Shown here: piece by piece, positions 1 through 64,000 of the stretch | Layout: each line of letters starts with the position of its first letter | Numbering within the stretch: position 1 is the stretch's first letter | Source: Spirochaetota bacterium | GTDB lineage: Bacteria > Spirochaetota > UBA4802 > JAFGDQ01 | NCBI GenBank assembly: GCA_043803405.1 | Contig: JAZDKB010000006.1 | Coordinates: 1 to 64,000, forward strand | DNA: 64,000 nucleotides | Reading direction: 5' to 3' | Position numbers and translations under genes: made by a program | The notes under the pieces: generated by a model | What the model saw: the letters and a program-made list of their open reading frames with translations, nothing else | Databases searched by the model: none | Told to the model about the DNA's origin: nothing

Positions 1-1
1 G

Positions 2-580
2 AGAGAAGTGGTGGAATCAATACATAAGGATTGCAATATAGATGCAAAGGTTATCCACCCGCTTACGGTTTTTGCCGAGGAACCGCTGATTTCTAAAATC
101 CCTACTGTTGTAAAGCGCGATCTTTCCGGACTCAAAGTAGCGTGTTACTACGGATGTCTTTTAACGCGGCCACCGAAAGTAACTGAGTTCGATAATCCGG
201 AGAATCCGATGAGCATGGACAACGTATTAAGAGCTGCGGGCATTAAAACAGTGAACTGGTCCCGTAAGACTATTTGCTGCGGCGCATCCTTTGCACTTTC
301 CAAACCGGACATTGTAGTGAAATTAAGCCACGATTTAATAGAAGACGCCAGAGCAGCAGGAGCTGATGCAATTGCAGTGGCATGTCCTTTGTGCCATGCT
401 AATCTGGATACGCGTCAGGATGATATGAAAAAAGAGTTCGGTACTCATCCCCAGATGCCTATTTATTATTTTACACAGCTTATGGGTTTTAGCTTTGGCC
501 TTTCTCCAGAGGAACTTATGCTTAATAAACATCTGACCGATGCAAAAACTATATTGGAGAAAGTCGGCCAGCACGCCTAG
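2..580 (+). CDS. hdrB: CoB-CoM heterodisulfide reductase subunit B-like (CCG domain) protein, 5'-partial
   Basis: CCG-domain motifs YYGCLL, CCGASF, ACPLCHANLD and YFTQLMG; frame open back to the window edge. Confidence 0.85.
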   Translation, partial: REVVESIHKDCNIDAKVIHPLTVFAEEPLISKIPTVVKRDLSGLKVACYYGCLLTRPPKVTEFDNPENPMSMDNVLRAAGIKTVNWSRKTICCGASFALSKPDIVVKLSHDLIEDARAAGADAIAVACPLCHANLDTRQDDMKKEFGTHPQMPIYYFTQLMGFSFGLSPEELMLNKHLTDAKTILEKVGQHA

Positions 581-652
581 TAAAAAAGAAGTCACGCTGC
601 CTGAAAAAAACAGGCTGATTGCTTTCTTATTCTTTCACTTTCGTATTGAAAT

Positions 653-682
653 AAAAAAGCCTCTATTTATAGAGGCTTTTTT
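653..682. terminator. Bidirectional intrinsic terminator
   Basis: aaaaaagcctctat-tt-atagaggctttttt, perfect inverted repeat with A/T tails between convergent genes. Confidence 0.85.
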
Positions 683-710
683 CTATTTAAGAGATGAAAA
701 TAAATATTTT

Positions 711-1550
711 TTATTTGACGGTAAACTTTAGTATGCCGGTTGGCTGCAGATCGCCTTTATCGTAATTAGTGTGGCTGCGAACTTCATATTTGCCTGCTGC
801 ATTCACTCCGCCATAAAAAGTAATCGTGCCTTCCCTTTGTCTGCTTGTGTACTGGTATGTATAGTGATTTCTTGCGGCCTCATTTTCTTTCGCAATAGAA
901 ATATAATCATATCTTGTTCCGGGAAAATTTTTATATGTAACTACAATATCCTCCCCGACTTTATAAATGTTTTTGGATACTTTGAGATGAATTTTAGGAA
1001 TTATTGTCTTTGATCCTTCTGATGGTGATTCTCCTGTAAGTGAAGCTATAAGATTGCTGATCTCCTGAACCAGTGCTTCTTCGCTGTCTGCTGTAATCTT
1101 TGAACTGCTTTCAGCGATACCCTTTTCAACATCAACAACTCTGCATGTAACAACAGTTTGTTCGCCGAGTTTCATTACGCTTCCTATCAAAATTTTACGT
1201 GCAGTAAGCAATTTACCAATTCTTGCAGCGCTGCTGTCATCAGTGACTCCCGTTTGCGAGAAACCATGCTCTTTGAAAATCATATCTACCTGGCTTCTTT
1301 CAATTACTGTATATTTATTTGAATTTATTAGATCTGTTCGTATAAGTTCCGAAATTATTCTGCTCTTCTCATTAGGAATATTCACTGTTTTAAAATCGAG
1401 TACTGCAATCCTGTCTTTTTGCTGAATAACCTCTTCGGATTTTTCAATTTTTTCGGATTGAATTTTACTTTTCTGTACATTTGATTTTTTAGTTGAACAT
1501 GATAACAGAACAATTATAAATAAAAATGATGCTATTTTAATGATTTTCAT
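711..1550 (-). CDS. Lipoprotein with CsgG/FlgO-like domain and C-terminal Ig/SKICH-like beta domain
   Basis: Lipobox LLSC after a hydrophobic stretch; RIAVLDF..VIERSQV..AARIGKLL..GSV pattern; start placed at ATG 1550 behind AAGGA. Confidence 0.7.
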   Translation of the reverse strand: MKIIKIASFLFIIVLLSCSTKKSNVQKSKIQSEKIEKSEEVIQQKDRIAVLDFKTVNIPNEKSRIISELIRTDLINSNKYTVIERSQVDMIFKEHGFSQTGVTDDSSAARIGKLLTARKILIGSVMKLGEQTVVTCRVVDVEKGIAESSSKITADSEEALVQEISNLIASLTGESPSEGSKTIIPKIHLKVSKNIYKVGEDIVVTYKNFPGTRYDYISIAKENEAARNHYTYQYTSRQREGTITFYGGVNAAGKYEVRSHTNYDKGDLQPTGILKFTVK

Positions 1551-1777
1551 ATTTATCCTTGTTTTTATTATATTAATATTAATGAATTTTATATTAGTCT
1601 GAAAAATCAGTATATTCAATAATATTTATTTAAATAGCAAGCAAATTTTTTAATTTTTTAAAAGCAAAAAAATACTGTAAAATTAAAAATCGTCAATTAA
1701 TAATTATATTGACTATATCCTTATTTAATTTGATTATTATATAAGTTGGTTTATAATATTCAGCGGACGATATAATT

Positions 1778-2551
1778 ATGATGGGAAATGAAATATTATT
1801 TTCATTAGCGCCTGTAATCTTTTTCAACTGTCTTTTACTTTCGACATTTATAATTTTCGCTTTTATACACAAAAAAAGGCCCAAAGATAATTCTGTGCCT
1901 GAATTTAGCCATAAGACTTTTGTAGGTTCATTCCTTCGTGAATATGGTTACTGGGGTACAATCCCGTTTATCTGGTTTTTTAAAAAATTACGGCTTACTC
2001 CTAATCAGTTAACTTCTGTTGCTCCGTTTTTAGCGTTAGTATCAGCATATTTTTATTATAAAGGAGAATTCGCTAATGCCGGCTGGATTTTAATAGCCAG
2101 CGGAATTCTTGATTTTTTAGACGGCAGACTCGCAAGAGCAACAAATCAGATTTCTAAAGAAGGCGCTTATCTGGATTCAAATCTGGACAGATATTCCGAC
2201 GGCATTATTTTCGGGGGACTTGCGCTTTATTACAGAAATGATCTTTTTATGCTTATTATTTCAATTTTTTCCATAATAGGCATCCAGATAACAAGTTATG
2301 CAAAAGCCAGGGGAGAGTTAAACGGAATATCAACAAAAATCGGTTTAATGCAGAGGACAGAGAGATTTGTTCTTTTGTGGGTTGTATCAATTTTTCATCC
2401 TTTTATTATGATGATTTTAAACAGAAACGGCATTACTAAAGAATATCCCATGATATTTGCGCTAATACTTATGGCAGTTCTGACGAATTATACTGCAATA
2501 GTAAGAATTCTCTTCACCTTTAAAGAAATACGAAAACAATCCGGCAAATAA
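1778..2551 (+). CDS. CDP-alcohol phosphatidyltransferase
   Basis: Signature DFLDGRLAR..GAYLDSNLDRYSD; TPNQLT; multiple TM segments. Confidence 0.9.
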   Translation: MMGNEILFSLAPVIFFNCLLLSTFIIFAFIHKKRPKDNSVPEFSHKTFVGSFLREYGYWGTIPFIWFFKKLRLTPNQLTSVAPFLALVSAYFYYKGEFANAGWILIASGILDFLDGRLARATNQISKEGAYLDSNLDRYSDGIIFGGLALYYRNDLFMLIISIFSIIGIQITSYAKARGELNGISTKIGLMQRTERFVLLWVVSIFHPFIMMILNRNGITKEYPMIFALILMAVLTNYTAIVRILFTFKEIRKQSGK

Positions 2552-2616
2552 TTCCTGTTTTTTTTACATCGAATAATCTAACAAAATTTTTTATAATACT
2601 TATAGTTTGAAAAATT

Positions 2617-3930
2617 ATGCAAAAAACATTTTCAATAAAAACCCTGGGCTGTAAGCTCAATCAATATGAATCATCTTTAATAGCCGGACAATTTATCGAA
2701 AACGGCTGGGTCGGCAGGCCGTTCGGTGAAAAAGTTGACGCTGTGATTATAAACACATGCACTGTTACAAACAGAAGCGATAAAAAATGCAAAAATTATA
2801 TTCGCCAGGGAGCGGCTTTTTCAAATAAAGGTAAAGTGCTGGTGACCGGCTGCATGGGTGAGAGAGATGCTGATTACTTAAAAAATATGCCGGAGGTCTT
2901 TACTGTTGTAAAAAATTCGGAAAAAGAAAAAATATTTTCTGTAGTTAACAGCGGAACTTATCTTGTTTCTATTGGAAACGAAATAAATGAGATAAATGGC
3001 ATTAATGAAATACAGGATAATATTACTATTCTGAAAAAAAATGAATTTCCTCTTCCTTTCTATAGGACACGGGGACTAGTAAAAATTCAGGACGGGTGCG
3101 ACGGTGAATGTTCTTATTGCATAGTTCCTTATGTAAGAGGGAAGCCTGTAAGCAGAAATTTTAAGGAAGTCCTGGATCATGCGTATAGATTAATTGATTC
3201 CGGTTGTCCTGAACTTATACTGACCGGCATAACCATTGGCAAATATTTATCCAATGATAAAAATTTAGCAAAGTTGATTGATGAGCTTGTTAATATTGAC
3301 GGTAAATTCAGAGTCCGGATAACTTCAATTGAGCCGAATCATATATCGGATGATCTGATAGAATGTTTTTCTTTTGATAAAGTATGCTCTCATATTCATG
3401 TTCCCTTGCAGTCAGGATCAGACAGAATATTGAAACTTATGAAAAGACGTTATTCGGTGAATGAGTATATTAAAATAATTGATAGAATACGAAAGAAGAA
3501 TAATGATATATCTATCGGCACTGATGTAATAATAGGATTCCCGGAAGAATCGGAAGATGATTTTTTGCTGAGCATGAAAACGATAGAGGACATAGGATTT
3601 TCGTATGTGCATCAATTTACATTTTCAAAGCGTTCCGGCACACAGGCATCGTTAATGAACGGATGTTCAAATAAAGAAATATCCGAAAGATCTTCAAGAA
3701 TGCGGGAGCTGGCTAATTCTCTTGCTTTTAATTATCGTAAAAGATTTCTTGGGATGTACTTGCCTAGTATTATTGAAAAAAATAAATCCCGGGATGGGTA
3801 TAAAGCTGTTAGTTCAAATTATATAAAAATGGATATTAAAAATATCTTGTCGGAAGACGATAAAATAGGTATAATAACCGATGTACGTCTTGAAGCTCTG
3901 GAAATAGAAAGAGCTATTGGTGTTCTCTGA
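2617..3930 (+). CDS. mtaB: tRNA t6A37 methylthiotransferase MtaB
   Basis: TLGCKLNQYES, INTCTVT, VKIQDGCDGECSYC radical SAM motif. Confidence 0.9.
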   Translation: MQKTFSIKTLGCKLNQYESSLIAGQFIENGWVGRPFGEKVDAVIINTCTVTNRSDKKCKNYIRQGAAFSNKGKVLVTGCMGERDADYLKNMPEVFTVVKNSEKEKIFSVVNSGTYLVSIGNEINEINGINEIQDNITILKKNEFPLPFYRTRGLVKIQDGCDGECSYCIVPYVRGKPVSRNFKEVLDHAYRLIDSGCPELILTGITIGKYLSNDKNLAKLIDELVNIDGKFRVRITSIEPNHISDDLIECFSFDKVCSHIHVPLQSGSDRILKLMKRRYSVNEYIKIIDRIRKKNNDISIGTDVIIGFPEESEDDFLLSMKTIEDIGFSYVHQFTFSKRSGTQASLMNGCSNKEISERSSRMRELANSLAFNYRKRFLGMYLPSIIEKNKSRDGYKAVSSNYIKMDIKNILSEDDKIGIITDVRLEALEIERAIGVL

Positions 3931-3980
3931 GGCTTATTCGGCATTTTCCTGCTAATAAAATATAACGGGAGAAAAATACG

Positions 3981-5006
3981 ATGTATGTAGATACCATTTT
4001 CGGGATCAAATGGAGAGATGCGGTTTCGACTAATGAGATAATTATGTTTTTTGTTGTAATTATTCTTATAATTACGGCATATTCCTTATATAAATATGAT
4101 TTAAAAATAAAAAGCAGACTCGAACAGGCACGGCTTTTATTTCAGTTTAAAATTAAACATTACGGCTTAACAGGTTTGCAGATTAGAATTGTTAATTATA
4201 TTATTAAAAAATTAAATTTAAAAAATCCGCAAATAATTTTTACAAACCCGGAATTGTTTGAGGATTCGATCGGCGACATTCTTGATTACATGAAAACAAG
4301 CATGGAAGATCATGAATCACTTATAAATATATGTAAAGACCTTATAATTACTTACGAAAAGTTATATCACCACATGTCGGTCAGGAAACCTGTTGAAAAG
4401 ATTTCGGATTTAGAGCCTGGTGTGCTGCTTTTCTTTTATCTTGATGCGTCCGCAGTTTATATAGGAAAGCTTATTGAAAAGACGGATTCGCAAATGAAAC
4501 TACAGCTGTTCCGCGAATGGAAGCGTATGTCGCGGGTTGAGACAGGAAAAGCATATAATTTTTTTTTATGGCGCTCGGGTGATGCCGAATATATATTTAC
4601 ATCAAATGTCCTGCTTATAGAGGAAAACTTTGTTTCAATAACGATGCCGTCCGAATTTATCCGCGGCAAGGAAGTGCGCCGTCCATATATAGAAGTATTT
4701 ATTCCATGCACGCTTATACTGCCGGATGAATCGGTTAAGGCTGCCGATGAGCAGAAGGTTATAGAAGGAAGTATCCTTAAATTAAATGAAAATGAGCTGG
4801 TATTACGTTGCAGTTATAAGCTTAATTATAATTATGTTTATGCATTGGATTTTGTAATTGATGAATTTAATATGAATACCTTTGTGAGCCTTATCGCCGA
4901 TAAGACAATCACTGAAGGAAATATTCATTATTATACGTGCAAGATAGTGGATGTTTCGGAGGCAGCAAAGTTAATGCTGCATAAGTTTATAAACGACCGC
5001 TTCTAA
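3981..5006 (+). CDS. Membrane-anchored PilZ/YcgR-like (flagellar brake-like) protein, degenerate
   Basis: N-terminal TM; YcgR-N-like beta domain followed by PilZ-like C-terminus (VRRPYIEV..GSILKLNENEL). Confidence 0.5.
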   Translation: MYVDTIFGIKWRDAVSTNEIIMFFVVIILIITAYSLYKYDLKIKSRLEQARLLFQFKIKHYGLTGLQIRIVNYIIKKLNLKNPQIIFTNPELFEDSIGDILDYMKTSMEDHESLINICKDLIITYEKLYHHMSVRKPVEKISDLEPGVLLFFYLDASAVYIGKLIEKTDSQMKLQLFREWKRMSRVETGKAYNFFLWRSGDAEYIFTSNVLLIEENFVSITMPSEFIRGKEVRRPYIEVFIPCTLILPDESVKAADEQKVIEGSILKLNENELVLRCSYKLNYNYVYALDFVIDEFNMNTFVSLIADKTITEGNIHYYTCKIVDVSEAAKLMLHKFINDRF

Positions 5007-5104
5007 AATTCCGGATATTATCTCTGATCAGCTTGTATCCGAATGGAATTTTTTTGACTTTTAAAATCCTGTATAAGCTGCCGCTTGAATTTATTTATGA
5101 GTGT

Positions 5105-5893
5105 TTATTTCCATTCTTCATCCGGGAGCGGTCTGCTGATTTCAGGATTTTTTGCATCTTCCGGCACTTCTTTTTCTTTTAATAGAACTATATCCACGCG
5201 CCTGTTATTGGATCTGCCTTCCGGCGTGTTATTGGTGTCAACAGGTCTGAATTGTGCGAAGGAAACTGCCGACATCCGTTTTTGCGGAATTTTGCCCTCT
5301 TCGGAAAATACACGGAGCACGTTTATGGCGCGGGCAGCCGAAAGTTCCCAGTTCGTTTCATAACCTCGTTTTGCTTCAGGATTTATGGGTTTGTTATCTG
5401 AATGCCCTTCAACCCTTACGTAATTGGGGAATTCCCTAATAATGTTCGATATTTTACGTAGTGTTGGTTTTGCATCTTTTTCAATGACTGCGCTGCCCTG
5501 TTCAAAAAATACGTCGCTTGCGAGTGTAATTATCAGTCCGCGTTCGTCTTCACGCATGCGCACAGTGCGGGCAAGAACTTCCGGCTTAAGGAGTTCTTTT
5601 GCCTGTTTAAAAACACGGGAATAAGCTTTTTTTCTTTCTGATGATGGGAGGTTCAGCATGTTCTGGCCCATACTGGCCAGCTTGCCTTTAGTAATGCTAT
5701 GGCCGCCTTCCATGACGCCTATATTGCCTTTAAAGGAGGAAAGGATTAGCATAAAGTCTTCTTTCCCGACTGTTGTGACTTCTTCACCCATGAGTACAAT
5801 GAAAAAACACATTAGAAGATTATTCAAGTCTCCCATTGAGACAAGCCAGGGTGGAGCGCCTTTTTGTTGAGATTTTTTTATTTTTATGCCCAT
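5105..5893 (-). CDS. motB: Flagellar stator protein MotB
   Basis: WLVSMGDLNNLLMCFF TM with conserved Asp; OmpA-like VEGHSD, NWELSAARA, NRRVDI. Confidence 0.92.
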   Translation of the reverse strand: MGIKIKKSQQKGAPPWLVSMGDLNNLLMCFFIVLMGEEVTTVGKEDFMLILSSFKGNIGVMEGGHSITKGKLASMGQNMLNLPSSERKKAYSRVFKQAKELLKPEVLARTVRMREDERGLIITLASDVFFEQGSAVIEKDAKPTLRKISNIIREFPNYVRVEGHSDNKPINPEAKRGYETNWELSAARAINVLRVFSEEGKIPQKRMSAVSFAQFRPVDTNNTPEGRSNNRRVDIVLLKEKEVPEDAKNPEISRPLPDEEWK

Positions 5894-5900
5894 TTATTTA

Positions 5901-6683
5901 TTAGCCCTGATCAACTTTTGAATCAATACTTTCCTTAACCGACGCCGGCAGGAAGGAGATCAGCTTGTCTTTAGTAATTCGCGGATTTTCTCCGGATTGT
6001 ATTGATAATACGCCCGCTATAACAATTTGTTTAACAAGGGATTCTTCGCTGGTCATCATATCGAGCTTTGTTGCCATTGGTGTAAATACAAGGTAACATA
6101 TTACAGCACCATAAAATGTCGTAATAAGAGCAACAGCAAGGTAAGGGCCTATCTTAGATTTGTCGGATAGGTTAACAAGCATCATAATTAGTCCCATTAA
6201 AGTGCCGATCATACCGAATGCAGGGGCAAAGGTGGCGGCATCATCGAAGATACGTTTGTTGCTGTCGTGTCTTATCATCATTTGCTCAATTTCTATTTCA
6301 AGAATGCTGCGCACCAGAGACGGATCAGTTCCGTCTACTACAAGCTGCAGACCTTTACGCATAAAAGGATCTTCAACTTCGGACAGTGTATCTTCAAGAG
6401 CAAGAAGACCTTCGCGTCTTGCTTTTTCGGAAAAAGAGATTATATCAATAATAAGTTCTTCATAATTATATGATGCAGGGAAAAGGGCAATTTTGAATAG
6501 ATTTCCTATGTTCATTATTTTTTTCAGCGGGTAAGCAACGAATAAAGCCGCGACTGTTCCTCCAATAGTAATCATTACAGAAGGAGGGTCAACAAACCAC
6601 AAAATATTACCGCTGGCTAAAATGATCCCCAGATAAAGGAATATAAGACCGGCCACCAGGCCAATAATCATCGTAATGTTCAT
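5901..6683 (-). CDS. motA: Flagellar stator protein MotA
   Basis: ARREGLLALE, GLQLVVDG, APAFGMIGTL, ALITTFYG. Confidence 0.93.
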   Translation of the reverse strand: MNITMIIGLVAGLIFLYLGIILASGNILWFVDPPSVMITIGGTVAALFVAYPLKKIMNIGNLFKIALFPASYNYEELIIDIISFSEKARREGLLALEDTLSEVEDPFMRKGLQLVVDGTDPSLVRSILEIEIEQMMIRHDSNKRIFDDAATFAPAFGMIGTLMGLIMMLVNLSDKSKIGPYLAVALITTFYGAVICYLVFTPMATKLDMMTSEESLVKQIVIAGVLSIQSGENPRITKDKLISFLPASVKESIDSKVDQG

Positions 6684-6734
6684 TATGAAATTTCTCTCTT
6701 ATTATTCAATATTTTAAATTACTTTTTTACCGGT

Positions 6735-7454
6735 TTATTGCATTTCACTGCGTATTCTCCGGATATTATTTGCGCAATTCTCTTTATAATTATTAATTAT
6801 TGGCGAATCCGGAAGCTTGTTGAGATCGTTTTCCAAAGCCATGTAAACACCAAGCGCCTCTTGTACCCTTGCTGATTCATAGTAAATTCTTCCCAGGGCA
6901 AAACGGGCTTCATAGTATGAAGGCCTTCTTTTGTATAAAGCCTCCAGAATTAATATCGGCTCATCACGCTCATTTTTATATAGAAACAATAAAATTGCGA
7001 GTCCGTATAACGCTTCATCATAATTACTTTTTAGGTTTATAGCACGTCTGTAATATTCTTCTGATTTATTAATTTCGTCTTTTAGTCCGGATTTGGCTCC
7101 TTTGTTCCCGTATATTAATCCTGCAAGATAGTTCAGGTATGGGTTATTTCTTCTGTAACCAAATGCCTTGTCTACATGCACAAGAGCTGTATCGATATCT
7201 TCTTTTTCGATGTAAATCGTCGCCAGTTGTTCGTGAAGATCGCCCAGACGTATAGCGGATTTCTCATCTTTATCGTTTTTTTCGAGTACACTGATTTCTT
7301 TGTTAATTTTTTCTATTCTGTCTGATACGTCGTAGCGCCTCAGGCTGGATCCTTTCATTATATCTTTACAGCCAGTATCTTTGCAGGCTAAAAACGTTAA
7401 ACCTAATAATAACAAAATTTTCGCACAGATATGATGTTTTGTTTTTACAGTCAC
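6735..7454 (-). CDS. TPR-repeat lipoprotein
   Basis: Lipobox FLAC; TPR-like helices (YLAGLIY, ALYGLAIL, ARFALGRIY); GTG start after AGGA. Confidence 0.7.
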   Translation of the reverse strand: MTVKTKHHICAKILLLLGLTFLACKDTGCKDIMKGSSLRRYDVSDRIEKINKEISVLEKNDKDEKSAIRLGDLHEQLATIYIEKEDIDTALVHVDKAFGYRRNNPYLNYLAGLIYGNKGAKSGLKDEINKSEEYYRRAINLKSNYDEALYGLAILLFLYKNERDEPILILEALYKRRPSYYEARFALGRIYYESARVQEALGVYMALENDLNKLPDSPIINNYKENCANNIRRIRSEMQ

Positions 7455-7840
7455 TGGTATCCTATCCGGACATAGGTTTTAAATTTTGGTTATATAGATT
7501 TAAAGTCATTTTAAAAAATAAAGCAAATCATATTTGGGTTTATAATTCTTATTAAATTAACGGCTAATACTTAAACAAAAATTACAAAATATATATATAC
7601 CGGTTAAATCTAAGCTTAAAATTTTATAAAATATTAAAATATTTGTTGAAATCCTTTTCCCTGTTGATTTAAAGTGACATAACTTTGATTTAAATCATTC
7701 ATTTTAATAAAATTGTTTATATTTTAAATAATCTTAATTAATTTTTTTAATAAAATAAAAATCTTTACAAAATGCTTATTATTTTAGAGATTGTCTGACA
7801 GTTGAAATAAGTTGTTCTTTTGCTTTGGAGGGTTAGTACA

Positions 7841-8263
7841 ATGTTGGATGCTATCGCCAGATCTGAAGTTAGAGAAAATGAAGTATCCCCGATAAACGGA
7901 TATAATGAGAAAAAAGCATGGGGACTTTATACAAGTGTCGATATTCATGACTGTCATCCTGAATATATCAGGGACAAGGAAATGATAAGGCAGTATGTAT
8001 TGCAATTAAGCGAAATCCTCCGCATGAAGTGCTTTGGAACAACTCAGTTCACGAGTGTAGGATCTGAGATAAAATGCGAAGGTTGCCTGATGACTCAATT
8101 CGTCGATTCTTCTCTCGTTTCCGGCCATTTTGCGTATAAATCGAATACAGCATACATCGACATTTTCAGCTGTAAATACTATGATCCAGAAGTTATATCG
8201 CATTTTACGCTTTCGTTTTTTAAAGGCAGCCGCTACTCTCTGAATATTACAGTCAGGAAATAA
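7841..8263 (+). CDS. S-adenosylmethionine decarboxylase (SpeD-like) pyruvoyl proenzyme
   Basis: WGLYTSVDIHDC, S-SLVSGH putative cleavage region, YIDIFSCK; ATG 7841 follows GGAGG. Confidence 0.75.
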   Translation: MLDAIARSEVRENEVSPINGYNEKKAWGLYTSVDIHDCHPEYIRDKEMIRQYVLQLSEILRMKCFGTTQFTSVGSEIKCEGCLMTQFVDSSLVSGHFAYKSNTAYIDIFSCKYYDPEVISHFTLSFFKGSRYSLNITVRK

Positions 8264-8302
8264 AAATTAGTTCATGTTATTCCCTAAACCGCATCACTTC
8301 TA

Positions 8303-8758
8303 TCATTTATAATCATTCATAATAATCGTTATAACATCTGCTTCTTTTATCATTTCTACTGCCAGTTTATCATTATATGGTTCTTTATAAATAAATTTTT
8401 TAATTCCGCTATTAATCAGCATTTTTGTGCATATTGAGCATGGCTGGTTTGTAATGTATATGCTTGCATTATTGATGGATACACCATGCAGGGCAGCCTG
8501 AATAATCGCGTTCTGTTCTGCGTGAAGCCCTCTGCACAGCTCGTGCCTTTCCCCGGACGGGACATTATTAATAGTTCTTAAACATGTTTCCTTTGTGCAG
8601 TGCGAAACACCTGCGGGCGCGCCGTTGTAACCGGTCGACAAAATCCGCTTGTCTTTTACAATAACTGCGCCAACTTTTCTGCGTATGCATGTCGCTCTTT
8701 CAGATACGTCCAGCGCAATCTTCATGAAATATTCATCCCAGGTGGGTCTTTCGGTCAT
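8303..8758 (-). CDS. dCMP deaminase family protein
   Basis: [36 protein letters not shown] zinc motif. Confidence 0.9.
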
Positions 8759-8810
8759 ATAATTATCCATGATATATAACATCTGTTAAGAATAGACTTA
8801 TTGCGTAAAA

Positions 8811-8830
8811 GTCATTTCGGCCGAAATGAC
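8811..8830. repeat. Perfect 20-bp palindrome, REP-like
   Basis: gtcatttcggccgaaatgac; shares cgaaatgacaca with 56270-56281. Confidence 0.7.
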
Positions 8831-9008
8831 ACATTATATTTACAATAAGTATAATACTCTAGCCTAGAGCAGTAAGTTGATATTTTCAATTTTGCAACAA
8901 CAATTTTATTTACATGATTTTTATATTTTGCAAAAAAAAGTGTTGAATAAATACTGTATATTTCTATTTATAGAAACATTGACTTTATTTTTTTACAGGA
9001 GTTCCGAG

Positions 9009-10487
9009 TTGCCGAAAATATATTCCGAAAAAAACGAATTTTTACAATTAACGAATGAGTACAATCTTATCCCGATATACACGGAAATGCGAGCTGATCT
9101 TTACACGACGGTGTCGCTCTTTATGCGTCTAAAAAAAGAAAGGTATCAGTATCTTCTTGAGAGCGCTGTGAGCGGTGAATTTTTCGGAAGATACTCATTT
9201 ATGGGTACTTCAGAAAAAGCGATCGCGTGCAGGAACGGAAAGGTATCGATGGTTGACGGCGAAAAAAGCATTGACTGCGGGACGTACGAAAACCCGCTTC
9301 AATATATACGCGAATATTTCAAGAAGATTGTCCCTTACCGCGATCCGAAGCTGCCTCCATTTACTAACGGGCTTATTGGATATCTCGGATATGATATGGT
9401 AAAGTATTTTGAAAATATTCCGCTGCCCGAAAAGGACGAACTTAACTCTCCTGACTTTGAAATGATAATAACAGATAAAGTTATTATTTATGATCATTTG
9501 ATCCATAAGCTTTATATTGTTTATTCGCCATTAATAAAAGAAGATGATGATGCTGCGCGGATATATGATAATGCAATTTTAGAAATTGAAAAGATGGTTA
9601 ATGAAATAGAAGGCCCAAAGAAAACTTTTCAGCCTTTCAGAATCATTCCAAAAAACGGTAAGTCGGTTTTTAAATCAAATTTTACAAAGCTAAGATTTGA
9701 AGAATCCGTGGAAAAGGCAAAGAAATATATTTATGACGGCGATATTTTTCAAATGGTTTTATCCCAACGCCTGAATGTGCCGGTTTCCGGCGATGGTTTC
9801 AATCTTTACCGCAGCCTCCGTGTGATTAATCCTTCTCCGTATATGTTTTATTTAAAATGCAATGATATTGAAATAATAGGATCGTCCCCGGAAGTTCTGG
9901 TTCAGTTAAATGGCGGGCATGTAACGGTTCGGCCGATTGCCGGCACCAGGCCGCGCGGCAAAACGCCTGAGGAAGATCTGCAGCTGAAGGATGAATTGCT
10001 GGGAGACGAGAAGGAGCTTGCTGAGCATATAATGCTTGTCGATCTTGGCAGGAACGATATTGGCAGGGTATGCCAGGGCGGCACTGTCAAAGTAGATCAG
10101 CTGAAGGTAATCGAATATTACTCGCATGTAATGCACATTGTATCGAATGTCATTGGAAAGATGTCACCTGAATACGATGTATTCGATCTGATAAAAGCTG
10201 TTTTCCCTGCCGGCACATTGTCGGGCGCACCGAAGATAAGGGCGATGGAGATAATAAGCGAGCTTGAGCCCGAAAGACGCGGAATTTACGGAGGTATGGT
10301 AGGTTACCTGACGTATGACCAGGAGCTCGACAGCTGCATAACCATACGAACGGTTATCATAAAAAATAATGTTGCGTACCTCCAGGCAGGGGCAGGGATT
10401 GTGGCGGACTCAAATCCGGAGCGCGAGTATTATGAGACAATGCAGAAGATGAAAGCTATTTCAAAGGCTATGGAAGTGGAGAATTAA
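9009..10487 (+). CDS. trpE: Anthranilate synthase component I
   Basis: [54 protein letters not shown] start at 9009 after AGGAG. Confidence 0.93.
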
Positions 10488-10488
10488 A

Positions 10489-12087
10489 ATGATATTACTG
10501 ATAGATAATTACGATTCATTCACTTTTAATCTGAAACAGTATTTTCTTGAGCTGAATCAGAAGGTTGATGTGATCAGGAATGATGCGATAACTATTGAGG
10601 ATATCGGGAAGATGAATCCTTCGCATATTGTGATTTCGCCCGGTCCTGGCAGGCCCGAAGATGCCGGAATAAGTATCGACATCATAAAATCTTTTTCCGG
10701 CAAGATCCCGATCCTCGGTGTATGTCTTGGGCACCAGGCGATCGGATATTTGTTCGGCGGAAAAATAGTAAACGCGGCAAAACTTATGCATGGCAAAACA
10801 AGCAAAATATTCCATGACGGAAAAGGGATTTTTTCAAATATACCCGACGGATTTACGGCTACGCGGTATCATTCACTTGTAATCGACAAAAACGGTTTTC
10901 CCGATGTTCTTGAAGTTTCGGCCAGAACCGACGACGGCGAAATTATGGGGGTGAGACATAAATACGATTTAACCGAAGGCATACAGGTTCATCCCGAATC
11001 GATATTGACTCAGGAAGGCAGACAAATTTTACAGAATTTTCTGGAGTTTAAATATATGAAAAAGTCGGACGGTATTTTAATTAAAGAAGCCATAAAATCT
11101 GTGATTGACAAAAAAGACCTTTCGGAAGATACTGCTGTAAGCGTTATGGACGAAATTATGGAGGGTGGGGCCACCGATGCCCAGATAGCTTCCTTTATTA
11201 CTGCGCTTCGTCTGAAAGGCGAGACTGTGGAGGAGATAACGGCGTTCGCGAATGTTATGCGCGAAAAGTCGGTTAAGATCCGTCCGGTTGCTGAAAATCT
11301 GGTCGATACGTGCGGGACAGGCGGCGATGAATCCGGGAGCTTTAACATTTCGACCGCAGCTGCATTTGCCGCTGCCGGCGCCGGTGTAAGAGTGGCGAAG
11401 CATGGCAACAGAAGCGTGTCGAGCAAAGCCGGAAGCGCGGACGTGCTGGAAGCTCTGAATGTGAAGATCGATCTTTCTCCGGAAGATGTTGCAAGGTGCA
11501 TTGACGAAGTAGGGCTCGGGTTCCTGTTTGCGCCCAAACTGCACCCTGCAATGAAATACGCGATAGGCCCCAGAAGGGAGATCGGCGTTCGCACTGTGTT
11601 CAATATTCTTGGGCCGCTGACTAACCCTGCGCAGGCTTCGTATCAGATCATGGGTGTTTATAACCGCGATCTTGTTGAAAAGATGGCAAATGTGCTTCAT
11701 CGTCTTGGCATTAAAAGAGGTTTTGTAGTAAGTTCGGAGGACGGACTTGATGAGGTATCGATTTCAGCATCAACTGAAGTCGCTCATATAAATGATAAAG
11801 GCGTAAGCATCAGGAAATTCAGCCCAAAGGATGTCGGCTACAGGCTGAGTAAAAAAGAAGAAATATTAGGCGGGAGCGCACTTGATAATGCTGTTATTAT
11901 CCGAAATATATTTAGCGGAATAAAAGGCCCTCAGCGCGATATAGTATGCCTTAATGCCGGATTTGCAATTGCGGCATACGGCGATGTAAGCATTAAAGAA
12001 GGCGTGAAAATGGCGGAGGAATCAATTGATTCAGGGAGGGCATTAAAAACGCTGGAGAACCTTGTGGAGTATACGAACAGTGTTTAA
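10489..12087 (+). CDS. trpD: Fused anthranilate synthase component II / anthranilate phosphoribosyltransferase (TrpGD)
   Basis: N-term [25 protein letters not shown]-term [30 protein letters not shown]. Confidence 0.93.
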
Positions 12088-12096
12088 TAATTAACA

Positions 12097-13410
12097 ATGG
12101 GCATTACTCAATTTATTATTATTGTAATTATGATTTTACTGAACAGTCTTTTTGCAGGTTATGAACTCGCATTAACGACTGTTAATCTCGGCAGGATAAA
12201 ACTTTTCTCGGAACAAAAAAGAAAAGGAGCGCATTCCGCCTTATTTATGAAAACGCGGATGGGCGCCAGCCTTGCGGTTGTACAGATAGGCGTTACCCTT
12301 GTAGGCGCTATGGCAGCGGCCATCAGCGGCGCTGAAGCCGAGTACCTGCTGACATCCGCCATCGCATCTGTCTTCAGTATATCCGAATCGATTGCCAAGG
12401 CAATTGCAATTATGATAATCGTTTTACCGCTTTCAGCTGTAACGATAATTTTCGGTGAACTGGTACCCAAGACTATTGCCTTAAAAAATAATGAAAAAGT
12501 CTGTCTGCTGCTGAGCCCAATGATGCGGGCTTTTGCATTTTTAACTTATCCGTTAGTGTTTTTTTTCGAATGGTTCACGAAAGTAATTGTCGGTCTTTTT
12601 GAGCGTCGTATTCCGCATAAAATCTCCCAGCAGGAACTTGGTATTATAGAATTGCGTGCGCAGGCGCGGGCATTAAGAACCAGCAGTGTCATTGATTCGG
12701 ATCAGGAAAAGATAATAATCGGCGCGAGCAACCTGTCCAGAATAAAAGTTCTGGATATATTGATCCCAGCAAAGGATATTGTGACTCTATTTGCTGATGG
12801 GGATTTAACGGATCACATTGTTACTGTCCACCTGGAAGGCTACACGCGGTTTCCTGTTACGGAAGCCCGCTCCGATCCCCAGAAAATAATCGGTTATGTT
12901 AATATCAAGGAATTGATCTTTCTGGCAAAAACACATCCTGAAAATCCTTCATTAAGGGAAATCCTCAGACCGGCATTGTTTCTTTCGCCGGACATAGATA
13001 TCGGTGAGGCATTTTCTATTATGATTAAAGGCCATACGCATCTTGCGATTGTAAAAGATGAATCGAATAATATTCTCGGCATGATTACTATGGAAGATAT
13101 TCTGGAAGAGGTCGTCGGCGATATTCAGGACGAGTTCGACAGAATGCCCAGGTACATTAATAAGTTCGGCGGCCGTCAGTTTGTTGCCGGCGGCGGGGTG
13201 CAGATGAGTCTGCTGCTGGAGAGTTTACATCTTACAGGGCAATTGACTGATGAAATAGCCGGTATCAATTTAAGCGAATGGATAATAAGAAATAATAATA
13301 AAAAGCTTACAGGCGGTGATTATTTTACTATCGATAATATTAATATTCTAATAAGAAAAGTTCGAAGAAACCGCGTCTGGGAAGCAATTGTGTCAGTTAA
13401 GGAGAGATAG
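12097..13410 (+). CDS. Hemolysin/CNNM family (DUF21-CBS-CorC) membrane protein
   Basis: N-term TMs with ELAL, FGELVPK, YTRFPV, GMITMEDILEEVVGDIQDE. Confidence 0.88.
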   Translation: MGITQFIIIVIMILLNSLFAGYELALTTVNLGRIKLFSEQKRKGAHSALFMKTRMGASLAVVQIGVTLVGAMAAAISGAEAEYLLTSAIASVFSISESIAKAIAIMIIVLPLSAVTIIFGELVPKTIALKNNEKVCLLLSPMMRAFAFLTYPLVFFFEWFTKVIVGLFERRIPHKISQQELGIIELRAQARALRTSSVIDSDQEKIIIGASNLSRIKVLDILIPAKDIVTLFADGDLTDHIVTVHLEGYTRFPVTEARSDPQKIIGYVNIKELIFLAKTHPENPSLREILRPALFLSPDIDIGEAFSIMIKGHTHLAIVKDESNNILGMITMEDILEEVVGDIQDEFDRMPRYINKFGGRQFVAGGGVQMSLLLESLHLTGQLTDEIAGINLSEWIIRNNNKKLTGGDYFTIDNINILIRKVRRNRVWEAIVSVKER

Positions 13411-14595
13411 CCCGTTGTACAAATGCTTGTTTTTCTGGAAATAAGTCTCTCCTTTGCCTGATGCTATGTAGCATGCCCCGCCGATCCTTGCCCCGTCCGG
13501 CACTTTGCAGTTCTTCCCAATAAGCGTAAGGCTGCTGTTGAGAGCCGGGAACTCATTGTTTTTCATCTGACCGTCGCTTGTTCCAATGTTGGAGTTGTTC
13601 CCTACGTTAAGGTATCTTTCAGTTATGTTTTCTTCTTCTTTGTTTTTACCGGCAGTTTTATTAATTTCTTTTCGAATATCTGTTCTTTCATCAATAATGC
13701 TTTTTGTAATGTAAGATCCTGACCCGATTATATTGTTCGGCAGAATTATCGAATCTTTTATAAGGGTATTCTCGCCTATCTCAACTCCGGGGAAAATAAT
13801 GGAATTCATTACTGTGCCGAATATTTTGCAATTATCCGAAACTATCGAGTTTGCGACTTTTGCCTTGACTCCCAGAACCGCCATGCCTTTGTCGGTGATA
13901 AAACTTTTTATAGGCGATTTATGAAAAAGCACTGATGAAATGGATTGATTCTTAAGGATTTGCATATTTATATTGTAATAATCGGGCACGCTCTTCATCG
14001 GCCAGTAGAAAGCTTCAATAGTTTCGTTTTTGATATGACTATTAATCATCATATTTATTATCATCTCGAAGATGTTCGGCGATGTTTGCCTGCTTTTTAT
14101 CGCGCTTTTGATTACGCCAAGCAGATACTTTTGCCCTGTTACAAGAACTGTGTGAGCCATGCTTGCATGTCCTGCCAGCTTCAATTTAAACAAAGAAGCT
14201 TTTGTTTTATTGCTTTTGAATTTTTCGATTATTCTGCTGAAGTCTATTAAAGAGGGATTATCCCCATTATATATAACATAGTAAGCAGTGTTGCTGTCCA
14301 TTATAAGATGATGGCAAAAGCTGATGTCCGAGAACTCTCTTGTTACAACTTTAAGAGATGGGAAGTTGGGATTTCCGTTAATGTCGTATCTTGCGACGTA
14401 TTCTTCCAGTTCATCGTTGAAGTCATTGAAGATGATCGTTCTTCTCGCGCCTGAGTAGACCGCGTTCTGAATAGTAAAATCCACTACCCTGAACCTGCCC
14501 CCGAACGGGAGCATGTAGCGCGAGCGGGACTCAGTGAGAGAAAGCAAAGAGTCGTTTCGCGAACGCGAGTATGATATGATCGTAGTATCTTCCAT
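13393..14595 (-). CDS. Glucose-1-phosphate adenylyltransferase-like protein (GlgD-like, degenerate active site)
   Basis: LT..R...LPFGGRFRVVDF; C-terminal left-handed beta-helix (NSIIFPGVEIG..IKDSII); lacks LAGG motif. Confidence 0.75.
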   Translation of the reverse strand: MEDTTIISYSRSRNDSLLSLTESRSRYMLPFGGRFRVVDFTIQNAVYSGARRTIIFNDFNDELEEYVARYDINGNPNFPSLKVVTREFSDISFCHHLIMDSNTAYYVIYNGDNPSLIDFSRIIEKFKSNKTKASLFKLKLAGHASMAHTVLVTGQKYLLGVIKSAIKSRQTSPNIFEMIINMMINSHIKNETIEAFYWPMKSVPDYYNINMQILKNQSISSVLFHKSPIKSFITDKGMAVLGVKAKVANSIVSDNCKIFGTVMNSIIFPGVEIGENTLIKDSIILPNNIIGSGSYITKSIIDERTDIRKEINKTAGKNKEEENITERYLNVGNNSNIGTSDGQMKNNEFPALNSSLTLIGKNCKVPDGARIGGACYIASGKGETYFQKNKHLYNGLSLLN

Positions 14596-14742
14596 TTAAT
14601 TAATGCCGAAAAATATTAAATTTATTACAGCAATTTGTACTTTATACATTTTAAAATGCAATTAAAAAAGAAATGATTAGTACAATGTTAAAAATAAAAA
14701 GGCTTGCTATTTTATTATTAATTCATTCAATGTACACATAAT

Positions 14743-14865
14743 ATGGATATGGAGAATAATGTTTTGATACAATTCGGCAAAAATTTAAGCAGTATTTTAA
14801 TGCTGGTATCTTTCGTAGCAGTAGTAGTCGTCGTTATCTATTACATATACTGCTTTGCGCCCTAA
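14743..14865 (+). CDS. ilvB leader peptide (Val-rich), 40 aa
   Basis: MDMENNVLIQFGKNLSSILMLVSFVAVVVVVIYYIYCFAP*, directly upstream of a terminator and ilvB. Confidence 0.75.
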   Translation: MDMENNVLIQFGKNLSSILMLVSFVAVVVVVIYYIYCFAP

Positions 14866-14891
14866 AGATTAGCTTTTAATACAGAAAATTT

Positions 14892-14934
14892 AAAAAGCCT
14901 CCGCCGGCACAAAGCTGGCGGGGGCTTTTTTTTT
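14892..14934 (+). terminator. Attenuator terminator upstream of ilvB
   Basis: aaaaagcctccgccggc-acaaa-gctggcgggggc followed by T9. Confidence 0.88.
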
Positions 14935-15022
14935 GTTTTTTAACATGATGATTCCCTGGAAATTGTCTGATTGTTTTTTTTCTAAGGAAGAATAAATAAT
15001 TTAATATATCAGGAGGAAATAA

Positions 15023-16693
15023 ATGATATTAAGCGGAGCGGAAATCATAATAAAATATCTTGAACATGCCGGAGTTGAGATAGTAACGGGTATACCGGGC
15101 GGGGCAAATCTTCCGATATACGACTCGCTGAGCAGAAGTAAAATACGGCATATACTCGCACGACACGAACAGGGAGCCGGGTTCATTGCGCACGGCATGG
15201 CAAGGTCAACTGGTAAAACCTCGGTTTGCCTTGCATCATCCGGTCCTGGAGCTACTAATCTGCTTACCGCAATAGCTGATGCTAAACTCGATTCTGTTCC
15301 GATAATTGCGATTACAGGACAGGTACCTGCGAAACTGCTGGGAACAGACGCCTTCCAGGAAGTGGATACATGCGGGATCACCAGGTCAATAACCAAGCAT
15401 AATTATCTTGTAAAAAGCGCTGAAGAATTAGTTGAAATACTCCCGCAGGCATTCGACCTGGCAATATCCGGCAGGCCTGGCCCGGTTCTGATTGATATTC
15501 CAAAGGATGTTCAGTTAGAAAAGATTGAATTTGAAGGGTGGACCGAAAATAAAATGCGAAAAAATCTTCCTCCAATCCCTTCCATAAGAATAAAAAAAAT
15601 AGCAGAGATGATTCATAATTCAAACAGACCTGTTCTTTATATCGGCGGCGGCATAGTAAATTCCGGATCATCGGAACTTGTAAAAGAGCTTTCTCATAAA
15701 AATTCGATACCGGTTGCGTTGTCACTTATGGGACTTGGCGCATTTCCTTCGAGTGATCCCCTGTGCCTGGGTATGCTGGGCATGCATGCCGCAAGATACA
15801 CAAATCATATGCTTGACGAGGCGGACCTTATACTTGCGTTCGGAGTAAGGTTCGACGACAGGGCTACCGGCAATGTAAACGAGTTTTGCAAATATGCCCG
15901 GATAGTACACATTGATATTGACCGTGCCGAGATCAATAAAATAAAAAGCACTGCATTGCCGCTTGTTGGCAACATTCATTATGTATTAAAAGAATTAAAT
16001 CAAATTATTAATAAGGATAATAGAACCGGCTGGCTCTCGAGAATAAAGGAATTAAAAGTGAAATATTCAGTTGTTAAACCCGACAAAGGCGATCTTTGTA
16101 ATCCGGCATACCTTATAATGCGCATAGGCGAACTTGCAGACAAGGACGCAATCATTACAACCGATGTCGGTCAGCACCAGATGTGGGTTGCGCAGGTATA
16201 TCCGTTTGAATATCCAAGAAGCCTTATTACGTCGGGCGGGCTTGGAACAATGGGATTCGGCCTGCCTGCGGCTATAGGTGTTGCTCTTGCCAATCCGGGA
16301 AAATGTGTTATCAACATCAGCGGCGACGGTTCTGTATTCATGAATATTCAGGAGCTTGCAACGCTGGCTGAGCTTAATCTTAACGTAAAAATAATTATTT
16401 TTAACAACAGGCATCTGGGACTTGTGAGGCAGCAGCAGGAGATGTTTTACAACAATAATATTTATGCAAGCAGGTTCGAGTCTGATGTTGATTTTACTGA
16501 AATAGGCAGGGCATTCGGAATTAAGAGCTATAATCTCGGAGATGAAGACACGCAAAAGAATCTGTCCGGCTTGCTTTCAGGACATGGGCCTGTCCTGATT
16601 AATGCTCCTGTATTATTTAGCGAGAATGTATTGCCTATAGTTCCTCCAGGCATGGCAAACCGCGACATGATAATTGATGAGAAAAGTATGTGA
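15023..16693 (+). CDS. ilvB: Acetolactate synthase large subunit (biosynthetic)
   Basis: GIPGGANLP, ARHEQGAG, SGPGATN, TDVGQHQMW, GLGTMGFG, ThDP motif GDGS..NN; RBS AGGAGG. Confidence 0.93.
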   Translation: MILSGAEIIIKYLEHAGVEIVTGIPGGANLPIYDSLSRSKIRHILARHEQGAGFIAHGMARSTGKTSVCLASSGPGATNLLTAIADAKLDSVPIIAITGQVPAKLLGTDAFQEVDTCGITRSITKHNYLVKSAEELVEILPQAFDLAISGRPGPVLIDIPKDVQLEKIEFEGWTENKMRKNLPPIPSIRIKKIAEMIHNSNRPVLYIGGGIVNSGSSELVKELSHKNSIPVALSLMGLGAFPSSDPLCLGMLGMHAARYTNHMLDEADLILAFGVRFDDRATGNVNEFCKYARIVHIDIDRAEINKIKSTALPLVGNIHYVLKELNQIINKDNRTGWLSRIKELKVKYSVVKPDKGDLCNPAYLIMRIGELADKDAIITTDVGQHQMWVAQVYPFEYPRSLITSGGLGTMGFGLPAAIGVALANPGKCVINISGDGSVFMNIQELATLAELNLNVKIIIFNNRHLGLVRQQQEMFYNNNIYASRFESDVDFTEIGRAFGIKSYNLGDEDTQKNLSGLLSGHGPVLINAPVLFSENVLPIVPPGMANRDMIIDEKSM

Positions 16694-16733
16694 GTATCAT
16701 TCAAGTTATAATAATTTTTTTTAATCTGGGTAC

Positions 16734-16851
16734 AGGATAGATATCATAGTAATCATCAATTTTCTCGCCGCTAATGCTTACATCCTGTAAGAAGCGGCTT
16801 GCGTCGGCATCCTGCCGCCTTAAAATTGATGATTACTATGACATCTATCCT
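16734..16851. mobile_element. 118-bp MITE-like element with 30-bp terminal inverted repeats
   Basis: aggatagatatcatagtaatcatcaatttt ... aaaattgatgattactatgacatctatcct (1 mismatch), GC-rich internal hairpins. Confidence 0.7.
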
Positions 16852-16898
16852 CAACGTTATAATAATACCACGAAAAAAGCCAGATTGGTTGAGTAAAT

Positions 16899-17537
16899 TT
16901 ATGACAGATTTTTAATCATATTTTCAAGTTCATTTTTTTCTTTTTTCTTAACCAATTCTTCAACAAGCTTGTCGTCATTAATGATTTTTTTTAGTATTTC
17001 CCCTCTCTGGTGCTGTGTCAGATTTGTCATGCTTTTTAAAACAGACCTGGCTTCATTGAGTGAGGATAAGACTTCCTCAATGTTTTCCGGCAGGTTCTTC
17101 TCGAGTGAGCGTCTTAACTTCGCTGCCATTGCAGGGGATGCCCCGCTTGTCGATACTGCAAGCACAAGGCTGCCTTTTCTGCCGAATGACGGAACAAAGA
17201 ACGAGCAGTTCTCCGGATCGTCCGATGAGTTCATCAGAATTTGATTTTCTTCCGCTTCCATGAAGACAGTTTTGTTTACTTCCGGATCACCTGTAGCGGC
17301 AAAGACAATATATGCTCCGTTAATGTCGCCCTGCCTGTACTTGCGCTTGATGATCTCGATCGATCCCGGAATCTGTTTTTGCAGATCAATAATATCTTTT
17401 TGTATTTCGGGCGCAATTATCCTTATTCTCGCGCCTGCTTCCAGAAGGCTTTTTACCTTTCTGAGCGCAACGTCCCCGCCGCCGGCAATAACAGCCAGCC
17501 TGTCGTGAATATCCGCGAATATCGGGTAAAGGCCCAT
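16899..17537 (-). CDS. Precorrin-2 dehydrogenase / sirohydrochlorin ferrochelatase (SirC/CysG N-terminal type)
   Basis: YPIF, IAGGGDVALRK, AAT, NSSDDPENCSF, AVSTSGASP. Confidence 0.88.
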   Translation of the reverse strand: MGLYPIFADIHDRLAVIAGGGDVALRKVKSLLEAGARIRIIAPEIQKDIIDLQKQIPGSIEIIKRKYRQGDINGAYIVFAATGDPEVNKTVFMEAEENQILMNSSDDPENCSFFVPSFGRKGSLVLAVSTSGASPAMAAKLRRSLEKNLPENIEEVLSSLNEARSVLKSMTNLTQHQRGEILKKIINDDKLVEELVKKKEKNELENMIKNLS

Positions 17538-17538
17538 C

Positions 17539-18807
17539 TTACGCTAACTCCTCAGGGATACTGAAATTTTCTCCCTTCAAAACAAGTTCGTGCTTTTTTC
17601 TGTCAGTGAGGTCTATCTCTTCATCTGTCAGGTAACACTGCGGATCCGGAGCCCACGGGTCGCCGTACGCTCTCTGTGCCCTTACGCGCATGGCGCCTGT
17701 GCAAAGACTCCTGTATATGCACAGCCTGCATCTGCCCTTTAACTGCCCGGCTTTGTGCTTTAATCCGCACAAAAGCGAGTCGCTTTCATCCATCCATATA
17801 TCGCCGAAGTTCCTTTCTTTTACATTCCCGAACGTATAATCCTGCCAGAACTGGTCGGGATGCACATTGCCGAAAAAGTCGACGCAGCCTATCCCGACCC
17901 CGGTTGAGTTCGCACCCCCGCCGTTCCATTCCAGCATTCTGTAAACCTCGTCTGCTCTTTTGGCATTATTATTCTTCAGCTTTAAATATATGTAAACACC
18001 ATCTGCGTGATTATCCACTGTAAGAATATTTATGTCCAGTTTTCTTTCAAAGTAATCCTTTGTCCTTTCGAGTATAATATCCATTGCTCCGCGCGATTCG
18101 CTGTGTGAAAGGTCATCTTTAAAAATATTTTCACCCCTGCCTGAGTATACAAGATGATAGAAACATGCCCTGTTGATATTTTCTTTTTCAATAAAGTCAA
18201 AAATGTTATGAAGGTCCTTATAATTGCGCCTTGTAAGAGTAAGCCTTAAACCAACGCGCTGTCCGATCGACCTGCAGTTTTCAAAACCTTTCATAGCTTT
18301 TGAGAATGCTCCCTTAACTCCGCGGAAACTGTCGTTAACCTGTTCCATGCCGTCAAGGCTGATTCCTACGTAAACAATGCCTGAGTCCTTTATTCTTTTT
18401 GCGTTCTCTTTGTCAATAAGAGTTCCGTTGGTAGATATAACAGGACGTATTTCTCTTTTTGCGGCTCGTTCAATAAGCTTAAAAAGATCTTTGCGCATTA
18501 ACGGCTCGCCGCCGGAAAAGAGCAGGGAAGGGATACTGAACCGTGCCAGATCATCGATGAGTTTAAAGCCTTCGTCTGTTGTAAGTTCGTTCTCGTATTT
18601 TTTGTTCTCGGAAGCTGTGTAGCAGTGAACGCAGTTCAGGTTGCACTGCCTAGTTACGTTCCATACTACAATCGGCCTGCGTCCCCCGGCTGTCTTTTCA
18701 GTTTTGTGCGGCAAATTTCCGTGGCAGTCTGCCTGCGACTTAAGGCCGTACCGCAGGCCGTCGCCTGTTGACGTTCCTCCGCAATAAAGTTTACCTATAT
18801 CTATCAT
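17539..18807 (-). CDS. ahbC: Radical SAM/SPASM enzyme of the alternative heme pathway (12,18-didecarboxysiroheme deacetylase, AhbC/NirJ1)
   Basis: KLYCG..GDGLRYG, RPIVVWNVTRQCNLNCVHCY, CFYHLVYSGRG, TVDNHADG, HPDQFW; adjacent to a siroheme gene. Confidence 0.85.
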   Translation of the reverse strand: MIDIGKLYCGGTSTGDGLRYGLKSQADCHGNLPHKTEKTAGGRRPIVVWNVTRQCNLNCVHCYTASENKKYENELTTDEGFKLIDDLARFSIPSLLFSGGEPLMRKDLFKLIERAAKREIRPVISTNGTLIDKENAKRIKDSGIVYVGISLDGMEQVNDSFRGVKGAFSKAMKGFENCRSIGQRVGLRLTLTRRNYKDLHNIFDFIEKENINRACFYHLVYSGRGENIFKDDLSHSESRGAMDIILERTKDYFERKLDINILTVDNHADGVYIYLKLKNNNAKRADEVYRMLEWNGGGANSTGVGIGCVDFFGNVHPDQFWQDYTFGNVKERNFGDIWMDESDSLLCGLKHKAGQLKGRCRLCIYRSLCTGAMRVRAQRAYGDPWAPDPQCYLTDEEIDLTDRKKHELVLKGENFSIPEELA

Positions 18808-19075
18808 AATTATTCATATCCATAGTTAAGTGTTAATGAGCATATTCATCAATTTTGAGAATTTATAAATAAAGTTTGCAAGAAAAAAATCAGGGAAGAC
18901 ACAATGAACATACAGAAAAGAATGCAGGTGGGAATCATTCAAAGTAACAAAGAAAATAATACCATCTAATCGATTTTAGAATATCTGTCAAATTATAAAG
19001 ATATAAATGTCCTTTTATAGCTTCGAAGATTTTTCCATATCTGCCAGCTGTTGTTAATCCGTCAGCTTTAACCAG

Positions 19076-20131
19076 TCAATTGACTTCCATATCCTTAGAT
19101 TCTATCTTTTCAAGATATTCAATATTAGCTTTTAAGCTATAAATGGCTTTCTGTGCCACATCACGAACATTATGGTCTCCCTTCTTCAGTGCATATTCCA
19201 GCGGTTTTAAAGAATCCTTCGAGATTATCTGAGAAATGGCCTTTACTGCTTCAATCCGCGTATCCTGATACTTATCATCAAGCATTCTGGCTATGTAATC
19301 AATGGAGGATGGATCTTTGAATACCCCTATTGCTTTAATAGCTGCGTTCCTTACTTCTTTGTATTCGTCATGCAATGCCGTGTAAAGAAGGGGCAGTCCT
19401 TCCTTTATTTTTTCCCTGCCGATTTTATCGGCTGTATCGCGGCGCACTGCTTCTATATCGTTCATTCCTTTGATTAATAACTGAAAGCTGGAATCATGGA
19501 GAACCTTGCGGGCATAGTCCGAATCGAGGGTTGCGAGATATGATCTCGCCATTCTCTGCGCTTCTGGATCGCGGTCGGCAAGAAGCCCGATTAGGTAGTT
19601 GACGCTCCCGACTCCTTCTATTCTATAAAGGGCTTTTACAGACTGAATGCGCACCCAGTGCAGCTTGTCGCGCATGCATTCCTTTAAATTGGGTACAAAA
19701 TGCGGGTTGCCAGTAGCACCTGCTGTTTCAATGGCTTCCAGTTTAACAAGCTCGTTTTTATCTATCATTGCCAGGGCAATAGCCTGTATAATGCCCTCGT
19801 CTGCATTTCCGTTCCTGCCGGCTATTATACGCATCAAATCGATTTTTTCCTGTTGAGAGCCGTTATTAATTATCTCAAGAAGGTTATTTGCATTCGTTTC
19901 TGCGCTGCTGACGGCGAATTTCAATGTAGCTATAATCCGCACTTTCTGTGACTTGTCATTCAGCATGTTTTTAAGCATGGCAGTCACATCATCATTCAGA
20001 TCGCTTATTCCGGCAAGCGCGCTGAACGCTGCATAACGTACATCGGCGCTTCTGTGATTAAGGGATTTAGTCAGGCCGGCAATATCATTCTTCTTTTTTA
20101 ATTTTTCAATATTTGGTTTGAATATACTCAT
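19076..20131 (-). CDS. HEAT/PBS-lyase repeat protein
   Basis: Repeated L.D....VR..A..AL units; N-term FKPNIEKLKKKNDIAGL; start at ATG 20131. Confidence 0.85.
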   Translation of the reverse strand: MSIFKPNIEKLKKKNDIAGLTKSLNHRSADVRYAAFSALAGISDLNDDVTAMLKNMLNDKSQKVRIIATLKFAVSSAETNANNLLEIINNGSQQEKIDLMRIIAGRNGNADEGIIQAIALAMIDKNELVKLEAIETAGATGNPHFVPNLKECMRDKLHWVRIQSVKALYRIEGVGSVNYLIGLLADRDPEAQRMARSYLATLDSDYARKVLHDSSFQLLIKGMNDIEAVRRDTADKIGREKIKEGLPLLYTALHDEYKEVRNAAIKAIGVFKDPSSIDYIARMLDDKYQDTRIEAVKAISQIISKDSLKPLEYALKKGDHNVRDVAQKAIYSLKANIEYLEKIESKDMEVN

Positions 20132-20379
20132 TTTTTCGTCCTTGTTAAAATAAATAATATTTACAATAAATGACATTCTCTACTTAAAGTATAGATAGAA
20201 ATTCTTAATAAGTCAATTGAATTTAATCACAAATAAGGACTGCATAAAGAGGTGAGGACGTAAAGAGCGATTGCGCGGATAGATAAAAAATATTATTAAA
20301 TTAAAAATATTTTAAGTTTAAATCATCAGCGCGATGGCTTTTTTAGTAATTGCAAAAAGCGAATATCTGAGCAGGAATG

Positions 20380-21195
20380 CTATCCGAGTGCCACATCGAG
20401 AAACATCATTACTGCAAAGCCGATCATAGCTCCGACTGTGGACAGGTCAGTTTCATTGCCGGATTGGGATTCGGGTATAAGCTCTTCAACTACGACGAAT
20501 ATCATAGCTCCTGCTGCGAACGAAAGCGCATAAGGCAGCAACGGGTTAATGAGTATTACCAGAAAAGCGCCTATTACTCCGGCAACAGGTTCAACAAAAC
20601 CGGAGAGCTGTCCATACATGAATGCCTTCATTCTGGAGAAATTTTCTCGCCGCAACGGAATCGATACTGCAGCTCCTTCGGGGAAGTTCTGCAGCCCTAT
20701 GCCGAACGCAAGCGCAACAGCGCCGCCAAGCGCGGAAGGAGTTAATCCGTCGTAAAGCGAGCCGAACGCCACCCCTACGGCAAGGCCTTCAGGAATATTA
20801 TGCAGCGTTATAGCCAGTACAAGCAGAACGCTTCTCTGCCACGAGGTTTTTATTCCTTCCGCTTTGCTTCTCTCAAGTCCCATATGCAGATGCGGAAGTA
20901 TTTTATCGAGCGTAAATAAAAATGCTCCGCCGGCCAGGAAGCCGATCACGGCAGGCAGCCATGCGGTTCCGCCGTTTTTTTCATGCATTTCTATTGCCGG
21001 CAGAAGCAAAGACCAAAAGCTTGCAGCTATCATGACTCCTGCGGCAAAGCCAAGCATTGCATTCAGCACTTTTTTATTTATCGATTTAAAAAAGAAAACC
21101 ATTGCAGCGCCAAGCGCTGTCACGCTCCATGTGAAAAGTGTTGCAACAAGTGCAAGTAATATCGGGCTGTAGCTTTTAATTGATTCTATGTTCAT
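20380..21195 (-). CDS. ZIP family metal transporter (ZupT/GufA type)
   Basis: [56 protein letters not shown]. Confidence 0.92.
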
Positions 21196-21201
21196 ATAGG
21201 G

Positions 21202-21483
21202 TTATTGAATAATTATTTTTGCAAATAACCTATAGATATATTTTATAGAAAGTAATATGAATATAAATATTAACAAATAAAATACCATAAGATTTGAAAA
21301 TTTCAACATCTTTTTATTATCTGTTTGAAGATTAACAGAAAAAATCCGGTACATAGTCCTCAAAAATTTTGTTATGTATTTTAATTTTATAATTTCAGAT
21401 GTGATATTATCTCTATAATTCATTTCAAAATTAACAGGTACTTTTATAATTTTAAATTTAAACATCGCAATTAAAAATAACAA
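21202..21483 (-). pseudogene. Possible decayed C-terminal fragment of a family-2 glycosyltransferase
   Basis: (NTK)LLFLIAMFKFKIIKVPV resembles GT2 C-terminal 'DxELL..A...GFKI.EVPV'; very AT-rich, no N-terminal domain. Confidence 0.35.
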
Positions 21484-21584
21484 TTTTGTATTATTTTTTT
21501 ACTAAGAATGCGACATTGAATTAAATATTTGACTATTTATTTTTAATTTTTAATATAGATCATCCGGGAAAACAGGAGAAACCG

Positions 21585-22418
21585 ATGACAGAAAAAAAAC
21601 GAATTGCGGGCTATACTCCGCTTCATATTGACGCCACTACGCTGTCGGATGCATGGTTCCAGGCTGTGTACAAATGCATTGAGGCAGGCAGGGACTTTGT
21701 GATCGACCGCGGTTCATTCGCAGGGGATAAAAGGCTGGAGTTCGATTATATTACGATACATATAAAGAAACCCGGCGAAAGACCTCTTCTGCCCCAAATA
21801 CCGTCTCAGTATAATCTTCCGAATCCTGTTGAGGATAATTATCTGAATGATTATCTGCCGTACCTTATGTCGGGTGAGGTGCAGCCCGGAGAATCGTACA
21901 CTTACGGACAAAGGATATGCAAATTCCAGCTTCCGGATAATATAAAATCAATCTGGAATGCATCCGGTAATACGGATATTTTAATACAGGACGAAGCAGT
22001 CTGGAATGATCCGAAAATTATCGCTGAAGAGGACGGCAAAATATTTCTTAATCAAATGGAGCTTATAATCTGGACATATAAAAACAAAGGGTTTAGAAAT
22101 AACCAGATGGTGATGCAAGTTGCCAATTCCTCTGATGTGCTTTTAATCGATCCGCCGTGCCTGCGCTCAATCGACACAAGGATACAGGACAACAAATTAA
22201 ATTTTATCATATATTTCCGCTCATGGGACCTCTGGGGCGGATTCCCGGCGAATCTTGCTGCCATGCAGATGATGAAGGAATACATGGCATCGGAGATAGG
22301 CGTTGAAGACGGAGCGATAATTGCTTCATCCAAAGGACTGCATATCTACAATTACGTATGGGAGCTCGCCGAAATACTGAGAGGCAAGACTATTGAAGAA
22401 TTCCGTAAAGGGGAGTAA
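21585..22418 (+). CDS. thyA: Thymidylate synthase (ThyA, archaeal-like type)
   Basis: YTYGQR, DPPCL catalytic Cys, FRSWDLWGGFPAN, GLHIY; RBS AGGAG. Confidence 0.82.
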   Translation: MTEKKRIAGYTPLHIDATTLSDAWFQAVYKCIEAGRDFVIDRGSFAGDKRLEFDYITIHIKKPGERPLLPQIPSQYNLPNPVEDNYLNDYLPYLMSGEVQPGESYTYGQRICKFQLPDNIKSIWNASGNTDILIQDEAVWNDPKIIAEEDGKIFLNQMELIIWTYKNKGFRNNQMVMQVANSSDVLLIDPPCLRSIDTRIQDNKLNFIIYFRSWDLWGGFPANLAAMQMMKEYMASEIGVEDGAIIASSKGLHIYNYVWELAEILRGKTIEEFRKGE

Positions 22419-22421
22419 CAA

Positions 22422-23459
22422 TCATTTATACCAGAGGTTGTCTTTGTAAATCAAAAAAGGATCCGGAAGGTCGGGTAGTTCGCCCATTCTCCACTTGGGA
22501 CCCTTTTGCTCATTCTCATAATATCCGTAAATATTCTTTAAAAATAAACCCTTTTCAATAAAGGACATTTTTTTGAATTTACTGCCATCGAGCTTGCTTT
22601 TTTTATTCACATCATCATATATTAAAAAAGATGAAACGCTTTTACCCATTGAGAAATCGTATTTTTTCATTCCGTCCCACGGTATACCCGATCCATAACC
22701 CGTTGTAATTGTTTCCGAAGGTTCAACCTTATATGTTGTAGTGCTGAGTCCGCATTTGCGGTATACTGTTTTGTCCATATTCGCGCCGCTGTCTTTATAC
22801 GTATACTCGGTGGTTTCGAATACAGGCGGAACTGTTCCGATTGTGCGCGTAATTTTTACAGGGCGTTCGGTCTTGTCGCGTTCAATTTTTGTTTTATTCT
22901 CTGCGGACATGTTCAGCAACAGCGAGTCTACACTCATGTTTTTCTCGGCTATTTCCGTAAGCCTGTTTCCTGAATTGTAAGTATAATCCCAGTCTGTCTT
23001 TAAATTAAAAACGCCCAGAACGGGATAGCTGCTGTATCCCCTGTATTCAACATGAACAGGCAATCCTTTCTCATTGTATTTTACTGTTTTAACGCTTCTT
23101 AAAATATAGCCATCTTTCTCAACATCTATTTCAATTCCGGACTGGTCCTTTGCCATGCTGGATGAAAACAGGTTCTCGTAATGTTTTGCAACTGCGGTGC
23201 CTGCGAGAATGTTCGGCTTGGGTTTGTTTTTTCCTCCCTTTTTCGGATCAATTACTTCCCAGTATTCGCCCCTGGTTTTTGTGGTTCCGCTGTAAGTATA
23301 TATAATTTTTGATTCCGCTTTGCCGTCTTTCGATATTTCAACTATCTCGGTATTTCCGTTTCGTGTAACTTTTTCCTTTGATTTGGCTGCAAGCAAACAT
23401 ATTGATGATAGGGTAAAAAAAACCGTCGTTATTAATATTGAACTATTTTTAATTTTCAT
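22422..23459 (-). CDS. Secreted hypothetical protein
   Basis: 345-aa ORF with signal peptide; short YD-like segments (YNEKGLPV, YTYNSGNRL). Confidence 0.7.
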   Translation of the reverse strand: MKIKNSSILITTVFFTLSSICLLAAKSKEKVTRNGNTEIVEISKDGKAESKIIYTYSGTTKTRGEYWEVIDPKKGGKNKPKPNILAGTAVAKHYENLFSSSMAKDQSGIEIDVEKDGYILRSVKTVKYNEKGLPVHVEYRGYSSYPVLGVFNLKTDWDYTYNSGNRLTEIAEKNMSVDSLLLNMSAENKTKIERDKTERPVKITRTIGTVPPVFETTEYTYKDSGANMDKTVYRKCGLSTTTYKVEPSETITTGYGSGIPWDGMKKYDFSMGKSVSSFLIYDDVNKKSKLDGSKFKKMSFIEKGLFLKNIYGYYENEQKGPKWRMGELPDLPDPFLIYKDNLWYK

Positions 23460-23546
23460 AAATCCCCCGATTAAAAGACTAATGATTGTTATTTTAATAT
23501 GTGATGTGATCGGATACAGATTCCGGATGTGAATCTGTAAATGTGT

Positions 23547-23714
23547 TTATGCGTATTCGTCGACAACTCCGCCTAATCCTGATTGCTGTTCACTGACGCT
23601 GACTTTTATCATTTTTTCATTTAAAGAACTTTGTGTGTCGTTGATATTTTTTAAAACATTATTCATCTGATTGATTACTAAATCGTCATTTGGCTGCCCT
23701 AATCTTGAAATCAT
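23547..23714 (-). CDS. Small protein (55 aa) with YjfB-like C-terminus
   Basis: AGGAGG RBS; MISRLGQPNDDLVINQMNNVLKNINDTQSSLNEKMIKVSVSEQQSGLGGVVDEYA*; hairpin downstream at 23515-23539. Confidence 0.7.
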   Translation of the reverse strand: MISRLGQPNDDLVINQMNNVLKNINDTQSSLNEKMIKVSVSEQQSGLGGVVDEYA

Positions 23715-23783
23715 TTTGACTTCCTCCTGATACTATTATTCTTACAATAGTATGCTATAAATATCAACAAAAATTTTTTGGTG

Positions 23784-24770
23784 CTAATTATCGCAGGCAA
23801 ATCCCTTTGCAGTGTAATAAATGGCTTTATCAAAAAAGAGGATGATGCGGCGGTCGAGTTCAAGTACTGTGTAAGCGTCAATGGCGCGCTCCCACACGCC
23901 CTTGTCTATTGCAAAAGTAACTACATGTTTGCGAAGCAGGGAAAGAGAGCTTATTACTTCGTAAAGACCGAACCCATGCTCCCTGCGTTCTTTGCCAAGC
24001 TGTGTGTAAAAATCTTTTATTGCTTTGTCATCAGGGACACCCGACAGCCAGCCGTAAAACTGTGAAATTGCGGTGAATGCGCGCTCGTGCAGTTCAGCCT
24101 GTTCCATTTTTCCGTATGTCGATGTAGTCGGATTACTGCGTACATCTTTCAGCCACAGACCGGTGATCTCCTCCGCATGATCGCGAATGAACGCGACAAG
24201 AGCATCCGAAAGCATACTCTGCCCGCTGCTCCCTTTTTGCATGTGCTTAAAGGAATCCTGTATTGCCCAGTCCTCTTTGTGTATGCTGATGCAGTAACGT
24301 ATTGCATAGTCATTAGGCTCGAAAGCGAGCGGGGGCAGCGCATCGAGCGAAAAATAACCGAGCTCTTCAGCATCGTCTCCTGCTTTTTCGGCTCCTCCTG
24401 TTTTTACAGCCTCGAATGTAGCGACTAACAGATCGCCGTAAGGCTCAATTACAGTCGATCTGACGGCAATCAGCCTGCTGATCTCCCCGTGTATGCCTGT
24501 TTCCTCATCAAGCTCCCGGAGGCAGGCTTGGGCAATACTTTCGTTAAGTTCGGCAAAGCCCATCGGAAGGCACCACATTCCTTTGCGGGGTTCGTTTTTG
24601 CGTTTAACGAGCAACACCTCACGGTTGCGGTTAAGCACAATAACAGCGGCCACGGGCAGGGGATTGCGGTAGAATATCATGCCGCAGTCTGAGCAAACCT
24701 CGCGTTCCCTGCCTTCAATTTTACGCACTTCGATATTGTGCCCGCACTGGCTGCAGTATCTGGAGATCAT
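23784..24770 (-). CDS. Zn-ribbon NUDIX hydrolase fused to an RsbRD-N-like (globin-fold) domain
   Basis: CSQCG/CSDCG ribbon; Nudix box GFAELNESIAQACLRELDEETG; C-term IRDHAEEITGLW..LGKERREHGF.L.EV. Confidence 0.8.
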   Translation of the reverse strand: MISRYCSQCGHNIEVRKIEGREREVCSDCGMIFYRNPLPVAAVIVLNRNREVLLVKRKNEPRKGMWCLPMGFAELNESIAQACLRELDEETGIHGEISRLIAVRSTVIEPYGDLLVATFEAVKTGGAEKAGDDAEELGYFSLDALPPLAFEPNDYAIRYCISIHKEDWAIQDSFKHMQKGSSGQSMLSDALVAFIRDHAEEITGLWLKDVRSNPTTSTYGKMEQAELHERAFTAISQFYGWLSGVPDDKAIKDFYTQLGKERREHGFGLYEVISSLSLLRKHVVTFAIDKGVWERAIDAYTVLELDRRIILFFDKAIYYTAKGFACDN

Positions 24771-25570
24771 TGACATACAGGTCCTCTGCACCGGAAGATC
24801 GCATCATGTTTTTCCACGATCACTTTTCCTTTTTCGGACAGACTGTTTTCAATTTTTTGTTCCATGTCGGCCGGAAGTTCACCGGAATTTCCGGCATCTT
24901 CCCTGAGCAAAGGGAGTTTAAACCTAATATATTCCTTCAATAAATCCACATGCGAAGATTCGAAATGCAGGCTGTTGCTGTAATCCAGTTTTTCAATGGT
25001 AGCAAAATACGGGGACAGTTTTTCACGGCCGTTTTCTGCTGAGAATTGCTTTATAAGACCGGCTAAGATGGATTTCTCTTCTTTTAACCCTGCTGCCTCG
25101 TACAGCCCTTTGAAAGATGTTTTGCTGTGAGTAATCGCGATAAAAGTCCCGTTTTGACGCAATACCCTTGCTATTTCCTTTATTATGCCGGAAAAAAAAT
25201 ATAACGAATAAGTACAGACAATAAGATCGAAACTTTCATTTATATATGGAAGCTCCTTATCGATAGTAAAATTTTCGAACAAGCCCACGGAACCGTGTTC
25301 GCTTACGGTTTTTATAAATGCCTGCCTGTTCTCTTCGCGTGCGTCAACTCCTGTAATCCGGGTGTCTTTCCCGGCCATTGAAGCGATCATCTCTGACATG
25401 AATCCGAACCCGCAGCCGAGATCAAGTACATCGTGAGCGGAGGCCATGTTCACGCGTGAGAGTGCGACGTTCCGTATGTCTATTTTATTTGCTGACAGAC
25501 GCTTAATTATATCCGTTGTTGCGGCATGCCTGGCAGGGTCGGAATATGGGGAAAGTATTTTATCATTCAT
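24767..25570 (-). CDS. Class I SAM-dependent methyltransferase
   Basis: VLDLGCGFG, LPY..ESFDLIVC, EIARVLRQNG; ATGA overlap with the NUDIX gene. Confidence 0.85.
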   Translation of the reverse strand: MNDKILSPYSDPARHAATTDIIKRLSANKIDIRNVALSRVNMASAHDVLDLGCGFGFMSEMIASMAGKDTRITGVDAREENRQAFIKTVSEHGSVGLFENFTIDKELPYINESFDLIVCTYSLYFFSGIIKEIARVLRQNGTFIAITHSKTSFKGLYEAAGLKEEKSILAGLIKQFSAENGREKLSPYFATIEKLDYSNSLHFESSHVDLLKEYIRFKLPLLREDAGNSGELPADMEQKIENSLSEKGKVIVEKHDAIFRCRGPVCQ

Positions 25571-25795
25571 TGTTATTTCCGGTACTGGTATTCTTATAAA
25601 AGAACTTGGTAATAAATGCAATATAAATTTATCTATTTATATTATAAATATAATATTTTTTTTAACAAATTCAATTGACAGCTTTGATTTTTGTCATTAG
25701 TAATAAATTTTCAGTATATATGGAATATAAAGCAGCTTTTATGCTGAAAATAACAGATAATCAGTAAAACAGGATTAACAAGCATGGAGGATGAT

Positions 25796-27172
25796 ATGAC
25801 AGCCGGAGCCCTTGTGTTTCTCGGAATATGCATAATAACAGCTTCGTTTATAATTATTTCAATACGCGCTTTTCAGATGAATCCCGCACTCGTAAAAAAG
25901 ATCTTTAAATATATGATAATAGTCGCAATAGCTGCAGGCTTTAGTATTGCTTCGGTCGCGATAGGTTTCAGACTGAGCGAGAGGAACACATCGTCATTAT
26001 CAAAAAGCTTCCGATCTGTATCCGAGATATGGGGAGGCGAGATGGTGCAGGGATTGCCTTCGTTCCAGACCGAGTCAATAATTACAGAGCAGTATATTGT
26101 AGAGAAAACAGGCCAGTACGCGAACAGGCAAAAGAATGTTTACAACTCATTCGGATTTAAATCACACAGGGCGGAAATATCCATAAAATCAAACATCCGT
26201 CAAAAGGGTTTGCTTAAGTTCGCGGGATACAACATGAAGTTTAAGGGAATATACGAATGCGAGAATACGGATTCCGCTTCAAATACATTTTATTTTACTT
26301 TTCCTCTTCCCGAGAATGCAGGGAATATTTCCGATATGAAAGTAATATTCAACGGCAAAGATTTTAAAGGAGATACTGACCTTGCAGACGGAGTGGACTG
26401 GTACGGCCTTCTGGCTCCCGGACAGAAAATATCCTTCGAGATTTCCTATGCTGCTCAGGGCACTGGCAGCTTCCGTTACGGCAAGGCAAGGGCGGTAAAG
26501 TATAACGATCACCAGTCTGCGGATTACCAGGCACAGAACGTACATAAGAGCGTAAATAAAATCGAGATAGGGAGTTTCGATACAAAGCTGGAAACTGACT
26601 TTAAGGATATTACAGTGCTGGACGGCACAATGGCGCCTGCTGAAAATAACTCTGATTCTGCAGGCACTGTTGTCAAGTGGCGTGCGTCAAAACTTATTCT
26701 GGATCAGGACATCGGGCTTAAGTTCGAGATATCCGCTAACTACGGGGTTCTGTTCTCAAAAATATTTTTCTATGCCCCGCTTACTATATTTCTGTTCCTT
26801 GCATTTTTGCTGATTTTTACTGCTTCAAAAAGCATAGTACTTCATCCGATGCATTATATATTTATAATAGCAGGATTTTTTGTATTCTATCTTCTTGGAT
26901 CATACGCAGTGACTTACATGCATATCTTTGCCGCAATCGTATTGTCGCTGGTTATATCCTCAGTAATAACATGGTATTATACGCGCGCGATCGGGAAGGG
27001 TCGCGAACTGGAGAAGATTGCCGGTCTTTGCCTTGCCGTTTTTCAGTGGTTTTTTTCAGCAGCTTTCTTTTTCCCTGAACATACCGGAATGCTTATCACG
27101 CTGGCTTCAATAGCAGCTCTTATTGTGCTTATGAAGATCACTGCTAGCACAGACTGGGAGAATAAGTGGTAA
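25796..27172 (+). CDS. CreD-like inner membrane protein
   Basis: Two N-term TMs, SEIWGG, large periplasmic domain, C-term TM bundle with LHPMHY; ATG 25796 after GGAGG. Confidence 0.65.
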   Translation: MTAGALVFLGICIITASFIIISIRAFQMNPALVKKIFKYMIIVAIAAGFSIASVAIGFRLSERNTSSLSKSFRSVSEIWGGEMVQGLPSFQTESIITEQYIVEKTGQYANRQKNVYNSFGFKSHRAEISIKSNIRQKGLLKFAGYNMKFKGIYECENTDSASNTFYFTFPLPENAGNISDMKVIFNGKDFKGDTDLADGVDWYGLLAPGQKISFEISYAAQGTGSFRYGKARAVKYNDHQSADYQAQNVHKSVNKIEIGSFDTKLETDFKDITVLDGTMAPAENNSDSAGTVVKWRASKLILDQDIGLKFEISANYGVLFSKIFFYAPLTIFLFLAFLLIFTASKSIVLHPMHYIFIIAGFFVFYLLGSYAVTYMHIFAAIVLSLVISSVITWYYTRAIGKGRELEKIAGLCLAVFQWFFSAAFFFPEHTGMLITLASIAALIVLMKITASTDWENKW

Positions 27173-27205
27173 ACCTGTTATCTTCACGGGGAAATAACGC
27201 TGTAA

Positions 27206-27460
27206 CTAACCGTGCTTGATCTTCATAATGAGTATATATATGGAGAGAAGCAGGGTAACAGCGTTTGCCAGGATGATGGAGATTGCCTGAATCTTGATGC
27301 CGTAGGTTGTCCATAGACACAATCCTACAATTAAAACAAAATATGTAGTGGCCGACAGATCGGCTGTTCTTTTTGTTTTGTAAACCTTATAAGCCTGCGG
27401 GATAAACGAACCTGTTGTTGCGATCCCGGCTATTATCCCTATCAATTCGCAGTTATCCAT
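27206..27460 (-). CDS. SemiSWEET (PQ-loop) sugar transporter
   Basis: 84 aa, TGSFIPQAYK, DLS, LWTTYG, ILAN. Confidence 0.88.
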   Translation of the reverse strand: MDNCELIGIIAGIATTGSFIPQAYKVYKTKRTADLSATTYFVLIVGLCLWTTYGIKIQAISIILANAVTLLLSIYILIMKIKHG

Positions 27461-27474
27461 TTAAGCACCTGTTA

Positions 27475-27624
27475 TTATGTTAAGTAATACCCGGCAATGC
27501 CGATAAATGTTCCCAGTATAATTGCATTTAAGGCTATGGCAGGGGCAGCTTTTTTATCCTGTTCTGAGACAATAATAATAACCGGCAGAGCCAATGCAAG
27601 AGAAATAATACTGCTTAAAGTCAA
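27475..27624 (-). pseudogene. 49-codon two-TM ORF, probably a 5'-truncated membrane-protein gene
   Basis: TTG-start LTLSSIISLALALPVIIIVSEQDKKAAPAIALNAIILGTFIGIAGYYLT*; no RBS, in-frame stop immediately upstream. Confidence 0.4.
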
Positions 27625-27727
27625 TTAAATTTAAGTGTAAAATATTTGACTAAACGATTGTAAATTATAAAGTAATATTTTTAATAAACAATAATTTATT
27701 TATTATATTGAAATAGACCAATCAATA

Positions 27728-30700
27728 ATGAACACACAATACTTTGATCTTGTAAATTCGCCGCTTAAAGGCACAAACCTTATTGAAGCAAGCGCAGGCA
27801 CAGGAAAAACCTACATTATTGCAGGGCTTTTTCTGCGGCTGATACTGGAGAAGGGAATTCCCGCGGACAGTATACTGACCGTAACATTTACCGAAGCAGC
27901 AACCGAGGAGCTTCGCTACAGAATACGGGAGCGGCTAAAGGACGCATTTAACGCACTGGCCGGCGGCGGAAACTTATCCGGCAACGATGAGCTGTCAACT
28001 CACATAGCCGTCAAATACAAAAAAAGCGAAACAGCGCTTTGGCGGCTCAGGGACGCGCTTACGCGCTTTGATGAGTCTTCGATCTGCACAATACACGGCT
28101 TCTGCAAAAGAATGCTTTTTGAGAACGCGTTCGAGAGCAGTTCGCTTTTCGATGCGGAGCTTGTTACGGATCAGACGAATCTCATCAGGGAAATCATCGA
28201 CGATTTCTGGCGGAAGAATTTTTATTCCGCTTCGAAGATGTTTCTTCAATACATTATTAACAAGAATATAAATGTATCTTATTTTTATAATTTAAATAAA
28301 TATTTTTCAATAGATCCTTCCTTCGAAATTATCCCGAAAATAAAAAAACCCGACACGGCAAAACCGGAAGCGCAGTTGTTTAAAGCGTTTAAAAAGCTGC
28401 AAAAAGAATGGCATACAAATAAAAAAATTATTGAAGATATTTTTACGGCCAGCAGGGAACTGTCCGGCACAAAATACGGAAGAAAGGCCGTAAACTGGAT
28501 CATTGAAATGGATGATTATTTATCTTCGGATAATCCAGTTGCAATATTTGAAAAGTTCTGGAAATTCACCGCATCTTCAGTCAATGATTCGGTTAATAAG
28601 GGATTCAGTGCCCCTCAAAATATTTTTTTTAATCAATGTGAAGATTTCCTGCAGATACATAATGAAGCAATAGCAGCTTACGATCAATATAGAATTTTTC
28701 TTGAGTCGGAATTATTCGGGTTTGTTAAATCCGAGGCAAATAATAAAAAGCATAAGCTTAATATTGTTACTTTCGATGATCTTCTTCTTAATGCGTATGC
28801 GGCTATCGGGCAGGGGAAGAACAGCGCCCTGGCAAAGGCAGCCAGGGAAAGATATAAGGCTGCTCTTGTTGATGAATTCCAGGATACCGATCCTGTCCAG
28901 TACGGGATTTTAAATTCGATCTTCGGCAGCGGCAGCATTCTTTTTCTGATAGGGGATCCGAAGCAGTCCATATACAAATTCCGCGGTGCGGATATTTTCG
29001 CTTACCTGAAGGCGTCCGGGAATATAAAGTCGCGGTATACCCTTGAATCGAACTGGCGCTCCAGCCCGGAGCTGATCAGGGCCGTCAATACTGTTTTCGG
29101 AAACAGGCAAAGGCCCTTTGTTTTCCGGGACATTGATTTTAATCCTGTAAAGCCGGGTAATCCGGAGGAGCAAAGCGCCCCGCAATCTTCCTTTAATATT
29201 TGTTTGATCGGTAAGGACAATGGCAATAAAAAAGATGGGCTAATAACAAAGGGCAGGGCTTCGGGCTTAGTAGCGAACTCTGTTGCCGGCGAGATATTCA
29301 ATCTTGTAACTGAAGGAGAAAAGAACGTCGGCACAGTTCGTCCCGGAGATATTGCAGTTCTGGTTCGCAAGAATATCCAGTCAAGATTGATCCAGAGAGA
29401 ATTACGGAAGTTCGGTATTCCCGGCGTTATATACGGCTCCGAGAGCGTATTCGCTTCCAGGGAAGCGATAGAGACGGAGAGGGTGATCGCGTGCGCCTGT
29501 AATCCTGGAGATGAAAGGCTGCTTAAAGCTGCTCTTACAACAAGCATGACAGGGCTTAACGGCAATGACATATTCGCTCTCGCGGAAAATGAAACAGCAG
29601 CCGAGGCATATATCAACAAATTTTACGCATACCACGATCTGTGGGAAGGCCGCGGATTTTTCCGCATGTTTATGCGCTTTATTGAAAGTGAAAGAGTCCG
29701 GGAGCGGCTTCTATCTTACATTGACGGCGAACGCCGCATGACAAACCTTATGCATCTTGCGGAGCTTTTGCACACAGCCGAAAGCGAAAACAAGCTCGGT
29801 ATGGAGGAGCTTGTTCAATGGCTAAAGGAGAAAATTGTTCTTGCCGATGAATCCGCGGAATACGAGGTAAGGCTGGAGTCCGACGACAATGCTGTTAATA
29901 TCATAACGATTCATAGAAGCAAGGGGCTGGAATTTCCTGTAACATTCTGTCCTTTCCTGTGGGACAGTTCGGAATTCGATAATAAAAAGCTCCCGCTGTT
30001 CCATTATCATAATAATAACCTGACCCTTGACCTGGCTGCTGATGAGAAAAACAAAAGCCTGGCCGAGACCGAAGAGCTGGCTGAGAATACGCGGCTTCTA
30101 TACGTGGCGCTTACAAGGGCAAAGCATAGTGCTTATTTTTACTGGGGCAAGATCAATGAGACTGAGACATCGGCGACTGCATATCTTTTTCATAATAAAG
30201 ATAAGGATTTATCCCTGCCTGTAAGCGGGCTCAAGAAAAATGCGAAGCTCCAGAACTATGAATCAATGATGGAGGATATAAGCGAACTCGCAAAAGCATC
30301 GGATGGTGCAATACGCGTAATGGATCTTCCGCAGTATGAATACTGTCGCCGGGCTGCATCCGGCAGTTCACTAAATGAGGTGAACTGCAGAGCTTTTTCA
30401 GGAAGCATAAAAAACGACTGGAAAATTTCAAGCTTCTCATTTTTAACTCATGATACAAAAGAAAATTCAGAATCTCCGGATCACGACCACGTCGACAACA
30501 TGTATGCGTCCGGTCAGATACGGAATGATAAGGATAGAAATATTTTTTCTTTTCCGAAGGGCGCAATTGCAGGCACATGCATACACGAGATATTTGAAAA
30601 AATCGATTTTGCGTATGCGAAAGAGGAACCTTCGAAAAAAATTATAACTGAAACGCTTGTTAAGTACGGCATAGATGAAGACTGGCGTGACATTTTGTCC

Positions 30701-31291
30701 ATTATGGCAAACGCTGTTCTGACTACTCCTCTTTCCCGCAGCGATTCTGATTTTATGTTAAAAAATATTCAGCAGGACGAACGGCTAAGCGAACTTGAGT
30801 TTTTCTTTCCACTGGATTTGATTAGTTCAAAAGGACTTGCAGAGGTATTCCTCAGTACCGGAATTGTTTCCGATAATAATTTTATCGCTTCTTTGGAAAT
30901 GCTCCGATTTAAACCACATAAGGGATTTGTCAAAGGCTATATTGATCTTGTCTTTCAGCATAAAGAAAAGTATTATATTGTGGACTGGAAGTCGAATCAT
31001 CTGGGGAATAATATTGAGGATTATTCAGGCGAAGCAATTAAGTCTGCGATGGAAAAGAATTATTATATTTTACAGTATTATATTTATGCCGTTGCGCTTC
31101 ACAGGTATTTACTTTCGAGAAAAAGCGGGTATAATTACAATAAGCATTTCGGCGGCATATTTTATATGTTCGTCCGCGGCGCGGATATCCGGCAACCGAT
31201 GTCCGGGATGTATTTTGATATGCCTTCAATAGAAACAATTAACTCTCTCAGCAATTATTTTTCTGCTTCTGTGATGGAGGCAGCACTGTGA
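27728..31291 (+). CDS. recB: Exodeoxyribonuclease V beta subunit RecB
   Basis: LIEASAGTGKT, VTFTEAATEEL, DEFQDTD, IGDPKQSIY.FRGAD, TIHRSKGLEF, nuclease GYIDLVF..YIVDWKSN. Confidence 0.95.
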   Translation: MNTQYFDLVNSPLKGTNLIEASAGTGKTYIIAGLFLRLILEKGIPADSILTVTFTEAATEELRYRIRERLKDAFNALAGGGNLSGNDELSTHIAVKYKKSETALWRLRDALTRFDESSICTIHGFCKRMLFENAFESSSLFDAELVTDQTNLIREIIDDFWRKNFYSASKMFLQYIINKNINVSYFYNLNKYFSIDPSFEIIPKIKKPDTAKPEAQLFKAFKKLQKEWHTNKKIIEDIFTASRELSGTKYGRKAVNWIIEMDDYLSSDNPVAIFEKFWKFTASSVNDSVNKGFSAPQNIFFNQCEDFLQIHNEAIAAYDQYRIFLESELFGFVKSEANNKKHKLNIVTFDDLLLNAYAAIGQGKNSALAKAARERYKAALVDEFQDTDPVQYGILNSIFGSGSILFLIGDPKQSIYKFRGADIFAYLKASGNIKSRYTLESNWRSSPELIRAVNTVFGNRQRPFVFRDIDFNPVKPGNPEEQSAPQSSFNICLIGKDNGNKKDGLITKGRASGLVANSVAGEIFNLVTEGEKNVGTVRPGDIAVLVRKNIQSRLIQRELRKFGIPGVIYGSESVFASREAIETERVIACACNPGDERLLKAALTTSMTGLNGNDIFALAENETAAEAYINKFYAYHDLWEGRGFFRMFMRFIESERVRERLLSYIDGERRMTNLMHLAELLHTAESENKLGMEELVQWLKEKIVLADESAEYEVRLESDDNAVNIITIHRSKGLEFPVTFCPFLWDSSEFDNKKLPLFHYHNNNLTLDLAADEKNKSLAETEELAENTRLLYVALTRAKHSAYFYWGKINETETSATAYLFHNKDKDLSLPVSGLKKNAKLQNYESMMEDISELAKASDGAIRVMDLPQYEYCRRAASGSSLNEVNCRAFSGSIKNDWKISSFSFLTHDTKENSESPDHDHVDNMYASGQIRNDKDRNIFSFPKGAIAGTCIHEIFEKIDFAYAKEEPSKKIITETLVKYGIDEDWRDILSIMANAVLTTPLSRSDSDFMLKNIQQDERLSELEFFFPLDLISSKGLAEVFLSTGIVSDNNFIASLEMLRFKPHKGFVKGYIDLVFQHKEKYYIVDWKSNHLGNNIEDYSGEAIKSAMEKNYYILQYYIYAVALHRYLLSRKSGYNYNKHFGGIFYMFVRGADIRQPMSGMYFDMPSIETINSLSNYFSASVMEAAL

Positions 31292-33156
31292 CAAGAGCAT
31301 CCGATATTGTTAAAGAACTCGATATCAATAATCCCGCACTTTTTACGGAGCTGGACAGGCAATTCGCGGATTTTATGCAAAGGCTTTCGGGAGATTCCAG
31401 TCCCGAACTGGTATTAGCTGTGCGTATTGCGAGCAACCAGATAGGGAAAGGAAGCATTTGCGTTCATATCCCTTCTGTAGCAGACAAAGATATCAATGAT
31501 ATTCTTGGTGAAGATACAGGCGTAAAGAATTTCATTTTATTCGGCAAAGATAAATGGCTGAGTAAACTTAATGATAGTCCTGTTGTAGGGAAGCCCGGTG
31601 ATTTTAAACCGTTGATACTGGATGATAACGGAAGGCTGTATCTGTACCGTTACTGGCAGTATGAACAAAAGATCGCTGAAAACATTAAAGCGCGTCTTGA
31701 GCAGGATATCGATATCGATATAGAAGTTTTAAAATCGAGTTTTGCAAAGCTTTTTAAATCAAATGAAGATGACATTGAGCAAAGTATTGCTGCAATCGGA
31801 GCAGCGCTTCATGGATTCTGCGTAATATCGGGCGGGCCAGGCACAGGCAAAACATCTACAGTCATAAAGATACTGGCTCTTTTAATTGAGAATGCTAAAA
31901 CTGAAAAGCTTCGGATAGCGCTTGCTGCTCCGACAGGCAAAGCAGCAGCAAGGCTTAATGAAGCAATTAAGAAAGCGCGTGAATCGCTTGACCTGAGCAA
32001 TACAATAAAAGGCAGCATACCGGATGAATCATTTACCATACACAGGCTGCTCGGCGCAATACATGGCAGTCCGTATTTTCGTCATAACGCGCAAAATCAA
32101 TTAGCTTATGATGTCGTAGTTGTGGACGAGTCTTCAATGGCAGACATTGCGCTTACCGCCAAGTTATTCGAAGCTGTGCCTGTCGCTTCCAGGCTTATCC
32201 TGCTTGGAGACAGGGACCAGCTCTCCTCTGTGGAAGCAGGCGCTGTCCTTGGCGACATTTGCGATACCGGGAATACTCAAGGGTACTCGAAAAAGTTTGC
32301 AGACAGGCTGAAACTGATCATATCTGCGGACATTTCCGGTAAGATCAGTATATCAAAGCGCGATGAGCCGCCGATCGCGGACTCTGTGTTGACGCTTTCA
32401 AAAAGCTATAGATTTACTCAGAAAAGCGGAATCGGGCAGTTAAGCTCCGCAATCAGGCACGGAGAGGCGGATAGAGCAGTTGAATTATTGCAGAGCAAAA
32501 GTTTCGATGATGCTGTATTGATCGGGAATAAACCCGGCATATCCCTGGCTTCTTCTTTATCGGCAATGCTTATTGATGGTTTCGGTTCATATATAAACAC
32601 AAAAACACCTGATGAAGCGCTGAGGCTTTTCCCGGAATTTACAATACTCTGTGCACTGCGCAAAGGGGACTTCGGAGTGGGGCAGGTGAATATGCTTGCT
32701 GAAGAAGTTCTCACAAGGCAGGGGTTAATTTCAACAGGCACACGATGGTACAATAAGCGCCCTGTAATGATAACACAGAATGATTACAGCATAAGATTGT
32801 TTAACGGCGATACCGGGATAATGTTCACGGATGCGGAAGACGGCATTATGCGTTTTTCTACTCAGTCTGCAGACGGCAGCATCAGAAAAATACTGCCGCT
32901 GAAACTTCCGGAGCACGAAACAGCATTCGCGATTACAGTGCACAAAAGCCAGGGTTCCGAGTTCGATAATGTGCTCCTTATCCTGCCAAATTACGCGGGC
33001 CCTGTGCTTACCCGTGAGCTGTTATACACAGCAGTTACAAGAGCGCGGAAAAAAATTCAGATATACGGCAACCCTGATACATTGCGTTACATGATAAACA
33101 ATCCTGCAGCGAGAATTTCTGGTTTAAGAGATGCGCTCTGGAAAAATACGAGATAA
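31288..33156 (+). CDS. recD: Exodeoxyribonuclease V alpha subunit RecD
   Basis: LYLYRYWQYE, SGGPGTGKT, AAPTGKAAARL, TIHRLLG, VDESSM, ITVHKSQGSEF; GTGA overlap with recB. Confidence 0.95.
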   Translation: MTRASDIVKELDINNPALFTELDRQFADFMQRLSGDSSPELVLAVRIASNQIGKGSICVHIPSVADKDINDILGEDTGVKNFILFGKDKWLSKLNDSPVVGKPGDFKPLILDDNGRLYLYRYWQYEQKIAENIKARLEQDIDIDIEVLKSSFAKLFKSNEDDIEQSIAAIGAALHGFCVISGGPGTGKTSTVIKILALLIENAKTEKLRIALAAPTGKAAARLNEAIKKARESLDLSNTIKGSIPDESFTIHRLLGAIHGSPYFRHNAQNQLAYDVVVVDESSMADIALTAKLFEAVPVASRLILLGDRDQLSSVEAGAVLGDICDTGNTQGYSKKFADRLKLIISADISGKISISKRDEPPIADSVLTLSKSYRFTQKSGIGQLSSAIRHGEADRAVELLQSKSFDDAVLIGNKPGISLASSLSAMLIDGFGSYINTKTPDEALRLFPEFTILCALRKGDFGVGQVNMLAEEVLTRQGLISTGTRWYNKRPVMITQNDYSIRLFNGDTGIMFTDAEDGIMRFSTQSADGSIRKILPLKLPEHETAFAITVHKSQGSEFDNVLLILPNYAGPVLTRELLYTAVTRARKKIQIYGNPDTLRYMINNPAARISGLRDALWKNTR

Positions 33157-33167
33157 ATATGCCGGAT

Positions 33168-33707
33168 TTAGTTTTTGCGTTTTTTATTGAGTGTTTTCTT
33201 TATCGTTCTCAGATGATGCTCTGAAGTCAGCATGTAGTCAATGAATGTATTATGATTTATTTTATTTTGTATATTAACGATCTTTTCGACTATATTATAT
33301 TTCCGCCTTAAATGCTGTATAGTGGCTATGCTGCAAGAAAAACATTTTGCCAGTTCCCAGTCTTTGTAAACGTATTTACCGGAATCTTTTCTTATGTTCA
33401 TGTTTACAAAAAGTTCCATCCGGTAATGATTCCATGTTTTTTTTATGCCTGTTTTGTAATCATGTTTTTTTAAACGGATAATAGTCCTTTCAAGCGTACC
33501 CGTGATCTTTTTTTTTCTCCAGTACAAATGATGTACCCTTGCGTATCTTAAATCACTGCTTTCATATCCTGTCTTTTCAAGCCAGAGCCTGCTGATATAC
33601 GCTTTGCGCCCGGGGGAGATTTTAATTTTAATTGCCCTGTCTACATATTCTTCACAGGTTTTTAAGTTAAGCAATTTTTTTTCATCCTTAGTAAAATCGT
33701 GGGACAT
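33168..33707 (-). CDS. Basic hypothetical protein, possible C-terminal helix-turn-helix
   Basis: 179 aa Lys/Arg-rich ORF, RBS AAGGAG; DWELAKCFSCSIATIQHLRRK is HTH-like. Confidence 0.65.
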   Translation of the reverse strand: MSHDFTKDEKKLLNLKTCEEYVDRAIKIKISPGRKAYISRLWLEKTGYESSDLRYARVHHLYWRKKKITGTLERTIIRLKKHDYKTGIKKTWNHYRMELFVNMNIRKDSGKYVYKDWELAKCFSCSIATIQHLRRKYNIVEKIVNIQNKINHNTFIDYMLTSEHHLRTIKKTLNKKRKN

Positions 33708-33852
33708 GCGAACTCCTTATTGTAACACAAGAAACCAACGTATAGAATAATGAATATTTATAAGTAGGCATTCTCCATCTCGATGATAAAATTCGCGGGG
33801 AGCATATCCCGTTTGAATAACACGCGTAGCATTTAACCTATAAAAATATACG

Positions 33853-35604
33853 CTATGCTATTCTTTCCACTTTAGAAACCAGATCTTTCTTTAATAATTC
33901 TATTTTCTCTTTTAGCTTTAATTTAATATTTTCAATATTAGCCTTATCTGCTTTTTCATTTACACTGAAATAAAATTTAATCTTCGGTTCAGTCCCCGAC
34001 GGTCTGATAGTTATCTTTGAGCCGTCTTTCAGGAAAAACTGGAGAACGTTGGACTTTGGGAGATTTATTGATCTCTCTTTCCCTGAGGACAAATCTTTCT
34101 GAACCAGAGATTCAATATCGGATATTTTTTCAATATTAACTCCGCTGAATTCTTCAGGCGGATTTTTTCTGAACCCGTCCATTATCCTGCCGATTTTTTC
34201 CATGCCGTCCATTCCTTTTAAAGTGAGAGAATGAAGGTCCTCAAGATAAAGCTTATAGTTTAAATATATTTCATTTAAAAAGTCATATAATGTTTTGCCG
34301 CGCCTTGCCAGCCAGTCAGCCATTTCGGCAAAGAAATAGCAGGCGCTCACCGCGTCCTTGTCCCGGACAAAGTTTACAGGCAGGTAACCGAAGCTCTCTT
34401 CTCCGCCGAATATGAACGACCGCTTTCCAGATTCATCGTATTCCTTCATTTTTTTCGCTATCCATTTGAAACCGGTCAGCACGTTTTCTGCCTTGCAGCC
34501 GAAGCTGTCCGCAATCTCTTCCTGCAGATCGGTTGTCACGATTGTTTTTATTATTGCGCCGTTTGCAGGCAGCTTTTTCGCTTCTTTTAATCTTGTTAAA
34601 ATATAATATTCGAGCATAACGCCCATTTGATTACCGTTGATTAGAACATATTTGCCGTCACTATTTTTAAAGCCGACTCCTATCCTGTCAGCATCAGGGT
34701 CTGTTGCTATAATAACATCTGCCGCTGTTTTTTCAGCTAAATTAATAGCCAGAGTAAGTGCTTCTTTTTCTTCCGGATTAGGATATTTGACAGTCGGAAA
34801 ATTCCCGTCCGGTATTGCCTGCTCGCTGACCAGAGAAATATTTTTAAATCCGAAATATTTTAATGTTTCCGGTATAATTTTATAACCCGTGCCGTGGAGG
34901 GGCGTGTAGACAATTTTCACAGAAGATTCCTGTCTGCTTCTTAGAGCCGCACCTTCCAGCTTTTTAATATACGAACCAATAAAATCATCTTTTATTATTT
35001 TTATTTTTCCGTCTTTTACTGCTGAATCAAAATTTATTTTTTTTATTTTTGATATTGAATCGATCTTTTTTACATGTTCAATAATTTCATTGTCCTGCGG
35101 AGGTATTACCTGCCCGCCGTCGTCCCAGTATACTTTATAGCCGTTATACTCCGGAGGATTGTGGCTTGCGGTAATTACAATGCCGGAAACTGTGCCGAAT
35201 TCCCTGATTGCAAATGAGCATAAAGGCGTGGGCGTTATGTCGGAAAAATAATATACTTTGATGCCGTTACCTGCAAGGATAGCCGCAGCTTCCATCGAAA
35301 AAACGTCCGACATCCTGCGGGAGTCGCGCGCAATCACTACGCCCATTGCAGATTTATTTTTGCTTTTAATGTAATCCGCCAGACCTTGCGTTGCCATCCC
35401 CACAGTGTATATGTTCATCCTGTTCGTGCCTGCTCCTATAACGCCGCGAAGCCCGCCTGTTCCGAACTCCAGATTCGTGTAGAACCTGTCCGTTAATTCT
35501 TTCTCGTTATTATTTTTTATTAGTTCTTTAATCTCGTTAATAGTATTTGCATCGAACGGAGGATTTGTCCATTCTTCTATTCTGTTTTGAATTTCTTTGT
35601 TCAT
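33853..35604 (-). CDS. Phosphoglucomutase/phosphomannomutase
   Basis: LEFGTGGLRG, ITASHNP, DPDADR, GGEES, RPSGTEPKIK. Confidence 0.93.
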   Translation of the reverse strand: MNKEIQNRIEEWTNPPFDANTINEIKELIKNNNEKELTDRFYTNLEFGTGGLRGVIGAGTNRMNIYTVGMATQGLADYIKSKNKSAMGVVIARDSRRMSDVFSMEAAAILAGNGIKVYYFSDITPTPLCSFAIREFGTVSGIVITASHNPPEYNGYKVYWDDGGQVIPPQDNEIIEHVKKIDSISKIKKINFDSAVKDGKIKIIKDDFIGSYIKKLEGAALRSRQESSVKIVYTPLHGTGYKIIPETLKYFGFKNISLVSEQAIPDGNFPTVKYPNPEEKEALTLAINLAEKTAADVIIATDPDADRIGVGFKNSDGKYVLINGNQMGVMLEYYILTRLKEAKKLPANGAIIKTIVTTDLQEEIADSFGCKAENVLTGFKWIAKKMKEYDESGKRSFIFGGEESFGYLPVNFVRDKDAVSACYFFAEMADWLARRGKTLYDFLNEIYLNYKLYLEDLHSLTLKGMDGMEKIGRIMDGFRKNPPEEFSGVNIEKISDIESLVQKDLSSGKERSINLPKSNVLQFFLKDGSKITIRPSGTEPKIKFYFSVNEKADKANIENIKLKLKEKIELLKKDLVSKVERIA

Positions 35605-35745
35605 TTGTATTAACCTCGAACATTATCGAATTTTCATCATATTATAAAAAATAATTATTTCAACAAAAAATTGTTGGTTAAATATATGAAGAGCATATTA
35701 TATGTCGAATATTTTATAACAAAAAATAAAAAGGAATGTAACCCG

Positions 35746-36510
35746 ATGGCAGGCAACAACGCAGCAGACTATGAGTTTATCGTGGACAGCCACACGCACT
35801 GGGGTTATTCGCTTTCCATGGGCACGAACGTAAGCACGAACGAACTGCTGACACAGCAGAAGGAGGCAGGCATCACTCATATAGTAATAATGCCCTTCCC
35901 GTCAACAGCTATTGATGATAACGAAATCAATATTGATATACTTAATGAAGCAAATAAAATATCGCAGTTCATCCCTTATCATTATATAAGGGAAGATTAT
36001 GATAGAGCAGATTTTGATCCGATCCCTTCGGCATACTATGGAGGCAAGTGGCACTGGATGAGGGGGATACAGGACTCGAGTTCCAGTTATAAAGTCCTTG
36101 ATGACAGCGCACTTTTGCTGCTTATTGAGAAGCTGAAAAAAACCGGCAAGCCGGTCATCTTTGAAGAAGAACTTTTGTTCACAGAACGCTTTGCCGAAAT
36201 GGCGGACGGGCTTAAGCTCATAATTCCTCATCTTGGGCTGCTCGGCGGGGATCCGTACGATTTTTTAAACAGCTTTAAAAATAATAAAAATATTTTTTTT
36301 GATACTGCCCTTGGCGACAGGTCGGGCATTCTGAAGTTTGTTGAGACTATTGGCGCTGGAAGGGTTCTTTTCGGTTCAGATGTGCCTTTCGGTTCAATAA
36401 AATCCGAGCTTTCAAAGATTCTATCCATGCCGATACAAAAAGACGAGAAAGAACTTCTTTTGTGCAAAAATTTTCTTAAACTGACGGATTATAAATTAAT
36501 CACTTTTTAA
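35746..36510 (+). CDS. Amidohydrolase family protein
   Basis: VDSHTHW, IIPHLG, FFDTA, VLFGSDVP; start at ATG 35746. Confidence 0.82.
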   Translation: MAGNNAADYEFIVDSHTHWGYSLSMGTNVSTNELLTQQKEAGITHIVIMPFPSTAIDDNEINIDILNEANKISQFIPYHYIREDYDRADFDPIPSAYYGGKWHWMRGIQDSSSSYKVLDDSALLLLIEKLKKTGKPVIFEEELLFTERFAEMADGLKLIIPHLGLLGGDPYDFLNSFKNNKNIFFDTALGDRSGILKFVETIGAGRVLFGSDVPFGSIKSELSKILSMPIQKDEKELLLCKNFLKLTDYKLITF

Positions 36511-36721
36511 TTTTTTTTAATACTGTTTATATGCATTAAAACTGTTTTTTCGGACAAATATTTTAAAATAAAGATAAAAGTCGCTTAAATAGTAAAAAAT
36601 AATCACAATTATTTCAAAATGCGAATGCCGTATTTCAATTTTTTATTGCATTTTTATACGCTCATTAATAATCCTGCTTTGTAATATTTAATAAAATTTA
36701 ATTCGTAATTAAAGTTGAAAA

Positions 36722-39433
36722 ATGTTTAAAAAATATAAAGGATTCAGTTCAAAAAAGAAAACTCAGGACACGAATGAAGGCGCGCAGAAACCCTTAATAG
36801 AACCTATTGATAAGCCCATAGAGTCAGATCCAATTATTAAAAATAATCTTAAATGGCCGTCCTTTAAATCGGAAACTGAATCGAACGGTGAGCAAAACAA
36901 ATCTACTAAGATTTTTACTGTAAAAAAAAGTTTTTCTTTCCCCGACATCACAAAAAGCTCTTTTGATTTTTCATCTTTTTTAAAAAAGATTCCGCAGTTT
37001 TTTAAAGAAAAAGTACATTCCCACAGACCTGTTTTGCTGGGAGTATTAATCGGATTGGTTCTGGCTGTCTTTTTTATTTTTATAACGGCAATTATCACCG
37101 ACTTTCGAAAGGTGAGGGCGCTCGCGGATTTTCAGCCGAATATCACAACGAATATTTACGATAAGAACGGGCTTCTTGTATCCGAATTGTTTAAACAGAA
37201 AAGAGAAATAGTGGCTCTTTCCAAAATACCGCCGCATCTAATAAATGCCTTTATTGCAATTGAAGACAACGAGTTTTACGATCATTTCGGCATTAACGTA
37301 AAAGGAATCGCAAGGGCATTTTTTGTGAATTTATTTTCCGGTAAGATTAAACAGGGCGGCAGCACTATAACTCAGCAGCTCGCAAAAATACTGCTGACAA
37401 CAAGAGAGCGGAATATTTTCAGGAAAATAAAAGAAGCAGCCATATCCATAATGATCGAAATCATTTACACAAAGAAAGAAATCCTGGGTCTGTACCTTAA
37501 CCAGATCTTTCTGGGACATGGAGTTTACGGCGTAGAGAGCGCTGCCAAGTTCTATTTTAATAAGGATGTGTGGGACCTTGACCTCGCAGAATCGGCTCTG
37601 CTGGCAACGCTGCCTTCGGCGCCGAACAAGCTTTCGCCGATACGGCACACAGAAAGATCAATAGAAAGACACAGAGTCGTGCTCGCGAAAATGGTTGATT
37701 GCGGGTTTACAACAATTCCTGAAGCTGAAAAATCATATCTTGCATTCTGGCCCGAGTATCTTGAATATATCAATGAACTCCCGCCATCTATAACATCATG
37801 GTCGAGTAAGGTAGATAAAGCCCCATGGTTTACCGAATACTTAAGAAGAAAACTTGTAAAACAGTTCGGAGAAGAAGCTGTTTATAGAGACGGACTTGCC
37901 GTATACACTACACTGGATCTGAAAAAGCAGCTGGCAGCTGAGAAATATATGAAGGAAGCGCTCGGAAAACAGGCTACGGTTTCGAGCGGGCTGTCCTTTA
38001 AGAACGAAGATTATATTATAGAGAATTTTTCAGAGATGACGGAGCTTTTCGCGCTGTTGCACGATGTTAATCCGTATTACAAAAAAGGCTCTCTTGAAGT
38101 AAAGCAGGTAAACGATTATTTCCGCACAGAAGTTCTTGATGAACTGGATTCTTTAGGATTTCTTTTCGGGAATAATTATGTTGCAGACACGGTGACATCC
38201 TACAGGGAGAAACAAACAGGGTATAAAAAATCCGAAAAGGTTCAGGGATGTTTAATTTCAATCGATCAGCGGAACGGATACATAGAAGCAATGATTGGCG
38301 GTGCCGAGTTTTCCAGCATCAATCAATTGAACAGAGTTATGCAGTCAAAGCGTCAGGCCGGCTCATCGATTAAAGGTCTTTTATATGCTGCCGCAATAGA
38401 ATCGAAAAAATTTACACCTGCGACTGCTATTCTCGATTCCCCGTATATTTCCCTTGATAAAGAAGGTACGGACTGGATTCCGGATAATTATGATGAAAGA
38501 TATTACGGGCTTGTCCGCTTGCGCCGCGCTCTGGAACTGTCGATTAATGTCATTTCCATCAGGATCGCGGAAGAGTTGGGATGGGATACGGTTTTTGAAT
38601 ATTATACAAAGCTGTTAAAGTTCGATAAAAAAGAAGCAAAGGAGCGTATCCCAAGGGACCTTACCGTTGCAATAGGAACTCTTGATGTTTCACCTTTTGA
38701 ACTCGCAAGGGCTTATGCAATAATTGCAAACGGCGGCAGGGATGTTATACCTTACAGTATAAGATACATTAAAAACAGGAACGGCGAAATAATAGATAAC
38801 ACAGAAGAAGAAACGCAGGCTAATTTAAAGAAGGAGGCCGAGGCAGGCGCCCTTCAGATAATAAAACCTCAGACTGCTCAGATTATGATAAGCATGCTGC
38901 GATCCGTTATGACCTCGGGGACGGGATTATCCGCTGCAATGGGTAGACCGGCTGGCGGGAAAACAGGGACAACAAGCAACTGGAGAGATGCATGGTTTGT
39001 CGGTTTTACTCCGCAGCTGACAACATGTATCTGGGCAGGCTACGATAATCCTGGCCTGTCGCTAGGGCACGGGCAGACCGGCGGCGGTGTAGTTGCCCCG
39101 ATCTGGCGCGAATATATGAAGGATGCTCTTGAAAATGAGCCGTATCTGGAGTTTCCGTATTATGGCGCTGTAATTGCTCAGAAGGTATGCGCGATGTCCG
39201 GCAAGCTTCCTTCTCCGTATTGCAAACAGACAATAGATGAAATTTTTATGGAAGATACGTTGCCCGAAGAAGAATGTACTTTCTGTAAAGATTTAAAATT
39301 TAACATCAATCCGTTTAAAACCGCTCCGAAAGAAAACATCGCAGGGAGTCAGCACGACTCTATAATTGAAAATATTCAGGAGAAGAGCGGGTCATCTGCG
39401 CTGGATAAAGTCGGAAAAGATTTACTGGACTAA
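36722..39433 (+). CDS. Class A penicillin-binding protein (PBP1A family)
   Basis: Transglycosylase EDNEFYDHFG, QGGSTITQQLAK, RKIKE; transpeptidase GSSIK, SIN, KTGT. Confidence 0.93.
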   Translation: MFKKYKGFSSKKKTQDTNEGAQKPLIEPIDKPIESDPIIKNNLKWPSFKSETESNGEQNKSTKIFTVKKSFSFPDITKSSFDFSSFLKKIPQFFKEKVHSHRPVLLGVLIGLVLAVFFIFITAIITDFRKVRALADFQPNITTNIYDKNGLLVSELFKQKREIVALSKIPPHLINAFIAIEDNEFYDHFGINVKGIARAFFVNLFSGKIKQGGSTITQQLAKILLTTRERNIFRKIKEAAISIMIEIIYTKKEILGLYLNQIFLGHGVYGVESAAKFYFNKDVWDLDLAESALLATLPSAPNKLSPIRHTERSIERHRVVLAKMVDCGFTTIPEAEKSYLAFWPEYLEYINELPPSITSWSSKVDKAPWFTEYLRRKLVKQFGEEAVYRDGLAVYTTLDLKKQLAAEKYMKEALGKQATVSSGLSFKNEDYIIENFSEMTELFALLHDVNPYYKKGSLEVKQVNDYFRTEVLDELDSLGFLFGNNYVADTVTSYREKQTGYKKSEKVQGCLISIDQRNGYIEAMIGGAEFSSINQLNRVMQSKRQAGSSIKGLLYAAAIESKKFTPATAILDSPYISLDKEGTDWIPDNYDERYYGLVRLRRALELSINVISIRIAEELGWDTVFEYYTKLLKFDKKEAKERIPRDLTVAIGTLDVSPFELARAYAIIANGGRDVIPYSIRYIKNRNGEIIDNTEEETQANLKKEAEAGALQIIKPQTAQIMISMLRSVMTSGTGLSAAMGRPAGGKTGTTSNWRDAWFVGFTPQLTTCIWAGYDNPGLSLGHGQTGGGVVAPIWREYMKDALENEPYLEFPYYGAVIAQKVCAMSGKLPSPYCKQTIDEIFMEDTLPEEECTFCKDLKFNINPFKTAPKENIAGSQHDSIIENIQEKSGSSALDKVGKDLLD

Positions 39434-40171
39434 ATATTCTTCGAATTCTTTTCTGATGCGCAGCTCTTCATCAATAGGCATCGGATTTGATGACAGATTA
39501 TGATTGGGCGTTCTTTCCAGTTTTATCAATTTGTCGATATATGACGGATTATATGTTAATAGTTCGTAGCCGTTCAGTTTGTTTTTCTTCATAAGCCGGG
39601 TTATGCCAAGAAGATTTTCTTTAGCAGTAATAAATGGAGGAATAAGCGGCACTCTTATAACTATTTTTAAGGAAGATGTGCTTGCCCTGCCAAGATTTTC
39701 GATTATTATAGCGTTGTCCACTCCAGTCAGTACATAGTGTAATTTGGGATCAATTATTTTTAAATCAAAAAGAAGCAGGTCTGTATATTTGATTAACTCT
39801 TTCCCGAAGTCGTTGTAATTAAAGTAACCGCTTGTATCATAAGCTATCGAAATATTTTTTTCTTTCAGTCTTTTCGCGATCTCGCATAAATAAGTTATGT
39901 GCATCAAAGGTTCGCCGCCGGAAAAAGTAACGCCGCCTCCTGACTCATTATAGAAATGATTATCCAGTATGATTATTTCATATAATTCATCGACCGTATA
40001 AGCTCGTACTGTTCCGGATAACTCTCTATAACAGGCTTGCGATTCGGGATTGTGGCACCACGCGCATGTAAGAGGGCACCCCTGCATAAAAACAACAGTG
40101 CGTATTCCGGGCCCGTCGCAGAAAGAACCGCGTACAATATCGAATATTATCGGTGGCTGTTCTGTTTTCAA
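39422..40171 (-). CDS. Glycyl-radical enzyme activating enzyme (radical SAM, no ferredoxin insert)
   Basis: DGPGIRTVVFMQGCPLTCAWCHNPES, GGVTFSGGEP, DTSG, IRVPLIP. Confidence 0.9.
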   Translation of the reverse strand: MKTEQPPIIFDIVRGSFCDGPGIRTVVFMQGCPLTCAWCHNPESQACYRELSGTVRAYTVDELYEIIILDNHFYNESGGGVTFSGGEPLMHITYLCEIAKRLKEKNISIAYDTSGYFNYNDFGKELIKYTDLLLFDLKIIDPKLHYVLTGVDNAIIIENLGRASTSSLKIVIRVPLIPPFITAKENLLGITRLMKKNKLNGYELLTYNPSYIDKLIKLERTPNHNLSSNPMPIDEELRIRKEFEEYLVQ

Positions 40172-40219
40172 TTAACTACAACTTTTATCAAAATTATAAA
40201 TTTATACAAACTATTCACA

Positions 40220-40347
40220 ACAGATCGAAATACATTACAAAATTTACTCCGGAATCAGGCCTTCCTGGTCTGTCTTTCATATTTTCGAAGGTATTGCATC
40301 AGGCCTGAAAGGCGTCCTCATAAATTTTGTAATGTATTTCGATCTGT
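40220..40347. mobile_element. 128-bp MITE-like element with perfect 27-bp terminal inverted repeats
   Basis: acagatcgaaatacattacaaaattta (40220-40246) ... taaattttgtaatgtatttcgatctgt (40321-40347). Confidence 0.7.
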
Positions 40348-40385
40348 AAAATAATAAAATCTAATTTTGAAATGACTTCTAATTA

Positions 40386-40850
40386 TTAAAGAAATCTTAG
40401 CTGAAGATGCTTTGCAATATAACCGAATTTGAATATGTAATTCAGGTTCCCGCTGACATTTACGTTGTTCTCAAGAATAGCGTTCAGCACATCGGGATTG
40501 CCCGAGAAAAGAAAATCCCTGAGCGATTTTGCGTCTTTAAAAATGACTTCTATGTTTTTATCCGGTATTTTTTTTTCGGATAAATGCATAGTGCTGTTTT
40601 TAAAAATTACTCCTGTGTAAACATCTTTTGTCTTGTCTCTGAATACATATTTCGCATCGAAGTTTTCAATATTGCGTCTGAATTTCCTGTCAAAAAGAAA
40701 GACAAGCGACATTGCGCTGAGAAGGATTGAAAGGAAAAGATCGGTTGCATCTTCTTCCATATTCCTTTTTAAACGCCGGATTTCAGTTATTAGCTTAAAT
40801 CCTTTAACCGGATGAATTAAATAATTAAATATTTTTAATAATGTATTCAT
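40386..40850 (-). CDS. SCP2 (sterol-carrier)-like domain protein
   Basis: FRRNIENFDAKYVF..VIFK..IEVIFKD..DVLNAILENNVNVSGNL pattern; start ATG 40850 after GAGGTG. Confidence 0.65.
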   Translation of the reverse strand: MNTLLKIFNYLIHPVKGFKLITEIRRLKRNMEEDATDLFLSILLSAMSLVFLFDRKFRRNIENFDAKYVFRDKTKDVYTGVIFKNSTMHLSEKKIPDKNIEVIFKDAKSLRDFLFSGNPDVLNAILENNVNVSGNLNYIFKFGYIAKHLQLRFL

Positions 40851-40930
40851 TGAACTCACCTCGCACTTTATATTAAACACGGCTGTGTCTGCCGGTTATT
40901 TCCTGAGATGATATATTAAAAATATTCTGT

Positions 40931-43390
40931 TTACGGCAATGGAACCGCTTTCCCGGTTGAAAGATCGTACTGGGTTCTTTTTATCAGTTCGTCTTTCATT
41001 GCATCATTTAAGTCATTGAAGAATGCTGAATATCCCGATACGCGCACAATGAGATCCCTGTACTTATCCGGGTTTTTACGCGCGTTTATAAGATCATTAT
41101 AGGATTGTATGTTATATTGAACCTGCATACCGTTCTTTTGAAAATAAGCTCCGATCATGGAACTGAATTTTTCTTTAAATTCATCCTGCCCGATCATGGC
41201 CGGAGGGGTGTACTTTATATTAAGCGCGTATCCACCCGGTATATTCAGAAATCCCAAACTCCCAATCGCGTTATATGCTGCGGTCAGCGAAGTTGCAGAC
41301 TGCGATGCGGGCGTTATCCCGCTTGAAAATACTTCGTGCGCTGCTCTGCCGCTCGGCAATGCCCACGCTATTTTACCAAGCCCGGCATGATTTGTCATTG
41401 ACCAGAACGCGGGACGGTATTTCCCTCCGCGGTAATTAGTGTATGACTGGTAAAGCCCATATAAAAATGAAATAAGCTCTTTTGAATTTGAAAGAGCAAT
41501 CGGATCTTCGGTGCCGTATTTCGGGGCGGACATCAGCAGTGTCCGGACTAAGCGTCCTTCGGCATCGCTAAAATTATTTTTTACTGCTTTCACTATCTCT
41601 TTCATTGTTGCTGTTTTTAAATTTAACACATATTGTATGGCATTCAGTGAATCACAGATATCCGCGAAACCGATATGAGTAACTCCCGAAGAATTGTATT
41701 TTGCTCCGCCGAATATAAGGTCATGGCCTTTTTCAACAGGGCCTTCAAACAGGCCGGATAAAAGCGGGGTAGGAAGATATTTCTGATATGTTCTGCCAAA
41801 AGCTTCATTAAGCGATATTCCCTGATCAATCAGCCATTCGAGCTGTTTATAGAATGCATCGCGGAATTCGGGATAATTCGTAAAAGCAGACGCGTCCCCG
41901 CTTTCGAAACTGATAAGCTCGTTCCCGGAGATATAAGGACGCCTGCCGTTATACAGGGCAAGGTCCATTGCCGCAGACAGATTTATAAGCAGAGAGGAGG
42001 ACGATGAGTACTCGCGGCCGGCGCTCCCCAGCTCAACGCATCCTATTACAGCATAGTCGCGTGCGTCGCTTTCGGATACTCCCTGGTTCACCAGTGTCCC
42101 TATGTTTGTAATGTCATTATAAAAAGCAGGGATTGCGCGGGTGTTAAGAACAACCTGGCTTACCCTGTCTCTGTATTCCCTGCTGTTCTTTTCAAGATGA
42201 TAGCGCGCGTTTACGTTTGGATCGCGAAGCTTAAGAAGCTCAGTTACACGAAGCATAATATAAGTGAGATCGTTCACCGCGTCTTCGCCATTTCTGTCCA
42301 CGCCGCCGAGCGTTACTGCGGGCACTGAAGCAGCGCCGCCGAACAGTTTTTCCGCCGATTCCGGTACAAGGTTGGTGTTGTCTCCGAATTTGAGCCATAA
42401 ACAGCCGCAAATACTAATTGCTTCTTCAATACTTATTTTATTATCCAGATAATCTTTTTTAAAGAATGGATACAGCAGCTGGTCGACGCGTCCCGGATTA
42501 AGAGCCATGTTTACGTTTTCGGCCAGCACTCCGATGTGGCAAAGCAGGAGCGCGTTTGCCGCCTCGCGGAAATTCCGCGGAGGATTCGCCGGCACATTAT
42601 CGCAAATTCCTGCTATTGAAAGTAAGTTATTTTTCGATCGGGGATCAGAAGCACCTTTTGCTTTTTTGCGGGCTGCTTCTGCCAGGTTCGATGCGTAATT
42701 AATAATACCGCGCAAAGCAATTTGCACAGATAGATAAAAGTTAATTTTATTTTTTTTATCTTCCGAATCTGGAACGCTGAAAAGCATATCTATTTTTTCC
42801 TGCGCTTCTGCAATAATGCCGTTCAGTCCTATAGCCAGCATCTTCTCATAATACGGAGTAGTGTGCGATATAACCGAAGCTTTGCCTGCCAGGAAAAAGT
42901 TTATCTTCTCCAAAAGGGCCATTGCCGGAGGATTAAGTTCTTTTCTCGTCCTTTCAGTAATGCTTTTGTCAATCCAGTACGGATAAACCGAGAAATTAAG
43001 CGTTTCCGCGTCCTTTTCGCTTAAATATTGCGGATTTACTTTTCTTTTGCTTATCGTATCAAGCTCCGGCCATATTGCCAGTCCCATGTAATCAGGATAC
43101 ACAGGCGCGCCGAACGTTTTGGAAGTCGAATTACCAGCTAATAGATTATTATCATGAAAAATTGCTTTTCGGTTTGTAAGATAATGATTTACGGCGCCTG
43201 CCCTCTGTATCTGAACCGGTTCGCTTTCATGATTTTTAATATACTCGGTAACAAGAACAGCTCTTTCAATGCAGACTTCTGTTCTTGCATTTACAAGGTT
43301 TTCCCTGAGCTCTTTTAACAGGGGGATGGTGTCGTAATTATAACCACAAAGGCTTATATCAGACTGAGTCTCTTTAGAAACAATAAGCAT
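40931..43390 (-). CDS. Glycyl radical enzyme (PFL superfamily) of unknown function
   Basis: VCIERA, LLAGN, GRVDQLLYP, Cys loop IGCVE, Gly loop LIVRVSGYS; RBS AAGGAG. Confidence 0.92.
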   Translation of the reverse strand: MLIVSKETQSDISLCGYNYDTIPLLKELRENLVNARTEVCIERAVLVTEYIKNHESEPVQIQRAGAVNHYLTNRKAIFHDNNLLAGNSTSKTFGAPVYPDYMGLAIWPELDTISKRKVNPQYLSEKDAETLNFSVYPYWIDKSITERTRKELNPPAMALLEKINFFLAGKASVISHTTPYYEKMLAIGLNGIIAEAQEKIDMLFSVPDSEDKKNKINFYLSVQIALRGIINYASNLAEAARKKAKGASDPRSKNNLLSIAGICDNVPANPPRNFREAANALLLCHIGVLAENVNMALNPGRVDQLLYPFFKKDYLDNKISIEEAISICGCLWLKFGDNTNLVPESAEKLFGGAASVPAVTLGGVDRNGEDAVNDLTYIMLRVTELLKLRDPNVNARYHLEKNSREYRDRVSQVVLNTRAIPAFYNDITNIGTLVNQGVSESDARDYAVIGCVELGSAGREYSSSSSLLINLSAAMDLALYNGRRPYISGNELISFESGDASAFTNYPEFRDAFYKQLEWLIDQGISLNEAFGRTYQKYLPTPLLSGLFEGPVEKGHDLIFGGAKYNSSGVTHIGFADICDSLNAIQYVLNLKTATMKEIVKAVKNNFSDAEGRLVRTLLMSAPKYGTEDPIALSNSKELISFLYGLYQSYTNYRGGKYRPAFWSMTNHAGLGKIAWALPSGRAAHEVFSSGITPASQSATSLTAAYNAIGSLGFLNIPGGYALNIKYTPPAMIGQDEFKEKFSSMIGAYFQKNGMQVQYNIQSYNDLINARKNPDKYRDLIVRVSGYSAFFNDLNDAMKDELIKRTQYDLSTGKAVPLP

Positions 43391-43641
43391 AATAACTCTC
43401 CTTATAAAATAGATTATAGTTACAGCTTATTTCTGCAGGTAAGATCGTAGACCGGATAACCGGAAATTCAGATAGGCAGGCAAGGGGAGTTTTGCATTTT
43501 TAAAACAGATAAAGATATGCTCTCTGCCCGATTTGAGTGACAGAGAAATTGAATTTCTGATTTACCATTAATAAAACAATGGAATTTAACCTGCAAAAAT
43601 ATTATCTTAAGGATTATATTCTTATATTTTTCGTTTAAGGG

Positions 43642-44901
43642 TTAAATTTTTATCGATTTAATATCTTTTCCGGTTTCATAAACAAATACAACCGGGCCGG
43701 AGGCAATTGAGCTTTTATTCGCTGTAAGCCAGCCGCCGGAATTTAAAAGGGTAATTCTTTTATTATCAAATAAATATGATTTATTGTCATTTGATACAAC
43801 CGGTACATGAGTGTGTCCGAATAAAAATGTGTCCGGTATTCCGGAGACATTTTTTATGCGTCCATCTCTTTGCAGCTGCTCTATTTCAAGTCTGGAAGAT
43901 GTAATATAATCATTGAATCTGTCAATACAGCCTTCATCTTTATTTATTGTAAGATCGGAAATGTAATCCGAATTTCTCATTTTCTTTAATGATTTTATTG
44001 TAATATTAGTGAGGATTTTTTTCAGAATCCAGGAAGTTAAGCCGAATAATTTTGCTATCTTCAGCTCTTTGATGATATAAGGAACAATATTTTTTATGCT
44101 GTTTTTTATCGGGGCATATTTGCCGTCTGTAACAGCCTTTTCTATTTCGAGTGCAAAATCCGTAAGCGGGCCTGCCTGTCCTATTCCTATGGAACCGAGT
44201 TCGCATAACGGGAAATTAACGGCAATAAAATCTTTTATATTAAACGAATCTTTCTTTGCCGTTAAAACTTTGTATAATAGTGAAAGAGCAGACCAGTATG
44301 TTTCCAGGTATTGCCCGTGCGTCATCAGAATTGTTTTTTCTTCGGTAAAAAGATACAAATTCGGGAAAGCCACAAGGAACGGAATGTAATCGGGTGTTCC
44401 GGGCTTATTATCCGGGATCAGGTTATCGAGAAACATACCCCCGTATGCTTCAACGGAATCATCCTGATCTTTTCTGGTCACACCAGCCAGGGTATATTTA
44501 TTAATGGCGTCCTTCCTGTCATCCATAATAAAAGGAACGGACATTTTAAATTTTCTTGCAGGTTTGCCGTTATTTATTTGATTAATTACATTTGATTGAT
44601 GTTCGATCGTATGCCATATATTATAATCATGATTGCCCGGAATGTATACAATGCGTTTTACGGCTTTTGCTTCCTTAATACTCTTGAAAAACCTGTAGCT
44701 GTACTGGTATACATCTTCGTAGTCGTTTATTGCAAAATCCATTATATCGCCGAGCAGTATCAGGCAATCATTGTCCTTGCCCATTATATCAAGCAGTTTG
44801 CCGAGATTCGCTCCGTCCTTTATGCTCCCGTCGGCATTTTTATCGAAAAGCGTGCACTCCGGATCGCCAAGATGCGTGTCAGATATTATCGTGCATTTCA
44901 T
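43642..44901 (-). CDS. Calcineurin-like metallophosphoesterase
   Basis: SDTHLG, LLGDIMD, IPGNHD, THG, FGHTH, NSGGW. Confidence 0.85.
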   Translation of the reverse strand: MKCTIISDTHLGDPECTLFDKNADGSIKDGANLGKLLDIMGKDNDCLILLGDIMDFAINDYEDVYQYSYRFFKSIKEAKAVKRIVYIPGNHDYNIWHTIEHQSNVINQINNGKPARKFKMSVPFIMDDRKDAINKYTLAGVTRKDQDDSVEAYGGMFLDNLIPDNKPGTPDYIPFLVAFPNLYLFTEEKTILMTHGQYLETYWSALSLLYKVLTAKKDSFNIKDFIAVNFPLCELGSIGIGQAGPLTDFALEIEKAVTDGKYAPIKNSIKNIVPYIIKELKIAKLFGLTSWILKKILTNITIKSLKKMRNSDYISDLTINKDEGCIDRFNDYITSSRLEIEQLQRDGRIKNVSGIPDTFLFGHTHVPVVSNDNKSYLFDNKRITLLNSGGWLTANKSSIASGPVVFVYETGKDIKSIKI

Positions 44902-45076
44902 GTGTTTGTCTGCAAAATAATTAATGTGTAATTGTTCCAAAAGATGCGAAAAAATATTGTAGGCGCTATAAGCAGGCAATTAATGTTTAATATATTAAAT
45001 TGTTATTATTAAAAAAGCAAGGTAATTTTATAAATCAGACAGGATATTTTTATATATTATTATTTCCGCTAAATAT

Positions 45077-45859
45077 TTACTTCAGCAGTGAATCCCAGTT
45101 TACAATGCGGCCGTCAAAAACAGGACCGTCAACGCAGGCTCTTTTAATTCCGGAGATCGTTTCAACCGCGCATCCGAAACATAACCCTATTCCGCAGCCG
45201 AAATAATTTTCAAGCGAGGCTTCTATTGGAGTGTCCGATTGTTTAGCAATGCCGGCAATGGCTTTCATCATTACGGAAGGACCGCATGTATAAATTATAT
45301 CGAATTTATTTTGCTGTAAAATAGCTGCTGCGGCATCTCCTGCTGTTCCTTTTTGCCCTTCGGAACCATTATCCGTATATAAATAAAACATATCCGCTAT
45401 TGCTTTAAAATCATTCTTATTAAAGATGAATTCTTTTGATCTTGCAGCGTAAATATAATGAATTTTATTATTTCCGGTATTTAATGTTCTTGCAAGATAA
45501 TATAACGGCGCATTTCCAACTCCCCCTCCGATCAGCAATACGCTTTTATTCTCTGCGATCGAAAACCCATGGCCAAGCGGACCTATAACATCAAGCAGTG
45601 ACTGCGCTTTAATATCTTTCAGCAGTTTTGTCCCTTTGCCGACTATTCTAAAAATTATTTCAATGGTATTGCTGTTCTGGTTATAAATTGAGAAAGGACG
45701 CCTTAATAAAGGTTCCAGATCGCCGATTTTTATATTCACGAACTGGCCCGGAGCGGAATAATTTTGTTTAATATTAATTTTTAAAAGATAATGATCTTTG
45801 CAGACTTCCAGAGGTTTTTCTGTTACAAGAGCTATGCAGGCTTTAGGATTCGGGTTCAT
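45077..45859 (-). CDS. pyrK: Dihydroorotate dehydrogenase electron transfer subunit
   Basis: PGQFV, LRRPFS, GPLGHGF, GGGVG, CGP, CGIGLCFGC..CVDGPVF. Confidence 0.88.
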   Translation of the reverse strand: MNPNPKACIALVTEKPLEVCKDHYLLKINIKQNYSAPGQFVNIKIGDLEPLLRRPFSIYNQNSNTIEIIFRIVGKGTKLLKDIKAQSLLDVIGPLGHGFSIAENKSVLLIGGGVGNAPLYYLARTLNTGNNKIHYIYAARSKEFIFNKNDFKAIADMFYLYTDNGSEGQKGTAGDAAAAILQQNKFDIIYTCGPSVMMKAIAGIAKQSDTPIEASLENYFGCGIGLCFGCAVETISGIKRACVDGPVFDGRIVNWDSLLK

Positions 45860-46427
45860 CTTTTGTAAATTTGATTGATTTTAGTTCAGTATAAATCGGG
45901 CCTTCTTTTGTTAAGGAAGACGAATACAGCGATAACTTTGTAAATGACGATTGGTATAAAAATAACTCTTTATTCTCGACAAGATATTGCCTCATGTTTT
46001 CACTCAGCTTTTTGCCTTTTCGTATCCTGGCCAGCGTAATATGGGGCGTAAATACATTTTTTTCTTTCTTGAATTTTAAGTCTGTGCCAAATTTTTCAGC
46101 GATCTGTGCCAGCTTATTAATCAGCTGTTCATCGGTTTTAATCCCTGCCCATATAACGTTCGGATTTTTTAAATCAGGGAAAACACCAAGGCCGAACAGC
46201 GTAAATGGGAAGATTTTTTTGTGCCAGGCAGTATTTTCAAAACCCTCTTCGATTTTATTTTGCATCTTTTCGCTGCATTCACCGAAGAATTTTAAGGTAA
46301 TATGATAATTTTCCGGCGATACTATTTTAAGCTCATTATCGAATCTTTTGAGGTAGCCGAAAACATCGTTTAATCGCTCATGTATGGTTTCATTGTTTAA
46401 TGGAAGCGCAATAAAAAGCCTGGGCAT
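45843..46427 (-). CDS. thpR: RNA 2',3'-cyclic phosphodiesterase (2H family)
   Basis: RLFIAL, HITLKF and PHITLAR motifs, SSLTKEGPIY. Confidence 0.9.
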   Translation of the reverse strand: MPRLFIALPLNNETIHERLNDVFGYLKRFDNELKIVSPENYHITLKFFGECSEKMQNKIEEGFENTAWHKKIFPFTLFGLGVFPDLKNPNVIWAGIKTDEQLINKLAQIAEKFGTDLKFKKEKNVFTPHITLARIRKGKKLSENMRQYLVENKELFLYQSSFTKLSLYSSSLTKEGPIYTELKSIKFTKDEPES

Positions 46428-46448
46428 AAGAGTTCTCCATATTGTTTA

Positions 46449-47150
46449 TCACAGATCTTCAATGTCTTGTTCCGGATTAGTAAAATATTTTCCCGATTTT
46501 CTATATTCAAATTTTATAAGTTTGAAATCAATTGTTTTTTTTCTTATGTCGGATTTAATTTCGATTGTAATATTAAACTTTCTAACCTCGACAGGTAAAG
46601 AATTGAATGCAATAAATCTTAAAATTTTTTCTCCCGGTTTAATTAGCAGGTCATGTTTACTAATGTCCGTTGTGAAATCAATATAATTATCGCATAATTC
46701 ATCCGTGACTAACTTAAACTGGCTGAATAATTCTTTAAAATTTATACATGAATATTCGGATGATCCATATTTTAATTTTATATTATCTTCTGTTAATGCT
46801 TCAGATATTATATTATCATAGCGGAGTTTTATTTCCCCGATCTCGATGGGGAAATCTCCTGTGTTTTCCAGCACAATTTTAAAGAAAAGCAGCCCCGGGA
46901 TCCGGAAGGGAATATTACCGTTTTCTTCATTAATAAAGATTTCGTTTTTTAATACATCAGGTATTAGTTCCTTTTTTATTTCCTGAAGCGCAATGCTGAA
47001 ATTAGAGCTTACTATAAATGTGCATCTTTTATCTATAATTCTGGAATCAATCGTATCTGCGGGAATAACATCTGTTACAATTGCCGTTCTTGATGAGCAG
47101 GTATTTAAAAACAGAACGAATATCAGGCTAATATATTTAATAAAATTCAT
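46449..47150 (-). CDS. Hypothetical lipoprotein
   Basis: MNFIKYISLIFVLFLNTC signal with terminal Cys; co-oriented with thpR-pyrK. Confidence 0.65.
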   Translation of the reverse strand: MNFIKYISLIFVLFLNTCSSRTAIVTDVIPADTIDSRIIDKRCTFIVSSNFSIALQEIKKELIPDVLKNEIFINEENGNIPFRIPGLLFFKIVLENTGDFPIEIGEIKLRYDNIISEALTEDNIKLKYGSSEYSCINFKELFSQFKLVTDELCDNYIDFTTDISKHDLLIKPGEKILRFIAFNSLPVEVRKFNITIEIKSDIRKKTIDFKLIKFEYRKSGKYFTNPEQDIEDL

Positions 47151-47197
47151 GTGCTTGTTTAAATTGAGCGGTTTATCCGGAATCATGATAATTTATA

Positions 47198-47344
47198 AAA
47201 TAATGATTATAAGTTCAGAACTTATTGTTATAATTCGTGAAGTTATTGTTATAAGTTGTTAAATAATCATTATAAGTTCAGAAGTTATTATCATAACTTG
47301 TGAAATAATGATCATAAGTTCACAAATAATCATCATTATTCTCC
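47198..47344. repeat. Seven degenerate 21-bp tandem repeats
   Basis: aaataatgattataagttcag / aacttattgttataattcgtg / aagttattgttataagttgtt / aaataatcattataagttcag / aagttattatcataacttgtg / aaataatgatcataagttcac / aaataatcatcattattctcc. Confidence 0.85.
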
Positions 47345-47396
47345 AAATAATTAAGGCTTAGGAAGCAATTTTAATAAAAAAACGCAATATAAGCAC

Positions 47397-49436
47397 TTAT
47401 TTTAATACGATCAAAGCATCAAGTGCAATCAGCCCGTCTTCATAGACCCGGACCGGGTTCAGATCCATTTCCTTTATTTCCGGGTGGCCTGTCATTAAAA
47501 GGCCGATCCTTACAAGCGCTTCTGCTATCCGGCGCTTGTCAACAGCAGGGGAGCCGCGCCATCCGTTAAAGAGCGCTTTCCCTTTCAGCTCGCTTATCAT
47601 TTCCTCTGCGTCAAATTGAGTCAGAGGAGCAAGACGCATGCTCACATCGTCAAGCGCTTCTGCTGTTACCCCGCCCAGGCCTAGCAGAACAGCAGGGCCG
47701 AAGCTTGCATCATTAATTGCTCCTATTATGATCTCAAGCCCGGGCTTTGCGGTTTCTTCTATAAGATATTTCTTTTTGCTTCCTGTTTTGATTTTATCGA
47801 TTTGTTTAAGCGCAGCCTCAAGCTGCTTTTCTGTTTTAACTCCGAGAATAACACCGCCTACCTCGGTTTTATGCTTTATTGTTTTATCCAGCACTTTAAC
47901 AACGCACGGTTTCCCAAGCTTTGCAAAGGCTTTTTTTGCTTTATCATGGCTTGCGCAGATGATCCGTTGCGGTGTGGTTATGCCTGTCCTGTCCAGAATA
48001 TCCAGCGCTTCCGCTTCGTCAGGGATTTCGGTCAAAGGAGCGATATCGATTTTGTCTGTAGCTACGTCCGCTCTTCTGCTTTTGCGATAAGCTGCCTTTG
48101 AGTCATCTACCAGGGCGCGAATTGCCTTTGCCGTCCTGTCGGGGGAAGGAAATGACGGAATATTATTTTCCGCGAGCGCCTTCTGCGTTGGATGTATATG
48201 CTCGGGAAAGCCGCCTGTACCTAGAATTAAAGGCTGCTTAATATCTTTAAATTGCTTAAAAAGGCTGACCGGATCAATTATTGCAGGCTCGTGAAGGGCG
48301 AATACGCTTAGAATATCTATTGCCGGATCATCCGCCATTGCCCTCATCACATTCGGGAATGTGTCGCCCGGACGCGTGGTATCAACCGGGTTCCTTATGA
48401 ATGATATCGGCGGCAGCTCCTTCTTTATCTTTTCAATTGTCGAAGGCTGCAGCTCCGGGATGAGGACGCCCTTGCTTCTAAGATAATCAGCAATCACAAG
48501 TCCGGGCCCTGCCTGGCCTGTCAGCAGCCCCACGCCCGGGTTTTCTTTAGGCTGAATACGCACGCGCGACAACAGATCTGCAGCGTCTATAATGTCGTCG
48601 CTCGATTCCGCCATAACCGCGCCTGCCTGAATTAAAGCTGCAATCTTTAATCTGTACGAACCAATCAGGTTTCCAGTGTGCGACGACGCGAATTCGGAAA
48701 TATCGGACTTGCCTATGGTTAAAAACAGGACCGGTTTCTTTTCAGCGGTTTTTTTTACAATATCATACAAACGCCTTCCCTCTTTTACTCCCTCAAGATA
48801 CAGAACAATTGCTTTTGTGTTATCATCATCCGCCAGGTATTCGACCACGTCCGAAACATTCACAACAGCTCCGTTACCGATTCCGGTAACAAGGCTTACT
48901 CCGAGATTCTGGGTCTGGATGAGCGCAACCAGGGTAAAGCTCATTGCGCCGCTCTGGGAAATAAGTCCGATGTTCCCCTGGCGCACATCGCCTATCCACG
49001 GATTGAAGTTGGCCGTTACGCCAAAGCGCGGATTTGCGAATCCGGCTGTGTTTGGGCCAAGAAGGCGTATGCCGTATTTGCGGCAAACGGAAACCAGTTC
49101 ATTCTGCATTCTTTCTCCTTCTCCGCCGGTTTCCGCAAAACCGCCGCCAATAATGAGAGCTGCTCCTGCGCCTGCTTCCCCTGCTTCCTTTAAAGCATCA
49201 ACGCATCTTTGTGCCGGAATAGTAAGGATGACGAGATCTATGGGATTGCCGATCGATTTAAGATCCGGATACGCCTTAAAGCTGAGGATGGAATCCGCTT
49301 TAGGATTAATAGGGTACAGCTTTCCGGGGAATGCCCTCAAGGCATACACCATTTGATATCCGGCCTTTGTTTCGTCAGCCGATGCGCCTACAACTGCGAT
49401 GGATTTAGGTTTATATAAGCTGTCCAAAGAATGCAT
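47397..49436 (-). CDS. Acyl-CoA synthetase (NDP-forming) / acetate-CoA ligase family, fused alpha-beta
   Basis: PKSIAVVGAS, GGFAETG, LLGPN, SQSG, ASSHTG phospho-His, HKTEVGGV, EMDLNP. Confidence 0.9.
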   Translation of the reverse strand: MHSLDSLYKPKSIAVVGASADETKAGYQMVYALRAFPGKLYPINPKADSILSFKAYPDLKSIGNPIDLVILTIPAQRCVDALKEAGEAGAGAALIIGGGFAETGGEGERMQNELVSVCRKYGIRLLGPNTAGFANPRFGVTANFNPWIGDVRQGNIGLISQSGAMSFTLVALIQTQNLGVSLVTGIGNGAVVNVSDVVEYLADDDNTKAIVLYLEGVKEGRRLYDIVKKTAEKKPVLFLTIGKSDISEFASSHTGNLIGSYRLKIAALIQAGAVMAESSDDIIDAADLLSRVRIQPKENPGVGLLTGQAGPGLVIADYLRSKGVLIPELQPSTIEKIKKELPPISFIRNPVDTTRPGDTFPNVMRAMADDPAIDILSVFALHEPAIIDPVSLFKQFKDIKQPLILGTGGFPEHIHPTQKALAENNIPSFPSPDRTAKAIRALVDDSKAAYRKSRRADVATDKIDIAPLTEIPDEAEALDILDRTGITTPQRIICASHDKAKKAFAKLGKPCVVKVLDKTIKHKTEVGGVILGVKTEKQLEAALKQIDKIKTGSKKKYLIEETAKPGLEIIIGAINDASFGPAVLLGLGGVTAEALDDVSMRLAPLTQFDAEEMISELKGKALFNGWRGSPAVDKRRIAEALVRIGLLMTGHPEIKEMDLNPVRVYEDGLIALDALIVLK

Positions 49437-49674
49437 ATATTTTCTCCTCGTATAATACTAGGTTTTGTGATGCACTCAAAATAATAAGAATAAAAAGATT
49501 TGCATGTCAATAACGAAATTATAGAATTATAATTGACTTGGATGACATCTTCACTATTGTTTTTTAGTAATTATTTCTTAATATAAAGTTTTCGTTAATA
49601 AATAGTTCGTTAATAGAATTTTAGCTCGGGCTGTCTCACACGAAATTTTTTAGTTGTAAATGGGATAAGCTCCC

Positions 49675-49777
49675 GGCCCCCTAAATCCCCCTAGAGGGGG
49701 ACTTTCGGCTTTTTTTAAAGAGAAAAGCTTGTACTTTTTCCGTTTTTAAGTCCCCCTCTAGGGGGATTTAGGGGGCC
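49675..49777. repeat. REP-like doublet: perfect 30-bp inverted repeat, each arm internally palindromic
   Basis: ggccccctaaatccccctagagggggactt (49675-49704) ... aagtccccctctagggggatttagggggcc (49748-49777). Confidence 0.85.
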
Positions 49778-49923
49778 AGAATGGTAATGGCATACTATAA
49801 TAATTGATTTATGTCCATCTTAGATACTTAAAATTATATTTATATTATTATGTAATAATTACTTATATGTTTTTAAAAATAAACTACTTCTTTATTTACT
49901 GAATAGGAATAGCGGTAAAATGC

Positions 49924-50664
49924 ATGCCAAAAGCGCCTTTGAATTTACAGACAACTACATTATGGGATTATCCGTCCCAGGCATATAAACGTTCAATGGA
50001 GTCGGAGAAAAAATTCCCAGGGGCCACACCCGCGTACGTTATATGGAATCTGCTGCAGCGTTATACAAAAGAAAAAGACCTTGTAGTAGATCCGATGTGC
50101 GGGAGCGGGACAGCAATGGATGTTGCGCGCGACCTGAAAAGACGCGCGCTCGGCTATGACATAAATCCTGTGCGCAAAGACATATTCAGGGCAGACGCGC
50201 GGAAAATTCCATTAGAGGACGGGAAAGCGGACTTTGTATTTGTGGACCCGCCTTATTCGGATCACATACGCTATTCGGGATTAAAGGAGTGCATAGGAGA
50301 ATTAAGCGCCCTAAGCGAAGAATATTATAAAGCAATGAAAATAGTAATAACGGAAATGCACCGCGTACTTAGAGAAGAGCGGTACATGGCGCTGTATGTT
50401 TCGGATTCATTTGAAAAAAGCAAACCTTTCATGCCTATCGGATTCAGGTTGTTTTCGATGTTGAACGAATTTTTCGTTCCTGTTGATATAATTGCAGTTA
50501 CCCGCCATAATGCCAGTATGTCAAAAGGAAACTGGCATAAAGCCGCAGCAGAACAAAATTATTTTCTTCGCGGCTTTAATTATCTTTTTATCATGTTTAA
50601 ACCTTCGGAAAAGAAGAAACAATATTTCCTGCCGGACAGAAGAAATATAAAGAGTGAATCTTAA
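49924..50664 (+). CDS. Amino-methyltransferase (N4-C/N6-A DNA MTase-like or TRM11-like), orphan
   Basis: TTLWDYP, VVDPMCGSGT (motif I), VDPPY (motif IV). Confidence 0.78.
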   Translation: MPKAPLNLQTTTLWDYPSQAYKRSMESEKKFPGATPAYVIWNLLQRYTKEKDLVVDPMCGSGTAMDVARDLKRRALGYDINPVRKDIFRADARKIPLEDGKADFVFVDPPYSDHIRYSGLKECIGELSALSEEYYKAMKIVITEMHRVLREERYMALYVSDSFEKSKPFMPIGFRLFSMLNEFFVPVDIIAVTRHNASMSKGNWHKAAAEQNYFLRGFNYLFIMFKPSEKKKQYFLPDRRNIKSES

Positions 50665-50678
50665 CAAGAATGTAGCTT

Positions 50679-50752
50679 AGAGTGCGTCCTAAAACCTTCA
50701 GACCTATATTGTCTTACATTACGATATCGCAACAGGTTTTAGGATACACTTT
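50679..50752. repeat. Short element bounded by imperfect inverted repeats (MITE or IS scar)
   Basis: agtgcgtcctaaaacct ... aggttttaggatacact, 15/17 match; tta and taa lie just outside. Confidence 0.5.
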
Positions 50753-50776
50753 TAATCAGAATTTAAAAGAATTACT

Positions 50777-51565
50777 TTACCAGCCCATATCCGCGGGCTG
50801 CCAGTTTTCATAAGGCCTGTGTATTTTGGAATATAATTGTTCAAGTTTTCCCGAAGCTCTTAATTTTCTCAAAGCATCGGAAAGAATGTTATTGATTCTG
50901 TCGCCGCCGGGTCCTTTTGAAATTATAATTGCGTCTTCAAAATCCTGCCATAATTCTCTGCGAATGTTCTTTAATTTAAGATTTTTTATAGTAAAATCAA
51001 CTTCTTCCTGAGCCCATACCAGGGCATCAATTCTTTTGTTAGCCACTTTTCTTAATCCCTGTGTAACATCGTTAGTTGAAATAACAGGAAACGGGTATTG
51101 ACTTTCAATGCCGCTGGCGCCTTCAATTTTATAAGGGAACTGGCCGCTCTTTGCATTAAGGATCGCATCATCAAGCATCTTTTTATTTATTGGATTGTCC
51201 GTATTCGAATAAATAACAAATCGGACTTTCCCCATCTTTTCAGTAACTGTACCATAAGGGAGTTTCGATTGGTCAATTTTTAAATTTCTAAATGTCGGTA
51301 TGTGAAAATCAGCTTTACCTGCAATAACATTATTCACGGACCGCGCAAACGGATACAATTCTATTTTAATTGTGCCCTCTGTATATACTTCATCAATAGC
51401 TTTTACAATATCCACAAATGCACCTTTATCGGGCGTGTCCGCAAGCCCCGGCAATTGAGCCAGACTGGCGACTAAATCCGTTGAGTTCCCGAGTCTGAGT
51501 AAAAAAGGAAGTGATAACAACATAAAAAGACAGGCTGCGGATTTAAAAAATCTTTTAATTTGCAT
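50777..51565 (-). CDS. Periplasmic substrate-binding protein (family 3-like)
   Basis: Signal peptide, GAFVDIVKAI, YPFARS, GKADF, KRIDA, LRKLRASGKL; ATG 51565 after GGAGG. Confidence 0.8.
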   Translation of the reverse strand: MQIKRFFKSAACLFMLLSLPFLLRLGNSTDLVASLAQLPGLADTPDKGAFVDIVKAIDEVYTEGTIKIELYPFARSVNNVIAGKADFHIPTFRNLKIDQSKLPYGTVTEKMGKVRFVIYSNTDNPINKKMLDDAILNAKSGQFPYKIEGASGIESQYPFPVISTNDVTQGLRKVANKRIDALVWAQEEVDFTIKNLKLKNIRRELWQDFEDAIIISKGPGGDRINNILSDALRKLRASGKLEQLYSKIHRPYENWQPADMGW

Positions 51566-51787
51566 GCAAACCTCCATGTAATTATTTTATATAATTTTAT
51601 TTATTACTGAATAAAAATAAAATATATATTATGTAACTTATTATTAATATTTTATGCCCCTTATTTTAATTCTGTTTTGCCGGAAAAGTCAAATTAATAT
51701 TTTTTGTTTGATTTTTCTGTTCTTATAACATATAATTAAACCGATTATTTTAGTACCCTGCTAGAAATATAATTGGAGTGAAAAAAA

Positions 51788-53401
51788 ATGAACTTAAAAA
51801 TGGATTTATTAAAAAAGGATTTTTTTAAAAATTTACTGATTTATCAAAGAATTATTTTAATACAATTCATTTCAATATTGCTTATAATGACTTTTTTCGG
51901 CATTTATTTATATACTTCCAACCGGTCGAAAGAAATTAAGCAGCTTGTCCTGCAGACAGATCAGCTAAAAGAAAGACTTTCGTCCAACCTGTCGATTCCA
52001 TTGTGGAATTTCGACAATGACAGCTGCGACAGAATGTTTATGCAGGAAATAAAAGATAAATATATTTCGGCCATTGTGCTTAATCAAAATGAAAAATTGT
52101 TTCTTGGCAAAATTAAGTCGGAAAAAGGCGATATCGTTAGCATCGATGATATTAAAAAATATGAGGGATCATTGACTAAAAGTTATGAAATAAAAAAAAC
52201 AAAGGTGATATATAAGGAAAATAATGTTGATAAGGAAATCGGAGATCTTGTACTTTATGTTACGGATGACTACGTTCGCGACAAATTGACAGGGTTATTA
52301 ATCCAGACAATTCTACAGGCAATTATTCTGGTGATAGCATTAAGCATAATCACTTTCTTTATATTAAATCTATTTTTAAATAAACCGCTGAAGGAGATAA
52401 CCAATACCGCCGGCAGAATAGCTAACGGGGAAAACGAACTTAAGGCCTCGGTGGAAGGGCCTACCGAGATCGCAACGATGGCTCTGGCATTCAACACCAT
52501 GACAACACAGCTGAGCAGCAAAGCCGAGAGCTTTAAAAAGTCGAACGAACTGCTGACCGAGATCATTTCCAAGGCAAAGGATATAATACTTAATCTGAAC
52601 TCATCCTCTACAGAAATAGAGGCTGCAGCACAGGAGCAGTCCGCAGGCGCAGGCGAGCAGGCAAGCGGTGTTACCGAGGTCAGCGCCACCCTCGAAGAAC
52701 TGACGATCACAGCCAAGCAGATAACAAAGAACGTGGGTGAGCTGGTAATTTCAAGTGAAGAAGTTGCAAGGCTGCTGACCGAGAGTGAAAAGCAGCTGCT
52801 TGATATGGTAGCGCATCTGGATGATGTCGCGGCCATAAGCGCGAAGAATACATCTTCCATAGGAGAACTTGGAAAGAGGTCCGTTATTATTAATGAGATG
52901 GTTGAAATGATTAAGACAATTGCTAACAAGACGGACATGCTCTCGATTAACGCGTCCATTGAAGCTGCCAAAAGCAAGGAGTCCGGAGCAGGTTTCTCGG
53001 TAATTGCGACAGAAATTCGGGAACTTTCGAAAGAGACAATAGATTCTGCCAAAAAAGTGGAAAATGCAGCAAAGGATATCCAGGAGCTTTTGCATACAAT
53101 TATCATTTCTTCCGAAAGCGAATCGAGCAAGGTTATTGAGAGCGGTAAAGTTACAAAATCGGTTTACGGAAACGTGGAAAAAATTGTTTCCCAGATAAAT
53201 GATAATTACAGTTTCACACAGAAAATCGACGTATCGATAAAGCAGCAGGAGATTGGCTCCAGGCAGGCGGCTGATACAATGAAACAGATGGCTGAGATCG
53301 CGAGACAATCGGCGGAAACGGCAAGGCAGACTTCGGTTGCTGTTATGGATATTGTAAATTTAGGAACCGAACTCGACAAGGTCGTTAAAAAATTTGATTA
53401 G
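51788..53401 (+). CDS. Methyl-accepting chemotaxis protein
   Basis: Two TMs, HAMP, signalling tip IANKTDMLSINASIEAAK..GFSVIATEIRELS. Confidence 0.92.
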   Translation: MNLKMDLLKKDFFKNLLIYQRIILIQFISILLIMTFFGIYLYTSNRSKEIKQLVLQTDQLKERLSSNLSIPLWNFDNDSCDRMFMQEIKDKYISAIVLNQNEKLFLGKIKSEKGDIVSIDDIKKYEGSLTKSYEIKKTKVIYKENNVDKEIGDLVLYVTDDYVRDKLTGLLIQTILQAIILVIALSIITFFILNLFLNKPLKEITNTAGRIANGENELKASVEGPTEIATMALAFNTMTTQLSSKAESFKKSNELLTEIISKAKDIILNLNSSSTEIEAAAQEQSAGAGEQASGVTEVSATLEELTITAKQITKNVGELVISSEEVARLLTESEKQLLDMVAHLDDVAAISAKNTSSIGELGKRSVIINEMVEMIKTIANKTDMLSINASIEAAKSKESGAGFSVIATEIRELSKETIDSAKKVENAAKDIQELLHTIIISSESESSKVIESGKVTKSVYGNVEKIVSQINDNYSFTQKIDVSIKQQEIGSRQAADTMKQMAEIARQSAETARQTSVAVMDIVNLGTELDKVVKKFD

Positions 53402-53601
53402 TTCCTGGTGAAATCCGGATTTCCAGATTGGGGGAATCCGGTAATTTTAGCACCGCTACATGAATTATTCAACTCAGAAGCAGGGACGGTATTTTATATC
53501 TTTCAGGTTACGGGTTTAACAATACGCCGAACCGGACTACTAGACTACAAATTTAAATACTATATACAGAATAAATGCTCTTTTAACCAGGAATTTACTA
53601 A

Positions 53602-54693
53602 TTGAATAAAATAAAAGTTTTAATAATAGATGACTCGCGTTTAATACACGTTCTTCTCGAAAAAGTAATATCATCACATGAAGATATAATAGTTATCGGA
53701 AATGCTTATGACGGGAAAGAAGGTGTAGACCTCGCAAATAGTTTATCTCCCGATATAATTATTATGGATATCGGAATGCCGAGAATGGACGGGCTTGAAG
53801 CGATTGAAGAAATTATGGATAACAAGCCAACCCCGATTATTGTCTTCTCCGGCCTGAGCAAAAAGAAAATAGACCTTGGCTTTAAGGCAATGGAATTAGG
53901 CGCAGTGGATATGATTGAAAAGCCTGAAGCCGAAAACCTGTCCTCCTCAACACTTGAACAATATCTCGAAGAAAAGCTGATAAAATCGATTAAAACCTTT
54001 GCCGACATTAAATTAATAAGAAGAAGAAAAAAGAAAATAATTACTTCATTAAAGGCCGAAAAAAAGCCTTTAGCCCTGAAGGAAAATAAAAGAAATGCAG
54101 CAATCAGTAATTTTCCTGTTATTGGAATTGCTGCCAGCACAGGAGGGCCTCAGACTTTAAAACATTTAATTGAAGATCTTTCAGCCAGGAAGGTAAATGC
54201 TGCAATAGTGATAGTGCAGCATATAGCAGAGGGATTCATGAACGGTTTCCGTGACTGGCTTGCGTTATACTCGTCTTTACCTGTCATATTGCCGAAGAAA
54301 GGCGATAGCGTTGAGCCGTATAATATTTATGTCGCACCGGGTGAGCATCATTTGATTTTTGACGGAAACAGACGCTTTTCGTTCCTTGATTCACCGCCTG
54401 TTCAGGGTATACGTCCTTGTGCGGACATTATGTTTTCTTCACTGGCTGAAACATTCAAAGAAAGAGCAATCGCTGTTGTGCTTACAGGTATGGGCAGCGA
54501 CGGTACACAGGGATTGTATAAAATAAAGGAAAACAACGGATATATTATCTCTCAGGACGAAGAAAGCAGTCTTATCTTCGGCATGCCGAAAAGTGCGATA
54601 GAAACCGGTTTGGTTGATAAAATATTGAATATTTCCGAAATTTCGCAGTATTTAGAAAAAATTTGCAACGATAAACTAGCTGAGCTTGTATAA
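53602..54693 (+). CDS. cheB: Chemotaxis methylesterase CheB
   Basis: REC domain (IIDDS, MDIGMPRMDG) plus ASTGGP, VQH, LTGMGSDG, IFGMP. Confidence 0.93.
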   Translation: MNKIKVLIIDDSRLIHVLLEKVISSHEDIIVIGNAYDGKEGVDLANSLSPDIIIMDIGMPRMDGLEAIEEIMDNKPTPIIVFSGLSKKKIDLGFKAMELGAVDMIEKPEAENLSSSTLEQYLEEKLIKSIKTFADIKLIRRRKKKIITSLKAEKKPLALKENKRNAAISNFPVIGIAASTGGPQTLKHLIEDLSARKVNAAIVIVQHIAEGFMNGFRDWLALYSSLPVILPKKGDSVEPYNIYVAPGEHHLIFDGNRRFSFLDSPPVQGIRPCADIMFSSLAETFKERAIAVVLTGMGSDGTQGLYKIKENNGYIISQDEESSLIFGMPKSAIETGLVDKILNISEISQYLEKICNDKLAELV

Positions 54694-54797
54694 TGAATAA
54701 TATTTGATTATATTTAGGATATAATAAAATTCACCGGGGCAAGTCCCCGGATAATTACGGATATGTTTATCAATTTGAGAAAAAAGTTTACTCTAAA

Positions 54798-56246
54798 ATG
54801 AACGAAAACGACGCTATTTCAATTATCGAAGATATCATCAAAGAACAGGCCGGCATAATAATTGAAAAAGGCCGCAAAATTGATCTGGAAATAGTTCTCC
54901 GCAGCAGATTAATTTTCCATAAAATGCTTCCGGAAAAATATGTTGAATTTCTTAAACATAATCATGATGAGATTATTTTCGTTGCCTCGTGTTTTACTAT
55001 ACAGGAAACAAGTTTTTACCGTTATAAATCGCATTTCGACAGGTTGAAACTCGACATCATACCGGAGCTCCTTCTCAGCAAACAAAGTAAAATAAAAAAA
55101 ATAACGATTTTATCAGCAGGCTGTTCTACAGGCGAAGAGCCTTACACTATTGCCATGATACTGAATGACCTGATCCCAAATATCAAAGAATGGAATGTGA
55201 AAATCATTGCTACTGATATCAATGAAAAGGCGCTGCAGATGGCAAAAGAAGCTGTGTATTCCGAATATAAGCTCAGAAATATCGAGCACTGGTATATAGA
55301 CAGATATTTTAATGAAGTCAAAGAAAGGAAAAGCAAGATTTACGAACTGAAAGACTCGGTAAAAAATCTTGTCACTTTCAGGCACTGCAATTTGATCAGG
55401 GAGCCTTTCGAACTTTCGGATTTATATGATATTGACGTAATTTTCTGCGAAAACGTAATGATTTATTTCTGCATGGAATCAATTCAGCGGCTGATAAATA
55501 ATTTTTATAATATACTTCGAATGGACGGCTACCTGTTTTTGGGATATTCCGAAACGCTGAATTTTATTAAACATAAATTCAGCCTGTCCTGGTGGAAAGA
55601 TTCATTTACCTATAAAAAATCGGAAACACCGGATGACCCGGGCAATAATCCTTATAACCTTATCCTTGAAAAAAAAACTAAAGAATATATCGATGAGGGT
55701 TTGACGGATATCAGCAAAAAAACCTACGAGGACATTATTAATTTAATATTAAGAAACTACAATGAAGAACTGTATGATAACGTTTCCATCCTATTTAAAA
55801 AAATAGAACAAAGCAAGATAAAAATAGATGAAATGTTTCTGCTTATCAAAGCTGAATTCCAGTATGACAGAAAAGATTATCTGAACGCGGCGAACGAATG
55901 CAGAAAAGCAATAAATGTAAATTCTTCTTCGCTGGATGCTCATATTATGCTGGGTGTTATTTATCTGGAACTGAATATGCTCGAAAGCGCGGCATTTGAA
56001 TTAAAAACTTCTCTGTATATTGATAAAACATCAGTACTGGGAAATTATTATTATGCTCTGTATCAGAAAAAAATAAATAACGAATCCGAATATAAAACTT
56101 ACTTAAATACGGCAAGGCAGTTGTTTAATAAAAACGGCGGAAAGTTAAGAAACAGGCTATTCCCCATTAATGAAAAAAGCCAGAAAAAGATATTTGATGA
56201 TTTACTTAACCTGAAAATAGACAACAACTTAACCGTAGCAGTATAA
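54798..56246 (+). CDS. cheR: CheR methyltransferase with C-terminal TPR domain
   Basis: TIQETSFYR, SAGCSTGEEPYTIAM, ATDI, IFCENVMIYF, LFLGYSE; TPR helices at C-terminus. Confidence 0.9.
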   Translation: MNENDAISIIEDIIKEQAGIIIEKGRKIDLEIVLRSRLIFHKMLPEKYVEFLKHNHDEIIFVASCFTIQETSFYRYKSHFDRLKLDIIPELLLSKQSKIKKITILSAGCSTGEEPYTIAMILNDLIPNIKEWNVKIIATDINEKALQMAKEAVYSEYKLRNIEHWYIDRYFNEVKERKSKIYELKDSVKNLVTFRHCNLIREPFELSDLYDIDVIFCENVMIYFCMESIQRLINNFYNILRMDGYLFLGYSETLNFIKHKFSLSWWKDSFTYKKSETPDDPGNNPYNLILEKKTKEYIDEGLTDISKKTYEDIINLILRNYNEELYDNVSILFKKIEQSKIKIDEMFLLIKAEFQYDRKDYLNAANECRKAINVNSSSLDAHIMLGVIYLELNMLESAAFELKTSLYIDKTSVLGNYYYALYQKKINNESEYKTYLNTARQLFNKNGGKLRNRLFPINEKSQKKIFDDLLNLKIDNNLTVAV

Positions 56247-56250
56247 TCAG

Positions 56251-56296
56251 GAGATTTCTCACATTCGTTCGAAATGACACAGTACTAATCATTTCG
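56251..56296. repeat. REP-like palindromic fragment between convergent genes
   Basis: gagatttctcacattcgttcgaaatgacaca..tcatttcg; hairpin cgaaatga/tcatttcg; 12-mer shared with 8822-8833. Confidence 0.55.
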
Positions 56297-56333
56297 TAAC
56301 TGCTAAAGGTGCTGGGTAATCGTTTTTATCTGC

Positions 56334-57401
56334 TTATCTAAGTACAAAGCTGCCTTCGCCCAGAAACTGTCCGCCGGAAGTCCAGATTTCTACCGTGTAA
56401 ATTCCAGGCCCCTCCATAATAGTGTGTTTGGACCATGTCCCGAATCCGTAATTACGTCCCCCGCTTATTTCGCTCAGATGAATCGATAATAATTTTTTGC
56501 CGTTAAAGTACCATACATGATCGATCTTTTCTTTTAATCCTTTGGGAGCAAATATTGATGAGAAGAAATAAGCTTCATTTACGTTCTCAATACTATTGAT
56601 AGTAAAAGGCAAAACAGGCCTGTATTCTTCTATGCCCTCGCAGGCAATTGCACTGATAAGCTTAAGCGGGGCGGGCGGTATAAAGCTCCTTCCGAACCAG
56701 ACCAGCGCTAGGGACAGCACAAGCCCGGATGTGAATTTGGCCGCAGCTTTAAGATCTTTTTTTATCCGGATATGGTGATATAGAAACATTAATGCTGTTA
56801 CTGCTGCAATGCTTCCCGATATCACAAGGCTCCAGATGTTCCTCATGCCGAAAATAACCGGAAAAATAAAATTAAGCACGCAGAAAAAAATGAGCGCGTA
56901 ATAAACGGAGGAAGCAAATATCGAATTTAAAATTAATTTTTCGAAAAGGTAATACCAGTTCGAAATAACTGCAAGTCCGGCAATAATAAGACCGAAAACA
57001 ATATTCCTTGACGGGAATGTCATCGATTCAAAATAAAACGGCAGGATAAAAAGAAGCATGTAATTTACTGAAAACATTACGGTAATATCAGCCAGTTTTG
57101 CCGGTATAGCTGAACTATTTTTCATCAGATAAATTTTAAACGCCAGATAAACGAAAGTAAAAATAATAAAAACAGTTATTATAGGAATATACTCAAATCC
57201 TCTTTTTAAAAGAAAGATGACTGCGAATCCGGAACCGAAAGCAATGACAGGCTGGAGTTTCAATACTCTGGAAATACCCGGAGGCATTTCATTAAATATA
57301 TTTTTTATATATAGCAGCAGCCCCGGAAAACCTGCCGGGAAATTTTTTCGTGGAGGTATGCCCTCGCTGTAATACCGGATAATTTTTTTTATCAAGATCA
57401 T
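56334..57401 (-). CDS. DUF2914-like membrane protein
   Basis: Multi-TM N-terminus with ILPFYFES; C-term IPPAPL, FSSIFAP, HVW, GGRNYGFGTWS, G.YTVEI. Confidence 0.75.
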   Translation of the reverse strand: MILIKKIIRYYSEGIPPRKNFPAGFPGLLLYIKNIFNEMPPGISRVLKLQPVIAFGSGFAVIFLLKRGFEYIPIITVFIIFTFVYLAFKIYLMKNSSAIPAKLADITVMFSVNYMLLFILPFYFESMTFPSRNIVFGLIIAGLAVISNWYYLFEKLILNSIFASSVYYALIFFCVLNFIFPVIFGMRNIWSLVISGSIAAVTALMFLYHHIRIKKDLKAAAKFTSGLVLSLALVWFGRSFIPPAPLKLISAIACEGIEEYRPVLPFTINSIENVNEAYFFSSIFAPKGLKEKIDHVWYFNGKKLLSIHLSEISGGRNYGFGTWSKHTIMEGPGIYTVEIWTSGGQFLGEGSFVLR

Positions 57402-57426
57402 CCCCAAATGCAGTGCTGTTGCGATT

Positions 57427-58440
57427 TTATCCTTTATCCCCTGAACTGATATTGTAATAATCAGCCTTGTCTGTTGCAGAAATATTGATGCTGATCGGTA
57501 TGTCCGGTTCGTTTGCGCCGTACATTACTGTTGCGGTCTCCTGTTTTAAGTCCGAATATCTCAGTGTCAGTGCTGCCGCAAGTTCAACTGCTGCCGCATT
57601 TTTCGGCCCCTGCAAAACGGTAGTAGGGCCCGGGATTTCTTCCGGAAGCTCGAATATATAATCTTCTGCTTTTTTCATTCTGCGCAGGTACCCGTTCTCT
57701 TTTTCGTTCCTTCCGACAATTATTTTATTTTCTCCGTACCGGAAATGTCGTCCTTTGGACAGGATTAATATTTCATCCAGGGTAACATCTTCATTATGCT
57801 CAAGGATATCTTTTAATTTTTTTGAAAAAATTTTGTCCGTTAAAATACATCCTCCGGCCGCGGGAATAAAGGTTTCGATTCGCATATTTTTTGCAATGTA
57901 TAATTGTTCTTTTCTGCTTCTGCCATTTATAGAAAGCATTTTTTTCCTGTCAACTAAGCCTTCTTTCTCTGCATCGGTTTCCGAAAGGAATGTAGCCGAG
58001 AGCGGCCTTAAAAGCTTCCCCCTGAGCCCGGAATCTTTTTCTATTATGTTAAGGGCTATTCTGTGCTGTGACATAGGCCTTTGATTTAACACTTCGCCTG
58101 TAGCCACCAGGGAGGCGCATTCGCTTTCCATGATTTCTTTTGCTCGTCTAAGCATGAATATTTTGCAGTCTATACATGGGTTCATTCCGGTTCCATGCCC
58201 GTATTTCGGGTGCTTGACGATCTCGAGATAGTCTTCTCCCATCTGCTCAAAGCGGCATTCGATCCCAAGTTTTTCTGCTATTTCCTTAATAAGGCTGTTT
58301 CCTTTTTTATCAGGGCCGCAAAACGGCAGGGTAAAGTAAACGCCTATGACATCAATACCCTGATCCATGAGTACTTTTATTGCGAGTATAGAATCCAGCC
58401 CGCCGGATAAAAGAGCAATGGCTTTTGTTTTATTGTTCAT
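57427..58440 (-). CDS. PP-loop tRNA thiouridylase-like protein (ThiI/MnmA-like, DUF814-like C-terminus)
   Basis: LLSGGLDS, GMNPCIDCK, TGEVLNQRPMSQ, AGGCILTD, GRHFR, VGRNE.EN. Confidence 0.8.
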   Translation of the reverse strand: MNNKTKAIALLSGGLDSILAIKVLMDQGIDVIGVYFTLPFCGPDKKGNSLIKEIAEKLGIECRFEQMGEDYLEIVKHPKYGHGTGMNPCIDCKIFMLRRAKEIMESECASLVATGEVLNQRPMSQHRIALNIIEKDSGLRGKLLRPLSATFLSETDAEKEGLVDRKKMLSINGRSRKEQLYIAKNMRIETFIPAAGGCILTDKIFSKKLKDILEHNEDVTLDEILILSKGRHFRYGENKIIVGRNEKENGYLRRMKKAEDYIFELPEEIPGPTTVLQGPKNAAAVELAAALTLRYSDLKQETATVMYGANEPDIPISINISATDKADYYNISSGDKG

Positions 58441-58778
58441 TTAGTTACTGCCGCTTTTTCACATTTGAAATTGTGGATGCAATGTATTTCAGTTTCCTGT
58501 ACTATCAACTCCTGAAATCGAATGTGACAGGGTACTAAGTTGCATTATGAAATAATGCATTAAAAATTATTCGTTAATACTAAATAAATGGTTGCTTTTT
58601 TGCAACCCAAAACCGATTATCCTGTCTAATCTAATAAAATAAAAGCTAAATCCGCAATAATAAATCTTACCCTGTAATTTATACTAATCAACATGAATAT
58701 CAGGTTCCGGGATGATGTTTTTGCATTCACCATCTGGGCTCTTATTTTGTCTTAAAAAATATTACTAAGGAAAACTAA

Positions 58779-60527
58779 ATGACTTTAACCCCAACTAATT
58801 CAGCAGGATCAAAATCGAGGATCCTGCTTACAAGCGTATTCGGGCCATTCGCGCAGGATGATGAATACGGCAGCAGAAAAATAAATCCTATGGAGCTTTT
58901 TCATAACCAGGTGACCCGCGTTCAGGGACCTTTTTCTCTTCGCATGTTTCATCCGTCATTCGGATTGATGCTTATAAAGGAAAATATTAACGCGCCCTGT
59001 ACTTTGCTGGATTTTCCCGATATGAACCGCTTCATTGAAGAAATAAAAAATAATGTGTATGATATCATTGGCATAAGTTCCATTATTCCAAATGTAGATA
59101 AAGTAAAGAAGATGTGCGAACTGATACGCGAACATCAGCCGAATGCAGCGATCGTTGTAGGCGGGCATGTAGCCAATTTGCATGACCTGGAGAGCAGAAT
59201 CGATGCGGATCACATTGTAAAGGGCGAAGGCATTCGCTGGTTCCGGAATTTTCTGGGACAGGATGAGGACGCTCCGATTAAGCATCCTGTTTCCGTATCC
59301 GCATTCGGGGCGCGGATACTGGGCATGAGTTTAAGTGAAAAGCCGGGTGAAGTTGCGGCCATTGTTATTCCGTCTGTGGGCTGCCCGATGGGCTGTAATT
59401 TCTGTTCTACGTCCCATTTGTTCGGAGGCAAGGGGAAATCCATCGAGTTCTTTAAAACAGGACGCGAGCTTTTTTCCATAATGAGTAATCTCGAAACTAA
59501 ACTAAAAGTCCGTTCATTTTTTGTTATGGATGAAAACTTTTTGCTCAATAAAAAAAGAACTCTGGAACTGCTTGACCTGATGAAGAAGCATAACAAGAGC
59601 TGGTCGTTCAGCATTTTCAGTTCCGCAAGGGTAGTCAAATCATATACAGATGAAGAGCTGGTAAGGCTCGGTATATCCTGGATATGGATGGGGCTTGAGG
59701 GCGAAGAAAGCCAGTACTCAAAACTTGACGGGATTGACACGAAATCCATGATTAAACATCTTCAGTCGCTGGGGATCCGCGTTCTGGGTTCTTCAATTAT
59801 CGGTCTGGAAAATCATACGCCGGAAAATATAAATGAAGCAATTGAATGGGCGGTAAGTCACGATACGGTTTTTCATCAGTTTATGCTGTATACGCCGCTT
59901 CCTGGCACGCCGCTTTTTGAAAAGCACAAGAAGGAGAAATCGCTCCTTTCAGAGAAGGAATGTCATGTGGCGGATACGCATGGCCAGTACAAATTCAATC
60001 ATAAGCATCCTTTTATTAAAAATCAGGCTGAGACCGAATTCCTGCTAAGGGCTTTCGACAGCGATTTTAAAGTCAACGGGCCAAGTCTTCTAAGGCTAAT
60101 ACGCACAATGCTGGCAGGCTGGAAAAACCTGAAAGAGCATTCCGATCCGTGCGTACGGGACCGCGTCAGATGGGAGTATGCTCCGCTCAGGTCAACACAC
60201 GCAGCGGCGTTATTCGCGATGAAAATATGGTACAGGAATGATAAGCCGGTTTATAAAAAAGTCACTGCTGTTTTAAAAGATGTTTATAACGAATTCGGAT
60301 GGAAGACGGAATTAATTTCGAAGTTACTTGGTCCGGTTTTCTTTATCTTAATGAAAATGGAAAACCGCAGGCTTTTAAAAGGCTGGACCTACGAGCCGTC
60401 TTCAAGATACGAAAAAAATGCCGCTGCAAAGATCGTGGATCTGAAAGCAAAGGCTGTTAGCTTAAAAGAGGATAGTGCGCAAACACAGATCAGGAGACTG
60501 TCGCCTGTGCCGGAAAATATAGACTAA
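58779..60527 (+). CDS. Cobalamin-binding radical SAM enzyme
   Basis: B12-binding segment DIIGISS..IVVGGH..DHIVKGEG; GCPMGCNFC; MDENF; YTPLPGTP. Confidence 0.85.
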   Translation: MTLTPTNSAGSKSRILLTSVFGPFAQDDEYGSRKINPMELFHNQVTRVQGPFSLRMFHPSFGLMLIKENINAPCTLLDFPDMNRFIEEIKNNVYDIIGISSIIPNVDKVKKMCELIREHQPNAAIVVGGHVANLHDLESRIDADHIVKGEGIRWFRNFLGQDEDAPIKHPVSVSAFGARILGMSLSEKPGEVAAIVIPSVGCPMGCNFCSTSHLFGGKGKSIEFFKTGRELFSIMSNLETKLKVRSFFVMDENFLLNKKRTLELLDLMKKHNKSWSFSIFSSARVVKSYTDEELVRLGISWIWMGLEGEESQYSKLDGIDTKSMIKHLQSLGIRVLGSSIIGLENHTPENINEAIEWAVSHDTVFHQFMLYTPLPGTPLFEKHKKEKSLLSEKECHVADTHGQYKFNHKHPFIKNQAETEFLLRAFDSDFKVNGPSLLRLIRTMLAGWKNLKEHSDPCVRDRVRWEYAPLRSTHAAALFAMKIWYRNDKPVYKKVTAVLKDVYNEFGWKTELISKLLGPVFFILMKMENRRLLKGWTYEPSSRYEKNAAAKIVDLKAKAVSLKEDSAQTQIRRLSPVPENID

Positions 60528-62659
60528 GCACGTTTTTTTTGAATTGATTTTTCTACGCTTGGGAAGCTGCGGATATTCGTATGCGGAAGGAAGAGTGCCT
60601 GCATATACTCATCGTAGAAAAGGTTAGATGATGAGAAATCCAGATAGGTCATTTTTTTTGAAAGGGCGAGCAGTTCCCTGCGGGCGTCTTCTGAAACCAG
60701 CGCGAGATAAGTCCCTGCAACCGAGCTGTTGCCGAGATACTCAAATTTTTTTACTTCCACGTCCGGGAGCATCCCGAGCATAATTGCCATTTCGAAATCG
60801 ATTTGCCTGCCGAAGCCCCCGGCAAGCTGGATACGCTCTATCTTATCGGGAGTAATCCCCGCGCTTTTAAGCAAAGTCATAATGCCTGCATACACAGCGG
60901 CTTTACTTTGAATAAGAGTCGCTATATCTGTTTCAGTTATTATTATGTCCTCTTCAAGCTGCGAATCCTTTTGCCACGCGACAACGAACTCAGGGCCGAA
61001 TTTTCCCTGTCTTACACGGTCTTCGGGGGATTTATCGTGGAATTTGCCTGCTGAATCCAGAATATTGTTTAGAAAAAGGGAAGCTATAAGGCTTATCATG
61101 CCGCTTCCGCAAATACCTGCAGGCAATTCGCCGTCAATAGTACCGAGAGTCACCGCATGCGTTTCCCTGTCTATTTTAACGCTATCAATAGCTCCCGGCA
61201 AAGCGCGCATCCCGTGTCTTATCCCTCCGCCTTCGAACGCGGGGCCTGCAGAGCATGAAGCTGTCATTATCCATTCCCTGTTGCCGAGTACCATCTCCCC
61301 GTTTGTGCCGACATCAATAAACAGGGAAACGCTTTCTCTTTTATTAAGGCCGGATATTAAAATGCCTGCGGTTATGTCGCCGCCAACATAAGCCGCGTTG
61401 CCGGGTACAACATAGACGCCTGCCATGGGAAAGATATTGAGCCCGATATTTTTTGCATGAAATACAGGGAAGTCCACAGCGACAGGCACATAAGGCTCTG
61501 TGCGTATGCCAGACGGATCGAGTTTAAGAACCGACTGTATCATAACGGTATTGCCGGCAACCGCGAACGATAAGATCTCTTCGCGTTTTACGTTTGTCAC
61601 TGCAACAAGTTCGTCCACAAGCGAATTTATTGTGCTTATAGCGTAATCGTGGAACTGCTCCAGCCCGTCCTTGCCCTGCGCACAGATTATGCGCGATATT
61701 ACATCCTCCCCGCAGACCACCTGCCTGTTCTGGGTCGAAGTCAGACCGGTTACATGTGCAGTGGACAGGTCAACGAGGTACGCAACTACGGATGTTGTCC
61801 CCATGTCTACGGCGATGCCGTATAATTTGTATGATGGAGCATACGCGTCTGCCTTAATTATCTCGTCAGTAAACCCGTGATGCAAAAGAACTATATTTAT
61901 TTTCCAGTTGTTGTTTCTGAGCAATAACGATAGTTCGCGCAGTACTGGTAAGCTTATAAATGTATATGCTTTTCCGAAGCCGGCTTTTGCAAGAGCATGG
62001 CGTACGCGTTCAAGGTCGCTTGAAGCGTCATCGAGAGAGGGCGGAGTCAGCTCCAAAGGCACGATAGAGACGAAGGGGCTTATTGAACGTCCTGCCAGGA
62101 GCTTCTCTCTTACTTCCGATCCTTCTTCGAGAATTTTTAGAGCGCGGGCTTTGTTTTCTTCAGGAACAAGTACTGTTGTGCTGCCTGTTATCTTGGCTTT
62201 GCAGGCAAGAACATATCCTTTATTTTTATCATCTTCGTCGAATAACGGCGTGTCTTCGCATTCGACTTTTCCTTCTTTTATCTTTACTTTACAGCTTCCG
62301 CAAACACCTTTTCCGCTGCAGCGCGCGTTTATGTATATGCTGCCTTTAAGCGCAGCTTCCAGCACAGTTGCGCCTTTCGGGATTTCAACTGTTTTATCCG
62401 ACGGCAGAAAGGTTATTTTTACAGGCTGAGCAGCAGTATCCGCTCTATCAGTTCTTATTTCATTTTTTACAGAATGCGCGGCATCCTGCATTGCGGGCGT
62501 ACCTCGCTTCGCGATCTCCCATAAAAAGCACATCTGCCTGAATTTGCAGTAAATGTTTGGGTCCTGGCACGCTATGCACTCATCGCATAAATATCTTTCG
62601 TATTTTGAGCAGAAATATTTTCCCGGCTTATCCGTATGTCTAAAGCATACTGCTTCCAT
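60524..62659 (-). CDS. Corrinoid reductive activator (RACo/RamA, DUF4445 ASKHA) with [2Fe-2S] domain and N-terminal Cys-rich module
   Basis: CSGKGVCGSC..LAC ferredoxin; AVDMGTT, GEDVISRI, YVGGD, DVGTNGE, AGPAFEG, GICGSG, LAGGFG. Confidence 0.88.
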   Translation of the reverse strand: MEAVCFRHTDKPGKYFCSKYERYLCDECIACQDPNIYCKFRQMCFLWEIAKRGTPAMQDAAHSVKNEIRTDRADTAAQPVKITFLPSDKTVEIPKGATVLEAALKGSIYINARCSGKGVCGSCKVKIKEGKVECEDTPLFDEDDKNKGYVLACKAKITGSTTVLVPEENKARALKILEEGSEVREKLLAGRSISPFVSIVPLELTPPSLDDASSDLERVRHALAKAGFGKAYTFISLPVLRELSLLLRNNNWKINIVLLHHGFTDEIIKADAYAPSYKLYGIAVDMGTTSVVAYLVDLSTAHVTGLTSTQNRQVVCGEDVISRIICAQGKDGLEQFHDYAISTINSLVDELVAVTNVKREEILSFAVAGNTVMIQSVLKLDPSGIRTEPYVPVAVDFPVFHAKNIGLNIFPMAGVYVVPGNAAYVGGDITAGILISGLNKRESVSLFIDVGTNGEMVLGNREWIMTASCSAGPAFEGGGIRHGMRALPGAIDSVKIDRETHAVTLGTIDGELPAGICGSGMISLIASLFLNNILDSAGKFHDKSPEDRVRQGKFGPEFVVAWQKDSQLEEDIIITETDIATLIQSKAAVYAGIMTLLKSAGITPDKIERIQLAGGFGRQIDFEMAIMLGMLPDVEVKKFEYLGNSSVAGTYLALVSEDARRELLALSKKMTYLDFSSSNLFYDEYMQALFLPHTNIRSFPSVEKSIQKKRA

Positions 62660-62860
62660 CTGCCTGCACCTTCCTGTCTTTGTTCGGCACTGTTTAAGCT
62701 GCAAAGATAACTCAGGAAAACAAGTTTATGCAACTAATTTAATTTTATCAATAATAATAAATTTGTTTTCCGGCAGGAATTTTTTTTATTGTGTATTATC
62801 CGGCAAAATAATAAAATGGTTTTAAATAAATATAATTTCTGAACCAGAGAGAGTAAAGCC

Positions 62861-64000
62861 GTGCAAAGTAACCTGACCTATCGAATTGTTGAATTAATAC
62901 CGGGCATGAAATACCTGCTAAAGAGAGGCGGGATAAAGTTAAAATGGACGCTTCTGATCTCCTTTATCACTGTGCTCATAACCTCGCTTTTCGGGCTTAT
63001 ATTTAATTTTATGTCCGCAGCTTCGCTGGAAAATTCTTCACGGCAGCTGTGCCTTACTATTGCGGGCAACATATCATCTTCGGAATCCATCATTACCGCG
63101 GAAAAAAAGACCTTCAAACGATCAGTCATCCTTCAGGATATTGTTAGCGGGCTTTCAAAAAGCGGCATAAACGGCTTTGAATATGCCATTGTTTACGATA
63201 CAAGCGGCAAACTGGTTGAAAAGAAGGAAGCGTATGCCGCTCACACGGATGCAACAAAAAGAGCGACTCTTATCCCACGTAAAATATTCGGCGAAATATT
63301 AAAAGTTAACGAATTCCGTGAAGAAAGGATAGTCCATGTGCGGCCGGACAACACAAAAGTTCCGTGTTACCGGTACCGGGTTCCGTTTAATTTTTTTGAC
63401 GTGCGGGTCGGTGTGATCGAGGTGGCCTTTTCCGAGGAGTCCATACTTGGGCCGTTAAAAACGATGAGACTGTATATAATTATGGCCGGCGCGTTTATGC
63501 TTTTATGCGGCATTTTTATTTCGATCCTGGCAGCGCGGAAAATGGTTCGTCCCATTAAATCCCTCTCATCCGCTATTTACGATGTTCGATCCGGCAACCT
63601 TGATGTAAAGATAGATGTAAACCGCCATGATGAGATCGGGGATCTGGAAGTCGAATTCAATAACTTTATTGTTCATTTGCGTGAAAAACTTCAAATGCAG
63701 AAATTCGTTTCGGAGTCGACCATTTCCATGATAAAGAAGCACTCAAAAACCGGTGAGATAGCTCTGGGCGGCACGCGCGAGAATAAGGTTTTTCTTTTCT
63801 CGGATATACGCGGATTCACCGCCATGTCGGAGAAACTGGAACCCGAAGAGGTTGTTAAAATACTGAACAAATATCTCGACCTGCAGGCGCAGATAATCAA
63901 AGATAATCATGGGGATATCGACAAATTTGTCGGTGATGAAGTCATGGCTGTATTCGACGGACCCAGGAAAACAGACAACGCTATTAATGCTGCGATTGAG
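62861..64000 (+). CDS. Membrane adenylate/guanylate cyclase (two TM, HAMP, class III catalytic domain), 3'-partial
   Basis: Not in ORF track because it runs off the window; my translation gives HAMP (RPIKSL..DEIGDL..FN) then LFSDIRGFTAMSE, GDIDKFVGDEVMA. Confidence 0.88.
   Translation, partial: MQSNLTYRIVELIPGMKYLLKRGGIKLKWTLLISFITVLITSLFGLIFNFMSAASLENSSRQLCLTIAGNISSSESIITAEKKTFKRSVILQDIVSGLSKSGINGFEYAIVYDTSGKLVEKKEAYAAHTDATKRATLIPRKIFGEILKVNEFREERIVHVRPDNTKVPCYRYRVPFNFFDVRVGVIEVAFSEESILGPLKTMRLYIIMAGAFMLLCGIFISILAARKMVRPIKSLSSAIYDVRSGNLDVKIDVNRHDEIGDLEVEFNNFIVHLREKLQMQKFVSESTISMIKKHSKTGEIALGGTRENKVFLFSDIRGFTAMSEKLEPEEVVKILNKYLDLQAQIIKDNHGDIDKFVGDEVMAVFDGPRKTDNAINAAIE

Follow-up and report, generated by a model that had tools for sequence, protein, structure and literature searches.

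Glycyl radical enzymes (GREs) that act as eliminases use the Cys and Glu of a Cys-X-Glu (CXE) loop and, in glycerol dehydratase (GD), His164; these catalytic roles are set out in a 2026 GRE review (PMC13450708). According to the same review, the CXE pair is common to CutC, HPAD and IAD; the eliminases that it lists all act on small polar substrates, and the small subunits that it lists all belong to the Fe-S or rubredoxin type, those of BSS, MASS and HPAD being HiPIP- or rubredoxin-like iron proteins. Such subunits are stated there to aid solubility and to plug the channel (section 4.2), and two helices, the cap helix and the one preceding beta-3, form the substrate channel of BSS (section 4.3). 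The word 'sterol' is absent from the review. In UbiJ, hydrophobic intermediates are bound by the SCP2 domain, and a similar role alongside O2-independent enzymes has been proposed for UbiT (10.1101/587956). Among the papers listed by our literature search, from which subscription papers were largely missing, none dealt with an SCP2-associated GRE, a GRE ether lyase or DUF6765.

When a 64,000-nucleotide stretch of a Spirochaetota contig (here, the window) was analysed, the four co-oriented genes of the preliminary description were recovered, all on the minus strand within 39422-44901 and assigned by domain or fold matches (Table 1). They are separated by gaps of 251 (phosphoesterase/GRE), 80 and 214 nt. 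For the SCP2-fold gene the ORF finder gave an alternative GTG start at 40880, which would yield 164 instead of 154 aa. The activase scored 204.9 bits with TIGR02494 (cut-off 174.35) and is a short form without the ferredoxin insertion, CxxCxxCxxxC being absent after the radical SAM motif. Among 10 proteins scanned between 35.7 and 51.6 kb there were no microcompartment, P5C-reductase or sulfonate proteins, and the earlier statement that such genes are not adjacent holds for the proteins scanned. A promoter and terminator scan gave 24 promoter-like sites against 17 expected and nothing interpretable.

Table 1. Genes of the cassette, with positions in the window
Feature	Position	Strand	Details
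Calcineurin-like metallophosphoesterase	43642..44901	-	419 aa from ATG; PF00149, E 1.4e-9
Glycyl radical enzyme (GRE)	40931..43390	-	819 aa; PF02901 and PF01228
SCP2-fold protein	40386..40850	-	154 aa, cysteine-free; fold searches, atlas, co-fold
GRE activating enzyme (radical SAM)	39422..40171	-	249 aa; TIGR02494 and PF04055

Judged by its sequence, the GRE belongs to the PFL-like glycyl radical enzymes (PF02901, PF01228, Cys451, Gly786 and a cognate TIGR02494 activase), and the genome has no other PFL-like match. The loop Cys451-Val-Glu453 contains the single Cys reported previously (within GCVELGSAGREYSSSSSLLINL), Gly786 lies in RVSGY, and His176 occupies the GD His164 position; at the sequence level the enzyme thus combines the CXE pair and the His that mark GRE 1,2-eliminases. 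The GCVE loop had been taken as typical of eliminases. It is indeed seen in them, but CXE alone is not diagnostic, because decarboxylases (HPAD has the pair too) and isomerase-type references also carry it.

The GRE (predicted model pLDDT 93) shared no more than about 33 % identity with any GRE of solved structure (22-31 % in Foldseek matches). Its top structural matches were the B12-independent glycerol dehydratase of C. butyricum (1r8w) and the GRE 1,2-propanediol dehydratase (5i2g), with a TM of 0.91 and an rmsd of 1.8-2.1. The Cys-X-Glu loop, the His164 equivalent and the adjacent activase gene are shared with both dehydratases. However, identity is 29 %, and the SCP2 partner is absent from dehydratase loci. 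The GRE was not placed in the glycerol/propanediol dehydratase family, because it sits on a separate tree branch and five GD pocket residues are replaced. The best sequence match among solved structures was Archaeoglobus fulgidus PFL2/PflD (2f3o; E 9e-119), a protein of debated function that also has GCVE, the ISH motif and the Met/Thr pair at 665-666; it is 31 % identical and retains Asp and Tyr where the GRE has Ser465 and Trp663. Four GREs with a Cys-loop tail similar to that of PFL2 (L028, L029, L200 and L201) fell outside the SCP2-bearing clade described below and had no SCP2 nearby.

The GRE scored below every single-function NCBIfam cut-off. For HypD it reached 448.9 of 1100 bits, HypD Asp278 and Phe340 correspond to Met295 and Val356, and proC was not among the neighbours scanned. 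For CutC the score was 396.5 against 1050 bits, with a separate tree branch and no BMC genes among the neighbours scanned. The sulfonate GREs (IslA/IseG, HpsG and HpfG), compared outside the tree, gave 420.6 and 373.3 against 1000 bits, and their Arg is absent (IslA Arg189 = HypD Arg156, aligning to GRE Ser172). Membership of pyruvate formate-lyase is contradicted by the single Cys in place of a Cys-Cys pair and by 86.1 against 994.2 bits, and that of the X-succinate synthases (BSS and MASS) by 22-23 % identity and the cysteine-free partner protein. The trees were quick IQ-TREE runs (LG+G4, SH-aLRT only, midpoint root) in which the references were annotated plasmid homologues rather than the assayed proteins themselves; IslA, HpsG, HpyG/HpzG, HplG, BSS, the decarboxylases and A. 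fulgidus PFL2 were compared by pairwise or profile score only. By trees, NCBIfam and Foldseek, the enzyme neither passes a single-function cut-off nor clusters with a characterised family whose active site it conserves, and its description as uncharacterised therefore stands.

When the active site was aligned with GD, His164, Cys433 and Glu435 were retained as His176, Cys451 and Glu453. All 53 branch-A sequences (see below) have Cys451 and Glu453, and 52 of the 53 have His176. Five residues that we take to line the GD pocket were changed (His281 to Met295, Ser282 to Ala296, Tyr339 to Val356, Asp447 to Ser465 and Tyr640 to Trp663), in each case to a smaller or apolar residue. GD Tyr336 aligns to Ala353.

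The preliminary description had called the 154-aa protein SCP2-like. Pfam PF02036 did not match it (with E up to 1 allowed, the model matches 12 of the 35 members of its family, the best at 7.6e-4), but fold searches with its predicted model (mean pLDDT 79.9) show it to have the SCP2 fold. The top Foldseek rows were SCP2 domains, and all ten VIA-align rows with Z of at least 8 were SCP2 proteins or an SCP2-bearing alkylsulfatase, including UbiJ-SCP2 (Z 11.9, rmsd 3.3, 115 aligned) and human SCP2 (Z 11.8, rmsd 2.5, 109 aligned). Like UbiJ, UbiT and the alkylsulfatase C-terminal domain (Z 11.9 and 11.3), it is an SCP2 module associated with an enzyme, as those are with hydrophobic-substrate enzymes, sometimes by fusion; it differs from them in identity (8-20 %), and they serve other enzymes and chemistry and are GRE-free. 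Searching the PDB with the SCP2 profile gave only weak FtsH matches (E 0.05 or worse), and the fold searches were preferred to these.

The pairing of GRE and SCP2 was conserved in a clade of two branches. Among branch-A loci with 600 nt or more of downstream sequence, 58 of 59 and 18 of 18 carried SCP2 either downstream of the GRE or fused to its C-terminus; in branch B it was N-terminal to the GRE in 39 of 39. Overall, 115 of 116 sufficiently flanked clade loci carried SCP2 against 0 of 15 other GRE loci, counts that rest on an SCP2 profile built from the same loci. Near-duplicates among the loci (e.g. L057/L058/L087) inflate these and the other locus counts. A single-protein search of genome contigs yielded 4 loci only. 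Homologues in branch A include one named from Desulfoluna and another from Syntrophus gentianae. The tree placed the 69 SCP2-bearing rows on one side of a branch and the 15 others on the other (SH-aLRT 100). C-terminal fusions were found in P0062, P0064 and P0100. The small protein thus has both the fold and the co-occurring homologues expected of a true partner, standalone or fused in two orientations. P0323, which joins DUF6765, GRE pieces and SCP2 in a single frame, is probably an assembly chimera and was left out.

Co-folding, suggested beforehand as a check, predicted binding: the GRE-SCP2 pair scored 0.87 against 0.01 for the best of three controls. Of the solved pairs, 116 of 157 reached the mark applied, and of the mismatched pairs 2 of 215. 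The runs shared at least 82 % of contacts, with a partner pLDDT of at least 66. The top contact, GRE Trp107, is present in 50 of 53 branch-A and 21 of 21 branch-B sequences and in 0 of 15 other GREs. On the SCP2 side, interface columns are more conserved than the remainder (0.69 vs 0.57). The predicted interface includes GRE 161-164 and 343-349, which align to the two channel-forming helices of BSS. From these models, the SCP2-fold protein is predicted to dock on the GRE as a bound subunit, probably at the substrate-channel helices. A small partner near the channel, as predicted here, would resemble the arrangement in BSS, MASS and HPAD, of which BSS and MASS have hydrophobic substrates; unlike their iron proteins, however, the partner has an SCP2 fold and is cysteine-free.

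The phosphoesterase has the metal-ligand motifs D8/H10, D52, N90/H91, H195 and H363/H365; DxH, GDxxD, GNHD, HG and GHxH are all present and invariant in 11 homologues, as in calcineurin-like enzymes. No close solved relative was found (best E 0.0076), and several homologues bear an automatic LpxH-type name. Calcineurin-like enzymes act on nucleotides and sugar phosphates as well. The cassette's own family adjoins 12 of 74 branch-A loci, and at some other branch-A loci the slot is occupied by the unrelated DUF6765 or Zn-phospholipase C (directly upstream of the GRE in L072/L075), the family changing at least seven times on the tree. We presume a phospholipase-C-like nature for DUF6765 from its His/Asp pattern; the profile comparison was not significant (probability 0.3). 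Searches of PDB, Pfam and the atlas with DUF6765 and the 'c4' family, and of Pfam with the membrane family 'c6', gave no informative match. The phosphoesterase and DUF6765 proteins are leaderless and start at their catalytic motifs; the phosphoesterase therefore seems to be cytoplasmic, and the lipid could come from the cell itself.

Other genes next to clade loci were also examined. In L086, L090 and L091, which are close relatives of one another, an aldehyde:ferredoxin oxidoreductase (AFOR) gene lies between SCP2 and activase, and the window's own genome has one AFOR and eight acyl-CoA dehydrogenase matches. A pair of small membrane proteins stands beside some loci.

We give about an even chance to the cassette being an anaerobic lipid-breakdown module, in which head-group removal is followed by radical 1,2-elimination on a lipid alcohol to an aldehyde. 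The phosphoesterase would strip phosphate or a phospho-head group from the lipid, and the SCP2-fold protein, as modelled, would sit on the GRE as a carrier subunit. By analogy with glycerol dehydratase, the activase would install the Gly786 radical, the Cys451 thiyl radical would abstract H from the carbinol carbon, Glu453 would deprotonate the hydroxyl and His176 would protonate the group that leaves from the adjacent carbon (as water, alcohol or amine). The aldehyde would then, again by analogy, be oxidised and enter beta-oxidation. The AFOR genes inside three related operons give indirect support to a carbonyl product. Glycerol-ether or long-chain 1,2-diol lipids, whose breakdown lipases cannot complete, would be the likeliest substrates. 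The boldest form of this, tentative and rather unlikely, is an oxygen-independent ether-lipid lyase. A phospholipase-C-like step would first free the primary hydroxyl. The SCP2 subunit would then deliver the alkyl- or dialkylglycerol, from a bacterial ether lipid or an archaeol-type core, to the GRE, where radical 1,2-elimination would release either the ether-linked alcohol or the hydroxyl next to it.

Alternatively, the SCP2-fold protein may be a lipid-free structural or gating small subunit, like BSS beta/gamma, and the GRE may act on a small polar product of the phosphoesterase (polyol, sugar or nucleoside). The known roles of GRE small subunits are consistent with this, as are the use of the most conserved SCP2 helix in the predicted interface and the SCP2-like domains that the structure search found in Eis-type acetyltransferases. 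In addition, Lys170, Asn294, Asp337 and His668 are invariant in both branches and could instead bind a polar or anionic substrate. However, the shift of pocket positions to small or apolar residues speaks against a polar substrate, as do the Zn-phospholipase C, alpha/beta hydrolases and GMC oxidoreductase among the neighbours of clade loci, and PTS, sugar-kinase and microcompartment genes did not recur among the branch-A neighbours scanned. We consider this alternative unlikely.

With a lipid substrate retained, the chemistry may differ: a sphingomyelinase-like step could be followed by C-N elimination from a sphingoid base, or a hydroxy fatty acid could be decarboxylated or isomerised. CXE is common to enzymes of several chemistries (CutC, HPAD and IAD), loss of the Asp447 equivalent alters the leaving-group site, and some sphingomyelinases are calcineurin-like enzymes. 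On the other hand, ceramidase families were not found among the neighbours scanned, decarboxylase models score far lower than dehydratase models (208-288 vs 373-449 bits) and His176 matches the acid His164 of GD, which makes these chemistries quite improbable.

The phosphoesterase could also be a passenger, the system consisting of GRE, SCP2 and activase only. Conservation of the gene, which the preliminary description had proposed to examine, was found in part: it recurs in branch A but is not universal in the clade. A phosphoesterase was nearby in 34 of 50 branch-A tree rows against 0 of 19 sister-branch rows, leaving 16 of 50 without. Of the well-flanked branch-A loci, 18 of 31 and 14 of 16 had one no more than 5 kb away, against 0 of 37 in branch B by the same detectors (absent from 13 of 31 branch-A metagenome loci). 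The phosphoesterases are not dedicated to the GRE, because their families also occur without one nearby: the cassette's family had 8 matches in 5 of 401 genomes of a Desulfobacterota sample, none with a GRE within about 1.5 kb, and 21 of 30 DUF6765 loci lacked GRE, SCP2 and activase within about 1.5 kb. Patatins or a phospholipase A2 adjoin DUF6765 in 3 of these 21 loci, in favour of the lipid reading. The 251-nt gap to the GRE gene also fits a passenger. Nevertheless, unrelated families repeatedly fill the same slot, often less than 100 nt upstream of the GRE, at a frequency far above the own-genome background (the motif detectors fire three times in 3.98 Mb), and we regard a passenger as distinctly unlikely.

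Finally, remodelling or synthesis of the cell's own membrane lipids, rather than degradation of outside lipids, would suit the leaderless proteins, the biosynthetic roles of UbiJ and UbiT and the membrane protein pair, but is very improbable given the patchy distribution (no match at E 1e-100 in the same-genus and two same-family genomes; the branch-A enzyme in only 1 other of 301 phylum genomes) and the AFOR, acyl-CoA ligase and dehydrogenase genes among the neighbours of the loci, which point to catabolism.

A widespread GRE clade with a subunit of lipid-carrier fold would add a new type of GRE subunit, whatever the substrate, and the four-gene cassette is compact and suited to reconstitution. 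If the breakdown module acts on the polar ends of lipids, GRE chemistry would extend to membrane lipids, and a testable anaerobic route would be available for lipids that lipases cannot hydrolyse. Were the ether-lyase reading true, the cassette would provide an enzyme for ether-lipid turnover in anoxic sediments together with a new class of GRE subunit.

The cassette consists of four intact genes on the minus strand, co-oriented as the preliminary description had it, and the glycyl radical enzyme (GRE) has a single active-site Cys in its GCVE loop, as was also claimed there. When the flanking genes were scanned, none adjacent was a microcompartment, P5C-reductase or sulfonate gene, in agreement with the same description. 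The window GRE is the only PFL-like match in its own genome (GCA_043803405.1).

Genes of the cassette and of its flanks
Feature	Position	Strand	Assigned by	Remarks
Phosphoesterase	44901-43642	minus	Pfam and NCBIfam	
GRE	43390-40931	minus	Pfam and NCBIfam	GCVE with Cys451 and Glu453; Gly786
Small protein, SCP2 fold	40850-40386	minus	model alignment	missed by Pfam
Activase	40171-39422	minus	Pfam and NCBIfam	
2H (LigT-like) phosphoesterase	45843-46427	minus	Pfam	flanking, upstream
Acyl-CoA ligase, ADP-forming	47397-49436	minus	Pfam	flanking, upstream
Penicillin-binding protein			Pfam	flanking
Dihydroorotate-dehydrogenase electron-transfer subunit			Pfam	flanking

At homologous loci, the 2H phosphoesterase and acyl-CoA ligase were not seen again. 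The activase belongs to a short type that lacks the 2x[4Fe-4S] ferredoxin insertion; this insertion is absent from 10 of the 63 activases examined, mostly in the window GRE's own sub-branch, and two ferredoxin motifs were found in 48. At its stop, the activase gene of the window overlaps the convergent PBP1A gene's end by 12 nt, and its TTG start is not preceded by a clear ribosome-binding site. At 44 %, the GRE gene is richer in GC than the genome (39 %) and the other three cassette genes (34-39 %); given this value and its patchy distribution, the gene may have been acquired by transfer.

The GRE belongs to no characterised family, and its scores were far under every single-function NCBIfam cut-off (HypD 449 against 1100 bits, HpsG 421/1000, CutC 397/1050 and PFL 86/994). 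The structures closest to its model (pLDDT 93) were propanediol dehydratase (PD), glycerol dehydratase (GD) and A. fulgidus PFL2, with 29-31 % identity. Of 8000 candidates in a homologue search, 959 proteins reached E ≤ 0.001; those listed, 120 in number, show 54-100 % identity and belong to anaerobes that are uncultured or little studied. When trees of 55 and 84 sequences were drawn (quick runs with a midpoint root, in which several assayed GREs are absent), the window GRE fell into a clade, branch A, sister to branch B, whose enzymes are 32-39 % identical to it; both were apart from annotated GD, PD, HypD, CutC, YbiW and PflD homologues (SH-aLRT 100). Cut-offs, structural identity and tree position thus bear out the view of the enzyme as uncharacterised. 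The same-genus genome contained no match at E 1e-100. GRE and activase genes were also observed, outside the SCP2 clade, on plasmids of the aerobes Moraxella and Acinetobacter (M. osloensis locus L125 and matches H2-H4).

The small protein had no Pfam match, and among 35 of its homologues PF02036 matched 12, weakly. It lies beside SCP2 clusters in the atlas, and structural alignment matched its model to UbiJ-SCP2 (Z 11.9 and rmsd 3.3 over 115 residues), to human SCP2 at Z 11.8 and to the SCP2 domain of alkylsulfatase, which upholds the SCP2-like fold proposed for it. Its profile gave 436 representatives at 50 % clustering. Among loci followed by 600 nt or more of sequence, an SCP2 gene or domain was present at 58/59 branch-A loci (from metagenomes, the window and a few genomes), at 18/18 further branch-A loci in a sample of 401 Desulfobacterota genomes and at 39/39 branch-B loci versus 0/15 other GRE loci, counts that overstate independence because the profile was built from counted loci and some loci are near-duplicates. 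Short flanks removed 15, 1, 0 and 3 loci from these sets, respectively. The SCP2-GRE pairing is close to obligatory, with SCP2 conserved in both branches, standalone or fused, and absent at the 15 other GRE loci counted. SCP2 is a separate gene downstream of the GRE in the window, a C-terminal fusion in three of the 120 homologues listed and in locus L081, and N-terminal in branch B. In the order to which the window belongs, many genomes (L104-L123) carry a branch-B enzyme with this N-terminal fusion, usually with a TetR regulator; at L181, SCP2 and GRE are encoded in two different frames that overlap.

No GRE-SCP2 complex was among the structure-search matches for the two proteins, and we know of no solved one. 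Co-folding them gave a score of 0.87, against 0.01 for the best of three controls; this mark was reached by 116/157 solved complexes and 2/215 mismatched pairs. Runs had at least 82 % of contacts in common, with a partner pLDDT of at least 66. In the predicted interface, the conserved SCP2 C-terminal helix (134-151) lies on GRE residues 104-112, 132-150, 161-164 and 343-349. The top contact, Trp107, is present in 50/53 branch-A, 21/21 branch-B and 0/15 other GREs. By alignment, residues 161-164 are probably part of the cap helix, and 343-349 of the short helix that precedes beta-3; the substrate channel of BSS is described as formed by the cap helix and alpha-8' and plugged by the beta subunit (PMC13450708, section 4.3; PMC8473560). 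The modelling supports a physical GRE-SCP2 complex, and the co-folding suggested in the preliminary description was answered in part, by a predicted complex with its interface probably on channel-helix regions.

Six positions that we take to line the GD pocket are replaced in the window GRE and throughout branch A (His281 to Met295, Ser282 to Ala296, Tyr336 to Ala353, Tyr339 to Val356, Asp447 to Ser465 and Tyr640 to Trp663). These replacements point to a roomier, more apolar pocket than that of GD. Lys170, Asn294, Asp337, Trp663, Met665 and His668 are common to both SCP2 branches, and some of them could bind polar groups. That the SCP2 subunit is purely structural and the GRE substrate small and polar is considered unlikely. 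GD Cys433, Glu435 and His164 are retained in the alignment, the latter two of which are proposed to act as base and acid in the elimination (PMC13450708, section 5.6). The CXE motif is no proof of eliminase chemistry, and lipid chemistry other than 1,2-elimination is given a somewhat smaller chance than a structural SCP2.

A phosphoesterase was found within 5 kb at 18/31 and 14/16 well-flanked branch-A loci versus 0/37 branch-B loci, using identical detectors that do not cover the 5'-nucleotidase, EEP-family and HAD/YdjM genes seen by Pfam near some branch-B loci. In the 84-row tree it occurs in 34/50 branch-A versus 0/19 branch-B rows, and its family changes at least seven times among 32 single-family rows. 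In branch A the phosphoesterase thus recurs but is interchangeable, its slot being occupied by the window's calcineurin-like family, other calcineurin-like subfamilies, DUF6765 (PF20551) or Zn-dependent phospholipase C. The motif detectors gave only three matches in the whole genome of the window. DUF6765 (for example L043:991-2076, L231, L233 and L236) conserves His6, Asp35, His79, His135, Asp139, His143, His197 and Asp205, a pattern that we take to resemble the three-zinc phospholipase C/P1 nuclease site; a profile test of this reading gave no significant match. Speaking against a dedicated GRE role, both families occur apart from GREs: the window's family has eight matches in 5/401 genomes, none with a GRE within ~1.5 kb, and DUF6765, found in 65/401 genomes, has GRE-system genes beside only 9 of 30 loci cut out (patatin or phospholipase A2 neighbours at 3 of the 21 others). 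It is a separate question whether the phosphoesterase is a passenger, which we regard as improbable.

The other neighbour genes fit lipid catabolism, but they are sporadic. An aldehyde:ferredoxin oxidoreductase (AFOR) gene lies between the SCP2 and activase genes in three related loci (L086:6432-8489, L090 and L091:9812-12037), and alpha/beta hydrolases and one GMC oxidoreductase are also GRE neighbours. Branch-B neighbours include TetR regulators, acyl-CoA ligases, crotonase, SDRs and Zn-alcohol dehydrogenases, to which five related loci in the L104-L123 set add GMC and GFO/IDH/MocA oxidoreductases, YdjM and a HAD hydrolase. Two Zn-alcohol dehydrogenases and a split transketolase surround the branch-B SCP2-GRE at L181 and L192, a hint that its substrate may be polyhydroxylated. 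The family c4, a ~310-aa unit that is often doubled, adjoins branch-A GREs (13 loci in one count, 11/16 well-flanked genome loci; L057, L061, L062, L066, L077, L078, L103, L163-L175 and L180) and is fused to an SCP2 domain in protein P0308; it had no Pfam or PDB match and may resemble lipocalin-like GXWXG barrels. The family c6 consists of one or two paralogous ~190-aa hydrophobic membrane proteins with the motif GWPAWE beside the GRE (L040, L043, L047, L048, L050, L059, L067, L088 and L097) and matched no known family in Pfam. Neither was found beside the window cassette, and genome-wide only one weak c6 match was seen. In the window's genome, AFOR was matched once and acyl-CoA dehydrogenase eight times. 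Remodelling of the cell's own lipids is the least probable of the alternatives.

The most likely reading, which as a whole has about an even chance of being right, is that the phosphoesterase would uncover a hydroxyl on the backbone of a lipid, the SCP2 subunit would present this lipid at the GRE channel, and 1,2-elimination by the GRE would yield an aldehyde to be oxidised and then beta-oxidised. Candidate substrates would be lipids with non-hydrolysable polar ends; since ester lipids presumably need no radical step, glycerol ethers, long-chain diols and sphingoid bases are the logical candidates. A term search of the 2026 GRE family review, together with its sections 4.2, 4.3, 5.1, 5.4, 5.6 and 7 (PMC13450708), gave neither an SCP2 subunit nor a lipid substrate, and our literature search returned no paper on SCP2-GRE pairing or on DUF6765. 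We conclude that this is a real, widespread and uncharacterised GRE system, of which the SCP2-fold partner is predicted to be a new kind of GRE subunit.
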